DNA of 51,063 nucleotides, taken from a virus. Its lineage: Duplodnaviria; Caudoviricetes. The position numbers and the translations under genes are program-made. Numbering within the stretch: the first letter of the stretch is position 1; each line of letters opens with the position of its first letter. A model generated the notes under the pieces. It had not been told where the DNA came from, searched no databases, and saw only the letters and a list, made by a program, of their open reading frames with translations. The stretch spans positions 1 to 51,063 of the IMG/VR virus record IMGVR_UViG_3300020473_000002; one strand, 5' to 3'. Positions 1-51,063 of this stretch are shown here, piece by piece.

Positions 1-70
1 CTGCCTCAGCTTGTGCGGCTTTGTCTGCCTCAGCTTGTGCGGCTTTGTCTGCCTCAGCTTGTGCGGCTTT
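1..70. repeat. 24-bp tandem repeat CTGCCTCAGCTTGTGCGGCTTTGT (about 3 units)
   Basis: Directly visible; same unit at 50916-51063. Confidence 0.97.
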
Positions 71-91
71 TTTTTCGGCGGCTGTTGCCAT
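1..91 (-). CDS. 5' part of small virion-region protein with AEADKAAQ repeats (continues at the window end)
   Basis: ATG at 91 with GGAG SD; reads MATAAEKKAAQAEADKAAQAEAD...; the same repeat frame is open at 51063-50761. Confidence 0.8.
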   Translation of the reverse strand, partial: MATAAEKKAAQAEADKAAQAEADKAAQAEA

Positions 92-108
92 GATGTTTAC
101 TCCAAATT

Positions 109-136
109 TACCCCGCACTTAGGCGGGGTATTTTTG
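109..136 (-). terminator. Hairpin just after the major capsid gene
   Basis: TACCCCGC-acttag-GCGGGGTA; U-tract weak on the minus strand. Confidence 0.55.
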
Positions 137-155
137 TTTAAAGGCTAAGCGAGGC

Positions 156-1436
156 TTAGAATGAAATATCAGTACCCACAACCAAACCTTCAACATGGCG
201 AAAGCCAATGTCGTTTGATGTTACTAGGCGTAACACTGATTGGTTTGCAGAGTATGCCGAGATTAGATTGCCCGACGCGTCGTTGTAGGTTGCTTCACGA
301 CTAAAGTCGATTGTCATGTTTTCACCTTCACCGATGATCACATCGTTAAAGTCGGCAAAGTAGATTTCAGAGAACTTAGAATCTGCGGCCCCTAAGTTAA
401 CTGGGATGTTGGTTGTTTTGCCGATTGGGTAGCCTTTAAGCATACCTTGCGCCATTTCAGGGTAAACCTTATTGCCGTTACCATCACGCAGGCCATATAA
501 ATACATGGCGGTACGCGGTGATAAACCCCAGCCAGGGCTAACCATGGCTGAATCGCTTTGTTCAAGCTCTAGCACTAGGCTGTCTAGGTACATATCGACG
601 ACTAAAATGTCGGTTTTGTCGCCGGTAAATGCTTTGATACGGCCCGCATCTAAGGCGGTGGCGCGCATGCCTTTTGGTGTGTTGTTGGTGCCGTCGTCGC
701 GAATAAATGCTTTATCTTGACGGGTGGCGGTTGCTGCGAGCATATCGCGTAAGAAAATACCCTCTACGTTGCGACCCGCGCGGCCAATTAGTTCGTTAGA
801 AATTGGCACGATGGTCATTTGTGTTTTAGCCGACAATTTAACGTCGTCTAATGTTTGGCTTTCGGCATTACGTGAGGCGTTTTCGGCCTTGTAGCCTGAA
901 ATTGCACCGCCTGTATGGCGTGGGATCGTTAAGTTACCATTGACTAAAGGCACTGTGCTTGCGCCTAACATGCGCACTATGCTTTTAGGGCGTAGTAATT
1001 CGATAAAATCGTTACTTAGGTTTTCAGGAATTAACGCGCCGCCTGAACCTTCGGCCGTTGAAACTGCCATTGCAACGTCGTTATCACCTAGCTCCGTTTT
1101 AGCAAACTTAGCCGCGTCAGCTAAGTCGCCTTTAGCCGCCGCAATTGCCATACCAAAGCGTGCAATTTTAGCGCCAGGGTAATCGGCTGGGGCTGATTTA
1201 ACATGGATAGCGGGTGCTGAGGCGCTAACCACTGGCGTTGCTTCTTCAATTGCTAGCGCTTCGGCCGCTTTGGCACGATTTAGGCGCGCTTCGTGTTCGC
1301 CAAGCTCGGTTGTTAGCTTGTCGAACTGCGTTAACTGCTCTGCAGTTAGTTGGCCTTCTTTTGCCTCAGTCGCGGCAAGATCTTTAATTTGTTGGCGACG
1401 AGAGTTACACGCCTCAATTAACTGTTGGATAGTCAT
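156..1436 (-). CDS. Major capsid protein, HK97 fold
   Basis: N-terminal coiled-coil delta domain, GGALIPE motif, position after portal and protease. Confidence 0.95.
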   Translation of the reverse strand: MTIQQLIEACNSRRQQIKDLAATEAKEGQLTAEQLTQFDKLTTELGEHEARLNRAKAAEALAIEEATPVVSASAPAIHVKSAPADYPGAKIARFGMAIAAAKGDLADAAKFAKTELGDNDVAMAVSTAEGSGGALIPENLSNDFIELLRPKSIVRMLGASTVPLVNGNLTIPRHTGGAISGYKAENASRNAESQTLDDVKLSAKTQMTIVPISNELIGRAGRNVEGIFLRDMLAATATRQDKAFIRDDGTNNTPKGMRATALDAGRIKAFTGDKTDILVVDMYLDSLVLELEQSDSAMVSPGWGLSPRTAMYLYGLRDGNGNKVYPEMAQGMLKGYPIGKTTNIPVNLGAADSKFSEIYFADFNDVIIGEGENMTIDFSREATYNDASGNLISAYSANQSVLRLVTSNDIGFRHVEGLVVGTDISF

Positions 1437-1516
1437 AGTTTTATTACCTTTTTTTGCTATAAAAAAAGGCCGCTTATGCGACCTTTGTGGTGAACTCTGC
1501 CGCGTGGCAGGGAATT

Positions 1517-2452
1517 TTAAATACTTTGTGTAAGTGCAATTGCGGCGGCTTGGGCTTGTATACTGCGGCCGATTATTGGCGCGCTTGAACGTTGCACTGC
1601 GCTTTTTGCTATTTGGTTTATGGCGTCTTGCGGGGTGGCAAGGCGATCAGCGAGCTTTAAATCTATGGCGGCTTGACCGTCGTAGGTGTCGGCCTCGGTG
1701 GCAATGACTTGTTCGGTGCTCATTTCGCGGTACTTAACAATGGCCCCTACAAATTTTTGATAGGTTAGCTCTATGTTTTTTTCGGTGTGGGCGCGTTCTT
1801 CGTCGCTCATTTCTACATCTGGGTGAAAATACACCTTGGTGGCGCCACGGTGGAATGTATGTACTTTAAAACCGGCGTCGTCATATGCTTTGGTCATATC
1901 GAGGCGCTTTTGATAGACGCCAATAGACCCGACACCGGCGGTGTCTGAAATAATAATTTCGGTACACGCGGCGGCAATTAAATATGCACCTGAGTAGGCG
2001 TTAAAATTAATGATGGCGCGTATTGGTTTTACGCTGCGCGCTTGGTAGATAAATTCGGCACATTCAAACGCGGCTTGGGCTGTACCGCCGCCGCTGTTTA
2101 TGTCGAGTACGATTTCTAGCACTGATTCGTCGTTAAGGGCTTTTTGTAGCTGGCTGCGCAGTAATTCGTAGCTCATTACCTCTGCACATGTGTCTGTTAT
2201 GGTGCCGCGACGCGGTACGAGTATCCCATGCACAGGAATAACCACTAGGCGCTCGCCTTTTTCTGGATCGCCTAGTGGGATTGGGGCTACGTCTTGGGCG
2301 CTTATTTGCTCGTCGGTGCTGGTTTGGCCGTTGATTTGACCTAAAACACGCGGCGCTAAAAACGATTCGATTAGGTTTGCTAAGTGCGCGGTAGCTAATA
2401 ACGGCGTGTTAAAGGCCATTTCGGCAATGCGCGGGTAATTTATTTGCGGCAT
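1517..2452 (-). CDS. Prohead maturation protease, S49 family
   Basis: LDINSGGG, AYSGAYLIAA and GVGSIGV motifs. Confidence 0.92.
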   Translation of the reverse strand: MPQINYPRIAEMAFNTPLLATAHLANLIESFLAPRVLGQINGQTSTDEQISAQDVAPIPLGDPEKGERLVVIPVHGILVPRRGTITDTCAEVMSYELLRSQLQKALNDESVLEIVLDINSGGGTAQAAFECAEFIYQARSVKPIRAIINFNAYSGAYLIAAACTEIIISDTAGVGSIGVYQKRLDMTKAYDDAGFKVHTFHRGATKVYFHPDVEMSDEERAHTEKNIELTYQKFVGAIVKYREMSTEQVIATEADTYDGQAAIDLKLADRLATPQDAINQIAKSAVQRSSAPIIGRSIQAQAAAIALTQSI

Positions 2453-3705
2453 AGTATCTCAATCTCTTTTAGTTGCTCGGGTGTGGCGTGGTTTAGCTGC
2501 TCATGTATGCTTTGGTTTTTTGTATCGACCATGTTTAGCGGTGTTAGGTACACGTTGCCGCCCTCGACTGGCGGTAAATTTTCTAGGCGGCGTATGTCGT
2601 TAAGTGATAACCAGCCCCATTGACGCGCGATTGCGTAGGCGTCGTAGCGGGTTTTTATATCGCCACGTATTAAGCCGCTAAAGTTGAACTCGATAAAATA
2701 CTTTTTACGCTCGTTTGGCTGTAGCAAGTCGCGGTGCATGGCGCTTTCCCAACGCCTGATCCACGGCATTAGGGCAAACGTTAAGTAATTTAAGGTGTTT
2801 TGCTCTACTGATTTATACGACTCGCCCGCCGTTTCGTTAAGTAGCGCAAGTGGGATGCCGTATAAACGGCTTATGTCGGCCACTGATAATTTACGCGACT
2901 CGATTAACTGAGCTTGTTCGTGGGTCATGGCCATTTGTTTGTAGTCCATGCCTTCTTGCAGCATGGCTACGCCAAATTTATTGCGTAAACCACTGTGACG
3001 ATTTTTAAACGAGTCTACTATGTTGTTAATGGCATCTTGGCCGATAGTGCCTGAATCTCTAGGGCGGGTAATTACGCCGCTAATTACTGCGCCGTTGCTG
3101 TGTGAACTGGCGGCGTGTTCGTCTACAGCTAACGCTAAACCGATTGTGTCGGTGTTGGTTTGCAGTGGTGATAAACCTTGATAGCCGTCTGTGCTAAACC
3201 CTTTTACATGGTGTATGTCGCGCATGGTTAGCACTTTGTTATCCCATTCAGGGATTTGATAGTACGGCAGCCCGTTGCTGCCTTTTAATATGACTACTTT
3301 GTCGCGATGGATGGGGATCAGCTCTTTAATTGAGTGGTTTTTGTTTCGCTCAATTATGGCTAGGTGGTTGCCGTTTAACCCTAAGAACCCTTGGCCGCTT
3401 TCAAAGTATTCAAAGGCGCTATCTTTTTGGTTTGGCTGGTACTTAAGTAAATCTGATAGTGGGTGCTCGGGGGCTTTTTTGCGTTCTTCACCTTCGCGTT
3501 TATATACGTCGCAAGGCATTTGGGCTATTGATTCTGCGAGTAACTTTACTGAGCGAGCAACGGCGGCTTGGCTTAGGGCGGTTTCTTGCGTGATCATTAC
3601 ACCTGATTTTGATTGGCGTTGGCTCCCAAAACCTACACCGCCTGAAAAATCGACGTTATTACTACTGCCTGCGTTAGCTGGGGTAAAAAGTCCTGACGTA
3701 AACAT
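2440..3705 (-). CDS. Portal protein, HK97 family
   Basis: IHHVKGFSTDGYQGLSP, YKSVEQ and NDIRRLENLPP motifs. Confidence 0.95.
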   Translation of the reverse strand: MFTSGLFTPANAGSSNNVDFSGGVGFGSQRQSKSGVMITQETALSQAAVARSVKLLAESIAQMPCDVYKREGEERKKAPEHPLSDLLKYQPNQKDSAFEYFESGQGFLGLNGNHLAIIERNKNHSIKELIPIHRDKVVILKGSNGLPYYQIPEWDNKVLTMRDIHHVKGFSTDGYQGLSPLQTNTDTIGLALAVDEHAASSHSNGAVISGVITRPRDSGTIGQDAINNIVDSFKNRHSGLRNKFGVAMLQEGMDYKQMAMTHEQAQLIESRKLSVADISRLYGIPLALLNETAGESYKSVEQNTLNYLTFALMPWIRRWESAMHRDLLQPNERKKYFIEFNFSGLIRGDIKTRYDAYAIARQWGWLSLNDIRRLENLPPVEGGNVYLTPLNMVDTKNQSIHEQLNHATPEQLKEIEILCRK

Positions 3706-3890
3706 TATTTTTTACCCTTAGTTTTTTGGTATTCGGCGTATGCGTTTGATCGGGCCATAAGTAATGACCAAATAATTAAGAATGCGCCTAGGGTTATGTA
3801 ACCCAGTGGCGGTGAAAACAACCATGCACCGTAGGCCAGTAGGGCAATACCTATTAAGCCGATTAGGGCGCTTATTATGTCTTTTAGCAT
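3705..3890 (-). CDS. Small two-TM protein between terL and portal
   Basis: Two hydrophobic segments; overlaps both neighbouring genes. Confidence 0.75.
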   Translation of the reverse strand: MLKDIISALIGLIGIALLAYGAWLFSPPLGYITLGAFLIIWSLLMARSNAYAEYQKTKGKK

Positions 3891-5596
3891 CCCACTTCCC
3901 CTGATTCGTATATTGATGGTGTTGCAACGGGTTCGCGCATTTGCAACATTGCCTCGCCTATTGCCATGATAAGCGCTACCGCGCCATCTATTTTATTGAT
4001 GTCTCTTTGCTTTACTGGCCGCACTACGTCGTCGTTGCCTTGTAGGTATTTGCCAATTACGTTTGACATTTGCCAGGTCATTATTGCGTTGCCGTCGTGG
4101 TGAAAACGCCCTGAGTTTATTGCGGCCTCCAACTCTTTCATTGGGTCTGAAAGGTTGGTGAAGTTTTGTTGTACTGTTAAAACATTTAACCCTTCATCCA
4201 TTAGGTTGTGCCCTAAGTTCCCCGCACCGTGCGGATCGATTGGTATTGCGGTGCTTGGGGTTTCTAGGTGGCTTTCGAGTACATCGGCTAGTATGTCGCG
4301 GTAGTCGATTTCGGCCCCGTCGGATACGCTGAGCAAACCTTGATTTAAGTATCGTTGGTATTGCTCTTGTATCTGTTTGTTATCGTTATTGAATACTTGC
4401 TCGTAAGGCACCCAAAACTTAGGGGCGATACAGTACCAGTGCGTTTTGCCGTCAATGTCTTTCCAAAATATGCGGGCCTTTGCCGTCATATCAATTTTAC
4501 GGGCTAAATCCAGCGCTTGTACGCATTCAGTGCCTCTAAAGTCCTCTATTTTTAAACTGGTATCTTCGCAGGCGTTGTATTTTTCCATGTTGAAAAAGGC
4601 GCTTTTTGCGCTGGCCCACATGTTTAAATGCTTGGTTTTAAATATGTTGGTAAAGCGTGGGCTGTTAATTGCTTTTTGCTGCTGCGCCAGTAAAAAATCT
4701 GCTTTTACACTTATGCCGTAATTGGGATTGGCTTTAATTAATACGGCGGGGTCTGTCCAGTCGTCGCCCTCGTCAACACCGTAAAGCAGTGCGAAAAGGT
4801 GGTCGTCTTGCGTACCATTTAACATGGCTTTGCAACGTAGCTCTAAATCATAACAAGGGCTATCAAGGTTTGTGCCTGCTGTTGTTATGGTTAAGATCAT
4901 GGGCTGTTCGCGTGAACCCATACCTGTATCGAATGTGTCGTACTGCTCGCTTGTTGGCTGTTCGTGGTATTCGTCAACGATTGCTATGTGCGGTGAACTA
5001 CCATCGCCAGGTTGGCCAATTACTGGCTCGAATACTGAGCCGTCACTACGTGTTAATTTTTTTGCGTGTACTTGTAAGCCAAATCGTTTGCGCAGGGGTG
5101 GCAGCTTATCAACCATAAGTTTTGCGGGTTTAAATACTTCCCACGCTTGTTTTTCGTTTGTTGCTCCGCAATAAACCTCGCTACCGTATTCTTGATCAGC
5201 ACATAAGCCAAACACACCCACACCGGCTGCAATAATTGATTTACCATTTTTACGCGGTACTTTTAGCATTACCTCGCGAAAGCGGCGCTTACCTGTTTTT
5301 TTTACTACCCAACCAAATGACGCTGCGAAAAAAAACAACTGCCATGGTTCTAGCGTTATACGTAATTTACGACGCGCCCACTCACCTTTGGTGTGCGGCA
5401 TTTTTTGTATAAACGTACAAATGCGCTCGGCTTTGGCTTTATCAAATCTAAATTTAAAGTTGGGGTCTTTTTCTTTTGCTAGCTCGTCTAAGTGACGTTG
5501 GCAAGCTTGTATTACTTGGCGGCAATTTGGGATTTTACCCGCCACAACATCACGGGCATATTTATTTGCCGCATTAACGTTGGGGTAAGTGGCCAT
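3884..5596 (-). CDS. terL: Terminase large subunit
   Basis: LEPWQ, Walker A VPRKNGKS, Walker B IVDEYHE, ITTAG and KIDGAVA motifs. Confidence 0.97.
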   Translation of the reverse strand: MATYPNVNAANKYARDVVAGKIPNCRQVIQACQRHLDELAKEKDPNFKFRFDKAKAERICTFIQKMPHTKGEWARRKLRITLEPWQLFFFAASFGWVVKKTGKRRFREVMLKVPRKNGKSIIAAGVGVFGLCADQEYGSEVYCGATNEKQAWEVFKPAKLMVDKLPPLRKRFGLQVHAKKLTRSDGSVFEPVIGQPGDGSSPHIAIVDEYHEQPTSEQYDTFDTGMGSREQPMILTITTAGTNLDSPCYDLELRCKAMLNGTQDDHLFALLYGVDEGDDWTDPAVLIKANPNYGISVKADFLLAQQQKAINSPRFTNIFKTKHLNMWASAKSAFFNMEKYNACEDTSLKIEDFRGTECVQALDLARKIDMTAKARIFWKDIDGKTHWYCIAPKFWVPYEQVFNNDNKQIQEQYQRYLNQGLLSVSDGAEIDYRDILADVLESHLETPSTAIPIDPHGAGNLGHNLMDEGLNVLTVQQNFTNLSDPMKELEAAINSGRFHHDGNAIMTWQMSNVIGKYLQGNDDVVRPVKQRDINKIDGAVALIMAIGEAMLQMREPVATPSIYESGEVGC

Positions 5597-5599
5597 TTT

Positions 5600-6043
5600 T
5601 TAAAACTCTTTAAAATCGTCGTCCTCTTCGTCCTTATCACTCTTACCACCGCTCAACATTCTGGCGCGGGCCATGGGTGATAAGCCAAGCTGATTAGCTA
5701 ACCTTATTGATTGATTTACGATTAGGTTATGCGCGGTTACGTGCGGGTGTAACTTAAGACTGCCTGTGTTTGACACATCAGTGAAATTTGCAATGTCGGT
5801 TAATTGGGCCTCAAGCTTTATAATTTTGCTTATCGCATTACAGTAATTTATTAAATGCGGAATATCCTCAGCGGCAAACGATTGGCGCTCAAACATAATT
5901 GCTAAATTTGAGTGCCATGCGTCTATTGCATGATCATCGGCAAGCAATTCTTTTGGGCAATTTGGTTTTCTTGAAATTGAGCTATCACCAACCGTTAAAC
6001 CGTTGGCGATTTTGCCAGCGCCAGGCGCGCGTGTTTGGGCCAT
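5600..6043 (-). CDS. terS: Terminase small subunit, P27-like
   Basis: Directly upstream of terL; KLHP...LGLSPMARAR motif. Confidence 0.9.
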   Translation of the reverse strand: MAQTRAPGAGKIANGLTVGDSSISRKPNCPKELLADDHAIDAWHSNLAIMFERQSFAAEDIPHLINYCNAISKIIKLEAQLTDIANFTDVSNTGSLKLHPHVTAHNLIVNQSIRLANQLGLSPMARARMLSGGKSDKDEEDDDFKEF

Positions 6044-6099
6044 TTTGAACCTGCAACAAATGTTAATTTGATGATCGGTAAAAGATCATAGATTGATCA

Positions 6100-6190
6100 A
6101 ATTTCAATTCTTATTATTTGCGTGTAAAAATTTGACTGGATGGCGGTACTGTAGAATGGGCTTTCTATAGACAAAAAAGACCCCCCTACC
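6100..6190. other. Candidate cos/packaging region
   Basis: Non-coding gap between HNH and terS, the usual cos position in HK97-like phages; exact cut site not determinable. Confidence 0.5.
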
Positions 6191-6611
6191 TATGCAAATT
6201 TAGATTTATTGCGGTGTGCGCGTATTTTTCTAGTATTTGAGAAACCGTTTTGTTTCTTTCCCAACCTGTTTTAGTTTTTGCACAAGAATCACAGAAGAAT
6301 GAAAGGTTTGCTAACTGTTCCGTGCCACCTTTTGCAACCGGTACAATGTGCTCACAGATAGAGCCTGATTTAACAATCGGCTTAGCTTTGGTTAAGCAGT
6401 TAATGCATAAACATTTGGCCAAACTCTTTACGTGTTCGCGAGTCTTTACCCATCGGGCGGTCTGGTAAACGCGCTTACCTTTGCGGCGGTGTTGCTGCTG
6501 GTACTTACCCCAACTCGCGTTAGATGCGTGAGCATCGCAATAGCCGTGGCGTTCTGTTGTTGTTCTTCCGCAATTGCGCTCGCGGCAACGCTTAGGTGTA
6601 GCATACGCCAT
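6186..6611 (-). CDS. HNH endonuclease (terminase-associated)
   Basis: CxxC...EHIVPVAKGG...NL...CxxC. Confidence 0.9.
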   Translation of the reverse strand: MAYATPKRCRERNCGRTTTERHGYCDAHASNASWGKYQQQHRRKGKRVYQTARWVKTREHVKSLAKCLCINCLTKAKPIVKSGSICEHIVPVAKGGTEQLANLSFFCDSCAKTKTGWERNKTVSQILEKYAHTAINLNLHR

Positions 6612-6671
6612 AAGTATTCCTTATATATTTAATAAGTATTTAAGTAATACATATTAAATATATATTGAGTA

Positions 6672-6692
6672 CACCGCCGTTGCGGGCGGTGT
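6672..6692. terminator. GC-rich hairpin after the lysis cassette
   Basis: CACCGCC-gttgcg-GGCGGTG; no clear U-tract. Confidence 0.4.
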
Positions 6693-6697
6693 GCTAA

Positions 6698-6982
6698 TTA
6701 CTTTTTGTTTAACTGCTCTAACGCTCTTATTCTTTGATTGTATAGCGCCATATCTGTTTCGATACGTGAGCGCCACACTGCAGAGTCAGTAAATTTATTC
6801 TGCAAGTCTTTCAATATAATTGACTGACTAGCCAACCGTTCTTCAATACGTGCGTACTGCAATTGGTTTTGGTTAACAGTCAAACCAACCCAGCTAAGCA
6901 CCCCAATAATAACGGCGGTCAGTGCGGCCATGCACATTTTTTCAAATGCTAACGATCTGCGCTCTACTTGGTTATTACTCAT
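6698..6982 (-). CDS. Single-TM coiled-coil protein in the lysis cassette
   Basis: One hydrophobic helix followed by a coiled coil; overlaps the spanin gene. Confidence 0.7.
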   Translation of the reverse strand: MSNNQVERRSLAFEKMCMAALTAVIIGVLSWVGLTVNQNQLQYARIEERLASQSIILKDLQNKFTDSAVWRSRIETDMALYNQRIRALEQLNKK

Positions 6983-7247
6983 GCTTGGCCCGCCACTTCC
7001 TAAGTGCTGCTTTATCCACAGTACAAAGTACGTTTTGATTATGTGATTTAACAGCGAACGTTAACAGCTCGCGGTTAGTGGTTATATCTGATTGCTTAAC
7101 ACTGCAATCGTTAAGGAGGTATGCCGGAGGTAACACCGGCACTTGCTTTGTTATTGTTATTATCTTGGTTTCGGGTGGCGTCGTATAGCACCCGCCTAAC
7201 ATCATCAGGCAAAGCAGTATTGCCCCAATCTTTATTAACCTGCTCAT
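6975..7247 (-). CDS. Outer-membrane spanin (Rz1-like lipoprotein)
   Basis: Lipobox LGGC, Pro-rich, overlaps the i-spanin 3' end. Confidence 0.85.
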   Translation of the reverse strand: MSRLIKIGAILLCLMMLGGCYTTPPETKIITITKQVPVLPPAYLLNDCSVKQSDITTNRELLTFAVKSHNQNVLCTVDKAALRKWRAKHE

Positions 7248-7557
7248 AAATGAACACCTCTTTTAGCTTAGTTTGCACAACGGTTTGTTGTTCGTTCACA
7301 GTATTAAGCGTTGCCAGGTGTTCGTTAAACATTTGCTCTTGTAGCTTATTGTTAGCAATTAGCTTTAGTTTATCCGCTTCACTGCTTTGTAATTCACCGC
7401 CCAGCTTTTCTATGCTCGTATTTAAGCGCTTGTTCTCGGCTGCTAATTTGGTGCTTAACTCAATAGCATTGTTATATTTATTAACCACAACATAACCACC
7501 AACCGTTATGGCTAAGGCTACCGCTGCAAGTAACGCTGATTTATTTAGTGATAACAT
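7111..7557 (-). CDS. Inner-membrane spanin (Rz-like)
   Basis: N-terminal TM, coiled coil, WGNTALPDDV motif. Confidence 0.85.
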   Translation of the reverse strand: MLSLNKSALLAAVALAITVGGYVVVNKYNNAIELSTKLAAENKRLNTSIEKLGGELQSSEADKLKLIANNKLQEQMFNEHLATLNTVNEQQTVVQTKLKEVFIYEQVNKDWGNTALPDDVRRVLYDATRNQDNNNNKASAGVTSGIPP

Positions 7558-8129
7558 GGCAACCTCGCCTTAATTTGTAATTGATAACGCCTAATGTGCT
7601 GCACATATTCAATTGTTTCTCTCGAATAGTGACCCGTCACATCGGGTAAGTATTGGATTATATGAGGGTAAAGAACCTCGCCGCCGCTAAGCTTTTGCGC
7701 CTTAAGGCAATTGCCTGCCCCTGCGTTGTAATTACATAGCGCTAAGTTTTCGCGGTCATACTCTGGCCGAGGGCTCGACCAAAAAGAATATTGCTGCTGC
7801 ATATAGCGAGCCGCAACTAAAATAGATAAATCAGCATCAAACGGGGAGCCAGCCAAACCGAGCTTGGCGGTTTGTTCTTCCCACGTTGCAGGCATAAACT
7901 GCGCTATACCAGCGGCACCAACGGGGCTAACTGCATCAACTTTAAAGCGCGACTCTTGCCAAAGCTGCGCCTTTAATAAATCAGGGTCACGGCCCGCACT
8001 AAATCGCTTAACCGCGCTTTTTATTTGCGCATCATAATTACAGCTAAGAGATAACGAGGCCGAATAGCAAGGCAGCGCCAATAAGCTGCAGGCCGTATAA
8101 AACAGATAACGAGCGATAATCTTTAGCAC
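7545..8129 (-). CDS. Endolysin, SLT lytic transglycosylase with N-terminal signal-like segment
   Basis: QESRF catalytic Glu, AVSPVGAAGIAQFMP, YNAG and ETIEYV motifs. Confidence 0.92.
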   Translation of the reverse strand: MLKIIARYLFYTACSLLALPCYSASLSLSCNYDAQIKSAVKRFSAGRDPDLLKAQLWQESRFKVDAVSPVGAAGIAQFMPATWEEQTAKLGLAGSPFDADLSILVAARYMQQQYSFWSSPRPEYDRENLALCNYNAGAGNCLKAQKLSGGEVLYPHIIQYLPDVTGHYSRETIEYVQHIRRYQLQIKARLPCYH

Positions 8130-8274
8130 GGCGGCAATCCTTCACAAGCTGATCAAGCGTATAACCCGCGCGCGAATTAAAATACCGCAGCGCTACACGC
8201 AATAACACATAAGCCATAATGGCCAAAAACAAGTTGTAACCTGCACCACTTAAAAACGTATAAAACGCACTCAT
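8044..8274 (-). CDS. Putative holin
   Basis: 76 aa, two TM helices, directly upstream of the endolysin. Confidence 0.65.
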   Translation of the reverse strand: MSAFYTFLSGAGYNLFLAIMAYVLLRVALRYFNSRAGYTLDQLVKDCRRAKDYRSLSVLYGLQLIGAALLFGLVIS

Positions 8275-8708
8275 TATTCACCACCGCATTCAAACTGTTC
8301 GGCAATTTCTTTGTATATGCCGCTATTACTAATCGACAACACACACTCAGCCGCGTGATCAAAGTCACCGTAATTAAGTACATGCACTAAAATTCTATTA
8401 CGGCCAAAGTTGGTTAACCCCAACATATACACCAAGGCTAAAATGGCACGTTGGCGAGGCATCGACCACTGGGTAAAATCAACATAGGCCATTAGCGGGT
8501 CGTAAATATCTAAAATATCACTCGCCAATAAATTAATGGCTTCATCCTCACTCATTGGCTGGTAATCAAAATTACGCTGCAAGTAATCAGGCAAAGGCTT
8601 TTTATTAATATCGTGACCATAACCAATTAAACGTTGGTTATGCTTTGTTTTGCACACCAATGCGGTAAAAGCCACATGGCGTTTTAATTGTTCAATTAAA
8701 TTCATCAT
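8274..8708 (-). CDS. GH24 (phage lysozyme)-like protein, apparently lacking catalytic residues
   Basis: MNLIEQLKRH..IGYGH..EDEAINLL..RQRAILALVYMLG pattern; start likely at 8708 or 8705 because the longer ORF start overlaps a terminator. Confidence 0.7.
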   Translation of the reverse strand: MMNLIEQLKRHVAFTALVCKTKHNQRLIGYGHDINKKPLPDYLQRNFDYQPMSEDEAINLLASDILDIYDPLMAYVDFTQWSMPRQRAILALVYMLGLTNFGRNRILVHVLNYGDFDHAAECVLSISNSGIYKEIAEQFECGGE

Positions 8709-8731
8709 TGGAGGCTTTTTATTTGAGGCAT

Positions 8732-8763
8732 AAAAAAAGCCCAACCAAAAAAAGGTTGGGCTT
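8732..8763 (-). terminator. Intrinsic terminator upstream of the lysis/late operon (tR'-like)
   Basis: AGCCCAACC-N7-GGTTGGGCT followed by a T-run on the minus strand. Confidence 0.8.
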
Positions 8764-8835
8764 ACACAAGTACATGCAATCTGGGATTTAGTTGTAAACC
8801 GGTTGCTTATTTACAGCTTTGCCACCGTGACAAAA

Positions 8836-8864
8836 ACAATACATTTTTATGCCAAACTTGTAAA
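8836..8864 (-). promoter_or_regulatory. Candidate late promoter (pR'-like)
   Basis: TTTACA-17bp-TATTGT; an operator at 8863-8877 overlaps the -35. Confidence 0.6.
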
Positions 8865-8970
8865 CACAATTTGTGTAATTACTTTAACAAAAACACAAAT
8901 TATGTTTTATCTCACACAAAAAAAGGGCAATAACGCACAATAGCCTTTACTACACTGCAAGTGTGACCCG

Positions 8971-9249
8971 TCACAGCTTCAAGTTACCCGCTTGGCTTGG
9001 GTCTGCTAACTGGCTTTCTAAGCGCTCTTTATCACGGCGTATTAATGTACTTATGTATTCATCAACACTGTAAGGCTCTTTACCCTCACCTGCGCGCATT
9101 TGGCATAACATAGCCAATGTTTCACGCTCAGATTCAGATAAACTTACCTCAACACGCTTAATATTAAACTTAGCTCGGCGCGCACGGCTTTTGCGTTTGC
9201 GCTCGGCCGCATCGGCGCGCCTTTCTTCTGGTGTTTTTTTAGCAGCCAC
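8971..9249 (-). CDS. Small basic, probable ribbon-helix-helix DNA-binding protein
   Basis: AERKRKSRAR followed by RVEVSLSESERETL..SVDEYISTLIRRD. Confidence 0.6.
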   Translation of the reverse strand: MAAKKTPEERRADAAERKRKSRARRAKFNIKRVEVSLSESERETLAMLCQMRAGEGKEPYSVDEYISTLIRRDKERLESQLADPSQAGNLKL

Positions 9250-9454
9250 TTATCACCCCCATTTCACAAAGCAACCCAGCAAGGGCGTAAAAAAAACACA
9301 TGGCCAACCAAAACAAATGCTATTAAAAACCCTGCAGCACATAACAACGTCATGCAAAGGGGTGGCTCATTGTCATTATCTTTTACTGTTACTTTATCAT
9401 TACCTTTTTGCTGATAGTAACGCACATGCGCGCGGCGCTTTGGGTCACTGCTCA

Positions 9455-9868
9455 TCATGCCCACTCCTCTTTTAATGATCGGTTTAAACGCGCTTGCTCT
9501 TGGCGTTCTTCTATTAACTCGCGGGTGCATTTGCGGCGTTCTTTATACTCGGGCCGTGGCTCGTTGTTTTCTTCTGGCGGTTCTACCTTGTCATTATTTG
9601 GGCGCATTATTGATAAAGAGATAGCCGGTTTAATTTTCCGCTTAGACGAGCGCCTTTTAATACCGGCGTAATTACCTGTGCTTTCATAGCTTTTACGGTC
9701 GCAACCACACCCTTTAACATTTCCTAAATTGCATTTTTTAACTACACGCTGAGTGCCACATATACACTTACACAAAAATTGTTGGGCGCGTTTATTGTCG
9801 CGCTCCGCCTCACTGATCACAGTCCAGTTTTTAAATACATCACCGGCAGTTACTAAACCTTTAGCCAT
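9455..9868 (-). CDS. Hypothetical protein with Cys-rich N-terminus
   Basis: CKCICG...GCGC; coupled in operon. Confidence 0.7.
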   Translation of the reverse strand: MAKGLVTAGDVFKNWTVISEAERDNKRAQQFLCKCICGTQRVVKKCNLGNVKGCGCDRKSYESTGNYAGIKRRSSKRKIKPAISLSIMRPNNDKVEPPEENNEPRPEYKERRKCTRELIEERQEQARLNRSLKEEWA

Positions 9869-10140
9869 TATGCATCCCCCATTAGCGACTTAGGGCGCGC
9901 AAATAACAACGCCGTGTTTTGCAATACATCTATCGACTGCTTACGGCCCGCAATACTCACCACTTTTATGCGGTGCTCGGGTGTAAATTTTTGCTCAACT
10001 TTATAGCGCGGATCATCAACCAAGTTATTTATAAAACGCTGGCCCTGCTGCGACGACTTACCAAACAAGCGGCCAACGTCTAACGCGTTAAAATAGCCGC
10101 CATCGTTTAGTAGCTTTTCTGCTGCTGCTTTAGTGCTCAT
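9868..10140 (-). CDS. Hypothetical phage protein
   Basis: Overlapping start/stop codons within the leftward operon. Confidence 0.7.
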   Translation of the reverse strand: MSTKAAAEKLLNDGGYFNALDVGRLFGKSSQQGQRFINNLVDDPRYKVEQKFTPEHRIKVVSIAGRKQSIDVLQNTALLFARPKSLMGDA

Positions 10141-10798
10141 TAGCTACCACCTTATCAATGTTGCTTTTAATAAGTTCAAACTCAATTACCCATACCCACG
10201 GGTTTTCATCCCAGTTTGAATAAATAGAATCCCACAATTTATAAAAGCCATTTTTAAAACGTGGTGTAGTTGGGCAATTACCAAACTCGTCTATAAATGC
10301 AGGGGCGCACCCTTCTCTTTGGGCGCTTTCTTCTGTTATTAATTGCACTCTTTCACAACGAACGTTAGTTACGCGCAATGTTAAGCGGCTCGCTTTCCTC
10401 GGCATATGAATAGACGGTTTCCATTTAACCTCATCTAATTCGGTAGCGCCCTCTTGATATGCAAACTGGCGGGGGATAAATCGGCAATCGCCCGTGCATT
10501 GTTCAATAATCAATTCTCTATCGTCGGGGTGCTCTGCATCCACTTCCTCAAAACGCCCTATGCAAAAAGTTTCACGAACCCAAATAAGATCACCGATTTT
10601 AAACGGGGCCGCGTTAGCAGTTGCATGCCCTGCCACTATCGGCAAATAATCAAGCGAGCTAGCAGCGCCCCATTTAAAATCCCAAAAAGCACCATTTTTA
10701 ATAGGCTGATTGCTTAGCGGTCTACGTGTAACAGTCTTACGACCATCAACTAACGCTGTAACCATTTGCTGGTTAAATATCATTGGTATGGTTTTCAT
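10130..10798 (-). CDS. ASCH-like phage protein
   Basis: PMIFNQQMV..GRKTVTRR, GDLIWVRET, WKPSIHMPR and NPWVWVIEF motifs. Confidence 0.8.
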   Translation of the reverse strand: MKTIPMIFNQQMVTALVDGRKTVTRRPLSNQPIKNGAFWDFKWGAASSLDYLPIVAGHATANAAPFKIGDLIWVRETFCIGRFEEVDAEHPDDRELIIEQCTGDCRFIPRQFAYQEGATELDEVKWKPSIHMPRKASRLTLRVTNVRCERVQLITEESAQREGCAPAFIDEFGNCPTTPRFKNGFYKLWDSIYSNWDENPWVWVIEFELIKSNIDKVVANEH

Positions 10799-11058
10799 AA
10801 TTCTTCCCTCGCTGGCTTGCATTTAGGCATTGGCATTTGATTTTGTAAGAGTGGCAAATTAAAAGGACGTTTTGGGGGTGGCGGCGGAGCTCTAAAACCG
10901 CATGATTCAAGTGAGCTTCTTTTTCGCATAACTTCAAGCTCTACATTGACCGACCCCGACCCCAAACAATAAGAGGCAATAACGGCGCATAACATCACAA
11001 GCGCCAGGGCAAACGCTAAACCTAAAAATTCAGGGATGGTAAATTGCAAAATAATCAT
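10795..11058 (-). CDS. Small membrane protein with Pro-rich tail
   Basis: N-terminal TM helix; ATGA overlaps on both sides. Confidence 0.65.
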   Translation of the reverse strand: MIILQFTIPEFLGLAFALALVMLCAVIASYCLGSGSVNVELEVMRKRSSLESCGFRAPPPPPKRPFNLPLLQNQMPMPKCKPAREEL

Positions 11059-11885
11059 AAATAAAGTCCTTTTCTCATTGCTTTTATAAGTCGAGCGCTT
11101 GGCTCTAGGTTTGAATGTTTATCCTTTAAAAAATACTTAACTACCATGCACACCAAATGGGCGCGCTTATACGCCTTATTAAGATGCACAATATTATTTG
11201 TTTGCTGGCTAAGCTGGGCAAAAAACACGGCGCGGTCTAAGTAATGATTAATAAACGGCAGCAATATAAAATCTTTGGCCACTTCACGTTTAAGTAAAGT
11301 CGCTTTTTCAAATTCAGATTGGGCAAGCTCGTGCATAACATCAAAGGCGCAAATTGTTACGGATAGATTGACGAGCTTTCTACCGCGTGGGCGGGGTAAA
11401 ATTGTTAATGATTCACCCGCATTTTTTGCGTGCAATGCAAGTTCTAAAAACTGCTTTTGCCACGGCGCTAACGGCTTTTTGCTTACCCGCTCTACAAAGG
11501 TGTTTACTGTTTGTTGCTCATCTAACATTTTCTGGCCATGCTCAGGGTTTAGTTTTTCGAGCCCTATTTGATGCTCTTGAAAAGCGCGTTCGATTTGTGC
11601 TTGGTGCCAATCGCGGTCAATAGCGCGGCGATCTATAAATTCAAAATCATTACGCTCCCCCAATAAATAGCGAGGCAAGCCGAGCGTGCTGCAAATTATG
11701 CGGCGTTCTTCTTTCAAGCGTTCAACCTCTTTTAAGAAATGCTGAGTTCGCCCAAGCTGCCTAGCTGACTTAATAAACTGTGTTTGAAAGTCCAATTTTT
11801 TATGCTCATAAACAGCTTTTTCTTCATCAAATAAAGGCCGTTTAAGCACCAGTTTTATTGCTACCGTAAGCTGATTTAATCTCAT
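11055..11885 (-). CDS. Hypothetical protein
   Basis: 276-aa ORF with SD, in operon. Confidence 0.7.
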   Translation of the reverse strand: MRLNQLTVAIKLVLKRPLFDEEKAVYEHKKLDFQTQFIKSARQLGRTQHFLKEVERLKEERRIICSTLGLPRYLLGERNDFEFIDRRAIDRDWHQAQIERAFQEHQIGLEKLNPEHGQKMLDEQQTVNTFVERVSKKPLAPWQKQFLELALHAKNAGESLTILPRPRGRKLVNLSVTICAFDVMHELAQSEFEKATLLKREVAKDFILLPFINHYLDRAVFFAQLSQQTNNIVHLNKAYKRAHLVCMVVKYFLKDKHSNLEPSARLIKAMRKGLYL

Positions 11886-11939
11886 ATTTCATCTTCCTTC
11901 TTGTAAAACACTAAAAGTGCGCCACAGTCCTTGTTACTA

Positions 11940-13157
11940 CTAAACACAAGCTGGCGCGTTAAAATCGTAGGGTCTCGCCGTGGTCTCGCTTTTAGCAGTG
12001 GCTAATACCTGCATTAAATGCGTTGCCCAAAACGTTAAAGCCTCGCGCTTTTTAATCGCCCCCGTGGTTTGTATATAAGCGGCATTCAAATCAGATAACG
12101 CATGATTTAAAAGCAGCTCAGCAATCACCGAATCGATACCTAAATCTAACCAGCGGCCACGGCAAAACTTGCGTAAATCATGCGCGGTATATTTACCCTC
12201 ACTGACTAATTGCACGTATTTATTTGCTTCATTTTCATTAATAGCGCCACGGGTTTTGGCTGGGAACACATACGCACTGCGCGTGGTTTTACTTTGCTGT
12301 TTGTGCCAGGTAATTAACTGCTCAAACGCTAAATTGCTCAGCGGTATTGAATGCTCAGAGGTTTTGGTAATGCTCGCGGGTAACGTAATAATCTTGTTTG
12401 TTGTATCTATATAATCCCAACGTAACTGGCGCGTTTCACCAATTCGGGTTGCGTGTAGCAACATAAACCAGCACAGCATTTTAGGGGCGCTGGTTGGCGT
12501 CATTAAACTAAGCGCTAATTCACGCTCATTTTTAATGGTTAACTTTGCTTTTTTAGGGGTTATTTTTGCAGGGATAAACGTTTTAAATGAGGTATCAGCC
12601 AGCGGGTTAGACTCTATTAAATTGTTTTTTAATGCTTGGCTTAAGGCGCGTTTTAATAGCTGAAAATGCTGGCGAACCGTGCTTATTGCATACGCATTTT
12701 GCAATGGCCATATTAATTCGTTTTCACACGTAAAGTTATCAAAGCTTAATAAATCACACTCACCCAGTAACGGGATCAAGTGTTTACTAACTGACGAGGT
12801 AATATTAATGCGGCGTTTTTCGCTAATGGTCTTATTTACTTGCTCGCGCTCAACGTACCACGTAAGTAACTGGCCAATCGTGTCAAACTGGCTTACTGTA
12901 ACCGGCTTATCTAACTGCAGCTTAACCATTAAATCTGGCACTAAACCCAGCGCTTTTTTACAGTTAAACACCGGCCATGTACCAAACTTATGCCATTTAT
13001 CGGCTTTAAAATCGACTAAATACCAACTGCCCGTGGCGCGCGAGGCATGCATTTTTAATATCAGCGGATAGCGGCCATCACGAAAACGTGTAATGTTTTT
13101 ATCATCACCATGACTTTTTATTAAATTATCCGTTAAATTTGCTCGTAATGTTGCCAT
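11940..13157 (-). CDS. Tyrosine recombinase/integrase
   Basis: ATRIGE (R), TKT (K), HDLRK (HxxR), LNHA (H) and AAY (Y); start uncertain (13157 or 13178). Confidence 0.92.
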   Translation of the reverse strand: MATLRANLTDNLIKSHGDDKNITRFRDGRYPLILKMHASRATGSWYLVDFKADKWHKFGTWPVFNCKKALGLVPDLMVKLQLDKPVTVSQFDTIGQLLTWYVEREQVNKTISEKRRINITSSVSKHLIPLLGECDLLSFDNFTCENELIWPLQNAYAISTVRQHFQLLKRALSQALKNNLIESNPLADTSFKTFIPAKITPKKAKLTIKNERELALSLMTPTSAPKMLCWFMLLHATRIGETRQLRWDYIDTTNKIITLPASITKTSEHSIPLSNLAFEQLITWHKQQSKTTRSAYVFPAKTRGAINENEANKYVQLVSEGKYTAHDLRKFCRGRWLDLGIDSVIAELLLNHALSDLNAAYIQTTGAIKKREALTFWATHLMQVLATAKSETTARPYDFNAPACV

Positions 13158-13193
13158 GTTTATGCACACCTTTTGCACAAAATATGTTAATAA

Positions 13194-13364
13194 CTACAGT
13201 TTGAATTGCTGGTCTAAATCACGTAGCGCGAGCATATCCTCTTGCACTCTGCGACGGCGAACCAGCTTAGGATCTGCCTTAATTTGTTTTTCTTTAGTGG
13301 GGCGTTTTTTCCAGCCGTTATACTGGCTTTTTTGCTCACCCATTGGCTCTAAAAAATCACTCAT
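13194..13364 (-). CDS. 56-aa basic hypothetical protein (not in ORF track)
   Basis: MSDFLEPMGEQKSQYNGWKKRP...QQFKL*; ATGA overlap with the Q stop. Confidence 0.65.
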   Translation of the reverse strand: MSDFLEPMGEQKSQYNGWKKRPTKEKQIKADPKLVRRRRVQEDMLALRDLDQQFKL

Positions 13365-13765
13365 AAATCACCTGTATTTAATAACGTTGTTTCTAAGTAG
13401 TCGCGGGCCTCTTTTAGCCTGCGGTTATAGGTTCGCAAACTCATACCCATGCGCAGTGCGCGGGCATCGCGCTTAGCATCGATGGGCAAATTAGGTAAAA
13501 ACGACGCGCCATACTCAACACGACATACCGCCACCGCGCTTGCATTGGTAACGGCTAAACGCATCAACGCCGCCTCAATATTCAATTCAACACAATCAAT
13601 CATTGGTGAACTCCCGCCGCCACTGCGAGCAAAGCTGTCACCATCCATTATTTTTTGTAATATCGATTTTGCTTTTACCACTTGCCCCGTATGCACCCAG
13701 CGCGCCCACATATCTAAAAGGCGCGACAATCGGGCGGTGTAATTTACAGTGAGCGGGCGGGTCAT
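13361..13765 (-). CDS. Antiterminator Q-like protein
   Basis: LLDMWARWV N-terminus, C-terminal HTH (ALRMGMSLRTYNRRLKEA), upstream of the late operon. Confidence 0.75.
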   Translation of the reverse strand: MTRPLTVNYTARLSRLLDMWARWVHTGQVVKAKSILQKIMDGDSFARSGGGSSPMIDCVELNIEAALMRLAVTNASAVAVCRVEYGASFLPNLPIDAKRDARALRMGMSLRTYNRRLKEARDYLETTLLNTGDL

Positions 13766-13767
13766 AA

Positions 13768-14190
13768 TTACTTAGCCTTTTTTCTAAACGAGCGGTGTTT
13801 TATCTTGCACTCGCTTAACACTTCATCTACGCACAACACATGGCCAGGTAAACCACGGCCCACCAAATCGGGTATGTAATGCAAATCGTGTAGCGGGCTA
13901 ATGCTTATTTCGTTTGTGTAAAGCGGCGAAAGCGGCCCGTATTGGTGGCAAACAATCGCGCCCATTTTGCGCAGTAAATTAAGTTCCTGCGCCGTTTGCG
14001 GGTTCGACACCACAGTAACGCGGCGCTCAGTTACCCGATCTGGTATTTGCTGTAACTGAATTAAACGGTTTTTAACATCCGTCACACGCGTTAAATTCAC
14101 GTGGGCCGAATAGCCTTGGTGTTGGTGCTCAATGTAATTAAACGTTTTTTTAAGCACCTCGCCGGTATTAGCAAACAAAACAATAATCAT
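13768..14190 (-). CDS. Hypothetical protein
   Basis: Coupled to cro. Confidence 0.7.
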   Translation of the reverse strand: MIIVLFANTGEVLKKTFNYIEHQHQGYSAHVNLTRVTDVKNRLIQLQQIPDRVTERRVTVVSNPQTAQELNLLRKMGAIVCHQYGPLSPLYTNEISISPLHDLHYIPDLVGRGLPGHVLCVDEVLSECKIKHRSFRKKAK

Positions 14191-14414
14191 GCGCTCACCT
14201 TCTTTTTCTTTTTATTTATGTAATCTTGCTGCCAACGCTGCACATCAATTTCATTACGGCTTTTAAGCACAATTACTTGGCAATTGTTGGTGTGCGGAAA
14301 GCGCTCACACGCGTAGTAGCTCCTAAACGTGCGGTAGCTAATACCCAAAAAGCGCGCGGCCTTTCCACCGCCGTTCGCACCAAACGTTTTATCTACCCAC
14401 TCTTTGAAAGTCAT
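14187..14414 (-). CDS. cro: Cro-like HTH protein
   Basis: KAARFLGISYRTFRSYY HTH, divergent from cI; start at ATG 14414. Confidence 0.75.
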   Translation of the reverse strand: MTFKEWVDKTFGANGGGKAARFLGISYRTFRSYYACERFPHTNNCQVIVLKSRNEIDVQRWQQDYINKKKKKVSA

Positions 14415-14446
14415 TAAAACACCCTTTATGTTATAAATATAAAAAT

Positions 14447-14525
14447 AACACAAACTGTGTTAAAAATGAAACATAAATCGTGTTAATTTAAAGCTGATAA
14501 CGTGACGAATGACACAAAGTGTGTT
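14447..14525. promoter_or_regulatory. cI/cro operator region, three AACAC-N5-GTGTT sites
   Basis: Sites at 14447-14461, 14470-14484 and 14511-14525. Confidence 0.8.
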
Positions 14526-14560
14526 AAGTTTTCAATAAGTAATATGAATTGGGATTAACC

Positions 14561-15187
14561 ATGACAGAGTTAACAAAAACAGACACAGTGCAAAACACTG
14601 ATAAACAAGCAGAACGCATACGCCAAGCGCGTTTAAATGCTGGTTTGTCACAGTACGCAGCCGCCGAAAAGCTAGGCGTGGGGCAATCGCGTGTTTCTAA
14701 TTACGAAAACAAAATAAACAAACGCATACCGCCCGAATTTATACGCATGTGCGCCAAAGCTTATAACTGCTCGCTTGAGTATTTATATGGTTTTAGTGAC
14801 GACATAACCGGCGGTTACACATACCGGCCAATAAAAAAAGACAGCGTAATAGCCGTAAACCGCAACGCGCTTTCATCGTGGGGATTAGATTTAAGTGATT
14901 TAGACGAGGTAATTGTTAGCGACCAAGCAATGCAAGACACCTTTACCAAAGGCACTGAAATTATCATTACTAAAAAAATAGGTGATATAAGTAAACCGGC
15001 CATTTATGCAATAGAGCAAGACGGCCAATTACTTATGCGCGGCATACGTAAAGAGCTAAGTGGTAATTACACCTTGTTTGTGCAAAACAAACACACTTAC
15101 GACGACCAAACGTTAAGCGAAAACGAGCTAAAAAACCTTAACATTATTGGTAAATACATCGGGCACTGGCAGTTAGCCAGCATTTAA
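14561..15187 (+). CDS. cI: CI-like repressor (XRE HTH plus degenerate S24-like domain)
   Basis: RIRQARLNAGLSQYAAAEKLGVGQSRVSNYEN; C-terminal S24-like domain. Confidence 0.88.
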   Translation: MTELTKTDTVQNTDKQAERIRQARLNAGLSQYAAAEKLGVGQSRVSNYENKINKRIPPEFIRMCAKAYNCSLEYLYGFSDDITGGYTYRPIKKDSVIAVNRNALSSWGLDLSDLDEVIVSDQAMQDTFTKGTEIIITKKIGDISKPAIYAIEQDGQLLMRGIRKELSGNYTLFVQNKHTYDDQTLSENELKNLNIIGKYIGHWQLASI

Positions 15188-15265
15188 GCCAACACGGCTT
15201 TTTTGCGCCCACAACAAACACAATACATGTTAAACATAATACGTTTAACACAAATAAGGATCACC

Positions 15266-15523
15266 ATGCAGACATTAACTACCGTACAAAACGCCGTAGA
15301 ACGTAAATTAAACCGCCAAGCGGCGCGCAGTCTTTCAATGAAAAACAACGCGCAGGCCATTATTGAGCTAGCCGAAGCCGTTAAAGCTAACCCGCAAGCA
15401 ATAGACGACATTATTGATTTAGCCAACGCAATCAGTATGGACGCCGAAGATTTAAAAGCCGACTTAGGCAGCGCAGTAAATGCCATTGCAGATATACACA
15501 CGCTAAGGATCAGCCATGCTTAA
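15266..15523 (+). CDS. Hypothetical helical protein
   Basis: AAGGA SD before ATG 15266. Confidence 0.7.
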   Translation: MQTLTTVQNAVERKLNRQAARSLSMKNNAQAIIELAEAVKANPQAIDDIIDLANAISMDAEDLKADLGSAVNAIADIHTLRISHA

Positions 15524-15830
15524 CCCACAACAAACGCACCTATTAAATGAACTTGCCAAAGGCAAAACGCATTACGAAATAGGCGCACAAAACAGCCTTA
15601 ACCAAACCGAGTTAAAAATAGAGCTGCGCAACATGCAAGCCCGCTTAGGTGCAAAAACCTTAGCGCACCTTATGCATCGTGCATGGGAGCTGGGCCTATT
15701 AGGCGCGCGCACATTATGTTTATGCCTTGCTGTTTTAGGCGCAAGCACCGCAAACGATGTAACAAAAATGCGCCCTGTACGCACGGTACGCACTCAAATG
15801 CGCAGTGGTCGCCGCACTGAGGTGGCATAG
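15516..15830 (+). CDS. LuxR-type HTH protein
   Basis: LNPQQTHLLNELAKGKTHYEIG..LRNMQARLGAKTLAHLMHRAWELGLL. Confidence 0.75.
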   Translation: MLNPQQTHLLNELAKGKTHYEIGAQNSLNQTELKIELRNMQARLGAKTLAHLMHRAWELGLLGARTLCLCLAVLGASTANDVTKMRPVRTVRTQMRSGRRTEVA

Positions 15831-15831
15831 C

Positions 15832-16476
15832 ATGGCATCAAACAACAACCACCAAAGTAAAAGCAACAAAGCAGGGCGCGACACCACACAAACCCCGCTT
15901 TGGCTATTTGAGGCGCTAAACAGCCAATATAACTATGTGCTTGACGCCGCCGCCCTTAAAAAATCAGCATTGTGCGCCAGGTATTACACCCCACGTAACA
16001 ACGCATTAAAAAAAGATTGGTCGGCCGATATAGGGCTTTATTTAGACGCAAACAGCCCCACTCCTGCAGCATGGTTAAACCCGCCATACAGCAACATTTT
16101 ACCGTGGATAAATAAAGTAATAGAGCAGCAACATAAAGGCATATTAACCACGCTTTTAGTACCACGCGACAACCGCACCGAGTGGTGGCCAGCCAATAGC
16201 GCCAGCAAAATAATAGACATAGTGGGTTATTACGAAGATCAAGGCGTGTACTTACGCGGCCCCAAAAAAGGCCAGCCAAAACGTAAATGGCGCAGTGGCG
16301 GTATTCGCTTTATTAACTCGCTCACCGGCAAAGAGCTACCCGCCGAGCTAAACAAACCCATGTGCATTATAGAGTTCAACCCAAACTTAATTGGCCAACC
16401 ATGCCAATACAGCACCATACCTAAAAACGTATTAATGGCCCTAGGCCAACAAGCACTAGCAAAAAAGAGTAAATAA
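15832..16476 (+). CDS. Phage N6-adenine DNA methyltransferase (phage Dam family)
   Basis: QTPLWLF, LDAAA and WLNPPYS motifs. Confidence 0.9.
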   Translation: MASNNNHQSKSNKAGRDTTQTPLWLFEALNSQYNYVLDAAALKKSALCARYYTPRNNALKKDWSADIGLYLDANSPTPAAWLNPPYSNILPWINKVIEQQHKGILTTLLVPRDNRTEWWPANSASKIIDIVGYYEDQGVYLRGPKKGQPKRKWRSGGIRFINSLTGKELPAELNKPMCIIEFNPNLIGQPCQYSTIPKNVLMALGQQALAKKSK

Positions 16477-16478
16477 CC

Positions 16479-17426
16479 ATGCAAAAAACACAAGTAACCC
16501 ACGAAGAACACGCCGCACTAAGCCAATTGCACTTGGTAGATAGCACCGAGAGCGAGGCACATTCAAGCGACACGCTCACCCGTTTTGTAGAGCAATACAA
16601 CGCCGAGCAAATACAGGCCGAGCAACAAGCGCAAATACACGCGCTATATAAGCAAAACACGCAAGACGAAATAGCCATACTAAAATCAAAATTAGAGGCC
16701 GAAAAACGCCTAACAGCTACACAGGATGAAAAACTAACCGAGCAAAGCGACGACTTAAAGCGCGCTGCAGTGGCCGTAGAGAACGGCGTAATAATTGCGC
16801 GAAAAGTAACAGCAAAAGACAACGAAATTGTAAGATTGCAAAGCCAGCTTAAAGCAGCACAAAACCAACTTAAAACCGCGCAAGAAAAAGTGCGCGAACT
16901 AAGCCAGCTAAACCCCAAAAAGCTAAAAGAGCAAGCAAAACGCCAAGCGGTAGCCAACGAAAAAGCACAAAGCCGCAACAAAAAATTAGAGCTAGAAAAA
17001 AAGGAACTTAAAGCCGAAGTAAGCGCATTAAAAGAGCAACGCAACATGGCCGTAAACAAAGTGGCCGAACTAAAGCAAAAACTTGAGCATAACACCGGCG
17101 CTGGGGTTTACCACAACGGCGAACACCACCTAATAATATGGCCGCAAAAAACCAAAATGCAGCGCGAGGACGGCACCCAATTTGAAAGCAGATCACTGTT
17201 ATACCTACACCAAAGCGGGCGCGGCGGGCTAATTACCCACGACCCACAAGACGGCGCACAACTTTGCGCAGCCCCTAAAGGTGGCTTACGCCCAAGTAAA
17301 GCCGCCCTCGACTTTGCACAAACTTGGTTAAGCCAGGTAAACGACATACAAAACGGCGTTGTAACCGACGCCGACATGATCCCCGTTAACTTTAACGCCG
17401 ACCTACAAGCGGCTGAATACGATTAA
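16479..17426 (+). CDS. Long coiled-coil hypothetical protein
   Basis: Heptad-rich N-terminal two thirds, globular C-terminus. Confidence 0.75.
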   Translation: MQKTQVTHEEHAALSQLHLVDSTESEAHSSDTLTRFVEQYNAEQIQAEQQAQIHALYKQNTQDEIAILKSKLEAEKRLTATQDEKLTEQSDDLKRAAVAVENGVIIARKVTAKDNEIVRLQSQLKAAQNQLKTAQEKVRELSQLNPKKLKEQAKRQAVANEKAQSRNKKLELEKKELKAEVSALKEQRNMAVNKVAELKQKLEHNTGAGVYHNGEHHLIIWPQKTKMQREDGTQFESRSLLYLHQSGRGGLITHDPQDGAQLCAAPKGGLRPSKAALDFAQTWLSQVNDIQNGVVTDADMIPVNFNADLQAAEYD

Positions 17427-17437
17427 AGGCCATAAAA

Positions 17438-17767
17438 ATGAAATTATCACTATTATTAACGCTTGCAATAAGTGTCATTTTTTCACCTATTGCAACCAGC
17501 AAAGGGGCTGCAACGGCCTCAGCGGCCACAACACCACGCGGCTCTAATCATGTAAATGGGGTGCATTACTATCGCAGTAGCAACCTAACCCCATATTATA
17601 AAAAGATGGCTGCAGAGCGTATCTTTTATATTGACGATAAAGCCTTTGCCACGCACAAAAGCCTTGGCACAATAAGTGTAGGAGAGTTAAAAGGTGGCAA
17701 GTTATTTACCAGCCATTTTGGCGGGCGCTGGTTTTACATCGATGCGTTTAAGGTGACAAAACCATGA
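17438..17767 (+). CDS. Putative exported protein
   Basis: Signal-peptide-like N-terminus. Confidence 0.65.
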   Translation: MKLSLLLTLAISVIFSPIATSKGAATASAATTPRGSNHVNGVHYYRSSNLTPYYKKMAAERIFYIDDKAFATHKSLGTISVGELKGGKLFTSHFGGRWFYIDAFKVTKP

Positions 17768-17955
17768 GAATGACATTTAGTGAATTTAATTTAGTACGTA
17801 ACGCGCGCGGTGCAGATGCCGCTCGTTTTGACATTGTAGATGATGAGGGCGAAAGCTATTGGCTATGGATGAGCAAAACCGACATAAAGCGAAATATTAA
17901 AGCATTCCCTGAATGTAAAGCCGAATTGCAAAAAGGGCTTAATCGCTACGGATAA
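17764..17955 (+). CDS. Hypothetical protein
   Basis: ATGA overlap; ends before a terminator. Confidence 0.65.
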   Translation: MRMTFSEFNLVRNARGADAARFDIVDDEGESYWLWMSKTDIKRNIKAFPECKAELQKGLNRYG

Positions 17956-17985
17956 AAAAAGGGGCCGCGTTAGCGACCCCTTATT
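17954..17985. terminator. Bidirectional terminator
   Basis: A7-GGGGCCGC-gtta-GCGACCCC-TTATTT. Confidence 0.75.
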
Positions 17986-17997
17986 TAACGTAGATAC

Positions 17998-18090
17998 TTA
18001 CTTGCCTTTGCGTTTAAATTGCAAAAGTAGTGCGATTAACTGCGCCACCGATACAAGCAAGGTTACAACTAAAATACATAGCTCTAACAT
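17998..18090 (-). CDS. Type I toxin-like hydrophobic peptide (DinQ-like), 30 aa
   Basis: MLELCILVVTLLVSVAQLIALLLQFKRKGK*; SD sequestered in a hairpin; long leader; own terminator. Confidence 0.8.
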   Translation of the reverse strand: MLELCILVVTLLVSVAQLIALLLQFKRKGK

Positions 18091-18400
18091 CACGTACCCC
18101 CTTTTGGAATTGGGGTAACAAGCAAAAGGGATGCGCCATAGATAAACTTGATCACCTTCACTGCTAATCGTCTAAGATTTGCGCGCTTGCACCCAGTTGG
18201 GCGCGCCGCTGGTTTCCACACCAGCAACCAAGCTATTAAACTTGCTAAGCATTCTACCCTCCATTAAGGTTTACATGCTTCAAATACAACGTAGCAAGCG
18301 CATTAGACCCCTACTTTATAGCTAAATAAAAAGCATAATACAAACTTTATATTGTTGCGCAGCATATTGACGAAGCCGTCATTAAGCGCTATATTCGGAG

Positions 18401-18463
18401 CGTCTAAGATTTGCGCGCTTATGTGTAAAAACAGAAAAACCCGACTTCCAATCGGGTTTTTTT
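18401..18463 (+). ncRNA. Candidate antitoxin sRNA
   Basis: TTGACG-17-TATATT promoter (18367-18395); first 20 nt complementary to the toxin leader (18169-18188); terminator at 18435-18463. Confidence 0.78.
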
Positions 18464-18609
18464 GTGCCTGTAATAAACCACTCATTGCCTATTTATTATT
18501 GTTTTTGCGCTCTATCCGTTCTTGTGTGGCCCAGTGCAATTGGCTAAATTGGCGGTTTGCTTGCATGGCCCGCCAACAATTATAACGACACCATTTTATA
18601 ACATGTGAA

Positions 18610-18768
18610 TTATTCAATGCCGCGCCTCTTTGCTTCAATATCCATTACACGTTGAAATTCAGCGTTTAAGTGAGCTTGGCAATAGCGAACCCCGTAAACA
18701 TCGCATGAGGCTGGTTGCTCGCACACGCTACAAATATTAAATAACCACTTGCGTAATTTAGTAAACAT
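18610..18768 (-). CDS. 52-aa Cys-containing hypothetical protein
   Basis: MFTKLRKWLFNICSVCEQPASCDVYGVRYCQAH...; GAGG SD. Confidence 0.55.
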   Translation of the reverse strand: MFTKLRKWLFNICSVCEQPASCDVYGVRYCQAHLNAEFQRVMDIEAKRRGIE

Positions 18769-18774
18769 ACGCCC

Positions 18775-19077
18775 TCACTTTAATAGTTGATATAAATTGT
18801 CGCATTGCTGGCACTTGGCGCGCTTAGCCCCTGATCGGGTTTGTTTAAGTACACCATTACAATTAGGGCATGGCACTTGTGCAACTCGCGCGATCATCGC
18901 CTCGTTTATACCTGCGCTGTTATTTTTACGCGGCGGCAGCATACCCAGCGCTTTAAGTATTCGACGGTATTCGGTATTAATCCATTTACCGCCAGGTTCT
19001 AAGTGCTGGCCGTCGCCCATCATATCGCCGAGCTTAACAAGCTGGCTATGCAAATGGGCGTTTGTTTTATCGTTCAT
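18775..19077 (-). CDS. Zn-ribbon hypothetical protein
   Basis: CPNC...CQQC. Confidence 0.7.
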   Translation of the reverse strand: MNDKTNAHLHSQLVKLGDMMGDGQHLEPGGKWINTEYRRILKALGMLPPRKNNSAGINEAMIARVAQVPCPNCNGVLKQTRSGAKRAKCQQCDNLYQLLK

Positions 19078-19678
19078 CAGGTAAAAGCCTTTCACCAATA
19101 ACCGTTGTTGTATAACTAATAGAATACTCAGGCTCTACGTTATAAGCACCCCCGCAGGTATCGCAGGTTTCTTCACCCTCTGGCACCCCATCGGCCGTGC
19201 AAGGCTCATGTTCGGTAGCGCAATGCGGGCATTTTATATTATCTTGAGATTGATATTCCCACTTGTCGTACTCTCCACTGCGCTCAACCGCTTTAGCTAC
19301 GCGCTTTAATGCGGTTTGTTTTCTTTCGCTAACTAATCGGGTTTGGCAAGCGGCACAACGCCAAGTGTTATTTGAGCAACTCCAAACATGCTGAGTTTGC
19401 GCACTGCGAGGTTGCTGGCATGTCACACATTTGTCGTGTTCATCGCATACAATATATTGCGATTGGCTAGGGTCGCAATGGCTACACCCATTTACCCAAT
19501 ACCATTTACTATCAATAAGCTTGGCGTACATTGCTTTATTAGTAGGGTGCTTTAATACTACATCGGCGTTTTCTACGCTTATAAACTCGCGTGTTTTTAC
19601 CTCCCTAAAAAGCATCGTGCTGCCACTTCGCACTACGTCCATTGCGGGTGTTAATCGGCTATCGTTTATCAAATCCAT
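19067..19678 (-). CDS. Multi-CxxC (Zn-finger) hypothetical protein
   Basis: Several CxxC pairs; start uncertain. Confidence 0.7.
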   Translation of the reverse strand: MDLINDSRLTPAMDVVRSGSTMLFREVKTREFISVENADVVLKHPTNKAMYAKLIDSKWYWVNGCSHCDPSQSQYIVCDEHDKCVTCQQPRSAQTQHVWSCSNNTWRCAACQTRLVSERKQTALKRVAKAVERSGEYDKWEYQSQDNIKCPHCATEHEPCTADGVPEGEETCDTCGGAYNVEPEYSISYTTTVIGERLLPDER

Positions 19679-19679
19679 T

Positions 19680-19898
19680 TTAAACCCCTTGCCCAAACTC
19701 GGTTAAATCTTCAAATTCGTCAAAAATAAAGCTTTCGCGAACCGCCACCACTTTAAGCACAACTTGCATTTCTTGTTGGCCGCACAGTATACGCCCTAAA
19801 CTTACCTCGTTGTCGGCGTAATCGTGCTCTAGTATTTCAGTTACTAGGCTATCTACATTATCAACCGCTGTTGCGGCCACTTCTTGTGAACCTGTCAT
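19680..19898 (-). CDS. Acidic hypothetical protein
   Basis: GGAG SD before ATG 19898. Confidence 0.6.
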   Translation of the reverse strand: MTGSQEVAATAVDNVDSLVTEILEHDYADNEVSLGRILCGQQEMQVVLKVVAVRESFIFDEFEDLTEFGQGV

Positions 19899-20085
19899 AA
19901 TTGCTCCAAATTGCATTTTACCGTGTAAATAAACAGTAGCAATGAACGGCGCGCATGTAAACACGAATCGTGTTATTTAACTAAAAACATATAAAAAGTA
20001 TATATTTTAAATATATTAAAAATACCTCTTGTATATCTTTTTTAAATAGCGTACATTTTACCGTGTAAAATAAAGGAGCAATCAC

Positions 20086-20718
20086 ATGATCATAGTTTTA
20101 GCGCATAACAAAGGCGGGGTGGGTAAAACAACCACCGCTTTAAATTTAACCGAAATATTGGAACCGGACATCGTTATTGATCAAGATGCGCACAGCAACT
20201 TGGTTACACTTAACAGCTTTAGAGCCGACAACGAGCAACTAAACGTATTAAGCGGATTAAGCAAAAACGAGTTAATAGCGCAATTGCAGCAAAGCGAGCA
20301 AGGTAAATTAATACTGGTAGATTGTGGCGGCTTTGATTCTGAGCTAAACCGAATTGCGGTGGCCCTAAGTGATTTGGTTATTGTGCCTGCTAACGACGAC
20401 ATAACCGAAGTGATTGGCCTTAAAAGCTTTGATGAAACACTAAAGCAAATTAGCCGTGATATGGGCGAACCAGTAAACGGCCGTGTGTTGTTTACTCGCG
20501 TACACCCACGCCGCAAAAAGTTTGACGACGTAGAGCAATTTTTAAATAACTCGGCGCATTTATCACGCCTTAACACGACGCTGGCAACGCGTAAAGATTA
20601 CCCACTAGCCGCCAATGACGGCTACGGTGTAACAGCGCATAAAAAAACAAAATACAGTGATGCAGCGCGCGAAGTAACCGCGCTTTCAAACGAAATTAAA
20701 GCATTATTAAATATATAA
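20086..20718 (+). CDS. parA: ParA partition ATPase (short, type Ib-like)
   Basis: KGGVGKTT deviant Walker A; IDQD and LVDC motifs. Confidence 0.93.
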   Translation: MIIVLAHNKGGVGKTTTALNLTEILEPDIVIDQDAHSNLVTLNSFRADNEQLNVLSGLSKNELIAQLQQSEQGKLILVDCGGFDSELNRIAVALSDLVIVPANDDITEVIGLKSFDETLKQISRDMGEPVNGRVLFTRVHPRRKKFDDVEQFLNNSAHLSRLNTTLATRKDYPLAANDGYGVTAHKKTKYSDAAREVTALSNEIKALLNI

Positions 20719-20758
20719 AGCATATGCAAAATATACATATTAAATACTGGGGTAAGTT

Positions 20759-20992
20759 ATGAGTAAGAGTAAGTTCGATAAATTAAACAACGTAGGTAAA
20801 AGCGCCGCTTTGTCTGAACAAAACACAAAGGCGGTTTCAAGCGAATATAAATCAAAACTATTAGGGCGCGTACCTGTCGCCGCGCAAGAAAAACACGCCG
20901 AGCTAAAAGCCCAAGGTAAAACCAGTTTAACGTTTAGCGCTTATATTATTGAAGCGTTAATTGAGAAGTTAGAGCGCGACTTGAACAAGTAG
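20759..20992 (+). CDS. Small ParG-like (RHH) partition partner
   Basis: 77 aa directly downstream of parA; C-terminal TFSAYIIEALIEKL helix. Confidence 0.7.
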   Translation: MSKSKFDKLNNVGKSAALSEQNTKAVSSEYKSKLLGRVPVAAQEKHAELKAQGKTSLTFSAYIIEALIEKLERDLNK

Positions 20993-21061
20993 CGTAAAAA
21001 GTAAAGCCGGTGAACTTCGACCCCCACCGGCTAAATGCAACACTAAAGAGGAAACTTTAAA

Positions 21062-21202
21062 ATGTCACAAGCAAACTATACAGCAATACAAAAAATGCGT
21101 CTAATTGATTTACACACCCTACCAAGCGAGCTGCTATTAGCATGGCTGGCTAGTAAACCCGCATGGCTGCAGGCGGCAGTTATTGGCCGCCAAGCGCATT
21201 AA
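21062..21202 (+). CDS. 46-aa small ORF
   Basis: GAGG SD; MSQANYTAIQKMRLIDLHTLPSELLLAWLASKPAWLQAAVIGRQAH*. Confidence 0.45.
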   Translation: MSQANYTAIQKMRLIDLHTLPSELLLAWLASKPAWLQAAVIGRQAH

Positions 21203-21344
21203 TATTTTTTTGTAGTATTTGGGCGATTTTCAACGCAGCATGATTGGTTGGTAAATCGCCCTCACTTGCTCTTGCAAGTAACACTGCCAACGAATGGGCG
21301 TTCTGTAATGAATCACTAACCTGTGCGTTCTTTTGATTGTCCAT
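21180..21344 (-). CDS. 54-aa small ORF divergent from the HTH regulator
   Basis: AAGGA SD; MDNQKNAQVSDSLQNAHSLAVLLARASEGDLPTNHAALKIAQILQKNINALGGQ*. Confidence 0.65.
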   Translation of the reverse strand: MDNQKNAQVSDSLQNAHSLAVLLARASEGDLPTNHAALKIAQILQKNINALGGQ

Positions 21345-21502
21345 AATATATCCTTGATAACTGCATAATGACCAGTCGAAAATTACACATAAAATAACAA
21401 CAATGCAATAAAAACTTACATTTTGTCAGTTTTTATTCAGGCAAGGTATGTAATTGTAATTAAAGTCGGTTATTATAGCGCCAATATTAATAAGGTATCT
21501 GC

Positions 21503-21928
21503 ATGTTTAAAAAGACACTAACACCCGAACAACAAGCCGTACACGACATAATAGAGCGCGTGTGCTGGGCGCAGGGTGTTAAAAACAAAGCAGCACTTGA
21601 ACGCAAACTCAGACTTAGCGACTCTTTTTGCGCGCAAAAAATAAAGCGCGGCTCAATTCCCTATGCACTACTTGACCAAACAGCCCGCGAAACGCATACA
21701 AGCATAGACCACTTATTATATGGCACCCCCATGGCCCAAATAGACCCAAACGACTTATTGTATATAAAGCAAGGTTTAGTAAAAAGCCTGCGCGAACTTA
21801 GCGAGCAAGGGTTTATTAATAAGGTAAAATGCTTAGAAGATTTAGAGCAGCTTGCCAAAAAACAAGCCGCAGATATAGAGCACGAACTACTTATACAATG
21901 GAATAAAGAGAGTAAAGAGCGCGCCTAG
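21503..21928 (+). CDS. HTH transcription factor (phage 186 CI N-terminal-like)
   Basis: IIERVCWAQGVKNKAALERKLRLS..KRGSIPY..SIDHLLYG. Confidence 0.75.
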   Translation: MFKKTLTPEQQAVHDIIERVCWAQGVKNKAALERKLRLSDSFCAQKIKRGSIPYALLDQTARETHTSIDHLLYGTPMAQIDPNDLLYIKQGLVKSLRELSEQGFINKVKCLEDLEQLAKKQAADIEHELLIQWNKESKERA

Positions 21929-22311
21929 CGCTCTTGGTTAAACTTAGCGTAAATAACTTTATGGTTATTCTTTTTATCGTACTGGTTCATTAACTGGCCT
22001 ATTGATAAATCCTCAGCAGGCGCTTGTATTTCTGCCGGTGTTATTTTTGGCAAATCCACTTGGTAACGCTGCATTGCCGGAAACTTACCCACGATCAGCG
22101 CAATTTCATTTTTAAGCTTTTCGGCTTCATCCATTAGCTGCATCGATTTAGTAAAATCGGTTTCATGCTTAGCATTAATACTTAGCATTATGGCCAGCTC
22201 AGATTTATCGCGTATTTGTTTTTTAAAAATACTATTGCGCGATGCAAGCCAGGTACTTGCCAATAACAGCAAAACCAATACCGCTAACGCGGCGTAAATA
22301 ATATAAATCAC
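21925..22311 (-). CDS. Single-TM anchored protein
   Basis: N-terminal hydrophobic helix; starts 2 bp after the upstream membrane gene. Confidence 0.7.
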   Translation of the reverse strand: MIYIIYAALAVLVLLLLASTWLASRNSIFKKQIRDKSELAIMLSINAKHETDFTKSMQLMDEAEKLKNEIALIVGKFPAMQRYQVDLPKITPAEIQAPAEDLSIGQLMNQYDKKNNHKVIYAKFNQER

Positions 22312-22313
22312 GT

Positions 22314-22892
22314 TTACCCCCTTGGTAACTGCAAACTTAATACACGGCCTGCACGTGTATTCACTAAGCGCGGCAGCAATATAAGCACACCCAGCGCCCC
22401 GCTAATGTAAAGCACTGTAAAACTATACAGGTAATGTAGCACTGCAAACCCTTCTTGAATATCCAAAACCACAAATTTAAACCATAAAATAAAATGCGCC
22501 AGCGCCAATACTAAGGTTAAGCGCAGCACCACAAAAAACAGCCCGCCGTATTTGTAGCTAAAACGTATATGTAATCTATACACAATGAATATACTTAATA
22601 TATTAAATGCACATAAACCTAAATAAACGTTTTGCGCTAAATCGCCGCGCTGGGTGTTAGCTAAAAACATTAGGGCGCGTTCCATTAACAATGTGGTAAG
22701 CATGTATTTAGACACCACCACCGCTATACATAAAAAATCACTAAACAATTCGCGCTGTCGCATCGCTCTGAATAACGACAAAGCTAACGCCAAAACATAA
22801 ACCAGCGAAATAAGCACCTGTATAGAAAATACATTATGGTTGGCCGTGGCGACCAAAAGCGAGTTGTAAATATTTGAAAGGGTATTAACCAT
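22314..22892 (-). CDS. Polytopic membrane protein (about 5-6 TM)
   Basis: Multiple hydrophobic segments; AAGGA SD favours ATG 22892. Confidence 0.8.
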   Translation of the reverse strand: MVNTLSNIYNSLLVATANHNVFSIQVLISLVYVLALALSLFRAMRQRELFSDFLCIAVVVSKYMLTTLLMERALMFLANTQRGDLAQNVYLGLCAFNILSIFIVYRLHIRFSYKYGGLFFVVLRLTLVLALAHFILWFKFVVLDIQEGFAVLHYLYSFTVLYISGALGVLILLPRLVNTRAGRVLSLQLPRG

Positions 22893-22934
22893 ATTCATTC
22901 CTTGAGTAAGGCGTAAGAATACAATTTTGCCCAT

Positions 22935-22958
22935 AAAAAAACCAGCTAATTAGCTGGC
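22935..22958 (-). terminator. Hairpin plus T-run between the peptide and membrane genes
   Basis: CCAGCTA-at-TAGCTGG followed by T7. Confidence 0.65.
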
Positions 22959-22970
22959 TTAATTTTAGGC

Positions 22971-23144
22971 TTACTTTGGTTTTTTTGGGTTTAAAATAAT
23001 AATACCGCCTGACCCTTGTATTTTTGGTTTTGGTTTAGGGTTTAAAATAATAATGCCACCCGAGCCTTTTAATTGTTCTGTGCTTACGTTCGCTGGGGTT
23101 ACGTCTGCTGATAGTGCGCTTACTAATAATAATGAAAGTGTCAT
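22971..23144 (-). CDS. 57-aa putative secreted peptide precursor with duplicated GSGGIIILNPK core (not in ORF track)
   Basis: AAGGAG SD; MTLSLLLVSALSADVTPANVSTEQLKGSGGIIILNPKPKPKIQGSGGIIILNPKKPK*. Confidence 0.85.
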   Translation of the reverse strand: MTLSLLLVSALSADVTPANVSTEQLKGSGGIIILNPKPKPKIQGSGGIIILNPKKPK

Positions 23145-23319
23145 TTTTTTGCTCCTTAAAATAGTTAAGTGAGCATTAGCAGGGTTCGTGCCAATATAAA
23201 CGCCTGAAATAAAACAACACTCTAGGGTAAACCCTAGGGTTTATTAAATTAGCATTGCACAACGCGCAATATGTAAACTTTAGCGATAACAAAACAACTC
23301 TAAAGTTTAAGCAGGCACC

Positions 23320-24024
23320 GTGGCAAAAAATTACGCTTACATACGCATAAGCGATGCGCGCAAACAGCACAGCAAAGGGCAGCGCCATAACATAAGCCAA
23401 TACGCGCAAAAGCACGGTTTTTTTATATATAAATGGTACGAATATAACTTAAGCGGCGCGAGCACCAATAAAACCCAGCGCGGGCTTATTGATTTAATAG
23501 AGCGATTAGCGCCAGGTGATCGGGTATTGGTTAACGATATAGAGCGACTAGGGCGCGACTCTATCAGCGATATTATGGAAGTAACCACCCGCATAATAAA
23601 CGCAGGGGCCGAACTACACTTTTGCTTAACTGGCGACACCCTCACCCCCAGCCACAAAAACGACGTAGGGCAATTTTTTATTCAAATAGGGCGCGCCTTT
23701 GCCGCCCAAGACTTTAGCAAACAGCGCAGCTTAAAAGCCAAAGCGGCCGCCGCTAACCGTAAAGCGAATAATTTACCTGCAGGGCGCGCGCGTGGGGCCA
23801 TAGTAAAAAGCAGGCTTGATACCAGCGAAAACCAAATATTATTTTGGTTAAGCCAAGACGTATTTAAAAGCGAAATAGCGCGGCGGTTAAATGTAAGCAG
23901 TACCGCACTTATAAAATGGCTTGATCGGCGCGACGAGCTAATATGCCAAGCCCGCGAGCGGGGGCTATACGAAAGCGGGCTAAGCATTGGAGAAATAAAA
24001 CGGCGGTTAAAGGGTAAGGGTTAA
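23320..24024 (+). CDS. Serine recombinase (resolvase/invertase)
   Basis: YAYIRIS catalytic Ser, GDRVLVNDIERLGR, C-terminal HTH. Confidence 0.92.
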   Translation: MAKNYAYIRISDARKQHSKGQRHNISQYAQKHGFFIYKWYEYNLSGASTNKTQRGLIDLIERLAPGDRVLVNDIERLGRDSISDIMEVTTRIINAGAELHFCLTGDTLTPSHKNDVGQFFIQIGRAFAAQDFSKQRSLKAKAAAANRKANNLPAGRARGAIVKSRLDTSENQILFWLSQDVFKSEIARRLNVSSTALIKWLDRRDELICQARERGLYESGLSIGEIKRRLKGKG

Positions 24025-24359
24025 AGTGTTTTTGCAAAGCATTCTATTTTAATTTTTAATTCGCTTACGCATGCCTCAGCCTCTTTTTTTAACTCATCAA
24101 GTGACGCGGCTGTTATTTTTCTCTCTTTTAAAACTTTTTCACCTATTACCAGCCTAATTGTACCATCCCATACAGGGCTGTGCGGCGTGGGCGGGTAAAA
24201 GCGACTAGTGAAACTTATTAACTCACCATCAAAGTCGAGCTTAAAACCACAATCAAACAGCCAGCGCGAATAGTCTGTTTGTTTGTTTTTGTTAGCCACG
24301 TTTTGCCACTCTTTGGCGCTTTCCCAGTTTTTTAAATAAAGCTCATCATTTTTATGCAT
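24021..24359 (-). CDS. Hypothetical protein
   Basis: ORF with SD. Confidence 0.65.
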   Translation of the reverse strand: MHKNDELYLKNWESAKEWQNVANKNKQTDYSRWLFDCGFKLDFDGELISFTSRFYPPTPHSPVWDGTIRLVIGEKVLKERKITAASLDELKKEAEACVSELKIKIECFAKTL

Positions 24360-24445
24360 GTGAATGCCCTTATATAAACTATTAGGCCGCGCCTAATGGT
24401 TGGTTAATGTTCCCAACTATCCGGAATTTCCGGTTAGTTGCAATT

Positions 24446-24697
24446 TTACCCGAGTGCAAGCCCTTGCCAGTAAAGGCAATACGCCACCCATGCAAAAAAC
24501 CCTAGTATAAAAGATAGTGCCATATCTTTTGGTAAATACTTAATGGCATGGTCGTTTATTTTTGTTCTATAGCTACTGCAGCGCCAAACGCACAGCGCAA
24601 CTAAAAAACCAAATTCGTGATTGTATGCGTAAAAACACCAATCAAGCCACAATATAAAAAAGGGCAAGTTTTGCGGGTCGATATAATCTATTAGCAT
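24446..24697 (-). CDS. Small membrane protein
   Basis: Hydrophobic, aromatic-rich segments. Confidence 0.55.
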   Translation of the reverse strand: MLIDYIDPQNLPFFILWLDWCFYAYNHEFGFLVALCVWRCSSYRTKINDHAIKYLPKDMALSFILGFFAWVAYCLYWQGLALG

Positions 24698-24847
24698 TTA
24701 CAGCCTAAATAAGTTAAACCCGCAAGACTTATAAAACGCCACTAACTCTTTGCGGGTATTGCATTTAAAGCGTGGTAAAAAGCCTTGCTGGTATTTTTTA
24801 CGCGAACCAAATACCCAGTACTGGCCCTTAATCATTTTATGGTACAT
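24698..24847 (-). CDS. 49-aa basic small ORF
   Basis: MYHKMIKGQYWVFGSRKKYQQG...; fills the operon gap exactly. Confidence 0.55.
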   Translation of the reverse strand: MYHKMIKGQYWVFGSRKKYQQGFLPRFKCNTRKELVAFYKSCGFNLFRL

Positions 24848-24849
24848 AG

Positions 24850-25105
24850 CTAACTCATTTGTATTTCAAACTTAGTTACACCGTGCTTATTTAAAAACGC
24901 GGCCATGTTATCTAAACGCCAGGTGCGCAAATCATCGGCGCGGCCATGGCGTACCGTGTACGCAATCGCTTGGCCTGCAATAATGCCGATCACATGGTAT
25001 TTATTCGTGCCTGCTTGTTGCTGGGCCATCACCTTGTTAAATACTTTTGCTTGCAGTAAGCGTAAAAACTCGCCCTCTTTTACGCGGTTAAATTTAATGT
25101 TCATG
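24850..25105 (-). CDS. Hypothetical protein
   Basis: Start MNIKFNRV abuts the upstream stop. Confidence 0.65.
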
Positions 25106-25525
25106 CTACATATTGCCGTTTTGTGGTGTTTGTTTTGGGTTAATGTCGCTAAGTACAGGCAGCACACCTAAATCAATAATGCTTTTTGCATGCGAATACT
25201 TTATTTTTTTGTAGGTAAACCACACTTCGCCGTTTTCTACTTTTATGCGCGGGCCATACGCTGTATTAACCAAGGAGCCATGCGTTAATAGTTTACGATG
25301 GTGCTGTAAAAGCGCTTGCGTGGTTAACGCCTGATCACACGCTAAGTCATATTTACATAAGTAGCGTTCTTGCCATTCATGTTCGCCAATTTCAGCAACA
25401 ACCAATACCAACGCATAACCGACCCCCTTTTTTATTTCTAGCGGGGTCGCGCTTGGCTCATTTGGGTTAAACATATCTAATTGAATTTCAGCCACGATCA
25501 CCGCCATAACAATTAAGCACATCAA
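25106..25525 (-). CDS. Hypothetical protein (start uncertain)
   Basis: ORF in leftward operon. Confidence 0.55.
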   Translation of the reverse strand: MMCLIVMAVIVAEIQLDMFNPNEPSATPLEIKKGVGYALVLVVAEIGEHEWQERYLCKYDLACDQALTTQALLQHHRKLLTHGSLVNTAYGPRIKVENGEVWFTYKKIKYSHAKSIIDLGVLPVLSDINPKQTPQNGNM

Positions 25526-25706
25526 AAATTAAATACTCATTGGGCGGGGTAAAGCGGCCAATGGTGGTGGGTTCGCCTTTATGCTTAATTTGATAGGCAA
25601 TATCGTGCTCTTGGCGGTGTATCGATGGGCACTCAAGCACCGGTGTTTTTAAGCGAGCCGCGTTTAAGTAATCATTAAATTGCATTTCATTAACGAGTAA
25701 AGCCAA
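25488..25706 (-). CDS. Hypothetical protein
   Basis: ORF in leftward operon. Confidence 0.55.
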   Translation of the reverse strand: MALLVNEMQFNDYLNAARLKTPVLECPSIHRQEHDIAYQIKHKGEPTTIGRFTPPNEYLIFDVLNCYGGDRG

Positions 25707-25905
25707 GCACCACCCCCGTTTTAATAAGCTCTACACTTTCGCAGCGCACCCACTGCCATTCGTCGGCGGGTATTTGGTCACGTTCAGGAACCAACGCAAA
25801 TAACCCCTCAGTAAAATTAGAGGCAATCACATAATGTTTAACCCCCTCGTACATTACGTACATGTGCGTGTGGTGTTCCATGGTGTTAAAAATGGCCCTA
25901 TTCAT
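25690..25905 (-). CDS. Hypothetical protein
   Basis: ATGA overlap with the MTase stop. Confidence 0.65.
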   Translation of the reverse strand: MNRAIFNTMEHHTHMYVMYEGVKHYVIASNFTEGLFALVPERDQIPADEWQWVRCESVELIKTGVVLGFTR

Positions 25906-27269
25906 GCGGCAACCTGTTTTTTAGACGGTATTAAGTTAGCTGTAACAAGGGCCGCCGCTGCAGGTGGGCATACTGCGTTACCACAGCGGGCCACTTGATT
26001 TTGCTTAGTGTTCTTTTTGCCCTCGCTATTAAACGCGGTTTGGTAATTAGCAGGAAACCCCATGGCCGCGTACAGCTCGTGCGGTTCAAACATACGCATA
26101 CCAATATCAACAATTTGGTATTTACTGCCTTTAACCATGACAACACCGTAACGGTCTTTGGTGGTTATAGTGCCTAATGGCTCAAGGGTGCTTTGGGCGC
26201 TTGATGTGCCAAAGTATTTAATTAAAAACGTTTGCACCTCGCCTAAGTGGTTGCCACCGGCTGAAATAGTATGTAAGGGCTCGTTTGTTTTATGGCCGGT
26301 ATTAGTGCCGCGTAACTTTATTATATGGCTGGTTACTAGTGAAATATCACACTGATTAGAGGCGTTAGCATGTTCGGTTATAAATGGGGCGACTTTTTCG
26401 CGAGGCACTATAAACGGATCAGGGTCGTTAATTATGTATTTTTCAATCCCTTTAGCAATGCGGATCATGGTCTTTTCAGCTAGCGGGCGGGCACGGTTAA
26501 AAATAGATTTAACAGGTATTGACCAGTCGATAACATCAGCAGCGGTTTTTATTTTTTCTAAACCTTGCGAAATATCGCCATGGGTAGGGGCGGGCCATTG
26601 CACCGGCTGCCCATCATTACGGGCAACAATAAATAAACGCTCGCGGCTGGTTGGTACACCATAATCAGACATTTTAAGCAGCTTGTGCTCTACACAATAA
26701 CCCAGCCCCTTAAATAGTTTTAACTTTGCGGTTATATCAAACTCAATATTTAAAGCGCGCACCGCCTCTTGCCAAGTTGGGTGCGTTGGTTTTAGCCCCG
26801 TGGTTAAAGCTTTTATAAAGCCGTCGAACGTTTCGCCTTTACGGGTTGGGCATGGCCGTGGTTGATCGTTCATATACACCACCGGCCCCCACGATAAAAA
26901 TTCACTTACGTTTTCAAGCATTAAAATACGCACCGGCACCGACATAGCCCAGCGAACCGCCACCCATGCAAGGCCGCGTATTTGTTTATTTACTGGGGTT
27001 GCGCCTTTGGCGCGGCTAAAGTGCTTACAGTCGGGGCTTAACCATGCAATGCCAACGGGGCGGCCTGCGCAGGCATTAACCGGATCAACATCCCATACCG
27101 ATTCGCAATAATGCTTGGTGTTTGGGTGGTTAACCTTGTGCATATCTATTGCGGCGGGGTCGTGGTTTATGGCTATATCAACACTTTTACCTAATGCCAT
27201 TTCAAGGCCGGTACTTGCGCCGCCGCCACCGGCGAAATTATCAACGCTTATCTCATTTTTATTTAACAT
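25902..27269 (-). CDS. C5 cytosine DNA methyltransferase (phage type)
   Basis: FAGGGG (motif I), SPDCKHFS (IV), LENV (VI), RERLF (VIII) and GNAV (X). Confidence 0.94.
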   Translation of the reverse strand: MLNKNEISVDNFAGGGGASTGLEMALGKSVDIAINHDPAAIDMHKVNHPNTKHYCESVWDVDPVNACAGRPVGIAWLSPDCKHFSRAKGATPVNKQIRGLAWVAVRWAMSVPVRILMLENVSEFLSWGPVVYMNDQPRPCPTRKGETFDGFIKALTTGLKPTHPTWQEAVRALNIEFDITAKLKLFKGLGYCVEHKLLKMSDYGVPTSRERLFIVARNDGQPVQWPAPTHGDISQGLEKIKTAADVIDWSIPVKSIFNRARPLAEKTMIRIAKGIEKYIINDPDPFIVPREKVAPFITEHANASNQCDISLVTSHIIKLRGTNTGHKTNEPLHTISAGGNHLGEVQTFLIKYFGTSSAQSTLEPLGTITTKDRYGVVMVKGSKYQIVDIGMRMFEPHELYAAMGFPANYQTAFNSEGKKNTKQNQVARCGNAVCPPAAAALVTANLIPSKKQVAA

Positions 27270-27409
27270 GCTTGCCCTTGTGATTTACCGTGTAAAAACA
27301 TTATTACTGATAAAAATTACCGTGTAAACACAAATTATGTTATTTTGATTGCCGTGTAAAATTAGCATAGGATCACACCACGTTGAACAGCACAGCAAAC
27401 AACCACGCT

Positions 27410-27634
27410 ATGAGCAAAACAAAGCAAGAACAACAAGCCTTAACGGCGCAATCGCGCAAACAGCACCACCAAAAACAATTGGCTAACAAAGTGCGGGTTG
27501 ATGCGTATATCACGCCCGAATCAAAAGCGGCGCTTAAGCAAATAAAAGCGCAATTTGGGGAGGTTAAAAACGAAGGGCAAGCCATAGATAAAGCAATTTT
27601 ACTGGCCAGTGAGGCACTTAAAAACGCTGAATAA
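27410..27634 (+). CDS. Small probable DNA-binding (RHH-like) protein
   Basis: VRVDAYITPESKAALKQIK..EGQAIDKAI; start uncertain. Confidence 0.55.
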   Translation: MSKTKQEQQALTAQSRKQHHQKQLANKVRVDAYITPESKAALKQIKAQFGEVKNEGQAIDKAILLASEALKNAE

Positions 27635-27782
27635 GCAAAAAGAATATACATTAAATATATATTAAATATACTTTATATATTTATTAAATACGCTTTATAT
27701 ACCCCGCCTTGTGCGGGGTTTTTATTGGCTAAAATTAAGGTATGATTATTTTTGCTATTTATTTAACAAAAAAGGTACAGGT

Positions 27783-28148
27783 ATGTTTAAAACACTATTA
27801 ACAGTGACGGTTATTGCACTTGGTTTAAGTGGGTGTGCAAAGTCGAGTTATACGGTAGGGAATAATTTTGCCACTGAAAATATAAAGCAAATTACTAAAG
27901 GCGAAACAACCGCCGAGCAATTAACGGCATTATTTGGGCAGCCTTATTCAAAGTATGTATTAAGCAAAAACCAAACAAAATGGATGTATATTTATAACGA
28001 GGGCACAGCTAAAGCGCAGTCTTATTTATTTACCGCTAAAATAGAATCAAGCGGTACACAAAAAGTATTAGATGTATTGCTAACTGACGATGTTGTTACA
28101 AATTACACCTTTACCGAGGGCGCTATGCCAGGCATTAACGTTAATTAA
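27783..28148 (+). CDS. Lipoprotein, BamE/SmpA-like
   Basis: Lipobox LSGC; IKQITKGETTAEQLTALFGQP..WMY. Confidence 0.78.
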   Translation: MFKTLLTVTVIALGLSGCAKSSYTVGNNFATENIKQITKGETTAEQLTALFGQPYSKYVLSKNQTKWMYIYNEGTAKAQSYLFTAKIESSGTQKVLDVLLTDDVVTNYTFTEGAMPGINVN

Positions 28149-28163
28149 ATTAATTAATAAAAC

Positions 28164-28192
28164 AAAAACCCCGCACTTAAGCGGGGTTTTTT
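28164..28192. terminator. Bidirectional terminator
   Basis: AAAAACCCCGC-acttaa-GCGGGGTTTTT between convergent genes. Confidence 0.85.
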
Positions 28193-28198
28193 ATTGTC

Positions 28199-29020
28199 TT
28201 AAATATGTTTGCTTGGCTCTGTTAGCGCGTTTATTTGTTTAAACATCATATTGTATTGCTGTAATAAACCCAATAGGCCGTCTAGGTCTTTAGCGGCGGT
28301 ACGTACATTATTAACCAGTACCGGTTTATTTTGCGCCTCGGCTTGCATAAGCTGGTTAAGCAGTGCGGCCATTGGGGTTGGCAATAGCGTATCGCCATAA
28401 TTAAATGCACTTACTTGGTTTGCTTTTATAACGCTTGATTTTGGCAAATCAATTGTTAGCGCGTCGTATTGCGGGGCAGCTAACTTAAATTGATCAACAA
28501 TCGCTAACGCCTGGTTAAATAGGTGGGCGGGTATTTGCTCGTATTTGTTTACGTTAAAGTGGCTTTTTAATTTATTGTATAGCGTGTTGTATAAACTTTG
28601 GTGCAGTTCGCGCGGCTGGCTGTGTACCAATGTACTAATTTTGGTTTGTATTTGGCGTTGTTGGGCGTGGGTTAATGTACCGTATTGTAATTCGCTTAGC
28701 TTATCGGCCATGGCATTAAAAGCGTTTATGTAGGCCTCTTTTATTTGCGCGGCTTTCTTACCAGTAAAGCCCATAACCAAAAACATAAAGCCGTCTTTTG
28801 TAATGTGCCAAACCGTGTATATTTCGCCGTTTTGTTCGTTCTTGTGGGGGTGTGCCGAAAAGTTGGCAGACCTAAATGCCTTGCTGCACTCTAAGTTTTT
28901 TATTTTTTCGATAACATGTGAGTGGCGTTTTTGAAATGCCTCAGAGATTTTTAAAGACGTAGTTACAAGCTTTGTATCAGTTGCAGTGATCGCGTGATTT
29001 GGGATTAGTTGAATAGACAT
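28199..29020 (-). CDS. Rha-family antirepressor/regulator
   Basis: TTSLKISEAFQKRHSHV..ITKDGFMFLVMGFTGKKAAQIKEAYINAFNAM. Confidence 0.92.
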   Translation of the reverse strand: MSIQLIPNHAITATDTKLVTTSLKISEAFQKRHSHVIEKIKNLECSKAFRSANFSAHPHKNEQNGEIYTVWHITKDGFMFLVMGFTGKKAAQIKEAYINAFNAMADKLSELQYGTLTHAQQRQIQTKISTLVHSQPRELHQSLYNTLYNKLKSHFNVNKYEQIPAHLFNQALAIVDQFKLAAPQYDALTIDLPKSSVIKANQVSAFNYGDTLLPTPMAALLNQLMQAEAQNKPVLVNNVRTAAKDLDGLLGLLQQYNMMFKQINALTEPSKHI

Positions 29021-29073
29021 ACTTTTACCTTTTTCTTAAATGTTTTTAAGCCACGCAAAAGTACTAAATTTTG

Positions 29074-29154
29074 GGTGGCAAGCTAAAGCGAGGTTAGTAC
29101 AACCGCGATAAAGGTAAAACGGCCCACCGAAGTGGCCCCGCCCAGCTTGCCATA
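29074..29154 (-). ncRNA. C4/CI-type antisense RNA
   Basis: Closing stem TGGCAAGCT/AGCTTGCCA, TTCG-capped hairpin, single-stranded ACCTTTATC and GTACTAA complementary to upstream and downstream sites. Confidence 0.82.
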
Positions 29155-29269
29155 ATATATGGAAGTGCTAAACAGCAGGCATTAAAAAACCAGCGAATAA
29201 GCTGGTGACAATGCCACCTTTATCATGCGGGGTACTAATCCCGACACTGGATTTTGCCAGTGCCTTTTT

Positions 29270-29299
29270 AATATATCGCTGAAAAAGGGCGCTTGTCAA
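29270..29299 (-). promoter_or_regulatory. Promoter of the C4-antirepressor operon
   Basis: TTGACA-18bp-TATATT. Confidence 0.65.
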
Positions 29300-29306
29300 T
29301 TTTGTT

Positions 29307-29576
29307 TTATTGCTCCTTATAAAAATCATCTATGGCTTGTTTGTAACTGGCGGCCAGTTCTTGCGCGGCGGTGTCGTCGCTTTCGCTGATTGACTCGAAC
29401 GCAGCAGATAAATTTAGCAGCACGTAGGTTTCATTTAAGTTTGAGATATTAAATGCGGCTATAGGATCGGCCACGTTGTTAGGAACGCCCAACGCAACTA
29501 AGGCAGAGCGCGCCGCATCGCCAAGTTTATTGTGCGCTGTTATTTGCTGGGTAAGTGTATTAACTAAAAAGTACAT
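29307..29576 (-). CDS. Hypothetical protein
   Basis: GAGG SD, 89 aa. Confidence 0.65.
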   Translation of the reverse strand: MYFLVNTLTQQITAHNKLGDAARSALVALGVPNNVADPIAAFNISNLNETYVLLNLSAAFESISESDDTAAQELAASYKQAIDDFYKEQ

Positions 29577-29614
29577 AAAAGCCTCGCGCGGGGGCCGTGG
29601 CCCCCAGTGGTTAA

Positions 29615-29893
29615 TTATTTAATTTCTTCGGTGTGCTCAATGTTAAACACATATAAGGCTTTTAATACCTTTTTGGTATCTTCAACACCTGATTTAGTTG
29701 TGATTTTTTTATCGCACACCATAAATATTTTACAGCCTTTTGCGCCTTTAGACACCTTGCGGCCTGCTTCATTCCATTGTTTAAAGCCTGCCCATGCATC
29801 GCTTTTAAGGTTGTAAGCCTCTTTGTGCTGTTCAAGGTTGGTTTGATTGTTAACTGAGTAAACCGATTGAGTGATTTTATTGAAGTTTTGCAT
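29615..29893 (-). CDS. ArdC-like ssDNA-binding domain protein
   Basis: YSVNNQ..WAGFKQWNEAGRKVSKGAKG..VFNIEHT. Confidence 0.78.
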   Translation of the reverse strand: MQNFNKITQSVYSVNNQTNLEQHKEAYNLKSDAWAGFKQWNEAGRKVSKGAKGCKIFMVCDKKITTKSGVEDTKKVLKALYVFNIEHTEEIK

Positions 29894-29940
29894 TTTTACA
29901 CCTTACTGTATGGTTTGAGCCATTCCCAAACCGCAAAGCC

Positions 29941-29982
29941 AGTATAGGTTTTTATTTTTACCGTGTAAACACAAATCGTGTT
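29941..29982 (-). promoter_or_regulatory. Promoter with overlapping operator
   Basis: TTTACA-17-TATACT; AACACAAATCGTGTT at 29968-29982. Confidence 0.75.
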
Positions 29983-30097
29983 ATTTTAGTAAAATAATAT
30001 ATAAAAAGTATATGTATTTTATATTCTTTATATATTTAACTGCCTTTTATTAAGCGGCTAGCCAGGTGCTTAAGTATGTATCCAATAGTTATGCCCG

Positions 30098-30301
30098 TTA
30101 TTCACAAGGTATTTATAAGTATTTATATATTTATTATTTTATATTTATAGGCCGCGTACAGCCCTTACAGGCCGTGGGCTGTAGCGCCTTGCTATGGCTT
30201 TTAGGCTAACTCATTATGGCTTTTAGGCTAACTCACTATGGCTTTTAGGCTAACTCACTATGGCTTTTAGACTAACTCACTATGGCTTTTAGGCTAACTC
30301 A
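30098..30301. other. Iteron replication origin
   Basis: DnaA box TTATTCACA (30098-30106), AT-rich tract, then iterons. Confidence 0.88.
30192..30301 (+). repeat. Five tandem 22-bp iterons CTATGGCTTTTAGRCTAACTCA
   Basis: Units start at 30192, 30214, 30236, 30258 and 30280. Confidence 0.97.
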
Positions 30302-30362
30302 TTTTAACTTTACTCACAGGGGGTTTATTTGTATTGTGGCTAAAAATAAAAAGGCCATAGCA

Positions 30363-31073
30363 ATGACTGAGATTAAAACAAAAAAAGATAATAACCAGCT
30401 AATAGTTCAATCAAACGAAGTAACCGAGGCCGCCTATCACCTGTCAATTAAAGCAAAGCGTGTTTTATGGCTTTGTTTGGCGCAGGCTTACCAAAGCGAT
30501 AGCGCCAAAGAGGGTACGTTTTTTATTAGCGTACACGATTATCAGCATTATTTTGAAGTGGGCAAGGTTACGGCATCAAAAGACGTTAAATTAGGCGTAG
30601 ACGAGCTGCTGCGCAACTATGTTACCTTTTACCCAACATCGGGCGATTATGAGGAAATATCGCGCCCATGGCTCTTAGAGCAAGCGCGAAAAGTTGAGCG
30701 GGGCATATTTAAGTTAGAATTTAACCCCCGTTTAGTGCCTTATGTAACGGGCCTGTCTGAAAAGTTTACGCAATTTTATTTGCAGCACTGCGGCAAATTA
30801 AATAACTCGCGCACAATTAGACTTTACGAAAGCTTATGCCAGTGGCGCAATACAGGCGTTTGGCGTGTTGATGTGGCTTGGCTTATAGAACGTTATGATC
30901 TACCAGCAACGCAGGCGGCCAATTATGCAGAGCTTAAGCGTAAGTTTTTAATTCCCGCCGTAGCGCGTATTAATGATAAAACCCCGATAAATGTAACGTT
31001 TAAAGAGATTACAGGGGTGGGCAATAAAGTAACCGCCATATTGTTTAACATGACAGATAGCGCAGCAAGTTAA
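30363..31073 (+). CDS. Replication initiator, Rep_3/RepE-like
   Basis: IVQSNEVTEAAYHLS..KRVLW, IRLYESLCQWR and ELKRKFLIPAVARIN motifs; adjacent iterons. Confidence 0.93.
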   Translation: MTEIKTKKDNNQLIVQSNEVTEAAYHLSIKAKRVLWLCLAQAYQSDSAKEGTFFISVHDYQHYFEVGKVTASKDVKLGVDELLRNYVTFYPTSGDYEEISRPWLLEQARKVERGIFKLEFNPRLVPYVTGLSEKFTQFYLQHCGKLNNSRTIRLYESLCQWRNTGVWRVDVAWLIERYDLPATQAANYAELKRKFLIPAVARINDKTPINVTFKEITGVGNKVTAILFNMTDSAAS

Positions 31074-31077
31074 CGTA

Positions 31078-31443
31078 CTATGGCTTTTAGACTAACTCAA
31101 TGTGCTTTCCCGTTTACACTACACCCAATAAAACACCCTACTATGGCTTTTAGACTAACTTAAGGCATAACTTAATATAGGCCCATAGCTTAACCGGCTA
31201 AACGTTTACGGCCCGCTGATATATTCGTAATCGGTGGGCGTAAACGGGAAGGTTCCCGCGCGCACTACACCCAACAAAAAACCTTACTATGGCTTTTAGA
31301 CTAACTTAAGGTAATTCCCATAGCTTAACCGGCTAATCTTTTAGGGCCGCTGATTTATTCGTAATTGGTGGGCGTAAACGGGAAGGTTCCCGTTCACACT
31401 ACACCCAATAAAACCCCGCACTATGGCTTTTAGACTAACTTAA
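31078..31443 (+). repeat. Four downstream iterons within about 135-145-bp direct repeats (incC-like)
   Basis: Iterons at 31078, 31141, 31287 and 31421. Confidence 0.9.
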
Positions 31444-32083
31444 TTAGTTTATTTTAGTTGTGACCCGTCACGCTTTTATTAAGTATCGGACTTAGGCGCG
31501 CACTGGGCGTTGTTTAGCAGAGGGGTTAAGTGTTATGCACTCAATGCGCTTGCGCATGATAAACCCAACCCATGTAATTGATGGCCACATTGTTAACGGG
31601 CGTATAATGCTTATTAAGGCACGGAATTTGATTGCCCCCTTGATAAACCAAAAAATGCCACCGTGTTTACGGCTTTGATAATGCGTATTTGCAATACAGC
31701 GTTAAAGCTGGGCAACAAAGCCCCCGTAACGCAGTTACGAAGTGGGGCGCAGCATTAAACCTAATACCGCCATGGGCGTAGCCCGTCGAGGCGGATTGCC
31801 TTATACACAGCTTGCTGTGCGTATAAGTTATTTAGCTGTTATTAAAGGTAAGATAATTTTGCACTTTAAAGTGAGCAAATAGCACATGTAACTAAATTAG
31901 CCTTGCACTTTATATGTATAAGTAAGGTATGGGCCTTTAAATTGACATAAAGTGGCACCTAAATTGGGGGTGTTTAATACGTGTAGCGGGGTTGTCTTAG
32001 CAAAATGGGCGAGGGTGGGGCTAAAATTAAACGTAAGCCACGCAAAAAGCCACGCTTAGGCGTGGTTGTAAATAAAGGGGTGG

Positions 32084-32989
32084 TTAGTGTGGTGGGGCGC
32101 TTGGCTCGTACTGCGCAATGGCGCGTAACTGGGCTAGCTCTTGATTTACTAAGCCTTTAAATACTTCAAGGCTCATTAAGCTGGCGGCGGCACCTAAGCG
32201 GCTTAATACACGCTGCTGTGCAATGTGGCGTTGTTGCTCGGGGGTTTTGGGATTAATGGCGCGTTTAACTTTTGTTATAGCGCGTTTTTCTTTTATGCGA
32301 TCAAATACTTTGCGGTAATGCGCCAGGCGTTGACGTTCTTTAATTTCGGCCACGCTCATAACGCCCAATTGCTCGGGGGTTAAACCGCTGTTAATACCTT
32401 TCTTGCGTAAGTATTTTAAGCGCGCATCGCGTTGGCGGGCTACACGTTCGGGGGTAATGCCCAGCGCTTTAAAAAACAGCTCGGTTACTTCAAAGTATTT
32501 ATCAACCCACTGGCCCGCGTGTTTATCCCATACTTGCCATTCTTTATGGGCCACGATCCACCCGAGATCGACCATATCTTTAAACGCACGGCTCGCGCGG
32601 CTAATACTCGGTTTAGGGGCGTAGCTTTTATCAAGCTTGGCTTTGTTTTGCTCTGTTTGGCTTATAGTGCTTAGCCCGCAAACATCGGCGGCATTACGCA
32701 GGCTTATTTGTACTTGGTGAGTAACTACGTTTACATGCTCACAAAATACCGTGGCTAAGGCGCGCATGGCTTTTTCGCGGTCGGGGTAATACACTTTTTT
32801 GCGGTTAGTGGTGGGGCGCATATAAACGGCGGCGTCTGATTTAACGATGTTTATTTTTTGCGACTTTTCGACCAGATCACGTACAAACGCTAAACGCTTG
32901 GTGTGGGTTTTGGGTACGGTATAGGCAGGGTTCGCGTTTTTAACGCGGTTGCAATGGGTTAATGATGTGTTGTTATTATCTGTTTGCAT
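32084..32989 (-). CDS. Replication initiator, IncFII RepA-like
   Basis: REKAMRAL..VQISLRNAADVCGLST..SISRASRAF..LGWI..LFFKALGI pattern. Confidence 0.8.
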   Translation of the reverse strand: MQTDNNNTSLTHCNRVKNANPAYTVPKTHTKRLAFVRDLVEKSQKINIVKSDAAVYMRPTTNRKKVYYPDREKAMRALATVFCEHVNVVTHQVQISLRNAADVCGLSTISQTEQNKAKLDKSYAPKPSISRASRAFKDMVDLGWIVAHKEWQVWDKHAGQWVDKYFEVTELFFKALGITPERVARQRDARLKYLRKKGINSGLTPEQLGVMSVAEIKERQRLAHYRKVFDRIKEKRAITKVKRAINPKTPEQQRHIAQQRVLSRLGAAASLMSLEVFKGLVNQELAQLRAIAQYEPSAPPH

Positions 32990-33066
32990 TTATGTCTACT
33001 TGTGTTTAATACGCTTTGGGCATAAAATAAAAGCTCGTTTGAGCTATTACTTGTGTGCTTAAGCGC

Positions 33067-33096
33067 AAAACGGGCGCGCTGCAAGCGCCCGTTTTA
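33067..33096. promoter_or_regulatory. Hairpin in the leader of the IncFII-like rep
   Basis: AAAACGGGCGC-gctgcaa-GCGCCCGTTTT. Confidence 0.6.
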
Positions 33097-33221
33097 CCTT
33101 TCCTTCCAGCAATGCTTATACAAACACGCCGATTAATCATTAAATCTAATATAACACGTTTTGTGTTATGCTCAAGTTAAAGATCACGGCTGCTGTTTGA
33201 GTGCTGCTTTTTTAACCTTGG

Positions 33222-33848
33222 TTATTCCGTCCAAAACTCTGCTTGTTTAGCCCCAGCCAAACGCAGTGCTAAGGCTAATTGCTCCTTGGTTACGGTGGCC
33301 TTTTCGTTATTAGCCAACACCCACTGTATGGTTTCACCGTCTTGCATTGAAAACGAGGCGCGCCCCATTCGGCTTTGGCTCGCTTCATCACCATCAAATA
33401 CCATGCCGTCTACTTCTACGGTTAAGGTGTCTAATAGCTTTTGACGATTTAATTTAAAAATGGTGCGCGCGTAAGGGGCGAGTACGTCCTCAACGGTTTT
33501 TACGGTCGGTTGTTCTGGCTCTGTTGGTAATGGCTTAGGTTCCGCCTCAATCAATGTGCCATCTTCGTGGGCCACGGGTTCAGGTAGGTTTGCGTTGTAT
33601 TGCTCTGCTTCATACTTAGCCACCAAGTAATCGTAATAGCTTTGCGCCCAATCCCACTGTTCGCCTAAGCTCGTTAACTCAGCAAATTTATTAATCACTT
33701 CTACCGGTTTATTGAGCGCAATTAAGCGCTCAATATCCTGTGTTGTTTTAGTTGCTGGGCGTGGTCTTAGCTGTGGCAGACCTTGCTCGTTTAAAACTGG
33801 CTCGTTGTTTTCGTCAAGGACTATAAAGTTTAAAAAATTACTGTTCAT
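33222..33848 (-). CDS. Tail fibre-associated protein (DUF4376-like C-terminus)
   Basis: VEVDGMVFDGDEASQSRM..IQWVLANN; downstream of the fibre gene. Confidence 0.75.
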   Translation of the reverse strand: MNSNFLNFIVLDENNEPVLNEQGLPQLRPRPATKTTQDIERLIALNKPVEVINKFAELTSLGEQWDWAQSYYDYLVAKYEAEQYNANLPEPVAHEDGTLIEAEPKPLPTEPEQPTVKTVEDVLAPYARTIFKLNRQKLLDTLTVEVDGMVFDGDEASQSRMGRASFSMQDGETIQWVLANNEKATVTKEQLALALRLAGAKQAEFWTE

Positions 33849-36825
33849 GGCGTAAAAATCCTAATGGTTCTGAAAGTATGTGTGTTCCAATTTTTACTGT
33901 ATTCCCATTATCATCTAATGAGAACTTTTCGTTATCTACAAAAGGTATCACTCCATCATCACCAGTCCAATCGGTTAGATACTTCAACTCTGAAAAGCTA
34001 TAAGCAATATTTGCGAGCTGCTCATTTTCATTTACCGCATATGACAAGGCTTTAATAGCTCGATTGCTTAAAGTCACATCGTCTGGAGCGCCTAAATCAA
34101 TCATGTTATGTGTAACTTTACCGTAGGAATTAGAGTAACCCAGCTTTCCTTCAACCAAGCTATTAGTCGTATTAACAGTGTAATTCCCCGACACCTTTCT
34201 GTATTCTTCGGGATTACCAATCATGACCCTTTTACTTAGTGAGTACGCCAGGTCACACCCATGCTTGTTGGCATTAGCTCGCGTAGCAAACACTGAAAAA
34301 ACACCATCCAAACCTGAAAAAACCGGTAGCACCTTACTAGGCTTAGTTAATTTCGCTGACGTGTAATATTCTATCAGCGTTATACTCCCTACCTTGTTAC
34401 TGGCGCTTGAGAGTAATGTTCTAGTGTTATCTATCGGGTATAAAGAATAACTCCAATCCCTGCCTGAACCGCTTTCTGAATATAAACGATAACTAGAGCT
34501 TGATGCTGGGGCTCTTGTCAGTTTAAATACATTGTCGTTACTAATGTCGTTAGGGGTGTTTTTAATAATCCCCCCAATCCAACCCAGACTGAAAACGCTA
34601 TCTGAAAGTAATACTTCGTGAGAGCCAATTACATCTAAGTGCATATACACGCCAGAAACGCGATTTTGCGTTTTCTTTTGAATAAATAAGCCTTGCGCGG
34701 TATCCCCAGAGGTTACGCCATCTTCTGAGGCTTGCTTGCTTACAATAACAAAATCATCGGTAGTCGGAGATTTATACAGCGCTTCTACATCGTAATATTT
34801 GTTATTAAAGATAACGACACCAAATAAATTAGAACTCTGCTCACTAACCCCTAAGTTATCTAGCTCTAAATCGTCTTTCCATCCCGTAACCTTGAAAGCA
34901 TCCCCCGACTTAAAATAAATCGTTGAGGCCGCAACATTTGCGGGTCTGGTATGGGTTAGAAATTCGGTGCCACGATGTTTACCATTTTTTACTTTTTGGT
35001 CATAGGCTTTAAGATCTTGTGTAGTTAGTCCTCTTGACAAATAGCGCATATCTTTACCGACACCACCAAAGCCAGAGGGTCTAATAGAATCACAGAAACC
35101 ACCATCGGATCGGGCCGTAGAGTTATCTTCTCTTTGGGTTATTGATCCACCCCAATCAGAGGGGCCAACCTGACTGCTTGAAGATTGGAAACAGCGCAGT
35201 TTTGAGTCGATTCGACCAACATTGTTTTCGTATGATCGCCATGAAGATACGTTGGAAATAACATTAGAGTCGTAGCGCCAAGGAAAGGTGCCAAACGGGT
35301 TATGTATGGGGTGAAATCCTCCACTATTTAGTCTTGTTAAGGTTCCGCCCACCATAAAGTGGCATTCGCCATCCACACCATAATATTCACCTTCAGGGCT
35401 TCCACCTGTGGCTGAGGCATTGGTTCTTATAGCTGAAAAAAGGCCTTTAGCTCTCCCTTTTATCGAGGTGGTTGGGTACTCTGTACTTTGATGACCAACA
35501 AACCAGCCATAGATAGGGGAGTTCCAGTAGCCAAATGCTGAGGGTATTTCACTTTGGTGGCCTTGGGGTTTAATACGAGATTGAACGTCATACCTTAAAG
35601 CCGTGGGATCTTCTGAGTTTATGGCCTCCCACGATTCATTTCCTCTACCAGCGAAAGAACGCCCTCTGTAACACCATTGATAAAACGCTCCGCTGTCATC
35701 ATCAAAGAAAATTTTATTATCTGGGTTGCTGGCATGTTTAATCTTATTTTTCTCACTGGCGGTGTACCAGTTAATACCTTTTCTTGAAATGTTAGTATCA
35801 CCATCAAACCACGCAAAATAACTAACGGGTCTAAAGGTGTCATTAACGGTTTCCTCACCATCCATTGTCAAAGAGCCGTTTTGAATTAAACCATCAGGAT
35901 AAACAAATGGATCATCCTCCGTTATCTTCCTTAGAAAAACCTCCCCGCCCCAAATATCTTCTCTATCTGTTCGAACTTTATTTGTCTCTGTTTCTGAGGC
36001 AAAAGCGATATCGGGCGTTTGGTGGGTGACTATTGTGCCTGTGTTGCTGTCATAGGTTGTTTTCCCATCATCAGCCGGTGGTAATCGTATTTGAGCGTGG
36101 CGGCTTTCGGTTGATAAAAATCGTAAGTTAAAAATAATACCATCAAAAATAGCTACAGCATGTTCAGAATTTGAACTCCCTACAACATTTTCATCACTTC
36201 TATTCCAACCTAATCGCAATAAGTTTGCTTGAGACCCATAAGTCCATAACCCTTCATTAATAGGTGAGCCGTAAAAGTAAGTTCCTTTGTCTCTTGATAA
36301 GCCGTAGTTAATAAAGCCACTAAAAGGGTAAGCTAAGCGGTTGGCTGCGCGTATTGCTTCAAACTCACCTTTACGCATTGCCCATGGGTAAGGGTGGTAA
36401 GCGTCTAGTTGAGCTTGAGCTTCACTTTCAATTTGCTTGAGTGTTTTTACCGTGGTGGTTGTGCCATCAATATTTACAAACGTTACGGTGCCGGTTTTTG
36501 TTTGCCAGTCTTGCATGGCCACAAAGTTATCATTCACCAATAAATTAGCATTTTTTAGGGCATCGGCCACGGCTTTGTATTCGGCTGTGCTAGGTAACAC
36601 AATGGCGGGCTGGTTGTTCTTGTTGCCTTGGCCCCAGTTTTTGGTTAACTCAATAACGTGTTGACCGTTATCATTAATATAGGTGCGATTAATAGCTACA
36701 GGGTCACTGCCTGTAACAAATAAAAAGTCACCTTGGCGTACGTTCTCAGGGCTTTCGCCACTGTTTATAACAACGGCTTTAAACCCGTTAGCTATCGTGA
36801 TTTGTGAGGCAGAATACTCAGCCAT
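33838..36825 (-). CDS. Putative tail fibre/receptor-binding protein
   Basis: About 995 aa, beta-rich, directly after the tail tip gene; start MAEYSASQ at 36825. Confidence 0.7.
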   Translation of the reverse strand: MAEYSASQITIANGFKAVVINSGESPENVRQGDFLFVTGSDPVAINRTYINDNGQHVIELTKNWGQGNKNNQPAIVLPSTAEYKAVADALKNANLLVNDNFVAMQDWQTKTGTVTFVNIDGTTTTVKTLKQIESEAQAQLDAYHPYPWAMRKGEFEAIRAANRLAYPFSGFINYGLSRDKGTYFYGSPINEGLWTYGSQANLLRLGWNRSDENVVGSSNSEHAVAIFDGIIFNLRFLSTESRHAQIRLPPADDGKTTYDSNTGTIVTHQTPDIAFASETETNKVRTDREDIWGGEVFLRKITEDDPFVYPDGLIQNGSLTMDGEETVNDTFRPVSYFAWFDGDTNISRKGINWYTASEKNKIKHASNPDNKIFFDDDSGAFYQWCYRGRSFAGRGNESWEAINSEDPTALRYDVQSRIKPQGHQSEIPSAFGYWNSPIYGWFVGHQSTEYPTTSIKGRAKGLFSAIRTNASATGGSPEGEYYGVDGECHFMVGGTLTRLNSGGFHPIHNPFGTFPWRYDSNVISNVSSWRSYENNVGRIDSKLRCFQSSSSQVGPSDWGGSITQREDNSTARSDGGFCDSIRPSGFGGVGKDMRYLSRGLTTQDLKAYDQKVKNGKHRGTEFLTHTRPANVAASTIYFKSGDAFKVTGWKDDLELDNLGVSEQSSNLFGVVIFNNKYYDVEALYKSPTTDDFVIVSKQASEDGVTSGDTAQGLFIQKKTQNRVSGVYMHLDVIGSHEVLLSDSVFSLGWIGGIIKNTPNDISNDNVFKLTRAPASSSSYRLYSESGSGRDWSYSLYPIDNTRTLLSSASNKVGSITLIEYYTSAKLTKPSKVLPVFSGLDGVFSVFATRANANKHGCDLAYSLSKRVMIGNPEEYRKVSGNYTVNTTNSLVEGKLGYSNSYGKVTHNMIDLGAPDDVTLSNRAIKALSYAVNENEQLANIAYSFSELKYLTDWTGDDGVIPFVDNEKFSLDDNGNTVKIGTHILSEPLGFLRHEQ

Positions 36826-36827
36826 AA

Positions 36828-39800
36828 TTAATCCTCTTGTGAAATAATTGAAAGTTTTTGTGAAGGGTTTTGCCATGAGCCGTAAATATTTACGCCTGAC
36901 CGGCTTGTTATTGCGAGCTTGTACGTTCTGTCTGTCGCGGTTCGCTTATTGTCTGTATAGGTAAAAGACCCTGACGCCGATTGCGTTAGTAACCAATGGT
37001 ATGAGTCGGATTCACGATCATAGTCATTGGTTACAATTGTACCCGCGCCGTGGTAGGTTTGCGTTTGGCGTACTACCCATGAGCCATTTACTAACTCTGA
37101 TAGCTGTATGGTGTATACAGGATCGCTGGGCTTTCCTGCAGGGTTTGTGCTTGTACCCGAGGCCATCGAGTTAAGCTGCAATGAACACACAATATTAATT
37201 ACGCCACCATTTGAGCCAAATGGGCCAATTTCGACAAAGGCATCGGCTGATAAGTCGGTGGTTGTAAGCGCGGTGCTGTATGTACCGGCCACAATAGAGC
37301 CACCAAAGTAACCGTTGCCACCCGTGTCTTTCCATTCGAGGGCATTGGCTTTTGTTAGGGCAGCTAAGTTAGGCAAACCATTGCTTAGTATCTTAGGGCC
37401 ATACCAATACCAAACATTATCTGGCCCAAAACCAGGTGCATACTCTATTTTCATAAAGCTATCACCTATCAGGTCAATACGAGGTGAAGATATACGTGTA
37501 CCGGCACGTATCGCCTTAGCATCGAGCGTATCGTCAATCAGTGCGCTACCGTGAACGTGTAGCACATAGGATTGCCAACTACTGCCGGTATAGCGCTTAG
37601 TTGTTTGCACCGCTGGGTCACTGGCTTTATAAATGGTTACACGGTCATGTATAACCGGCGCACTGGGCAGGGAGTTATTCGCCGTTGAGTCATACCAAAC
37701 GCCGGTACTTGTGGCCACTTCAATTTGTACCGAGCCACGGCTACCATCTTGGCCATTCTGGCCGTTCTGGCCATCTTTGCCGTCTTTGCCATCTTGCCCG
37801 TTCTGACCGTCTTTACCGTCTTCACCGTCTTTAGGAATGCGACCCATTAACAAGCCAAGACTCATTTCTTCGCCGTCAATTACCTCAAGGCGTGGCCTAC
37901 AAAACATGGCGTAACTATCGTTCTTGGCATAAAACCTAAACGCGCGGTGAATTTGGGTTGTGGCCCCTTCCTTCTGCTTAAACTCAGGTGAGGTAATGAC
38001 TTTTTCACCCGTTTCAGGGTCATATATTCCCGATATGCCCGAGGTAAGTTCATTTGATTTATTGCTGCTATGCAAAATACCTACAACTAAATACCACTTT
38101 TGTTTTATAGGTAGATTACCTGTAAAAAAGTACGGGTTATTATTGTCGGTATTGTCCAAATTTTTGCAGGGTGCACACCCTAAGTAAAGGGTGTGGTCTT
38201 CGCCTTGTTCTTCACGCATCCAAACGCTGTAGCGATAAGATAATGTGGGGTCTGTGTCGGTAACTGTAACGTCCCAACCACCGGCGGCTCCCTCGGGGTT
38301 AGCTAGTTCACTTATCCAAATAGCTTCATAGGTATCTTGGGGGCCAAGCCCTGAAATTACTTTATTATGCTCAGCTGTACCCTTTTTAGAAAATACACCT
38401 TGAGAGCCTGATCTTCCTGTTACCCAATGGCCGTGTGGGCGAATTAAATTAGTGTAGGCGGATTCTCCCGTATCCCCTTTAATAATATACTCAGCGGGTT
38501 TACTCCAACCGGATTTGACCCACGCCGTACCTACGTTTATATACACGGCTTTAGAAACGTAAGTTATTTTACCTTCTTCAAAATAGGGCGAATCTTTATA
38601 ACCGTTAGGAATAATTTCATTCGTGCCATCAAAACTGCCGCCTGTTGGGGTTTGTGGTGTGGTTGTACCCGTTGTAAAAATAAAGCTGTTATAACTACCA
38701 TCATTACCATCAAAGTAATCAGTTCCCTTAACGGGGGTGTACCCGTCTTCACCATCCTTGACCACAATACTATTACCACTGCCATCAGTAATGGTGTGAG
38801 TACCGTTGCCATTATCTGTTACCGTTGGTATTGGCGCGTTTTCACCATCACGAATAGTTACCGTTTCCGACCCGTTACTTATGGTGTATGACCCGTCGGG
38901 GTTTGTTGTAATCGTGGGTGTTACCCCATCAGCACCATCAGCACCATCTTTGGCGCGGATATCCGCCTCACTTTCTACGGCGTAATTATCCCCTAGTATC
39001 ATTTTGCCTTTAAAGATATGCACAGGGTTTGCGGGGTCTGTGTTATCAATATATGACGTAGGCACAAACGTGTTGCCTACCATCACGCCTTGGCGGATCA
39101 CATCCCCTACCAAGTCAAGGTTGCCCGTTTCGCCATCGTTATAGCCAACAACGCCCACGGCGCGACCATTGTTGTCTAATTGCCACCCGCCACGGGCCAC
39201 TAACTCACCGTTTACCTTTTTAAAGACTTGTTTTAACTCTTTAATGCTGGCAGTGCTTTCCCCATCACTAATTTGTAAGTTAGAAATGTACTCAGCTAAT
39301 GGGCCTTGAACCCAAGACCCCCCTTGATCAACACAGACTACAGCATCATTTTCGCTGGTAATGTTGCCCTCAGCATCAACACAGTAGCCAACGGCGGTGC
39401 GGGTGTATTCTTGCGCGGTGGCTATAGCTTCATTTTTTGCTTGGTCGGTGTCGTTTTCAATCTTACTGGTTAAGGTTTGCGAAAGTGTTGTGAATGCCTG
39501 ATTTTGACTTGCAAAGGTTTCAGCGACTTCATCAAAGCTACTAATAGTATCGGCCACAAACGATTCAAACTCTTGATCGCGTACTGTATTAGCTTCATCA
39601 ATAGTGGCAATGGCTGTGGTTACGTCACTAAATCGGGCGGTTACAGTGTCAAAGGTGGCAAGGTAGCGTTCATCACGCACCACAGCGGCTTGCTTTTCGT
39701 TAGCCACAATTTGATTTAGTACGGTTATTTGGCCGCTGGCCTGTTCAAAAATCGCCGCTAATTCTAGTGCTTGGCTAGCTACAGATTCTATTTCATCCGT

Positions 39801-42800
39801 TTGCGCTTTTAGCTCGGTTTGAGCCACGGCCAGTTTGGCACCTTCTTTTGTCAGCTCATTATTTTTTAGTAACTGGTTTACCGAGTTGATTACATCGTTT
39901 AGATTTTTATTCTCAAGGTCTAACTCTAAGCCTTGAACCTGCACAATGTTACTGCTTATGGTGCCGTTGATCGCATCAAGCGTTTGTTCTACATTGGCAA
40001 ACTTAGCATTTACGCTGCCCTCAGCCGCATTAAATACCGTGATTTGCTCTTTAATGTAACCCTCAGCGGCGTTTATAAACTGCTGGGCATTGTTGGCTTT
40101 TTCCAGTGTGTCGTTCTGGTTAAACTCCTGCAACGTGGCCGTTATGCTATAGGTGCTGTTGAACGTATCAATTAACTGACTAACGTTACTTTGCGTTTGG
40201 TAGCCCTGCTCATTTACATACGCGGCACTTAACTCTACGGCTTTTTGTACTGAAGGTAAATTAACCCACGTGTGGCCATCCAGTTCACATTGCGCGGCAT
40301 CGTTCTGATCAACTATTTCACCGTTGGCATCAACACAATAGCCCGTTGTTGCACGGGTGTACTCGTTGGCCATAGCCAACATGGCTATATCTTGCGCTTG
40401 GAACTCAACACGTAATTGTGAACCTTGGCTCGCACGGGCTTGCTGTTCGTTTACTATCGCTTCGTCTAGGCTTACTAAGTCAGATTCGGCCTCACCCATG
40501 CGTACTGATAATTGTTGACGAGCCGTGGCTTCGTTTTCAATATCATCGGCATTGGCTTGTATAAGCTGCTCGGCATGTGCAATCGAGTCGTTTATACCAT
40601 CGGGTGTATTAACAAACTGGGTGATCAGGTCGGTAATGGTGCCATCGGCGGCACTTATCCATTGCTGTGCACTTTTAGCGGCTTCAATCGTACCGTTACT
40701 GTCTAACTCCTGTAGCGTGGCCGTAATACCATACTCGCCATCAAAGGTGCTTATAAACTGCTGTACGTTGGCCGCTGTCTGGTAGCCTTGGTTATTAACG
40801 AACACCGTGGTGTAATCATTAATTAACTGCACCAAAGGGCCATCTACCCATTCATGCCCTGCCGCAATACACGCGATGGCATCTGGCTCGTCTACCGTGT
40901 TGCCATTTTCATCAATACAATAACCAACTACAGCTTTTAAACGCTCATTAGCTTGCGCTACAGCGTGAGTGCTTTGCGTGGTTATTTCAGCTTTTAGTTC
41001 GCGTTCTGCAATGGTTCTGGCTGTTTTTTCATTTGCAAACGCTTGGTTCAAGCTCGTTAGGTACGCGGCGTTTTGACCTTGCAGTGCCATTAGTTCAAGG
41101 GTTTGGCTTGCTACGTTTTCAACATCATTACTTATTGCTGTTAAACGCTCTTGCGCCGTGGCTATTTTTACACCTTGCACGGCTAAATCTTGCTCAAGCA
41201 ATAAGTCATTGTACGCGGCTAACACGCCAGCAATGCCTTGGTCGCTAACATCACGCGCTAAACCTTGCACTTGCGTAACACTTGAGGTTATTTGACCCGC
41301 TACAGCGTCTAGCGATTGCTCGGCATGGCTCAAACGCTGGTTAACACCCTCGTCACTGTTTAAAATGCTGCTTACCTGGTCACGTATTGTGGCCTCTGCG
41401 CCATCAATCCATGTTTGTGCGGCATTAGCTTTAATAATGACTTGTTGGTCGTTAAGCTCTTGTAGCGTGGCTGCTATGCTGTATGTGCTATTGAATGTAT
41501 CAATTAACGTTTGAACGTTACTTTGTGTTTGATAGCCAAGCGCTGTTACCCAATTTGTGGTGGCGTATTGGGCCATAATACCCGTGGCCGCGTTTATGTC
41601 TTGTTCAAGCTCAGTGGTTCGGGCTGTAATGTCGGCAAGTGCTAAATCATTAGCGCCACGCTTACCCACTTGGATAAAATCTATATCACACGCACCAAGA
41701 TCAAACTCTAAGCTGATAATTGTGCCGGTATAATCTTGCGTACCCGTAGCATCAACGTTTAAGTTTTCCCACTCATTTGTGGTCGGCTCTGGTAAGTTAA
41801 TGGTTGAATTGCCACCATTGAAATAGATTTTACCTAGCCACTGCGCGCCCGCATGCTTACGAACCCGCAAACGAAACATTGGATTTTCATCGGCATCATA
41901 ATTGATTGCTGGGCTAGTGATTTTGCTTGTGGCCACAATGTAACCGGTGGCGTGGTGGCTTTGTGGGTTAAATCCTTCATCACCACTATTAAACTGCCAG
42001 TTGTAAGCGGGTTGTAACGCGGCCAATGCACCGGCTATTTGCGAGTCTACTTGTTCGAAGGTGGCTTTTTGGTTTATTTGCGCCGCTTGAACAACTAATT
42101 GCGCCTCGGCTTTTGAGATACGGGTTTGTGAACTGGCTAACTCTTGCGCGTTTAACGTGATTTTACTACTTAACCCATCAACCATTAAAGAGGCCGATCT
42201 AAATGCTTCATCGGTGTAAGCGTGAGCGCGGTTAACAATAGTGCCGGTATCTTTATCAATATACACGGCCGCATCAATTAAACGTTCACCCGTTGCGACT
42301 CTACGTTCATACTCTTGACGCCAATTAGTATAGCTGGCAGCGGTGTTTAAAATGCTAAGCTCAATGTTACGAATGGCCAGGCGTTCTTTTTCAATAGCTA
42401 AGTTATTTAGCTTGATTAATGAAGGTAAACCCGTTTCATTTTGTGGGTCTAACACCTCAGTAATGCGCTCTAAATTGGTTATTTGAGAGTTTGATTGTGC
42501 AAGCTGGGCTTGTAGGTTGTTAGGGTTTTCTGAATCTATAACCTCAACAATATTGGCTAACCGATCAATTTTAAACGGTAGGCCATTAGGGTTTTCTGAA
42601 TCTATAATCTCAACCTTGCTATTTAAACCCGTGAGGGCATCAATATTTTTTGCAATTAGGCTCGGCAAGTTGTTTTCAGTTTCAGGGCGTAGGCGGTCTA
42701 CTTGCGTGTTTATATCTTCTATTAGGGTTTGTGCATCTTCGCTTAGCTTTTTAAGCGGTATATCGTCAATATAATCAAGCAAATCAGATAATGACGTTTT

Positions 42801-44690
42801 AACGGCCACGCTTACCCAAGGGCTCACACCTGACAAGTTTTTAGTGCGTACTTTAAAGCTGTATTCGGTATCGGGCACAAGGCCGGTGTAAATATAGTTA
42901 TAGCCGCTTGCGGTGTTTGGGTTGGCGTTTGGCTCGGCTGTTTGGCCTAAAAACTGCCATTCAAACGTGGTGCCTAAGCTTGCGCCTGTTACATTGGCAC
43001 TTAATGTAATGGTGTTATAGGTAACGGCGTCTATGCTTACGATTGGCTCGGCCGGTAGGGCCACACTAAAGCCAAACGATACCCACTCACTACGAAAGCC
43101 AATTTTAGAGGCGGCGCGCACGTCCATTTCGTAATTACCGGCATCAAGGGAGGTGATCACAAACGCGGGTGTAACGCTGGTTGTGCTGAGTATGAGCGCG
43201 TTATTTTTGTATATTTGTATATCAAAGTGGCTGTAATCTGACTCCCACGCAATTTGCACATTACCGTCGTTTAATAACGTGCTGCTAAAATTAGCCGGTG
43301 CGGCAACGTTGCGCGGGTTTGGCAGTGAGGTGTCAGGAATGGGCGGGCGTACCACGCCGCTTAACCAGTTGTAAATATACGGTTGGTGCTCACGTAGAGT
43401 AAAATTAAACGTACCTTGCTCTAGGTCGGTTTTTTCTATCAGCCGAAATGGCTTATTTACCCAGCCCAATTTTTTATGGCTAATGGGGATCACATCGCCC
43501 ACGGTATAACGCAAGCCAATTGGCGCTACATTAACAGTAAAGTTTAATGACTCGCGGCTGATCATGGCAATAATGCGCGCCATTTGGCGTGCTTCGTAAT
43601 AGTTATTGCAGCTTGATACTTTAAAGCGATACTCAAGCAATACGCCGTTATCTTCATTTAACCATTGATCAGCCAGTTCGCTATCTGGCTCGGGGTAAAT
43701 GGCGTCTTGTTCGCTGTGATTTAGTTCTTTGTCTATATATTCAACAATGACGCGGTTATAGCGTTTATCTTTGCTGCCTGCATCGTATTTAACTGAGCCA
43801 ATAAAATCGAGTTCGCTTAGGCCGTAGGGTGTCGGTTCTTCGTCTTGCTCAATGATTAAGGTAAGTTGGCCGTTAATAATTGGCATTAAAGCGCGCATTG
43901 ATTTACCTATAAGCTCGGCGTTATCAATAACTGGGGCGCTTGTGTCAATGGTTAAATTACAGGTAAATAATGGTTTTGTTTCATCGCTGCCCTGATAAAG
44001 AGGCACGCGTGTATCGGCAATTAAGCCAGCGGTTTTAAATGATTCGTAGTTATACTCATGCGATTTTAACCCTTTACTAAAAATAGGGTTTGTAAAGTAA
44101 TCATAAGCACAATAAGCGGGGTTCTCGCTGTATTCGACGCGGCCCGTTTCAAGGTTTTTAACCTTACGGCCTTTAATTATGGCCTCTACATCAGGCACAC
44201 CCGTAAATGGCGCGTTATCACCTATACTCCACTCAAGGCGTAAATACGTACAGCAAAGACCATCTAGGCGATGATTTTTTGCGGCACCATCCCACCCCGC
44301 GTCGCGTAAATGAGGCGATGATAAACCCGCCATGCCATTTGTAAAATTGTACGCATACGCCCAGCGGCCGCCACCTTTTGCGCTAAATTTACTGTCGGTG
44401 ATTGAAATATCATTTAATAAAATGTCCTCGACTGACTCAACGCCCCCTTCACACCACACAATAATAATGTGCAGCAAGTCGTTTTTTACGTCGTCGTCGT
44501 CGTCGGGGTTGGTGACGTTCATAAACACGATAGTACCGGCGGTTTTTTGGGTGCCGTAAATTACTTTAATGTGATCGTCGCTTGAGGCTTTTGTTACTTG
44601 GGTGCCGGTTTGCTGTTTTTCTGGCTCGGGGTTAAGCCAGTTCATTATTAGCTTGGTGGTAAAATGGCGGATTTTTGAAAATAAGCTCAT
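36828..44690 (-). CDS. Giant central tail tip/host-specificity protein (J-like)
   Basis: IKVIYGT, YSENPAYCAYDY, FN3-like segments, long coiled coil, G-x-D collagen-like repeats. Confidence 0.88.
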   Translation of the reverse strand: MSLFSKIRHFTTKLIMNWLNPEPEKQQTGTQVTKASSDDHIKVIYGTQKTAGTIVFMNVTNPDDDDDVKNDLLHIIIVWCEGGVESVEDILLNDISITDSKFSAKGGGRWAYAYNFTNGMAGLSSPHLRDAGWDGAAKNHRLDGLCCTYLRLEWSIGDNAPFTGVPDVEAIIKGRKVKNLETGRVEYSENPAYCAYDYFTNPIFSKGLKSHEYNYESFKTAGLIADTRVPLYQGSDETKPLFTCNLTIDTSAPVIDNAELIGKSMRALMPIINGQLTLIIEQDEEPTPYGLSELDFIGSVKYDAGSKDKRYNRVIVEYIDKELNHSEQDAIYPEPDSELADQWLNEDNGVLLEYRFKVSSCNNYYEARQMARIIAMISRESLNFTVNVAPIGLRYTVGDVIPISHKKLGWVNKPFRLIEKTDLEQGTFNFTLREHQPYIYNWLSGVVRPPIPDTSLPNPRNVAAPANFSSTLLNDGNVQIAWESDYSHFDIQIYKNNALILSTTSVTPAFVITSLDAGNYEMDVRAASKIGFRSEWVSFGFSVALPAEPIVSIDAVTYNTITLSANVTGASLGTTFEWQFLGQTAEPNANPNTASGYNYIYTGLVPDTEYSFKVRTKNLSGVSPWVSVAVKTSLSDLLDYIDDIPLKKLSEDAQTLIEDINTQVDRLRPETENNLPSLIAKNIDALTGLNSKVEIIDSENPNGLPFKIDRLANIVEVIDSENPNNLQAQLAQSNSQITNLERITEVLDPQNETGLPSLIKLNNLAIEKERLAIRNIELSILNTAASYTNWRQEYERRVATGERLIDAAVYIDKDTGTIVNRAHAYTDEAFRSASLMVDGLSSKITLNAQELASSQTRISKAEAQLVVQAAQINQKATFEQVDSQIAGALAALQPAYNWQFNSGDEGFNPQSHHATGYIVATSKITSPAINYDADENPMFRLRVRKHAGAQWLGKIYFNGGNSTINLPEPTTNEWENLNVDATGTQDYTGTIISLEFDLGACDIDFIQVGKRGANDLALADITARTTELEQDINAATGIMAQYATTNWVTALGYQTQSNVQTLIDTFNSTYSIAATLQELNDQQVIIKANAAQTWIDGAEATIRDQVSSILNSDEGVNQRLSHAEQSLDAVAGQITSSVTQVQGLARDVSDQGIAGVLAAYNDLLLEQDLAVQGVKIATAQERLTAISNDVENVASQTLELMALQGQNAAYLTSLNQAFANEKTARTIAERELKAEITTQSTHAVAQANERLKAVVGYCIDENGNTVDEPDAIACIAAGHEWVDGPLVQLINDYTTVFVNNQGYQTAANVQQFISTFDGEYGITATLQELDSNGTIEAAKSAQQWISAADGTITDLITQFVNTPDGINDSIAHAEQLIQANADDIENEATARQQLSVRMGEAESDLVSLDEAIVNEQQARASQGSQLRVEFQAQDIAMLAMANEYTRATTGYCVDANGEIVDQNDAAQCELDGHTWVNLPSVQKAVELSAAYVNEQGYQTQSNVSQLIDTFNSTYSITATLQEFNQNDTLEKANNAQQFINAAEGYIKEQITVFNAAEGSVNAKFANVEQTLDAINGTISSNIVQVQGLELDLENKNLNDVINSVNQLLKNNELTKEGAKLAVAQTELKAQTDEIESVASQALELAAIFEQASGQITVLNQIVANEKQAAVVRDERYLATFDTVTARFSDVTTAIATIDEANTVRDQEFESFVADTISSFDEVAETFASQNQAFTTLSQTLTSKIENDTDQAKNEAIATAQEYTRTAVGYCVDAEGNITSENDAVVCVDQGGSWVQGPLAEYISNLQISDGESTASIKELKQVFKKVNGELVARGGWQLDNNGRAVGVVGYNDGETGNLDLVGDVIRQGVMVGNTFVPTSYIDNTDPANPVHIFKGKMILGDNYAVESEADIRAKDGADGADGVTPTITTNPDGSYTISNGSETVTIRDGENAPIPTVTDNGNGTHTITDGSGNSIVVKDGEDGYTPVKGTDYFDGNDGSYNSFIFTTGTTTPQTPTGGSFDGTNEIIPNGYKDSPYFEEGKITYVSKAVYINVGTAWVKSGWSKPAEYIIKGDTGESAYTNLIRPHGHWVTGRSGSQGVFSKKGTAEHNKVISGLGPQDTYEAIWISELANPEGAAGGWDVTVTDTDPTLSYRYSVWMREEQGEDHTLYLGCAPCKNLDNTDNNNPYFFTGNLPIKQKWYLVVGILHSSNKSNELTSGISGIYDPETGEKVITSPEFKQKEGATTQIHRAFRFYAKNDSYAMFCRPRLEVIDGEEMSLGLLMGRIPKDGEDGKDGQNGQDGKDGKDGQNGQNGQDGSRGSVQIEVATSTGVWYDSTANNSLPSAPVIHDRVTIYKASDPAVQTTKRYTGSSWQSYVLHVHGSALIDDTLDAKAIRAGTRISSPRIDLIGDSFMKIEYAPGFGPDNVWYWYGPKILSNGLPNLAALTKANALEWKDTGGNGYFGGSIVAGTYSTALTTTDLSADAFVEIGPFGSNGGVINIVCSLQLNSMASGTSTNPAGKPSDPVYTIQLSELVNGSWVVRQTQTYHGAGTIVTNDYDRESDSYHWLLTQSASGSFTYTDNKRTATDRTYKLAITSRSGVNIYGSWQNPSQKLSIISQED

Positions 44691-44692
44691 TG

Positions 44693-45301
44693 CTATAACT
44701 GCCTCTGTGTTGCGCCACGGTTGTTACGTGTGCCACTGCTAGTTGTTACTGTGGCGGCACCTTCTCGGCCCCACGGAATATCGGTGATAACGGTGCCGCT
44801 AAACTCCATACCAAAGCAGGTAGGAAAAAATAATTGCTGTGATTTAAGGTTGGTTTTGCGCCCTCTGGCGGCTTCAAAGTCGGCCCAAATAGACGCGGCT
44901 TTTAATGTTAGCTTTGCCGTGGTGGCGCTTTCTTCGCCGTTTTTGCCTGACAGCAAGCCTTTCCAAAGTGTGGTTTTAAAGGCGACTTGACCGGCATCGT
45001 TAAACCATACTTTGCTAATCGTTACGGGAGCATTTAGCCATTTTGAGGTAAAAAAAAGCGCCGTGATGGCGCTATCTACTGAGTTAAGAACAAGGCTTAT
45101 TTCGCCTATTTTGGGGCTCGATTGCTGTTTCATGCTTACTTTGGCATCCCAAACCCCCGCGCGATATTCAACACCACCATAGGTAATGTGAGCACCGGCG
45201 CTGGTTAAGTGCAAAGGGGTGTCCAGATCAATCGTTAAAAAATGCGCGGTGGTATGAGGCTTTGATAAAATAGTGACAAGTTCGTCAGGTAAATTAATCA
45301 T
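44693..45301 (-). CDS. Minor tail/hub protein
   Basis: Between Dit and tail tip; GRKTNLKSQQLFFP..IPWG. Confidence 0.75.
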   Translation of the reverse strand: MINLPDELVTILSKPHTTAHFLTIDLDTPLHLTSAGAHITYGGVEYRAGVWDAKVSMKQQSSPKIGEISLVLNSVDSAITALFFTSKWLNAPVTISKVWFNDAGQVAFKTTLWKGLLSGKNGEESATTAKLTLKAASIWADFEAARGRKTNLKSQQLFFPTCFGMEFSGTVITDIPWGREGAATVTTSSGTRNNRGATQRQL

Positions 45302-45908
45302 TAATAAACTCCACAAATTCGACTTTTACAGCCAGCTCTTTACCTTCGCGGGCGCGCAGTTGTATGTCTTGCTTATCGGATGTTAATTGCATGGTAAAGT
45401 TAACGTTTGCGCCTGCGATTAGGGCGGTGTTTTGTGCCAGTGCATTGCGCAGCGGCGGGGTAATATGCACGGTTCCTTGCCCTGCACCGTTACTGCTTAG
45501 CGTTTGCGTGACCATATACACTTTGCTGTGAGAGCTAAATTGCACAAAGTCGCCAGGCTCTAATATGCCCACCTTAGCGCTGGGTAAATTATAAAGCGCT
45601 ATGCTTTTCGACCCTTGCAGGGCGTTTTCGCGTAAGCGGGCTAAGTCGGTGCCGGTGCCAATTTGCGGGTAAGGATTGGCAAATAGGCATTGCCCGTATT
45701 GACCATCCAGCGAGCACACAAACGAAAATAAACCCATAACATCGCTATATTTGAGCTTTGGAGTGGTTAAATCGATGCCCCACTTATGCATATAGCCAAT
45801 GCGGTTTGTTGTATCTATGCCGCCTTGCGTTGGGTCGTTTTGGGTTTCGTTATACGTTCGCAAGCGCGCCTGCTGGGGTAGCACGTATTTAACAGGGAAT
45901 ATTTGCAT
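45294..45908 (-). CDS. Distal tail (Dit-like) protein
   Basis: Follows the TMP; GDFVQFSSHSKVYMV..ITPPLR. Confidence 0.75.
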   Translation of the reverse strand: MQIFPVKYVLPQQARLRTYNETQNDPTQGGIDTTNRIGYMHKWGIDLTTPKLKYSDVMGLFSFVCSLDGQYGQCLFANPYPQIGTGTDLARLRENALQGSKSIALYNLPSAKVGILEPGDFVQFSSHSKVYMVTQTLSSNGAGQGTVHITPPLRNALAQNTALIAGANVNFTMQLTSDKQDIQLRAREGKELAVKVEFVEFIND

Positions 45909-45918
45909 AAAAAGGCTC

Positions 45919-48165
45919 TTAAATAGGTCTATCTATTAGGTCTTGCATGTCGGTAGCGATGCGGTTTTTATTACTTTCATACCATTGTTCAAAGCCGTGG
46001 GTGTCCATGGCGGTTACATTGAAATTAGGCGCAATAGTAAGAGATTCTGCGCCTTGATTTTGATTGGCCATCATGGCGTACATTTCATCTATGCGCTGGG
46101 CGCTTTGATTGGTGTAAACACGCTCGCCTTTATCAAGTAGCCATGTACCTTCGTTTGGTATGGCGTCAATACCATTGTGCGCCATACCCGCCATGCCTGC
46201 TGAAATACCGCCAATGGCGGTGGCCATAGGTTGCGCTACGGCTAGCGCCGCGCCCATAGCGCCAGGTGCTAAAATAGGCCCCACGATAGGAATTGCGGCG
46301 GTAGCGGCAAAGGCGTTTAAGCCTGCCGTTAGCGCCATAGCTTGGGCGCTGGTTGCCATGGTGGTGCCCGCGCTGACCGCTGCGGTTTTGTTAAGCAGCT
46401 TTTCGATGGCCCATAAGGCCAAACGCTTAGCGCCCATTTCGGCAAGCGCGGCAATGGTTGACTTAACCACGCCTTGCATTACGCTTTTCATTGAGTCGCT
46501 AAAGCTTTGCTGGGTCATTACCGCATTAGCGACCGACTCGCCTATGCCTTGGGTAAAGCGGTCAAAGGTGTTGCCCCACATCGCATCAAAGTCGGTGCTG
46601 GTTTGCGCCGCTTGCTCGCGTAGCTGATCCATAAACGTTTGGTTTTGCTCTACGCGGGTGGCGTTAAATTCTTCGTTTGCTTGAATTGTGAGTGCGCGGT
46701 ATTCGTCCTCGGTTAGCTTTTTAGCTTCAAGCGCTAAACGCCATTCTTCTATTTGCACACCGAGTTGCGCGCGTTCTTCGCTCCAGTCGTTTTCGCGCAT
46801 GAGCTTTTTAACCGCAAAATACTGTTGCGCTTGCTCTATTTGCGCTTGATATGGGTTGGTTTGTTCTTCGTCGTTTGTTGGGGTGGCCCCTTCGCTACCT
46901 TGAACAACCGGCGGGTTGTAATTTAGGGTGCTTACGTATGTTTGCGCGAGCCCTTCAAAACGTGCTTTGGCGTCGGCATACCACTGCTGTAAATTTTTCG
47001 ATGGGATAGGCTCCATCATTAAATTGTGTAAGTCGGCGGTTGATTTTTGCGCGGCTTTGTACGCGGCGGCGGTTTCGTCTTTATCGAATAATTGCGGCGC
47101 TTCAAAGTTACTTAAAGAGGCTAAGCTTTTTGCCATTTTTGCGGCGTCGTCGTTAAAAAACGCGGCAGCATCTAGCGCTTTTTGCAGCGGCCACACGACG
47201 GTTTTTATAATATTTTGGCCAAGTGCCGTCATGCCTTTAAGCATGGCGTTGGCCCCTTCCATTACCAGTAAACGCAAGCCATTAAAGCTTACCTTTAAGC
47301 TTTGCCAAATTACTTGTATACCGCGCCAGGCATTACCCACAAAACCCGCACCTTTTACCATTGTGCCCACAGCCTCGGCGGCATAGCTGCCCATGCCTCC
47401 GGCTTGTTTTGCGTTTTCTAAAAACAAATCAGCGAGTGAGCCAATAACCGGTGCGGCCTCGGTGGCGAGGTTTTGGCTAAAACTGCCCCACACCGATTCG
47501 GCGCGGGTGATTGAATCGTTTGCTATTTCTATTTTATTGGCTTCAATGCGATCAAGACTTATGCCAAGCGCTTTTGCTTCTTCTCGCATGGCGTTAATGC
47601 CTGCGCTGCCGCCCTCAATAACTTTAAGCATGCCGGTGCCCGACTTGCCAAACAACTCGTAAGCTATGCGGGTGCGCTCGGATTGGCTTTCTATACCGAC
47701 AAGGGCGTCGGCCATGACACCTAATTGCTCGTCAGGCTTTAATTTATTTAAGTCTTGAGCATTAATTTGCAGGGCTTTTAATGTATCTGCCAGTGGGCCA
47801 GTGCCTTTAAATGCTGCATCGGCGGTGCGCCGCGTCATGTTTTCGAGGCTTTTATCAAGGTCTTTATTTGCGACACCTGACAACCCCGCCGCGTGGCGTA
47901 ACTCGGTTAAGGCGCTGGTTTGTATGCCGATACTGTCGGCATATTTGGCGGTTTGGTCGATTACGTCGGCTTGTTGTTTGTAAATGCCCAATAAGGCACC
48001 CACTACTAAACCACCGGCTAATACGCCCGCTTTGCCGTATTTATTCATGTTGCTGCGGGCATTTTTAGCAAAGCTGCTAACGCTTTTACCTGCTTTGGTT
48101 AGCTCTTTTCTTAACGTGGCGCTGTTACCGCCAATTTGTATGTTTAAACTGGCTAAGGTACTCAT
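45919..48165 (-). CDS. Tail tape measure protein
   Basis: Ala-rich helical, 748 aa; AHNGIDAIPNEGTWLLDKGERV. Confidence 0.93.
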   Translation of the reverse strand: MSTLASLNIQIGGNSATLRKELTKAGKSVSSFAKNARSNMNKYGKAGVLAGGLVVGALLGIYKQQADVIDQTAKYADSIGIQTSALTELRHAAGLSGVANKDLDKSLENMTRRTADAAFKGTGPLADTLKALQINAQDLNKLKPDEQLGVMADALVGIESQSERTRIAYELFGKSGTGMLKVIEGGSAGINAMREEAKALGISLDRIEANKIEIANDSITRAESVWGSFSQNLATEAAPVIGSLADLFLENAKQAGGMGSYAAEAVGTMVKGAGFVGNAWRGIQVIWQSLKVSFNGLRLLVMEGANAMLKGMTALGQNIIKTVVWPLQKALDAAAFFNDDAAKMAKSLASLSNFEAPQLFDKDETAAAYKAAQKSTADLHNLMMEPIPSKNLQQWYADAKARFEGLAQTYVSTLNYNPPVVQGSEGATPTNDEEQTNPYQAQIEQAQQYFAVKKLMRENDWSEERAQLGVQIEEWRLALEAKKLTEDEYRALTIQANEEFNATRVEQNQTFMDQLREQAAQTSTDFDAMWGNTFDRFTQGIGESVANAVMTQQSFSDSMKSVMQGVVKSTIAALAEMGAKRLALWAIEKLLNKTAAVSAGTTMATSAQAMALTAGLNAFAATAAIPIVGPILAPGAMGAALAVAQPMATAIGGISAGMAGMAHNGIDAIPNEGTWLLDKGERVYTNQSAQRIDEMYAMMANQNQGAESLTIAPNFNVTAMDTHGFEQWYESNKNRIATDMQDLIDRPI

Positions 48166-48392
48166 GCTGGTTTAGCTCCCCACGCTTTTAGGTATTCGGT
48201 TAGGTCGTCGGGTGGTAACTCGACGGGTTTGTCTTTTTTAGGGTTTGATTTTTCTTGCTGTAGCTTTTTAAAAGCGTAGATTTCGGCAAGCTGACGGTTT
48301 GTTATTTGGCTTTCAAGTTCAAACGGGGTGCGCCCTATTTCCGTGGCGTAAGAAAATAGGAAACACCGCCACCCGTTTGCTTTTAGTTTTTT
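48162..48392 (-). CDS. Tail assembly chaperone frameshift extension (gpT-like)
   Basis: Slippery A AAA AAC at 48392-48386; -1 frame open to a TGA overlapping the TMP ATG. Confidence 0.85.
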   Translation of the reverse strand, partial: KKLKANGWRCFLFSYATEIGRTPFELESQITNRQLAEIYAFKKLQQEKSNPKKDKPVELPPDDLTEYLKAWGAKPA

Positions 48393-48739
48393 GTTAGTTC
48401 TTCAATGTCGGCGTCGGTTACATTGTTTAAACGCGAGGCCACGGCAAACATTTTATTGATTGGTGCAGCGGGCATGGCGCTTAGCTGCTCTAAATCATCC
48501 ATGGTAAATAGTTTATTGCCGTCGGCATCTTCGGCGCTTTTAATTACCATGACGGCTTTAACTGAAATATCGGTTTTCATTTTGCCGTCGGTATTAACGA
48601 TAATTTGTTCAAATTCTTCGTTTTCTTTGGCGGTAAGCGCTTTAATAAACACCTCACCAAAACCATTAAGCGTGACAGGTTCGCGGTGTAGCACACCCAT
48701 TTTTGCAAAGAAATTAGCTTTGTTAATTTTTGTCGCCAT
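48383..48739 (-). CDS. Tail assembly chaperone (gpG-like)
   Basis: DADGNKLFT motif; between major tail and TMP genes. Confidence 0.85.
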   Translation of the reverse strand: MATKINKANFFAKMGVLHREPVTLNGFGEVFIKALTAKENEEFEQIIVNTDGKMKTDISVKAVMVIKSAEDADGNKLFTMDDLEQLSAMPAAPINKMFAVASRLNNVTDADIEELTKN

Positions 48740-49161
48740 TATGCAAGACCCTCATCCGAGTTAATGCCAAGTTTTGCTTTAAAACGCAGGCCGCTTTCGG
48801 CTTCAAGTTCAGCCATTACAAACGAGCCGATAACCGCTCTAAATGTCCATACTGGGCCGGTTGTGCCTACGCGCAGTTTAAATTCGCGCTCTTTGCCGTC
48901 TTCATCAGCTGCTTTAAGCTCCTGTTGGCCTGGGTCGGTTGAATCCCAGCGACCGATTAGCTCGCGTTCGCCTGCATCTTTTTGGGCCGATTTGCCGTAT
49001 TGCACTTGTAAGTCGCTTAGTACGGTATCGGGGTTTAATTTGCCTTCGCTGCCGATGGTGCCGCCAATGCTGTCGAACCCTTTAACAACAATGGTTTCGC
49101 CGCCGTCGCCTGTTTTGGTAACTGAAAGCTGCGAACCTTCAGGAAACATTACTTCGCTCAT
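48739..49161 (-). CDS. Major tail tube protein
   Basis: Synteny; DPGQQEL..REFKL..WTFRAVI. Confidence 0.85.
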   Translation of the reverse strand: MSEVMFPEGSQLSVTKTGDGGETIVVKGFDSIGGTIGSEGKLNPDTVLSDLQVQYGKSAQKDAGERELIGRWDSTDPGQQELKAADEDGKEREFKLRVGTTGPVWTFRAVIGSFVMAELEAESGLRFKAKLGINSDEGLA

Positions 49162-49164
49162 GGT

Positions 49165-49527
49165 TTATTCTCCGTAGTGAAAATTAAAGTCGATTATGTG
49201 GCGGTGTACGTTAGGATCGCCGCTAAAATCGGGGATGGTGTTTTGCTCTTTTATTAATGAAATTGTGACGCCGCCAAAGGTGCCTTTTAAAAACTTAAGG
49301 TGCTGGCGCAATTGCTTAGCCAGTGTGGCGGCCTCGGCTGAGTTACCCGACACGGCGCTAATTTGATAGCGGGCGGCGCGGTGGCCGGTGGCGTCTAGCG
49401 TATCCTCGGGGCGGTCACTCACTGGCACGTAACACAATGCGGGTAACGGCGCTTTGCTGGGTATTTCGCGTGCGTAAACGTGATCGGTTAAGTGGTAAAG
49501 TATCTCGGTTACTGCGGTATCTATCAT
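49165..49527 (-). CDS. Tail terminator (DUF3168-like)
   Basis: Synteny; LPALCY..RYQISAVS. Confidence 0.8.
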   Translation of the reverse strand: MIDTAVTEILYHLTDHVYAREIPSKAPLPALCYVPVSDRPEDTLDATGHRAARYQISAVSGNSAEAATLAKQLRQHLKFLKGTFGGVTISLIKEQNTIPDFSGDPNVHRHIIDFNFHYGE

Positions 49528-50033
49528 TTTGATTGCCTTTTTATGGCGCGCTCAATGTTTTTGGCAAGCTCTATTTTGGTAATGCTGATCACCAATGATT
49601 GATTGCTAATAAGTGAGGGGCGCACGAACGGTTGCCCCGCAATGCCCGGGTGCATTAAATTAGCTAACCCTTTAGGGTTTAATATGTGCGGCTTTACGCC
49701 TGTTTCTAACCAGTAAGCAATTAACGGGGCGGGTAAGGCGCTACCGGAAAGCCCTTGGGCTTTTTTGTTTGGGTAAACACCCACGTAGGCGGCGGCGTCG
49801 TAAATGCTGTGATTGCCTTTTTTATTAAGCGCGGTTTTTGTTTTTATTGATTCGCTTAAGTGGCCCGTTTGGCTGTTAAAGTTGGCGTTTAAGTTGGCTT
49901 GCATATCTGTATGCACGGGCTTGGCTGCTTTTCGTAGGGCGCCGCGCAATACTTTGCCCTGCGTGGCACCGGCTACTTTTTGTAATTGCTTTTCTAGCTC
50001 TTTTAGGCCCAGCACTTGACCGGTTATTTTCAT
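49524..50033 (-). CDS. HK97 gp10-like neck protein
   Basis: GLKELEKQL..WLETG..QPFVRP. Confidence 0.85.
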   Translation of the reverse strand: MKITGQVLGLKELEKQLQKVAGATQGKVLRGALRKAAKPVHTDMQANLNANFNSQTGHLSESIKTKTALNKKGNHSIYDAAAYVGVYPNKKAQGLSGSALPAPLIAYWLETGVKPHILNPKGLANLMHPGIAGQPFVRPSLISNQSLVISITKIELAKNIERAIKRQSK

Positions 50034-50356
50034 AATGCTTTAAGCTCTAAATCAAAAATAATGGTGTGGTTTAATAGCTCTACATTGGTTACGTCTTTTA
50101 CTTCGTAAGTTTGGCCCGCAATAATTATTTGCTGCACGGCCATAAACGCGGGGCGATAGTCAATTGCAAAACTGACTTGGGCGGTGCTTACATCAAGCGT
50201 TTGTTGATTAACAATACCGCCACGCTGTTTTTTATAGCTGCCTTTTACATGGCCCACGCTTGTAAGCTGTGCTTTGTTGCCTTGCGGGCCTTTTACTAAT
50301 TCGCTTATAAATAACTCTGCGCGGGTGCGCTTTTGGCTGGCGGTTAATCTGTTCAT
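50030..50356 (-). CDS. Head-tail adaptor/closure protein
   Basis: Synteny and size. Confidence 0.78.
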   Translation of the reverse strand: MNRLTASQKRTRAELFISELVKGPQGNKAQLTSVGHVKGSYKKQRGGIVNQQTLDVSTAQVSFAIDYRPAFMAVQQIIIAGQTYEVKDVTNVELLNHTIIFDLELKAL

Positions 50357-50358
50357 GG

Positions 50359-50700
50359 TTAGCCTATATGCACGTATTTAAAGCCGCTTAGTAGGGCGTT
50401 AAATGCTGGATTGTCTTTTAAATTTTGCTCGGTATCGGCCTCGCGGGTGCTGTATAACGAGCTAAGCGCAAGCAAAGTGGCTTGCTGTAGCGTGGCAACG
50501 TGTGTTTGCTTTAGGGCGTCGAGCGCAATTGCATTGGGGCTGTTTGGCGGTATTTCGCTTTGTGTTTGGTATATATCGCGCGCAATGGCATGCTCTACAC
50601 GGCCAATTGAGGCGCTTATTAAGCCCTCTATGTGCTCGTTTTCTTCGTCGTCTAATACGCCAAGTTGGCTTTTAGCTTGCGCTAAGGTGATCAAGTCCAT
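50359..50700 (-). CDS. Head-tail connector (HK97 gp6-like)
   Basis: ITLAQAKSQLGV..QATLLALSSLYSTRE. Confidence 0.85.
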   Translation of the reverse strand: MDLITLAQAKSQLGVLDDEENEHIEGLISASIGRVEHAIARDIYQTQSEIPPNSPNAIALDALKQTHVATLQQATLLALSSLYSTREADTEQNLKDNPAFNALLSGFKYVHIG

Positions 50701-50713
50701 GGTTATGACCCAT

Positions 50714-50740
50714 AAAAAAAGCCCGCACATGGCGGGCTTT
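50714..50740 (-). terminator. Intrinsic terminator
   Basis: AAAGCCCGC-catgt-GCGGGCTTTTTTT on the minus strand. Confidence 0.75.
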
Positions 50741-50760
50741 GGTGGCTGAGGAACACACTA

Positions 50761-51063
50761 TTACTCTTTTTCGTATAGCTCTGCAGGGCTTGGCGTTAGC
50801 GCCAGTATGGCGGCGGCTTTGTCGCTGCTAAAACTTGCAATATCGCCATTAGCCCATGCTTTGTATGGGCCGTTAAATTTAAGCGTTACACTTTCTTGCT
50901 CGGGTGCGGCTTTTTCTGCCTCAGCTTGTGCGGCTTTATCTGCCTCAGCTTGTGCGGCTTTATCTGCCTCAGCTTGTGCGGCTTTGTCTGCCTCAGCTTG
51001 TGCGGCTTTGTCTGCCTCAGCTTGTGCGGCTTTGTCTGCCTCAGCTTGTGCGGCTTTGTCTGC
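50761..51063 (-). CDS. 3' part of the AEADKAAQ-repeat protein
   Basis: ...AEAEKAAPEQESVTLKFNGPYKAWANGDIASFSSDKAAAILALTPSPAELYEKE*. Confidence 0.8.
   Translation of the reverse strand, partial: ADKAAQAEADKAAQAEADKAAQAEADKAAQAEADKAAQAEADKAAQAEAEKAAPEQESVTLKFNGPYKAWANGDIASFSSDKAAAILALTPSPAELYEKE
50916..51063. repeat. 24-bp tandem repeat (6 full units plus a partial unit)
   Basis: Directly visible. Confidence 0.97.

What the first reader, a model, noticed from the sequence alone, without database searches (positions are those of the whole stretch)
21925..23144. Candidate phage peptide-signalling cassette: secreted tandem-core peptide plus polytopic membrane protein
Seen: an unannotated 57-aa ORF (23144-22971) has a strong AAGGAG SD, a short hydrophobic signal-like N-terminus (MTLSLLLVSALSA) and two identical GSGGIIILNPK cores flanked by Lys/Pro spacers. 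The two cores differ at synonymous codons (GGC TCG GGT GGC vs GGG TCA GGC GGT), which suggests selection on the peptide. A hairpin/T-run follows, then a 5-6 TM protein and a single-TM protein. Known: repeated cores behind a signal peptide are typical of pheromone/quorum-sensing precursors, and Bacillus phages use the AimP peptide for lysis-lysogeny decisions. Inference: this may be a Gram-negative phage communication system with a membrane receptor. A peptide toxin/immunity or exclusion pair is the alternative. No modifying enzymes are nearby.
Basis: partly seen in the sequence, partly recalled or inferred. Interest (0 to 1): 0.85.

Follow-up and report, generated by a model that had tools for sequence, protein, structure and literature searches.

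The report
Polymorphic secreted-peptide and membrane-sensor module
A small exported peptide carrying two identical cores, a five-helix membrane protein that co-varies with it, a single-span protein and a repressor-like regulator form a conserved four-gene module in Pseudoalteromonas and their plasmid-like phages, most likely a peptide-sensing switch of a type not described in Gram-negative bacteria.

Summary
The 57-aa ORF is a real gene: relatives in 27 protein clusters and in all 34 close loci lie directly upstream of the membrane-protein gene. Its two cores stay identical (22 of 27 clusters) although their codons differ (96 synonymous vs 11 non-synonymous codon differences).

The unit is a four-gene module: peptide, 5-TM protein (N-out), bitopic protein and a convergent CI-type HTH regulator. 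In 140 Pseudoalteromonas genomes, membrane protein and regulator co-occur at the same 17 places. Twelve of these are chromosomal, between exonuclease I and a transporter gene, so the module is not phage-specific.

A conserved sigma-54 promoter (22 of 23 loci) drives the peptide gene, and a terminator follows it (20 of 23). The peptide core and the membrane protein are hypervariable; the bitopic protein and regulator are conserved. Core divergence tracks only the two predicted periplasmic segments of the membrane protein. Distant homologous cassettes have 1 to 6 cores, and in two of them the third gene is a membrane-anchored AraC regulator.

Best reading (0.45): an exported peptide ligand with a cognate receptor controlling a transcription factor. 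In this phage it abuts a par-linked TF-smORF switch. A peptide toxin with immunity remains a serious rival. No component matches a known family.

The parts
23274..23309 (-). Inverted repeat TAAACTTTAG / CTAAAGTTTA upstream of the promoter. Candidate regulator or enhancer site, or a resolvase site. Function unknown.
   Evidence: I25; conserved among the phage-plasmid loci in alignment A5; not present in the chromosomal loci
23222..23237 (-). Palindrome CTAGGGTTTACCCTAG, about 30 nt upstream of the -24 element
   Evidence: conserved in 7 of 7 phage-plasmid loci aligned
23178..23193 (-). Sigma-54 type -24/-12 promoter element TGGCACGAACCCTGCT. It ends 33 nt before the ATG.
   Evidence: TGGC and TGCT are invariant at fixed spacing in 10 of 10 aligned upstream regions. 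The motif lies within 90 nt upstream in 22 of 23 distinct loci.
23152..23157 (-). Shine-Dalgarno AAGGAG of the peptide gene
   Evidence: AAGGA is invariant
22971..23144 (-). Precursor peptide gene, 57 aa. Hydrophobic leader (residues 1-18, candidate cleavage after TPA), pro-region, then two cores.
23034..23066 (-). Core 1, GSGGIIILNPK (residues 27-37)
22983..23015 (-). Core 2, GSGGIIILNPK (residues 44-54). Same peptide as core 1, encoded by different codons.
22932..22960 (-). Intrinsic-terminator-like hairpin (CCAGCT-AATT-AGCTGG core) plus T7, between the peptide gene and the membrane gene
   Evidence: A perfect-stem hairpin plus T-run is present in 20 of 23 distinct loci.
22314..22892 (-). 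Polytopic membrane protein, 192 aa. 5 TM, N-terminus periplasmic, C-terminus cytoplasmic. Conserved LY(K/R)LH motif. It is the hypervariable partner of the peptide.
21925..22311 (-). Bitopic protein, 128 aa. N-terminal TM, cytoplasmic helical hairpin, disordered linker, conserved C-terminal LS(I/L)G(Q/E)L..Y motif. Its start lies 2 nt after the membrane gene's stop.
21915..21935 (.). Hairpin AAGAGCGC-TAGGC-GCGCTCTT at the junction of the two convergent genes
21503..21928 (+). CI-type HTH regulator, 141 aa, convergent with the cassette and overlapping its end by 4 nt. It is the fourth gene of the module.
   Evidence: Pfam Phage_CI_repr 7e-7. Present in all loci. Its 17 strong places in 140 genomes coincide with the 17 places of the membrane gene.
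21180..21344 (-). 54-aa small ORF divergent from the regulator. Context only: found in the phage-plasmid loci. Candidate smORF of a par-linked TF-smORF switch.
   Evidence: no Pfam family

Best explanation
The finding is one copy of a four-gene module: a peptide ligand, a receptor, a transducer and a regulator.

Proposed mechanism:
1. A sigma-54 promoter, which needs an unidentified host enhancer-binding activator, transcribes a 57-aa precursor.
2. Most transcripts stop at the hairpin after the peptide gene. Read-through supplies the two membrane proteins.
3. The precursor is exported through its hydrophobic leader.
4. Its two identical cores, (G/N)(S/T)GG-I(I/V)I-xxx-K, act as separate copies of one ligand, either released by proteolysis or acting bivalently.
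5. The ligand is recognised on the periplasmic face (N-terminal segment and TM2-TM3 loop) of the cognate 5-TM protein.
6. That protein acts through the translationally coupled bitopic protein, whose cytoplasmic tail controls the CI-type HTH regulator encoded next door, for example by holding it at the membrane or releasing it.
7. Peptide and receptor diversify together into specificity types. Transducer and regulator stay constant.
8. In this phage-plasmid the regulator sits divergent from a 54-aa ORF beside parA. This is the layout of TF-smORF induction switches, so the peptide could be the missing input of such a switch.

Shown: gene reality, linkage, selection on core identity, hypervariability pattern, segment-specific co-variation, promoter and terminator conservation, regulator co-occurrence, and membrane-anchored regulator variants.

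Inferred: export, processing, binding, direction of signalling, and any effect on phage induction.
For: 1. Real, selected peptide.
- 27 clusters of 53-60 aa, each with two core matches; in two of them (P0079, P0080) the two cores are of different types.
- 22 of 27 have identical 10-residue cores. Mean difference is 0.33 within a precursor against 2.60 between precursors.
- Between the two copies, 96 codons differ synonymously and 11 non-synonymously, out of 204 codon pairs in 17 sequences. Eight of the 11 lie at the position before the core. DNA homogenisation therefore does not explain the identity.

2. Obligate linkage in the close family: 17 of 17 loci and 17 of 17 strong genomic places.

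3. Specificity pair.
- At one chromosomal site, L014 vs L018 are 97% (bitopic) and 99% (regulator) identical, but 49% (membrane protein) and 70% (peptide).
- L003 vs L008 give 99, 97, 75 and 78%.
- DNA identity falls to 0.58-0.75 exactly over the core region plus the membrane gene, between flanks mostly at 0.79-0.96.

4. Co-variation.
- Core distance correlates with the membrane protein's N-terminal segment (r 0.37, Mantel p about 0.0005) and with the TM2-3 loop (r 0.45, p about 0.0005). Both are predicted periplasmic.
- It does not correlate with TM1, loop 1-2 or TM2 that lie between them (0.13, -0.10, 0.04), nor with the equally variable C-terminus (0.00).

5. Cores as units. Homologous cassettes (hhalign 96.9%, E 1.6e-10) have 1, 2, 3, 4, 5 or 6 cores. 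Several have canonical signal peptides.

6. Link to transcription.
- Strong regulator homologues occur at 17 places in 15 of 140 genomes, the same places as the cassette, plus one weak extra hit.
- A CI-type or XRE-type HTH gene also neighbours several distant cassettes.
- In L045 and L051 the third gene is a TM segment plus an AraC-type HTH (HTH_18 at 35.1 and 49.2 bits, both above the 33.6 cut-off).

7. Regulated expression.
- A sigma-54 element is present in 22 of 23 loci and a terminator in 20 of 23.
- rpoN is present in 5 of 5 host genomes tested.

8. Orthogonality. Both genomes that carry two close modules carry different core types: IVIMPPKK with IIILNPKK, and IVIMPPKK with IVILVP(P)KK.

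9. Layout. ParA, orf77, the 54-aa ORF and the TF match the par-associated TF-smORF modules whose natural input is unknown (passages read in PMC10432266).
Against: - No experiment or mass spectrum shows export, cleavage or binding.
- The leader has no basic n-region residue.
- Some distant precursors (L022-L024, L053, L054) have no hydrophobic leader at all.
- The membrane protein has no recognisable signalling or enzymatic domain and no fused forms.
- A peptide of this size must cross the outer membrane twice to act between cells.
- The Mantel tests use 22 related alleles, so the p-values are inflated by shared ancestry. Only the contrast between segments is an internal control.
- Apart from a 22-column LSLGEL motif match, the AraC-fused proteins are not statistically homologous to the bitopic family (hhalign probability 5%). 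The fusion argument therefore rests on gene position.
- 8 of 21 distant homologues have no evident upstream peptide, and only 7 of 21 have a bitopic gene.
- Features typical of toxin-immunity loci exist. These are displaced 3' remnants of an older membrane-gene allele and one genome with 8 paralogues next to GG-leader-like, Cys-tailed peptides.
- The chromosomal copies have no smORF, so the output there is unknown.
Confidence: 0.45

Rival explanations
1. Peptide toxin (bacteriocin or cannibalism-type) with a cognate membrane immunity protein. The exported cationic, Ile-rich peptide damages cells that lack the matching 5-TM protein. The bitopic protein and regulator adjust immunity expression. 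This may work like SdpC-SdpI-SdpR of Bacillus subtilis, where the immunity protein also sequesters the repressor (recalled, not read here).
For: - The hypervariable peptide plus membrane-protein pair exchanges as a unit.
- A roughly 35-aa remnant of a displaced membrane-gene 3' end is left in L010 and L013-L017, as at polymorphic toxin-immunity loci.
- One genome holds 8 paralogues, two in tandem, beside GG-leader-like peptides with Cys-containing tails.
- Some distant membrane homologues stand without a peptide (8 of 21), as orphan immunity genes would.
- The mature peptide is cationic with hydrophobic strands.
Against: - Cores are only 8-11 residues and vary in copy number from 1 to 6. This is unusual for pore-forming bacteriocins.
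- No exporter, C39 peptidase or modification gene lies nearby.
- In the close family no orphan membrane gene was found (0 of 34 loci examined).
- The tight coupling to a regulator and the membrane-anchored AraC variants point to signalling, although Sdp-type systems combine both functions.
Confidence: 0.28
2. Superinfection-exclusion or anti-phage defence module. The membrane proteins block DNA entry or abort infection. The peptide is an accessory periplasmic factor. The variability reflects an arms race with phages.
For: - It lies in the accessory region next to regulators in phage-plasmids, where exclusion genes often sit.
- It also occurs in an integrase island and as an insertion at a chromosomal site.
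- It has a patchy distribution, in 19 of 140 genus genomes.
- It is hypervariable.
Against: - No PADLOC, PHROG or Pfam match.
- A secreted multi-copy peptide whose copies are kept identical has no precedent in exclusion systems.
- Co-variation runs between the peptide and its own membrane partner, not with an external target.
- Sigma-54 dependence implies that it is off by default.
Confidence: 0.1
3. The small ORF is a cis-acting leader peptide. Ribosome pausing at the Ile runs or the Pro-Lys stretches modulates the downstream terminator and so controls expression of the membrane genes. The peptide itself has no function.
For: - Two Ile-Ile-Ile runs lie directly upstream of an intrinsic terminator that precedes the membrane genes.
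- Terminator conservation in 20 of 23 loci.
Against: - No alternative antiterminator pairing stands out in the fold.
- There is no Rfam element.
- The variable residues of the core change in concert in both copies and with periplasmic segments of the membrane protein.
- Distant homologues have Gly/Pro/Glu cores without Ile.
- The hydrophobic leader is conserved.
Confidence: 0.04

Closest known systems
agr (AgrB-AgrD-AgrC-AgrA) and comQXPA pherotype loci of Gram-positive bacteria (recalled knowledge)
   Same: A small precursor peptide sits beside a roughly 190-aa polytopic membrane protein. A hypervariable segment covers the peptide and its membrane partner, while the downstream transduction genes stay conserved. 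There are several specificity types within one genus.
   Different: There is no homology (the Pfam scan gave no AgrB or other family). The peptide has no Cys for a thiolactone. There is no histidine kinase or response regulator. The host is Gram-negative. The cores are tandem and identical. The output is a bitopic protein plus a CI-type HTH. The promoter is sigma-54 dependent.
SdpC-SdpI-SdpR three-protein pathway of Bacillus subtilis
   Same: An exported peptide, a polytopic membrane protein of about 200 aa that recognises it, and a small repressor whose activity is set at the membrane. This logic unites the signalling and immunity readings.
   Different: There is no SdpI-family or ArsR-family match. 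Here an extra bitopic protein is present. The regulator is CI-type and convergent. The peptide is a short tandem-core product rather than a 42-aa toxin.
Arbitrium (AimP-AimR-AimX) of Bacillus phages (abstracts in listings and review passages)
   Same: A phage-carried short precursor with a leader and a C-terminal mature unit. It diversifies into specificity codes and lies next to lysis-lysogeny control genes.
   Different: There is no AimR-like cytoplasmic TPR receptor. The candidate receptor is a membrane protein. There are two cores. Most copies are chromosomal rather than phage-borne. The passages read name only Gram-positive (Bacillus/Bacillales) hosts for arbitrium-type peptide modules.
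TF-smORF induction modules of plasmid-like phages (Silpe et al., Nature 2023, PMC10432266; passages read)
   Same: A transcription factor is divergent from a small ORF of about 55 aa, placed beside partition genes of a plasmid-like phage. The natural signal controlling the TF is unknown in that work.
   Different: Homology of this TF to TF63/TF72 could not be tested (tblastn against the phage collection found nothing). No peptide or membrane cassette is mentioned in that paper ('membrane' 0 and 'peptide' 0 occurrences). The chromosomal copies of the module lack the smORF.
Membrane-anchored one-component regulators (ToxR/TcpP/CadC type; recalled)
   Same: In L045 and L051 the third gene encodes one TM segment plus a cytoplasmic DNA-binding domain. 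The accessory membrane partner is encoded beside it.
   Different: The HTH is AraC-type and C-terminal. There is almost no periplasmic domain, so sensing must be done by the 5-TM partner. In the window the DNA-binding protein is a separate gene.
Class II (double-glycine leader) bacteriocins with membrane immunity proteins (recalled)
   Same: Small peptide genes lie next to small polytopic membrane proteins. A Gly-Gly pair precedes each core. GG-leader-like precursors occur in the distant paralogues of genome G154.
   Different: No ABC transporter with a C39 peptidase is nearby. The window peptide has a Sec-like leader. The cores are very short and repeated.

Membership tests
Sec-type signal peptide | Basic n-region, hydrophobic h-region of 7-15 residues, c-region with small residues at -3 and -1 | tested here: inconclusive
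   The h-region LSLLLVSALSA and a conserved (T/A)P(A/T) site are present, but there is no Lys or Arg in the n-region. No predictor was available. Distant homologues L045, L047, L051, L026, L027, L064 and L068 have canonical leaders with basic residues.
Sigma-54 dependent promoter | GG at -24 and GC at -12 with fixed spacing (TGGCAC-N5-TTGCW; consensus recalled) | tested here: met
   The element TGGCACGAACCCTGCT lies at 23193-23178. TGGC and TGCT are invariant in 10 of 10 aligned loci, and the motif is present in 22 of 23 distinct loci. The loose pattern alone is not rare: 5 matches in the window against 2.5 in shuffles. The evidence is therefore its conservation and position.
Sigma-54 dependent promoter | A cognate AAA+ enhancer-binding activator | tested here: not met
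   There is no PF00158 match in the phage record and no such gene among the ORFs scanned beside the module. A host activator is presumed. rpoN is present in 5 of 5 host genomes.
Arbitrium (AimP/AimR) | AimR-type HTH-TPR cytoplasmic receptor encoded next to the peptide gene | tested here: not met
   The Pfam and PHROG scans of all neighbours show only a 141-aa CI-type HTH with no TPR.
agr (AgrB/AgrD) | AgrB-family membrane peptidase, and a Cys in the peptide for thiolactone formation | tested here: not met
   There is no Pfam family for the membrane protein at E up to 0.1. The peptide has no Cys.
Double-glycine leader peptide with PCAT exporter | C39-peptidase ABC transporter in the locus | tested here: not met
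   None is among the ORFs within about 4 kb in the window or in the chromosomal loci. The rest of the host genomes was not searched.
TF-smORF prophage induction module (Silpe et al. 2023) | A TF divergent from a small ORF in a plasmid-like phage; the TF activates the smORF; the smORF inactivates cI | tested here: inconclusive
   The layout is met: ParA 20086-20718, orf77, the 54-aa ORF 21344-21180 and the TF 21503-21928. The layout is conserved in 9 phage-plasmid loci (8 distinct contigs). Activity is not testable here. Homology to the published TFs was not testable.
Known anti-phage defence systems (PADLOC-DB 2.0) | A match to any defence protein model | tested here: not met
   0 families for all three cassette proteins at E up to 1.
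RiPP biosynthetic cluster with multi-core precursor | A modifying enzyme or dedicated protease next to the precursor gene | tested here: not met
   No enzyme family was found in the module or its flanks. A catalytic role for the 5-TM protein itself cannot be excluded.

The most novel reading that the evidence does not exclude
Pseudoalteromonas and their plasmid-like phages use ribosomally made, Sec-exported, multi-copy short peptides as type-specific extracellular signals. A new family of 5-TM receptors reads them and, through a bitopic adaptor, gates a CI-type transcription factor. In the phage this factor fires a TF-smORF induction switch. If so, this would be the first peptide 'arbitrium-like' communication in Gram-negative phages, with host chromosomal modules and phage modules speaking different dialects in the same cell.
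Probability: 0.2. Interest if true: 0.95.

Novelty: new variant of a known kind. Interest (0 to 1): 0.8.

Why it matters
- In the review passages I read (PMC13389391), phage peptide communication is described only for Gram-positive (Bacillus/Bacillales) hosts. That peptide-based cell signalling is almost unknown in Gram-negative bacteria is recalled knowledge.
- This module has the genetic signature of a pherotype system: a co-diversifying peptide and membrane partner, with conserved downstream components and a dedicated regulator. It is built from protein families with no known relatives.
- It sits in a phage-plasmid beside the kind of TF-smORF switch whose natural input is an open question (PMC10432266, passages). 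It therefore offers a concrete, testable candidate input.
- If the peptide instead proves to be a toxin with a signalling immunity protein, it would still be a new Gram-negative family with Sdp-like logic.
- Natural allele pairs share the transducer and regulator but differ in peptide and receptor (for example L014 and L018). They are ready-made specificity-swap experiments.

Tried and rejected
**Database look-ups that gave nothing**
- megablast and tblastn of the region, membrane protein and regulator against the phage and plasmid collections.
- Pfam, PHROGs, NCBIfam and PADLOC for the three cassette proteins. The only hit was a 0.016 PHROG hit of unknown function for the peptide.
- Pfam for the distant precursors and membrane proteins.
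- PDB by sequence profile.
- Foldseek against PDB with the AlphaFold2 model: best E 1.5.
- ESM Atlas: only unnamed clusters and one automatically named MreD cluster at 0.92, treated as noise.
- Rfam.
- Search for longer, fused forms of the membrane protein (the tool itself calls this weak evidence).
- Earlier scan notes by sequence and by words.

**Co-folding.** The membrane protein with residues 19-57 of the peptide (complex prediction) returned 'no answer' (score 0.00). It is evidence neither way.

**RNA.** Contigs of four RNA-library runs from four studies cover parts of the regulator, bitopic and membrane genes. They also cover 58 nt of the peptide gene of a relative allele, at depth 1-4. 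DNA carry-over cannot be excluded, so this is not used as evidence of expression.

**Other negative or weak tests**
- Shared operator between the regulator's promoter and the peptide promoter: only one weak 16-nt inverted match (I8), and it lies inside the resolvase gene. Not pursued.
- Sigma-54 motif upstream of the distant cassettes: not found convincingly.
- Homology of the AraC-fused third genes to the bitopic family: only a 22-column motif match.
- A FlgM-like look of the leaderless precursors (L022-L024, L053, L054) is a recollection only. Pfam gave no FlgM match.

**Literature.** Five full-text searches found no description of this module. I saw listings and abstracts only, plus passages of PMC10432266 and PMC13389391. 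Supplementary tables of PMC10432266 (the lists of TF homologues) were not seen and could bear on the TF comparison.

**Rejected readings**
- Chance ORF, rejected on conservation and selection.
- RiPP cluster, because there are no enzymes.
- Sortase or rhombosortase-type sorting signal, because the hydrophobic stretch of 4 residues is too short and is repeated.


Full report
**1. What is there**

The window is a complete 51,063-bp virus record with terminal repeats. It carries a ParA-type partition gene, a serine recombinase and phage structural genes, so it is a plasmid-like temperate phage. Names on homologues point to a Pseudoalteromonas host.

- a 57-aa ORF at 23144-22971, behind AAGGAG;
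- a hydrophobic N-terminus;
- two GSGGIIILNPK cores separated by PKPKIQ and followed by KPK;
- a hairpin plus T-run at 22960-22932;
- a polytopic membrane ORF;
- a 128-aa ORF with one N-terminal TM helix, starting 2 nt after the membrane gene's stop.

The membrane gene probably starts at 22892 (192 aa). Most homologues start there, and that ATG and its AAGGA are conserved. The cassette ends 4 nt inside the end of a convergent 141-aa gene with a phage CI-type HTH (Pfam 7e-7).

**2. The peptide gene is real and selected at the peptide level**

A search of 5.8 billion proteins found 27 clusters of 53-60 aa. Each has the same leader and two core matches; in two clusters (P0079, P0080) the two cores are of different types.

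The core differs between lineages: IIILNPK, IIIIKDPK, IVIIKEKK, IVIIKRPK, IVIMPPKK, IVILVPKK, IVIIRKKK, and prefixes GS, GT, NS, NT. Within a precursor the two 10-residue cores are identical in 22 of 27 clusters. Mean differences are 0.33 within a precursor and 2.60 between core 1 of one precursor and core 2 of another.

This is not DNA homogenisation. Over a 12-codon unit in 17 sequences, the two copies differ at 96 codons synonymously and at 11 non-synonymously. Eight of the 11 fall at the residue before the core, and up to 9 of 36 nucleotides differ. Two clusters (P0079, P0080) are hybrids with two different cores.

**3. Linkage and extent of the unit**

The peptide gene, membrane gene and bitopic gene occur in this order in two sets of loci:
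- all 17 loci fetched with the membrane protein from viral and genome collections, two of which are the same contig;
- all 17 strong places found in 140 Pseudoalteromonas species genomes.

A tblastn map shows that the convergent CI-type regulator is also always present, even where the phage-plasmid backbone (recombinase, ParA) is absent.

Searching the same 140 genomes with the regulator gave 17 strong places in 15 genomes. They are the same contigs and neighbouring coordinates as the membrane gene. One weak extra hit lay elsewhere. The unit is therefore a four-gene module.

Of the 17 genomic copies:
- 12 lie at one chromosomal site, between exonuclease I and an Sbt-type transporter gene, with housekeeping neighbours and no phage genes;
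- 3 lie next to the recombinase, as in the window;
- 2 lie in an integrase island.

**4. Expression signals**

Upstream of the peptide gene the only invariant bases across phage, island and chromosomal loci are:
- TGGC and TGCT, eight bases apart, ending 33-46 nt before the ATG;
- the ribosome-binding site and the start codon.

This matches the sigma-54 -24/-12 consensus as I recall it. It is present in 22 of 23 distinct loci. The exception is a contig-end fragment. The loose pattern by itself is not rare, so the argument is conservation in place.

The phage has no enhancer-binding ATPase. The hosts have rpoN. The hairpin and T-run after the peptide gene are kept in 20 of 23 loci, with a conserved CCAGC/GCTGG stem and variable loops.

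This layout, a strong small-gene transcript with partial read-through, is inferred. It is not shown.

**5. A specificity pair joined to constant downstream parts**

At the chromosomal site, alleles that share a 97-99% identical bitopic protein and regulator have membrane proteins only 48-49% identical, and different cores (L014 vs L018). In the phage-plasmids, L003 and L008 share 99% and 97% but differ in membrane protein (75%) and core.

A sliding window over seven chromosomal loci puts the low-identity block (0.58-0.75) exactly over the core-coding part of the peptide gene plus the membrane gene. The leader and promoter on one side are at 0.87-0.89. The region on the other side is mostly at 0.79-0.96.

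In L010 and L013-L017, a roughly 35-aa remnant identical to the C-terminus of the L018-type membrane protein lies behind the resident membrane gene. This is a scar of allele replacement.

Both genomes that hold two close modules hold different core types.

**6. Where the membrane protein varies with the peptide**

Charge counts over 14 homologues support a 5-TM topology with the N-terminus out and the C-terminus in:
- 2.9, 1.6 and 3.1 Lys+Arg in the alternate segments assigned to the cytoplasm;
- 1.2, 0.5 and 0 in those assigned to the periplasm.

For 22 distinct peptide and membrane pairs, core distance correlates with divergence of two segments:
- the N-terminal 22 residues (r 0.37);
- the TM2-TM3 loop (r 0.45).

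Both have Mantel p about 0.0005. There is no correlation with TM1, loop 1-2 or TM2 that separate these segments (0.13, -0.10, 0.04), with the third outer loop (0.03), or with the equally variable C-terminus (0.00).

The table shows the classes:
- K/R-E/D/K cores go with ..EN....N.Q loops;
- PPK cores go with AETGNWHSAQ;
- NS/NT-prefixed cores go with ..H.SAASAQ and the KWLVIKPYT N-terminus.

Shared ancestry inflates the p-values. The contrast between neighbouring segments is the informative part. It argues against simple linkage, since the loop lies further from the peptide gene than TM1 and TM2.

**7. The wider family**

A profile search of 1.84 billion representatives found only 20 clusters. 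Genome searches found weak hits whose synteny is the same. Profile-profile comparison confirms homology: 96.9%, E 1.6e-10, 142 columns, with a shared LY(K/R)LH motif.

Their upstream small genes end in Gly-rich cores of related type, in different copy numbers:

| Cores | Loci |
|---|---|
| 1 | L046, L047, L048, L051, L054, L056, L063, L065 |
| 2 | L024 |
| 3 | L053 |
| 4 | L045 |
| 5 | L023, L064 |
| 6 | L022, L068 |

Examples of cores are GGGVIIPKKEN, GNGAGIEPPK and GGQGGGVEPVA. Several precursors have textbook signal peptides. Cores thus behave as countable units.

Many of these cassettes also have a bitopic gene (7 of 21) and a neighbouring CI-type or XRE-type HTH gene. In two cassettes of one genome (L045, L051) the third gene encodes one TM helix followed by an AraC-type HTH above Pfam's cut-off.

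By position this links the bitopic protein to DNA binding. By sequence, only the LSLGEL..Y motif is shared.

Against uniformity:
- 8 of 21 distant homologues show no upstream peptide;
- some precursors lack a hydrophobic leader;
- one genome has 8 paralogues beside GG-leader-like, Cys-tailed peptides.

These look more like bacteriocin-immunity arrays.

**8. Structure and families**

- AlphaFold2 gives a helical bundle for the membrane protein (pLDDT 74) with no PDB neighbour.
- The bitopic protein is a TM helix running into a long cytoplasmic helix, a second helix, a disordered linker and a short conserved C-terminal helical motif.
- No Pfam, NCBIfam, PHROG, PADLOC or PDB relative exists for any of the three.

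**9. Reading**

The data fit best a ligand, receptor, transducer and regulator chain with co-diversifying ligand and receptor. This is the genetic pattern of agr or comQXPA pherotypes, and of the SdpC-SdpI-SdpR pathway (both recalled).

In the phage, the order ParA, orf77, 54-aa ORF, TF matches the par-associated TF-smORF induction modules of plasmid-like Vibrio phages. Their authors could not find the natural inducer (passages). The cassette is a candidate input for such a switch.

I give the signalling chain 0.45, toxin-immunity (possibly with Sdp-like signalling) 0.28, exclusion or defence 0.10, a cis-acting leader peptide 0.04, and the rest to unknown envelope functions.

**10. Novelty**

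Five literature searches found no description. Passages of a 2026 review name only Gram-positive (Bacillus/Bacillales) hosts for arbitrium-type phage peptide modules. The earlier scan had noted the neighbouring TF and small-ORF pair on this window but nothing similar elsewhere.

I class it as a new variant of a known kind (a polymorphic exported peptide with a cognate membrane partner), built from unknown families. Interest is high because it is unexpected in Gram-negative bacteria and directly testable.

Noticed in passing
L010 4644-4721; L013 4586-4696; L014 4590-4697; L015 4590-4697; L016 4614-4721; L017 4623-4733: A short ORF (25-36 aa) between the membrane gene and the bitopic gene repeats the C-terminal 25 residues of the L018-type membrane protein. 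It is a remnant left by replacement of the peptide plus membrane allele.
   Followed up: partly
L055, L069-L075 (genome G154): One Pseudoalteromonas genome holds 8 distant paralogues of the membrane protein, two of them in tandem. Three have upstream peptides with a Lys-rich leader ending in ..V/I-G-G-G and a tail ending in Cys-containing YWP..C motifs. This looks like a double-glycine-leader bacteriocin or RiPP precursor.
   Followed up: no
L022 1965-2375(-); L023 1041-1430; L053 1135-1473; L064 946-1323; L068 1169-1471: Precursors with 3-6 perfect tandem cores (LGNGSGNEPPITKA x6, GNGEGIEPPKTV x5, GNGAGIEPPK x3, GSGNGSNGGGGVEP x5, VGGQGGGVEPVA x6) lie upstream of distant homologues of the membrane protein. 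Those of L022, L023 and L053 have no hydrophobic leader. Their N-terminal region (..DSVQISEQAK..) reminded me of FlgM, but Pfam gave no such match.
   Followed up: partly
L006 3549-4610 and L007 3122-4248: The integrase islands carry a second, different cassette directly after the first. It has a 35-36 aa peptide ending GGGGDGVEPPS, a 182-aa membrane protein and a 114-aa bitopic protein, followed further on by an XRE-type HTH gene.
   Followed up: partly
window 20086-21928: ParA, a 77-aa ORF (phrog_19714), a 54-aa ORF and the divergent 141-aa HTH form the layout of par-associated TF-smORF induction modules described for Vibrio plasmid-like phages. The 54-aa ORF is conserved (41-76% identity) only in the phage-plasmid loci.
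   Followed up: partly
window 23222-23309: Four copies of a CT(C/T)TAG(A/G)GT-like motif are arranged as two inverted pairs between the recombinase gene and the sigma-54 promoter. They are conserved in the phage-plasmid loci only. They could be a recombinase site or a regulator site.
   Followed up: no
P0079, P0080 (metagenomic peptide clusters): Hybrid precursors carry two different cores (IVILVPPKK or IVILPPKK first, IIILNPKK second). They could be recombinants or intermediates in a change of core type.
   Followed up: no
L052 1271-4522 (genome G472): A 1083-aa secreted protein with repeated fibronectin-like modules and a C-terminal metalloprotease-like HELGH motif lies directly upstream of the four-core cassette L045.
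   Followed up: no
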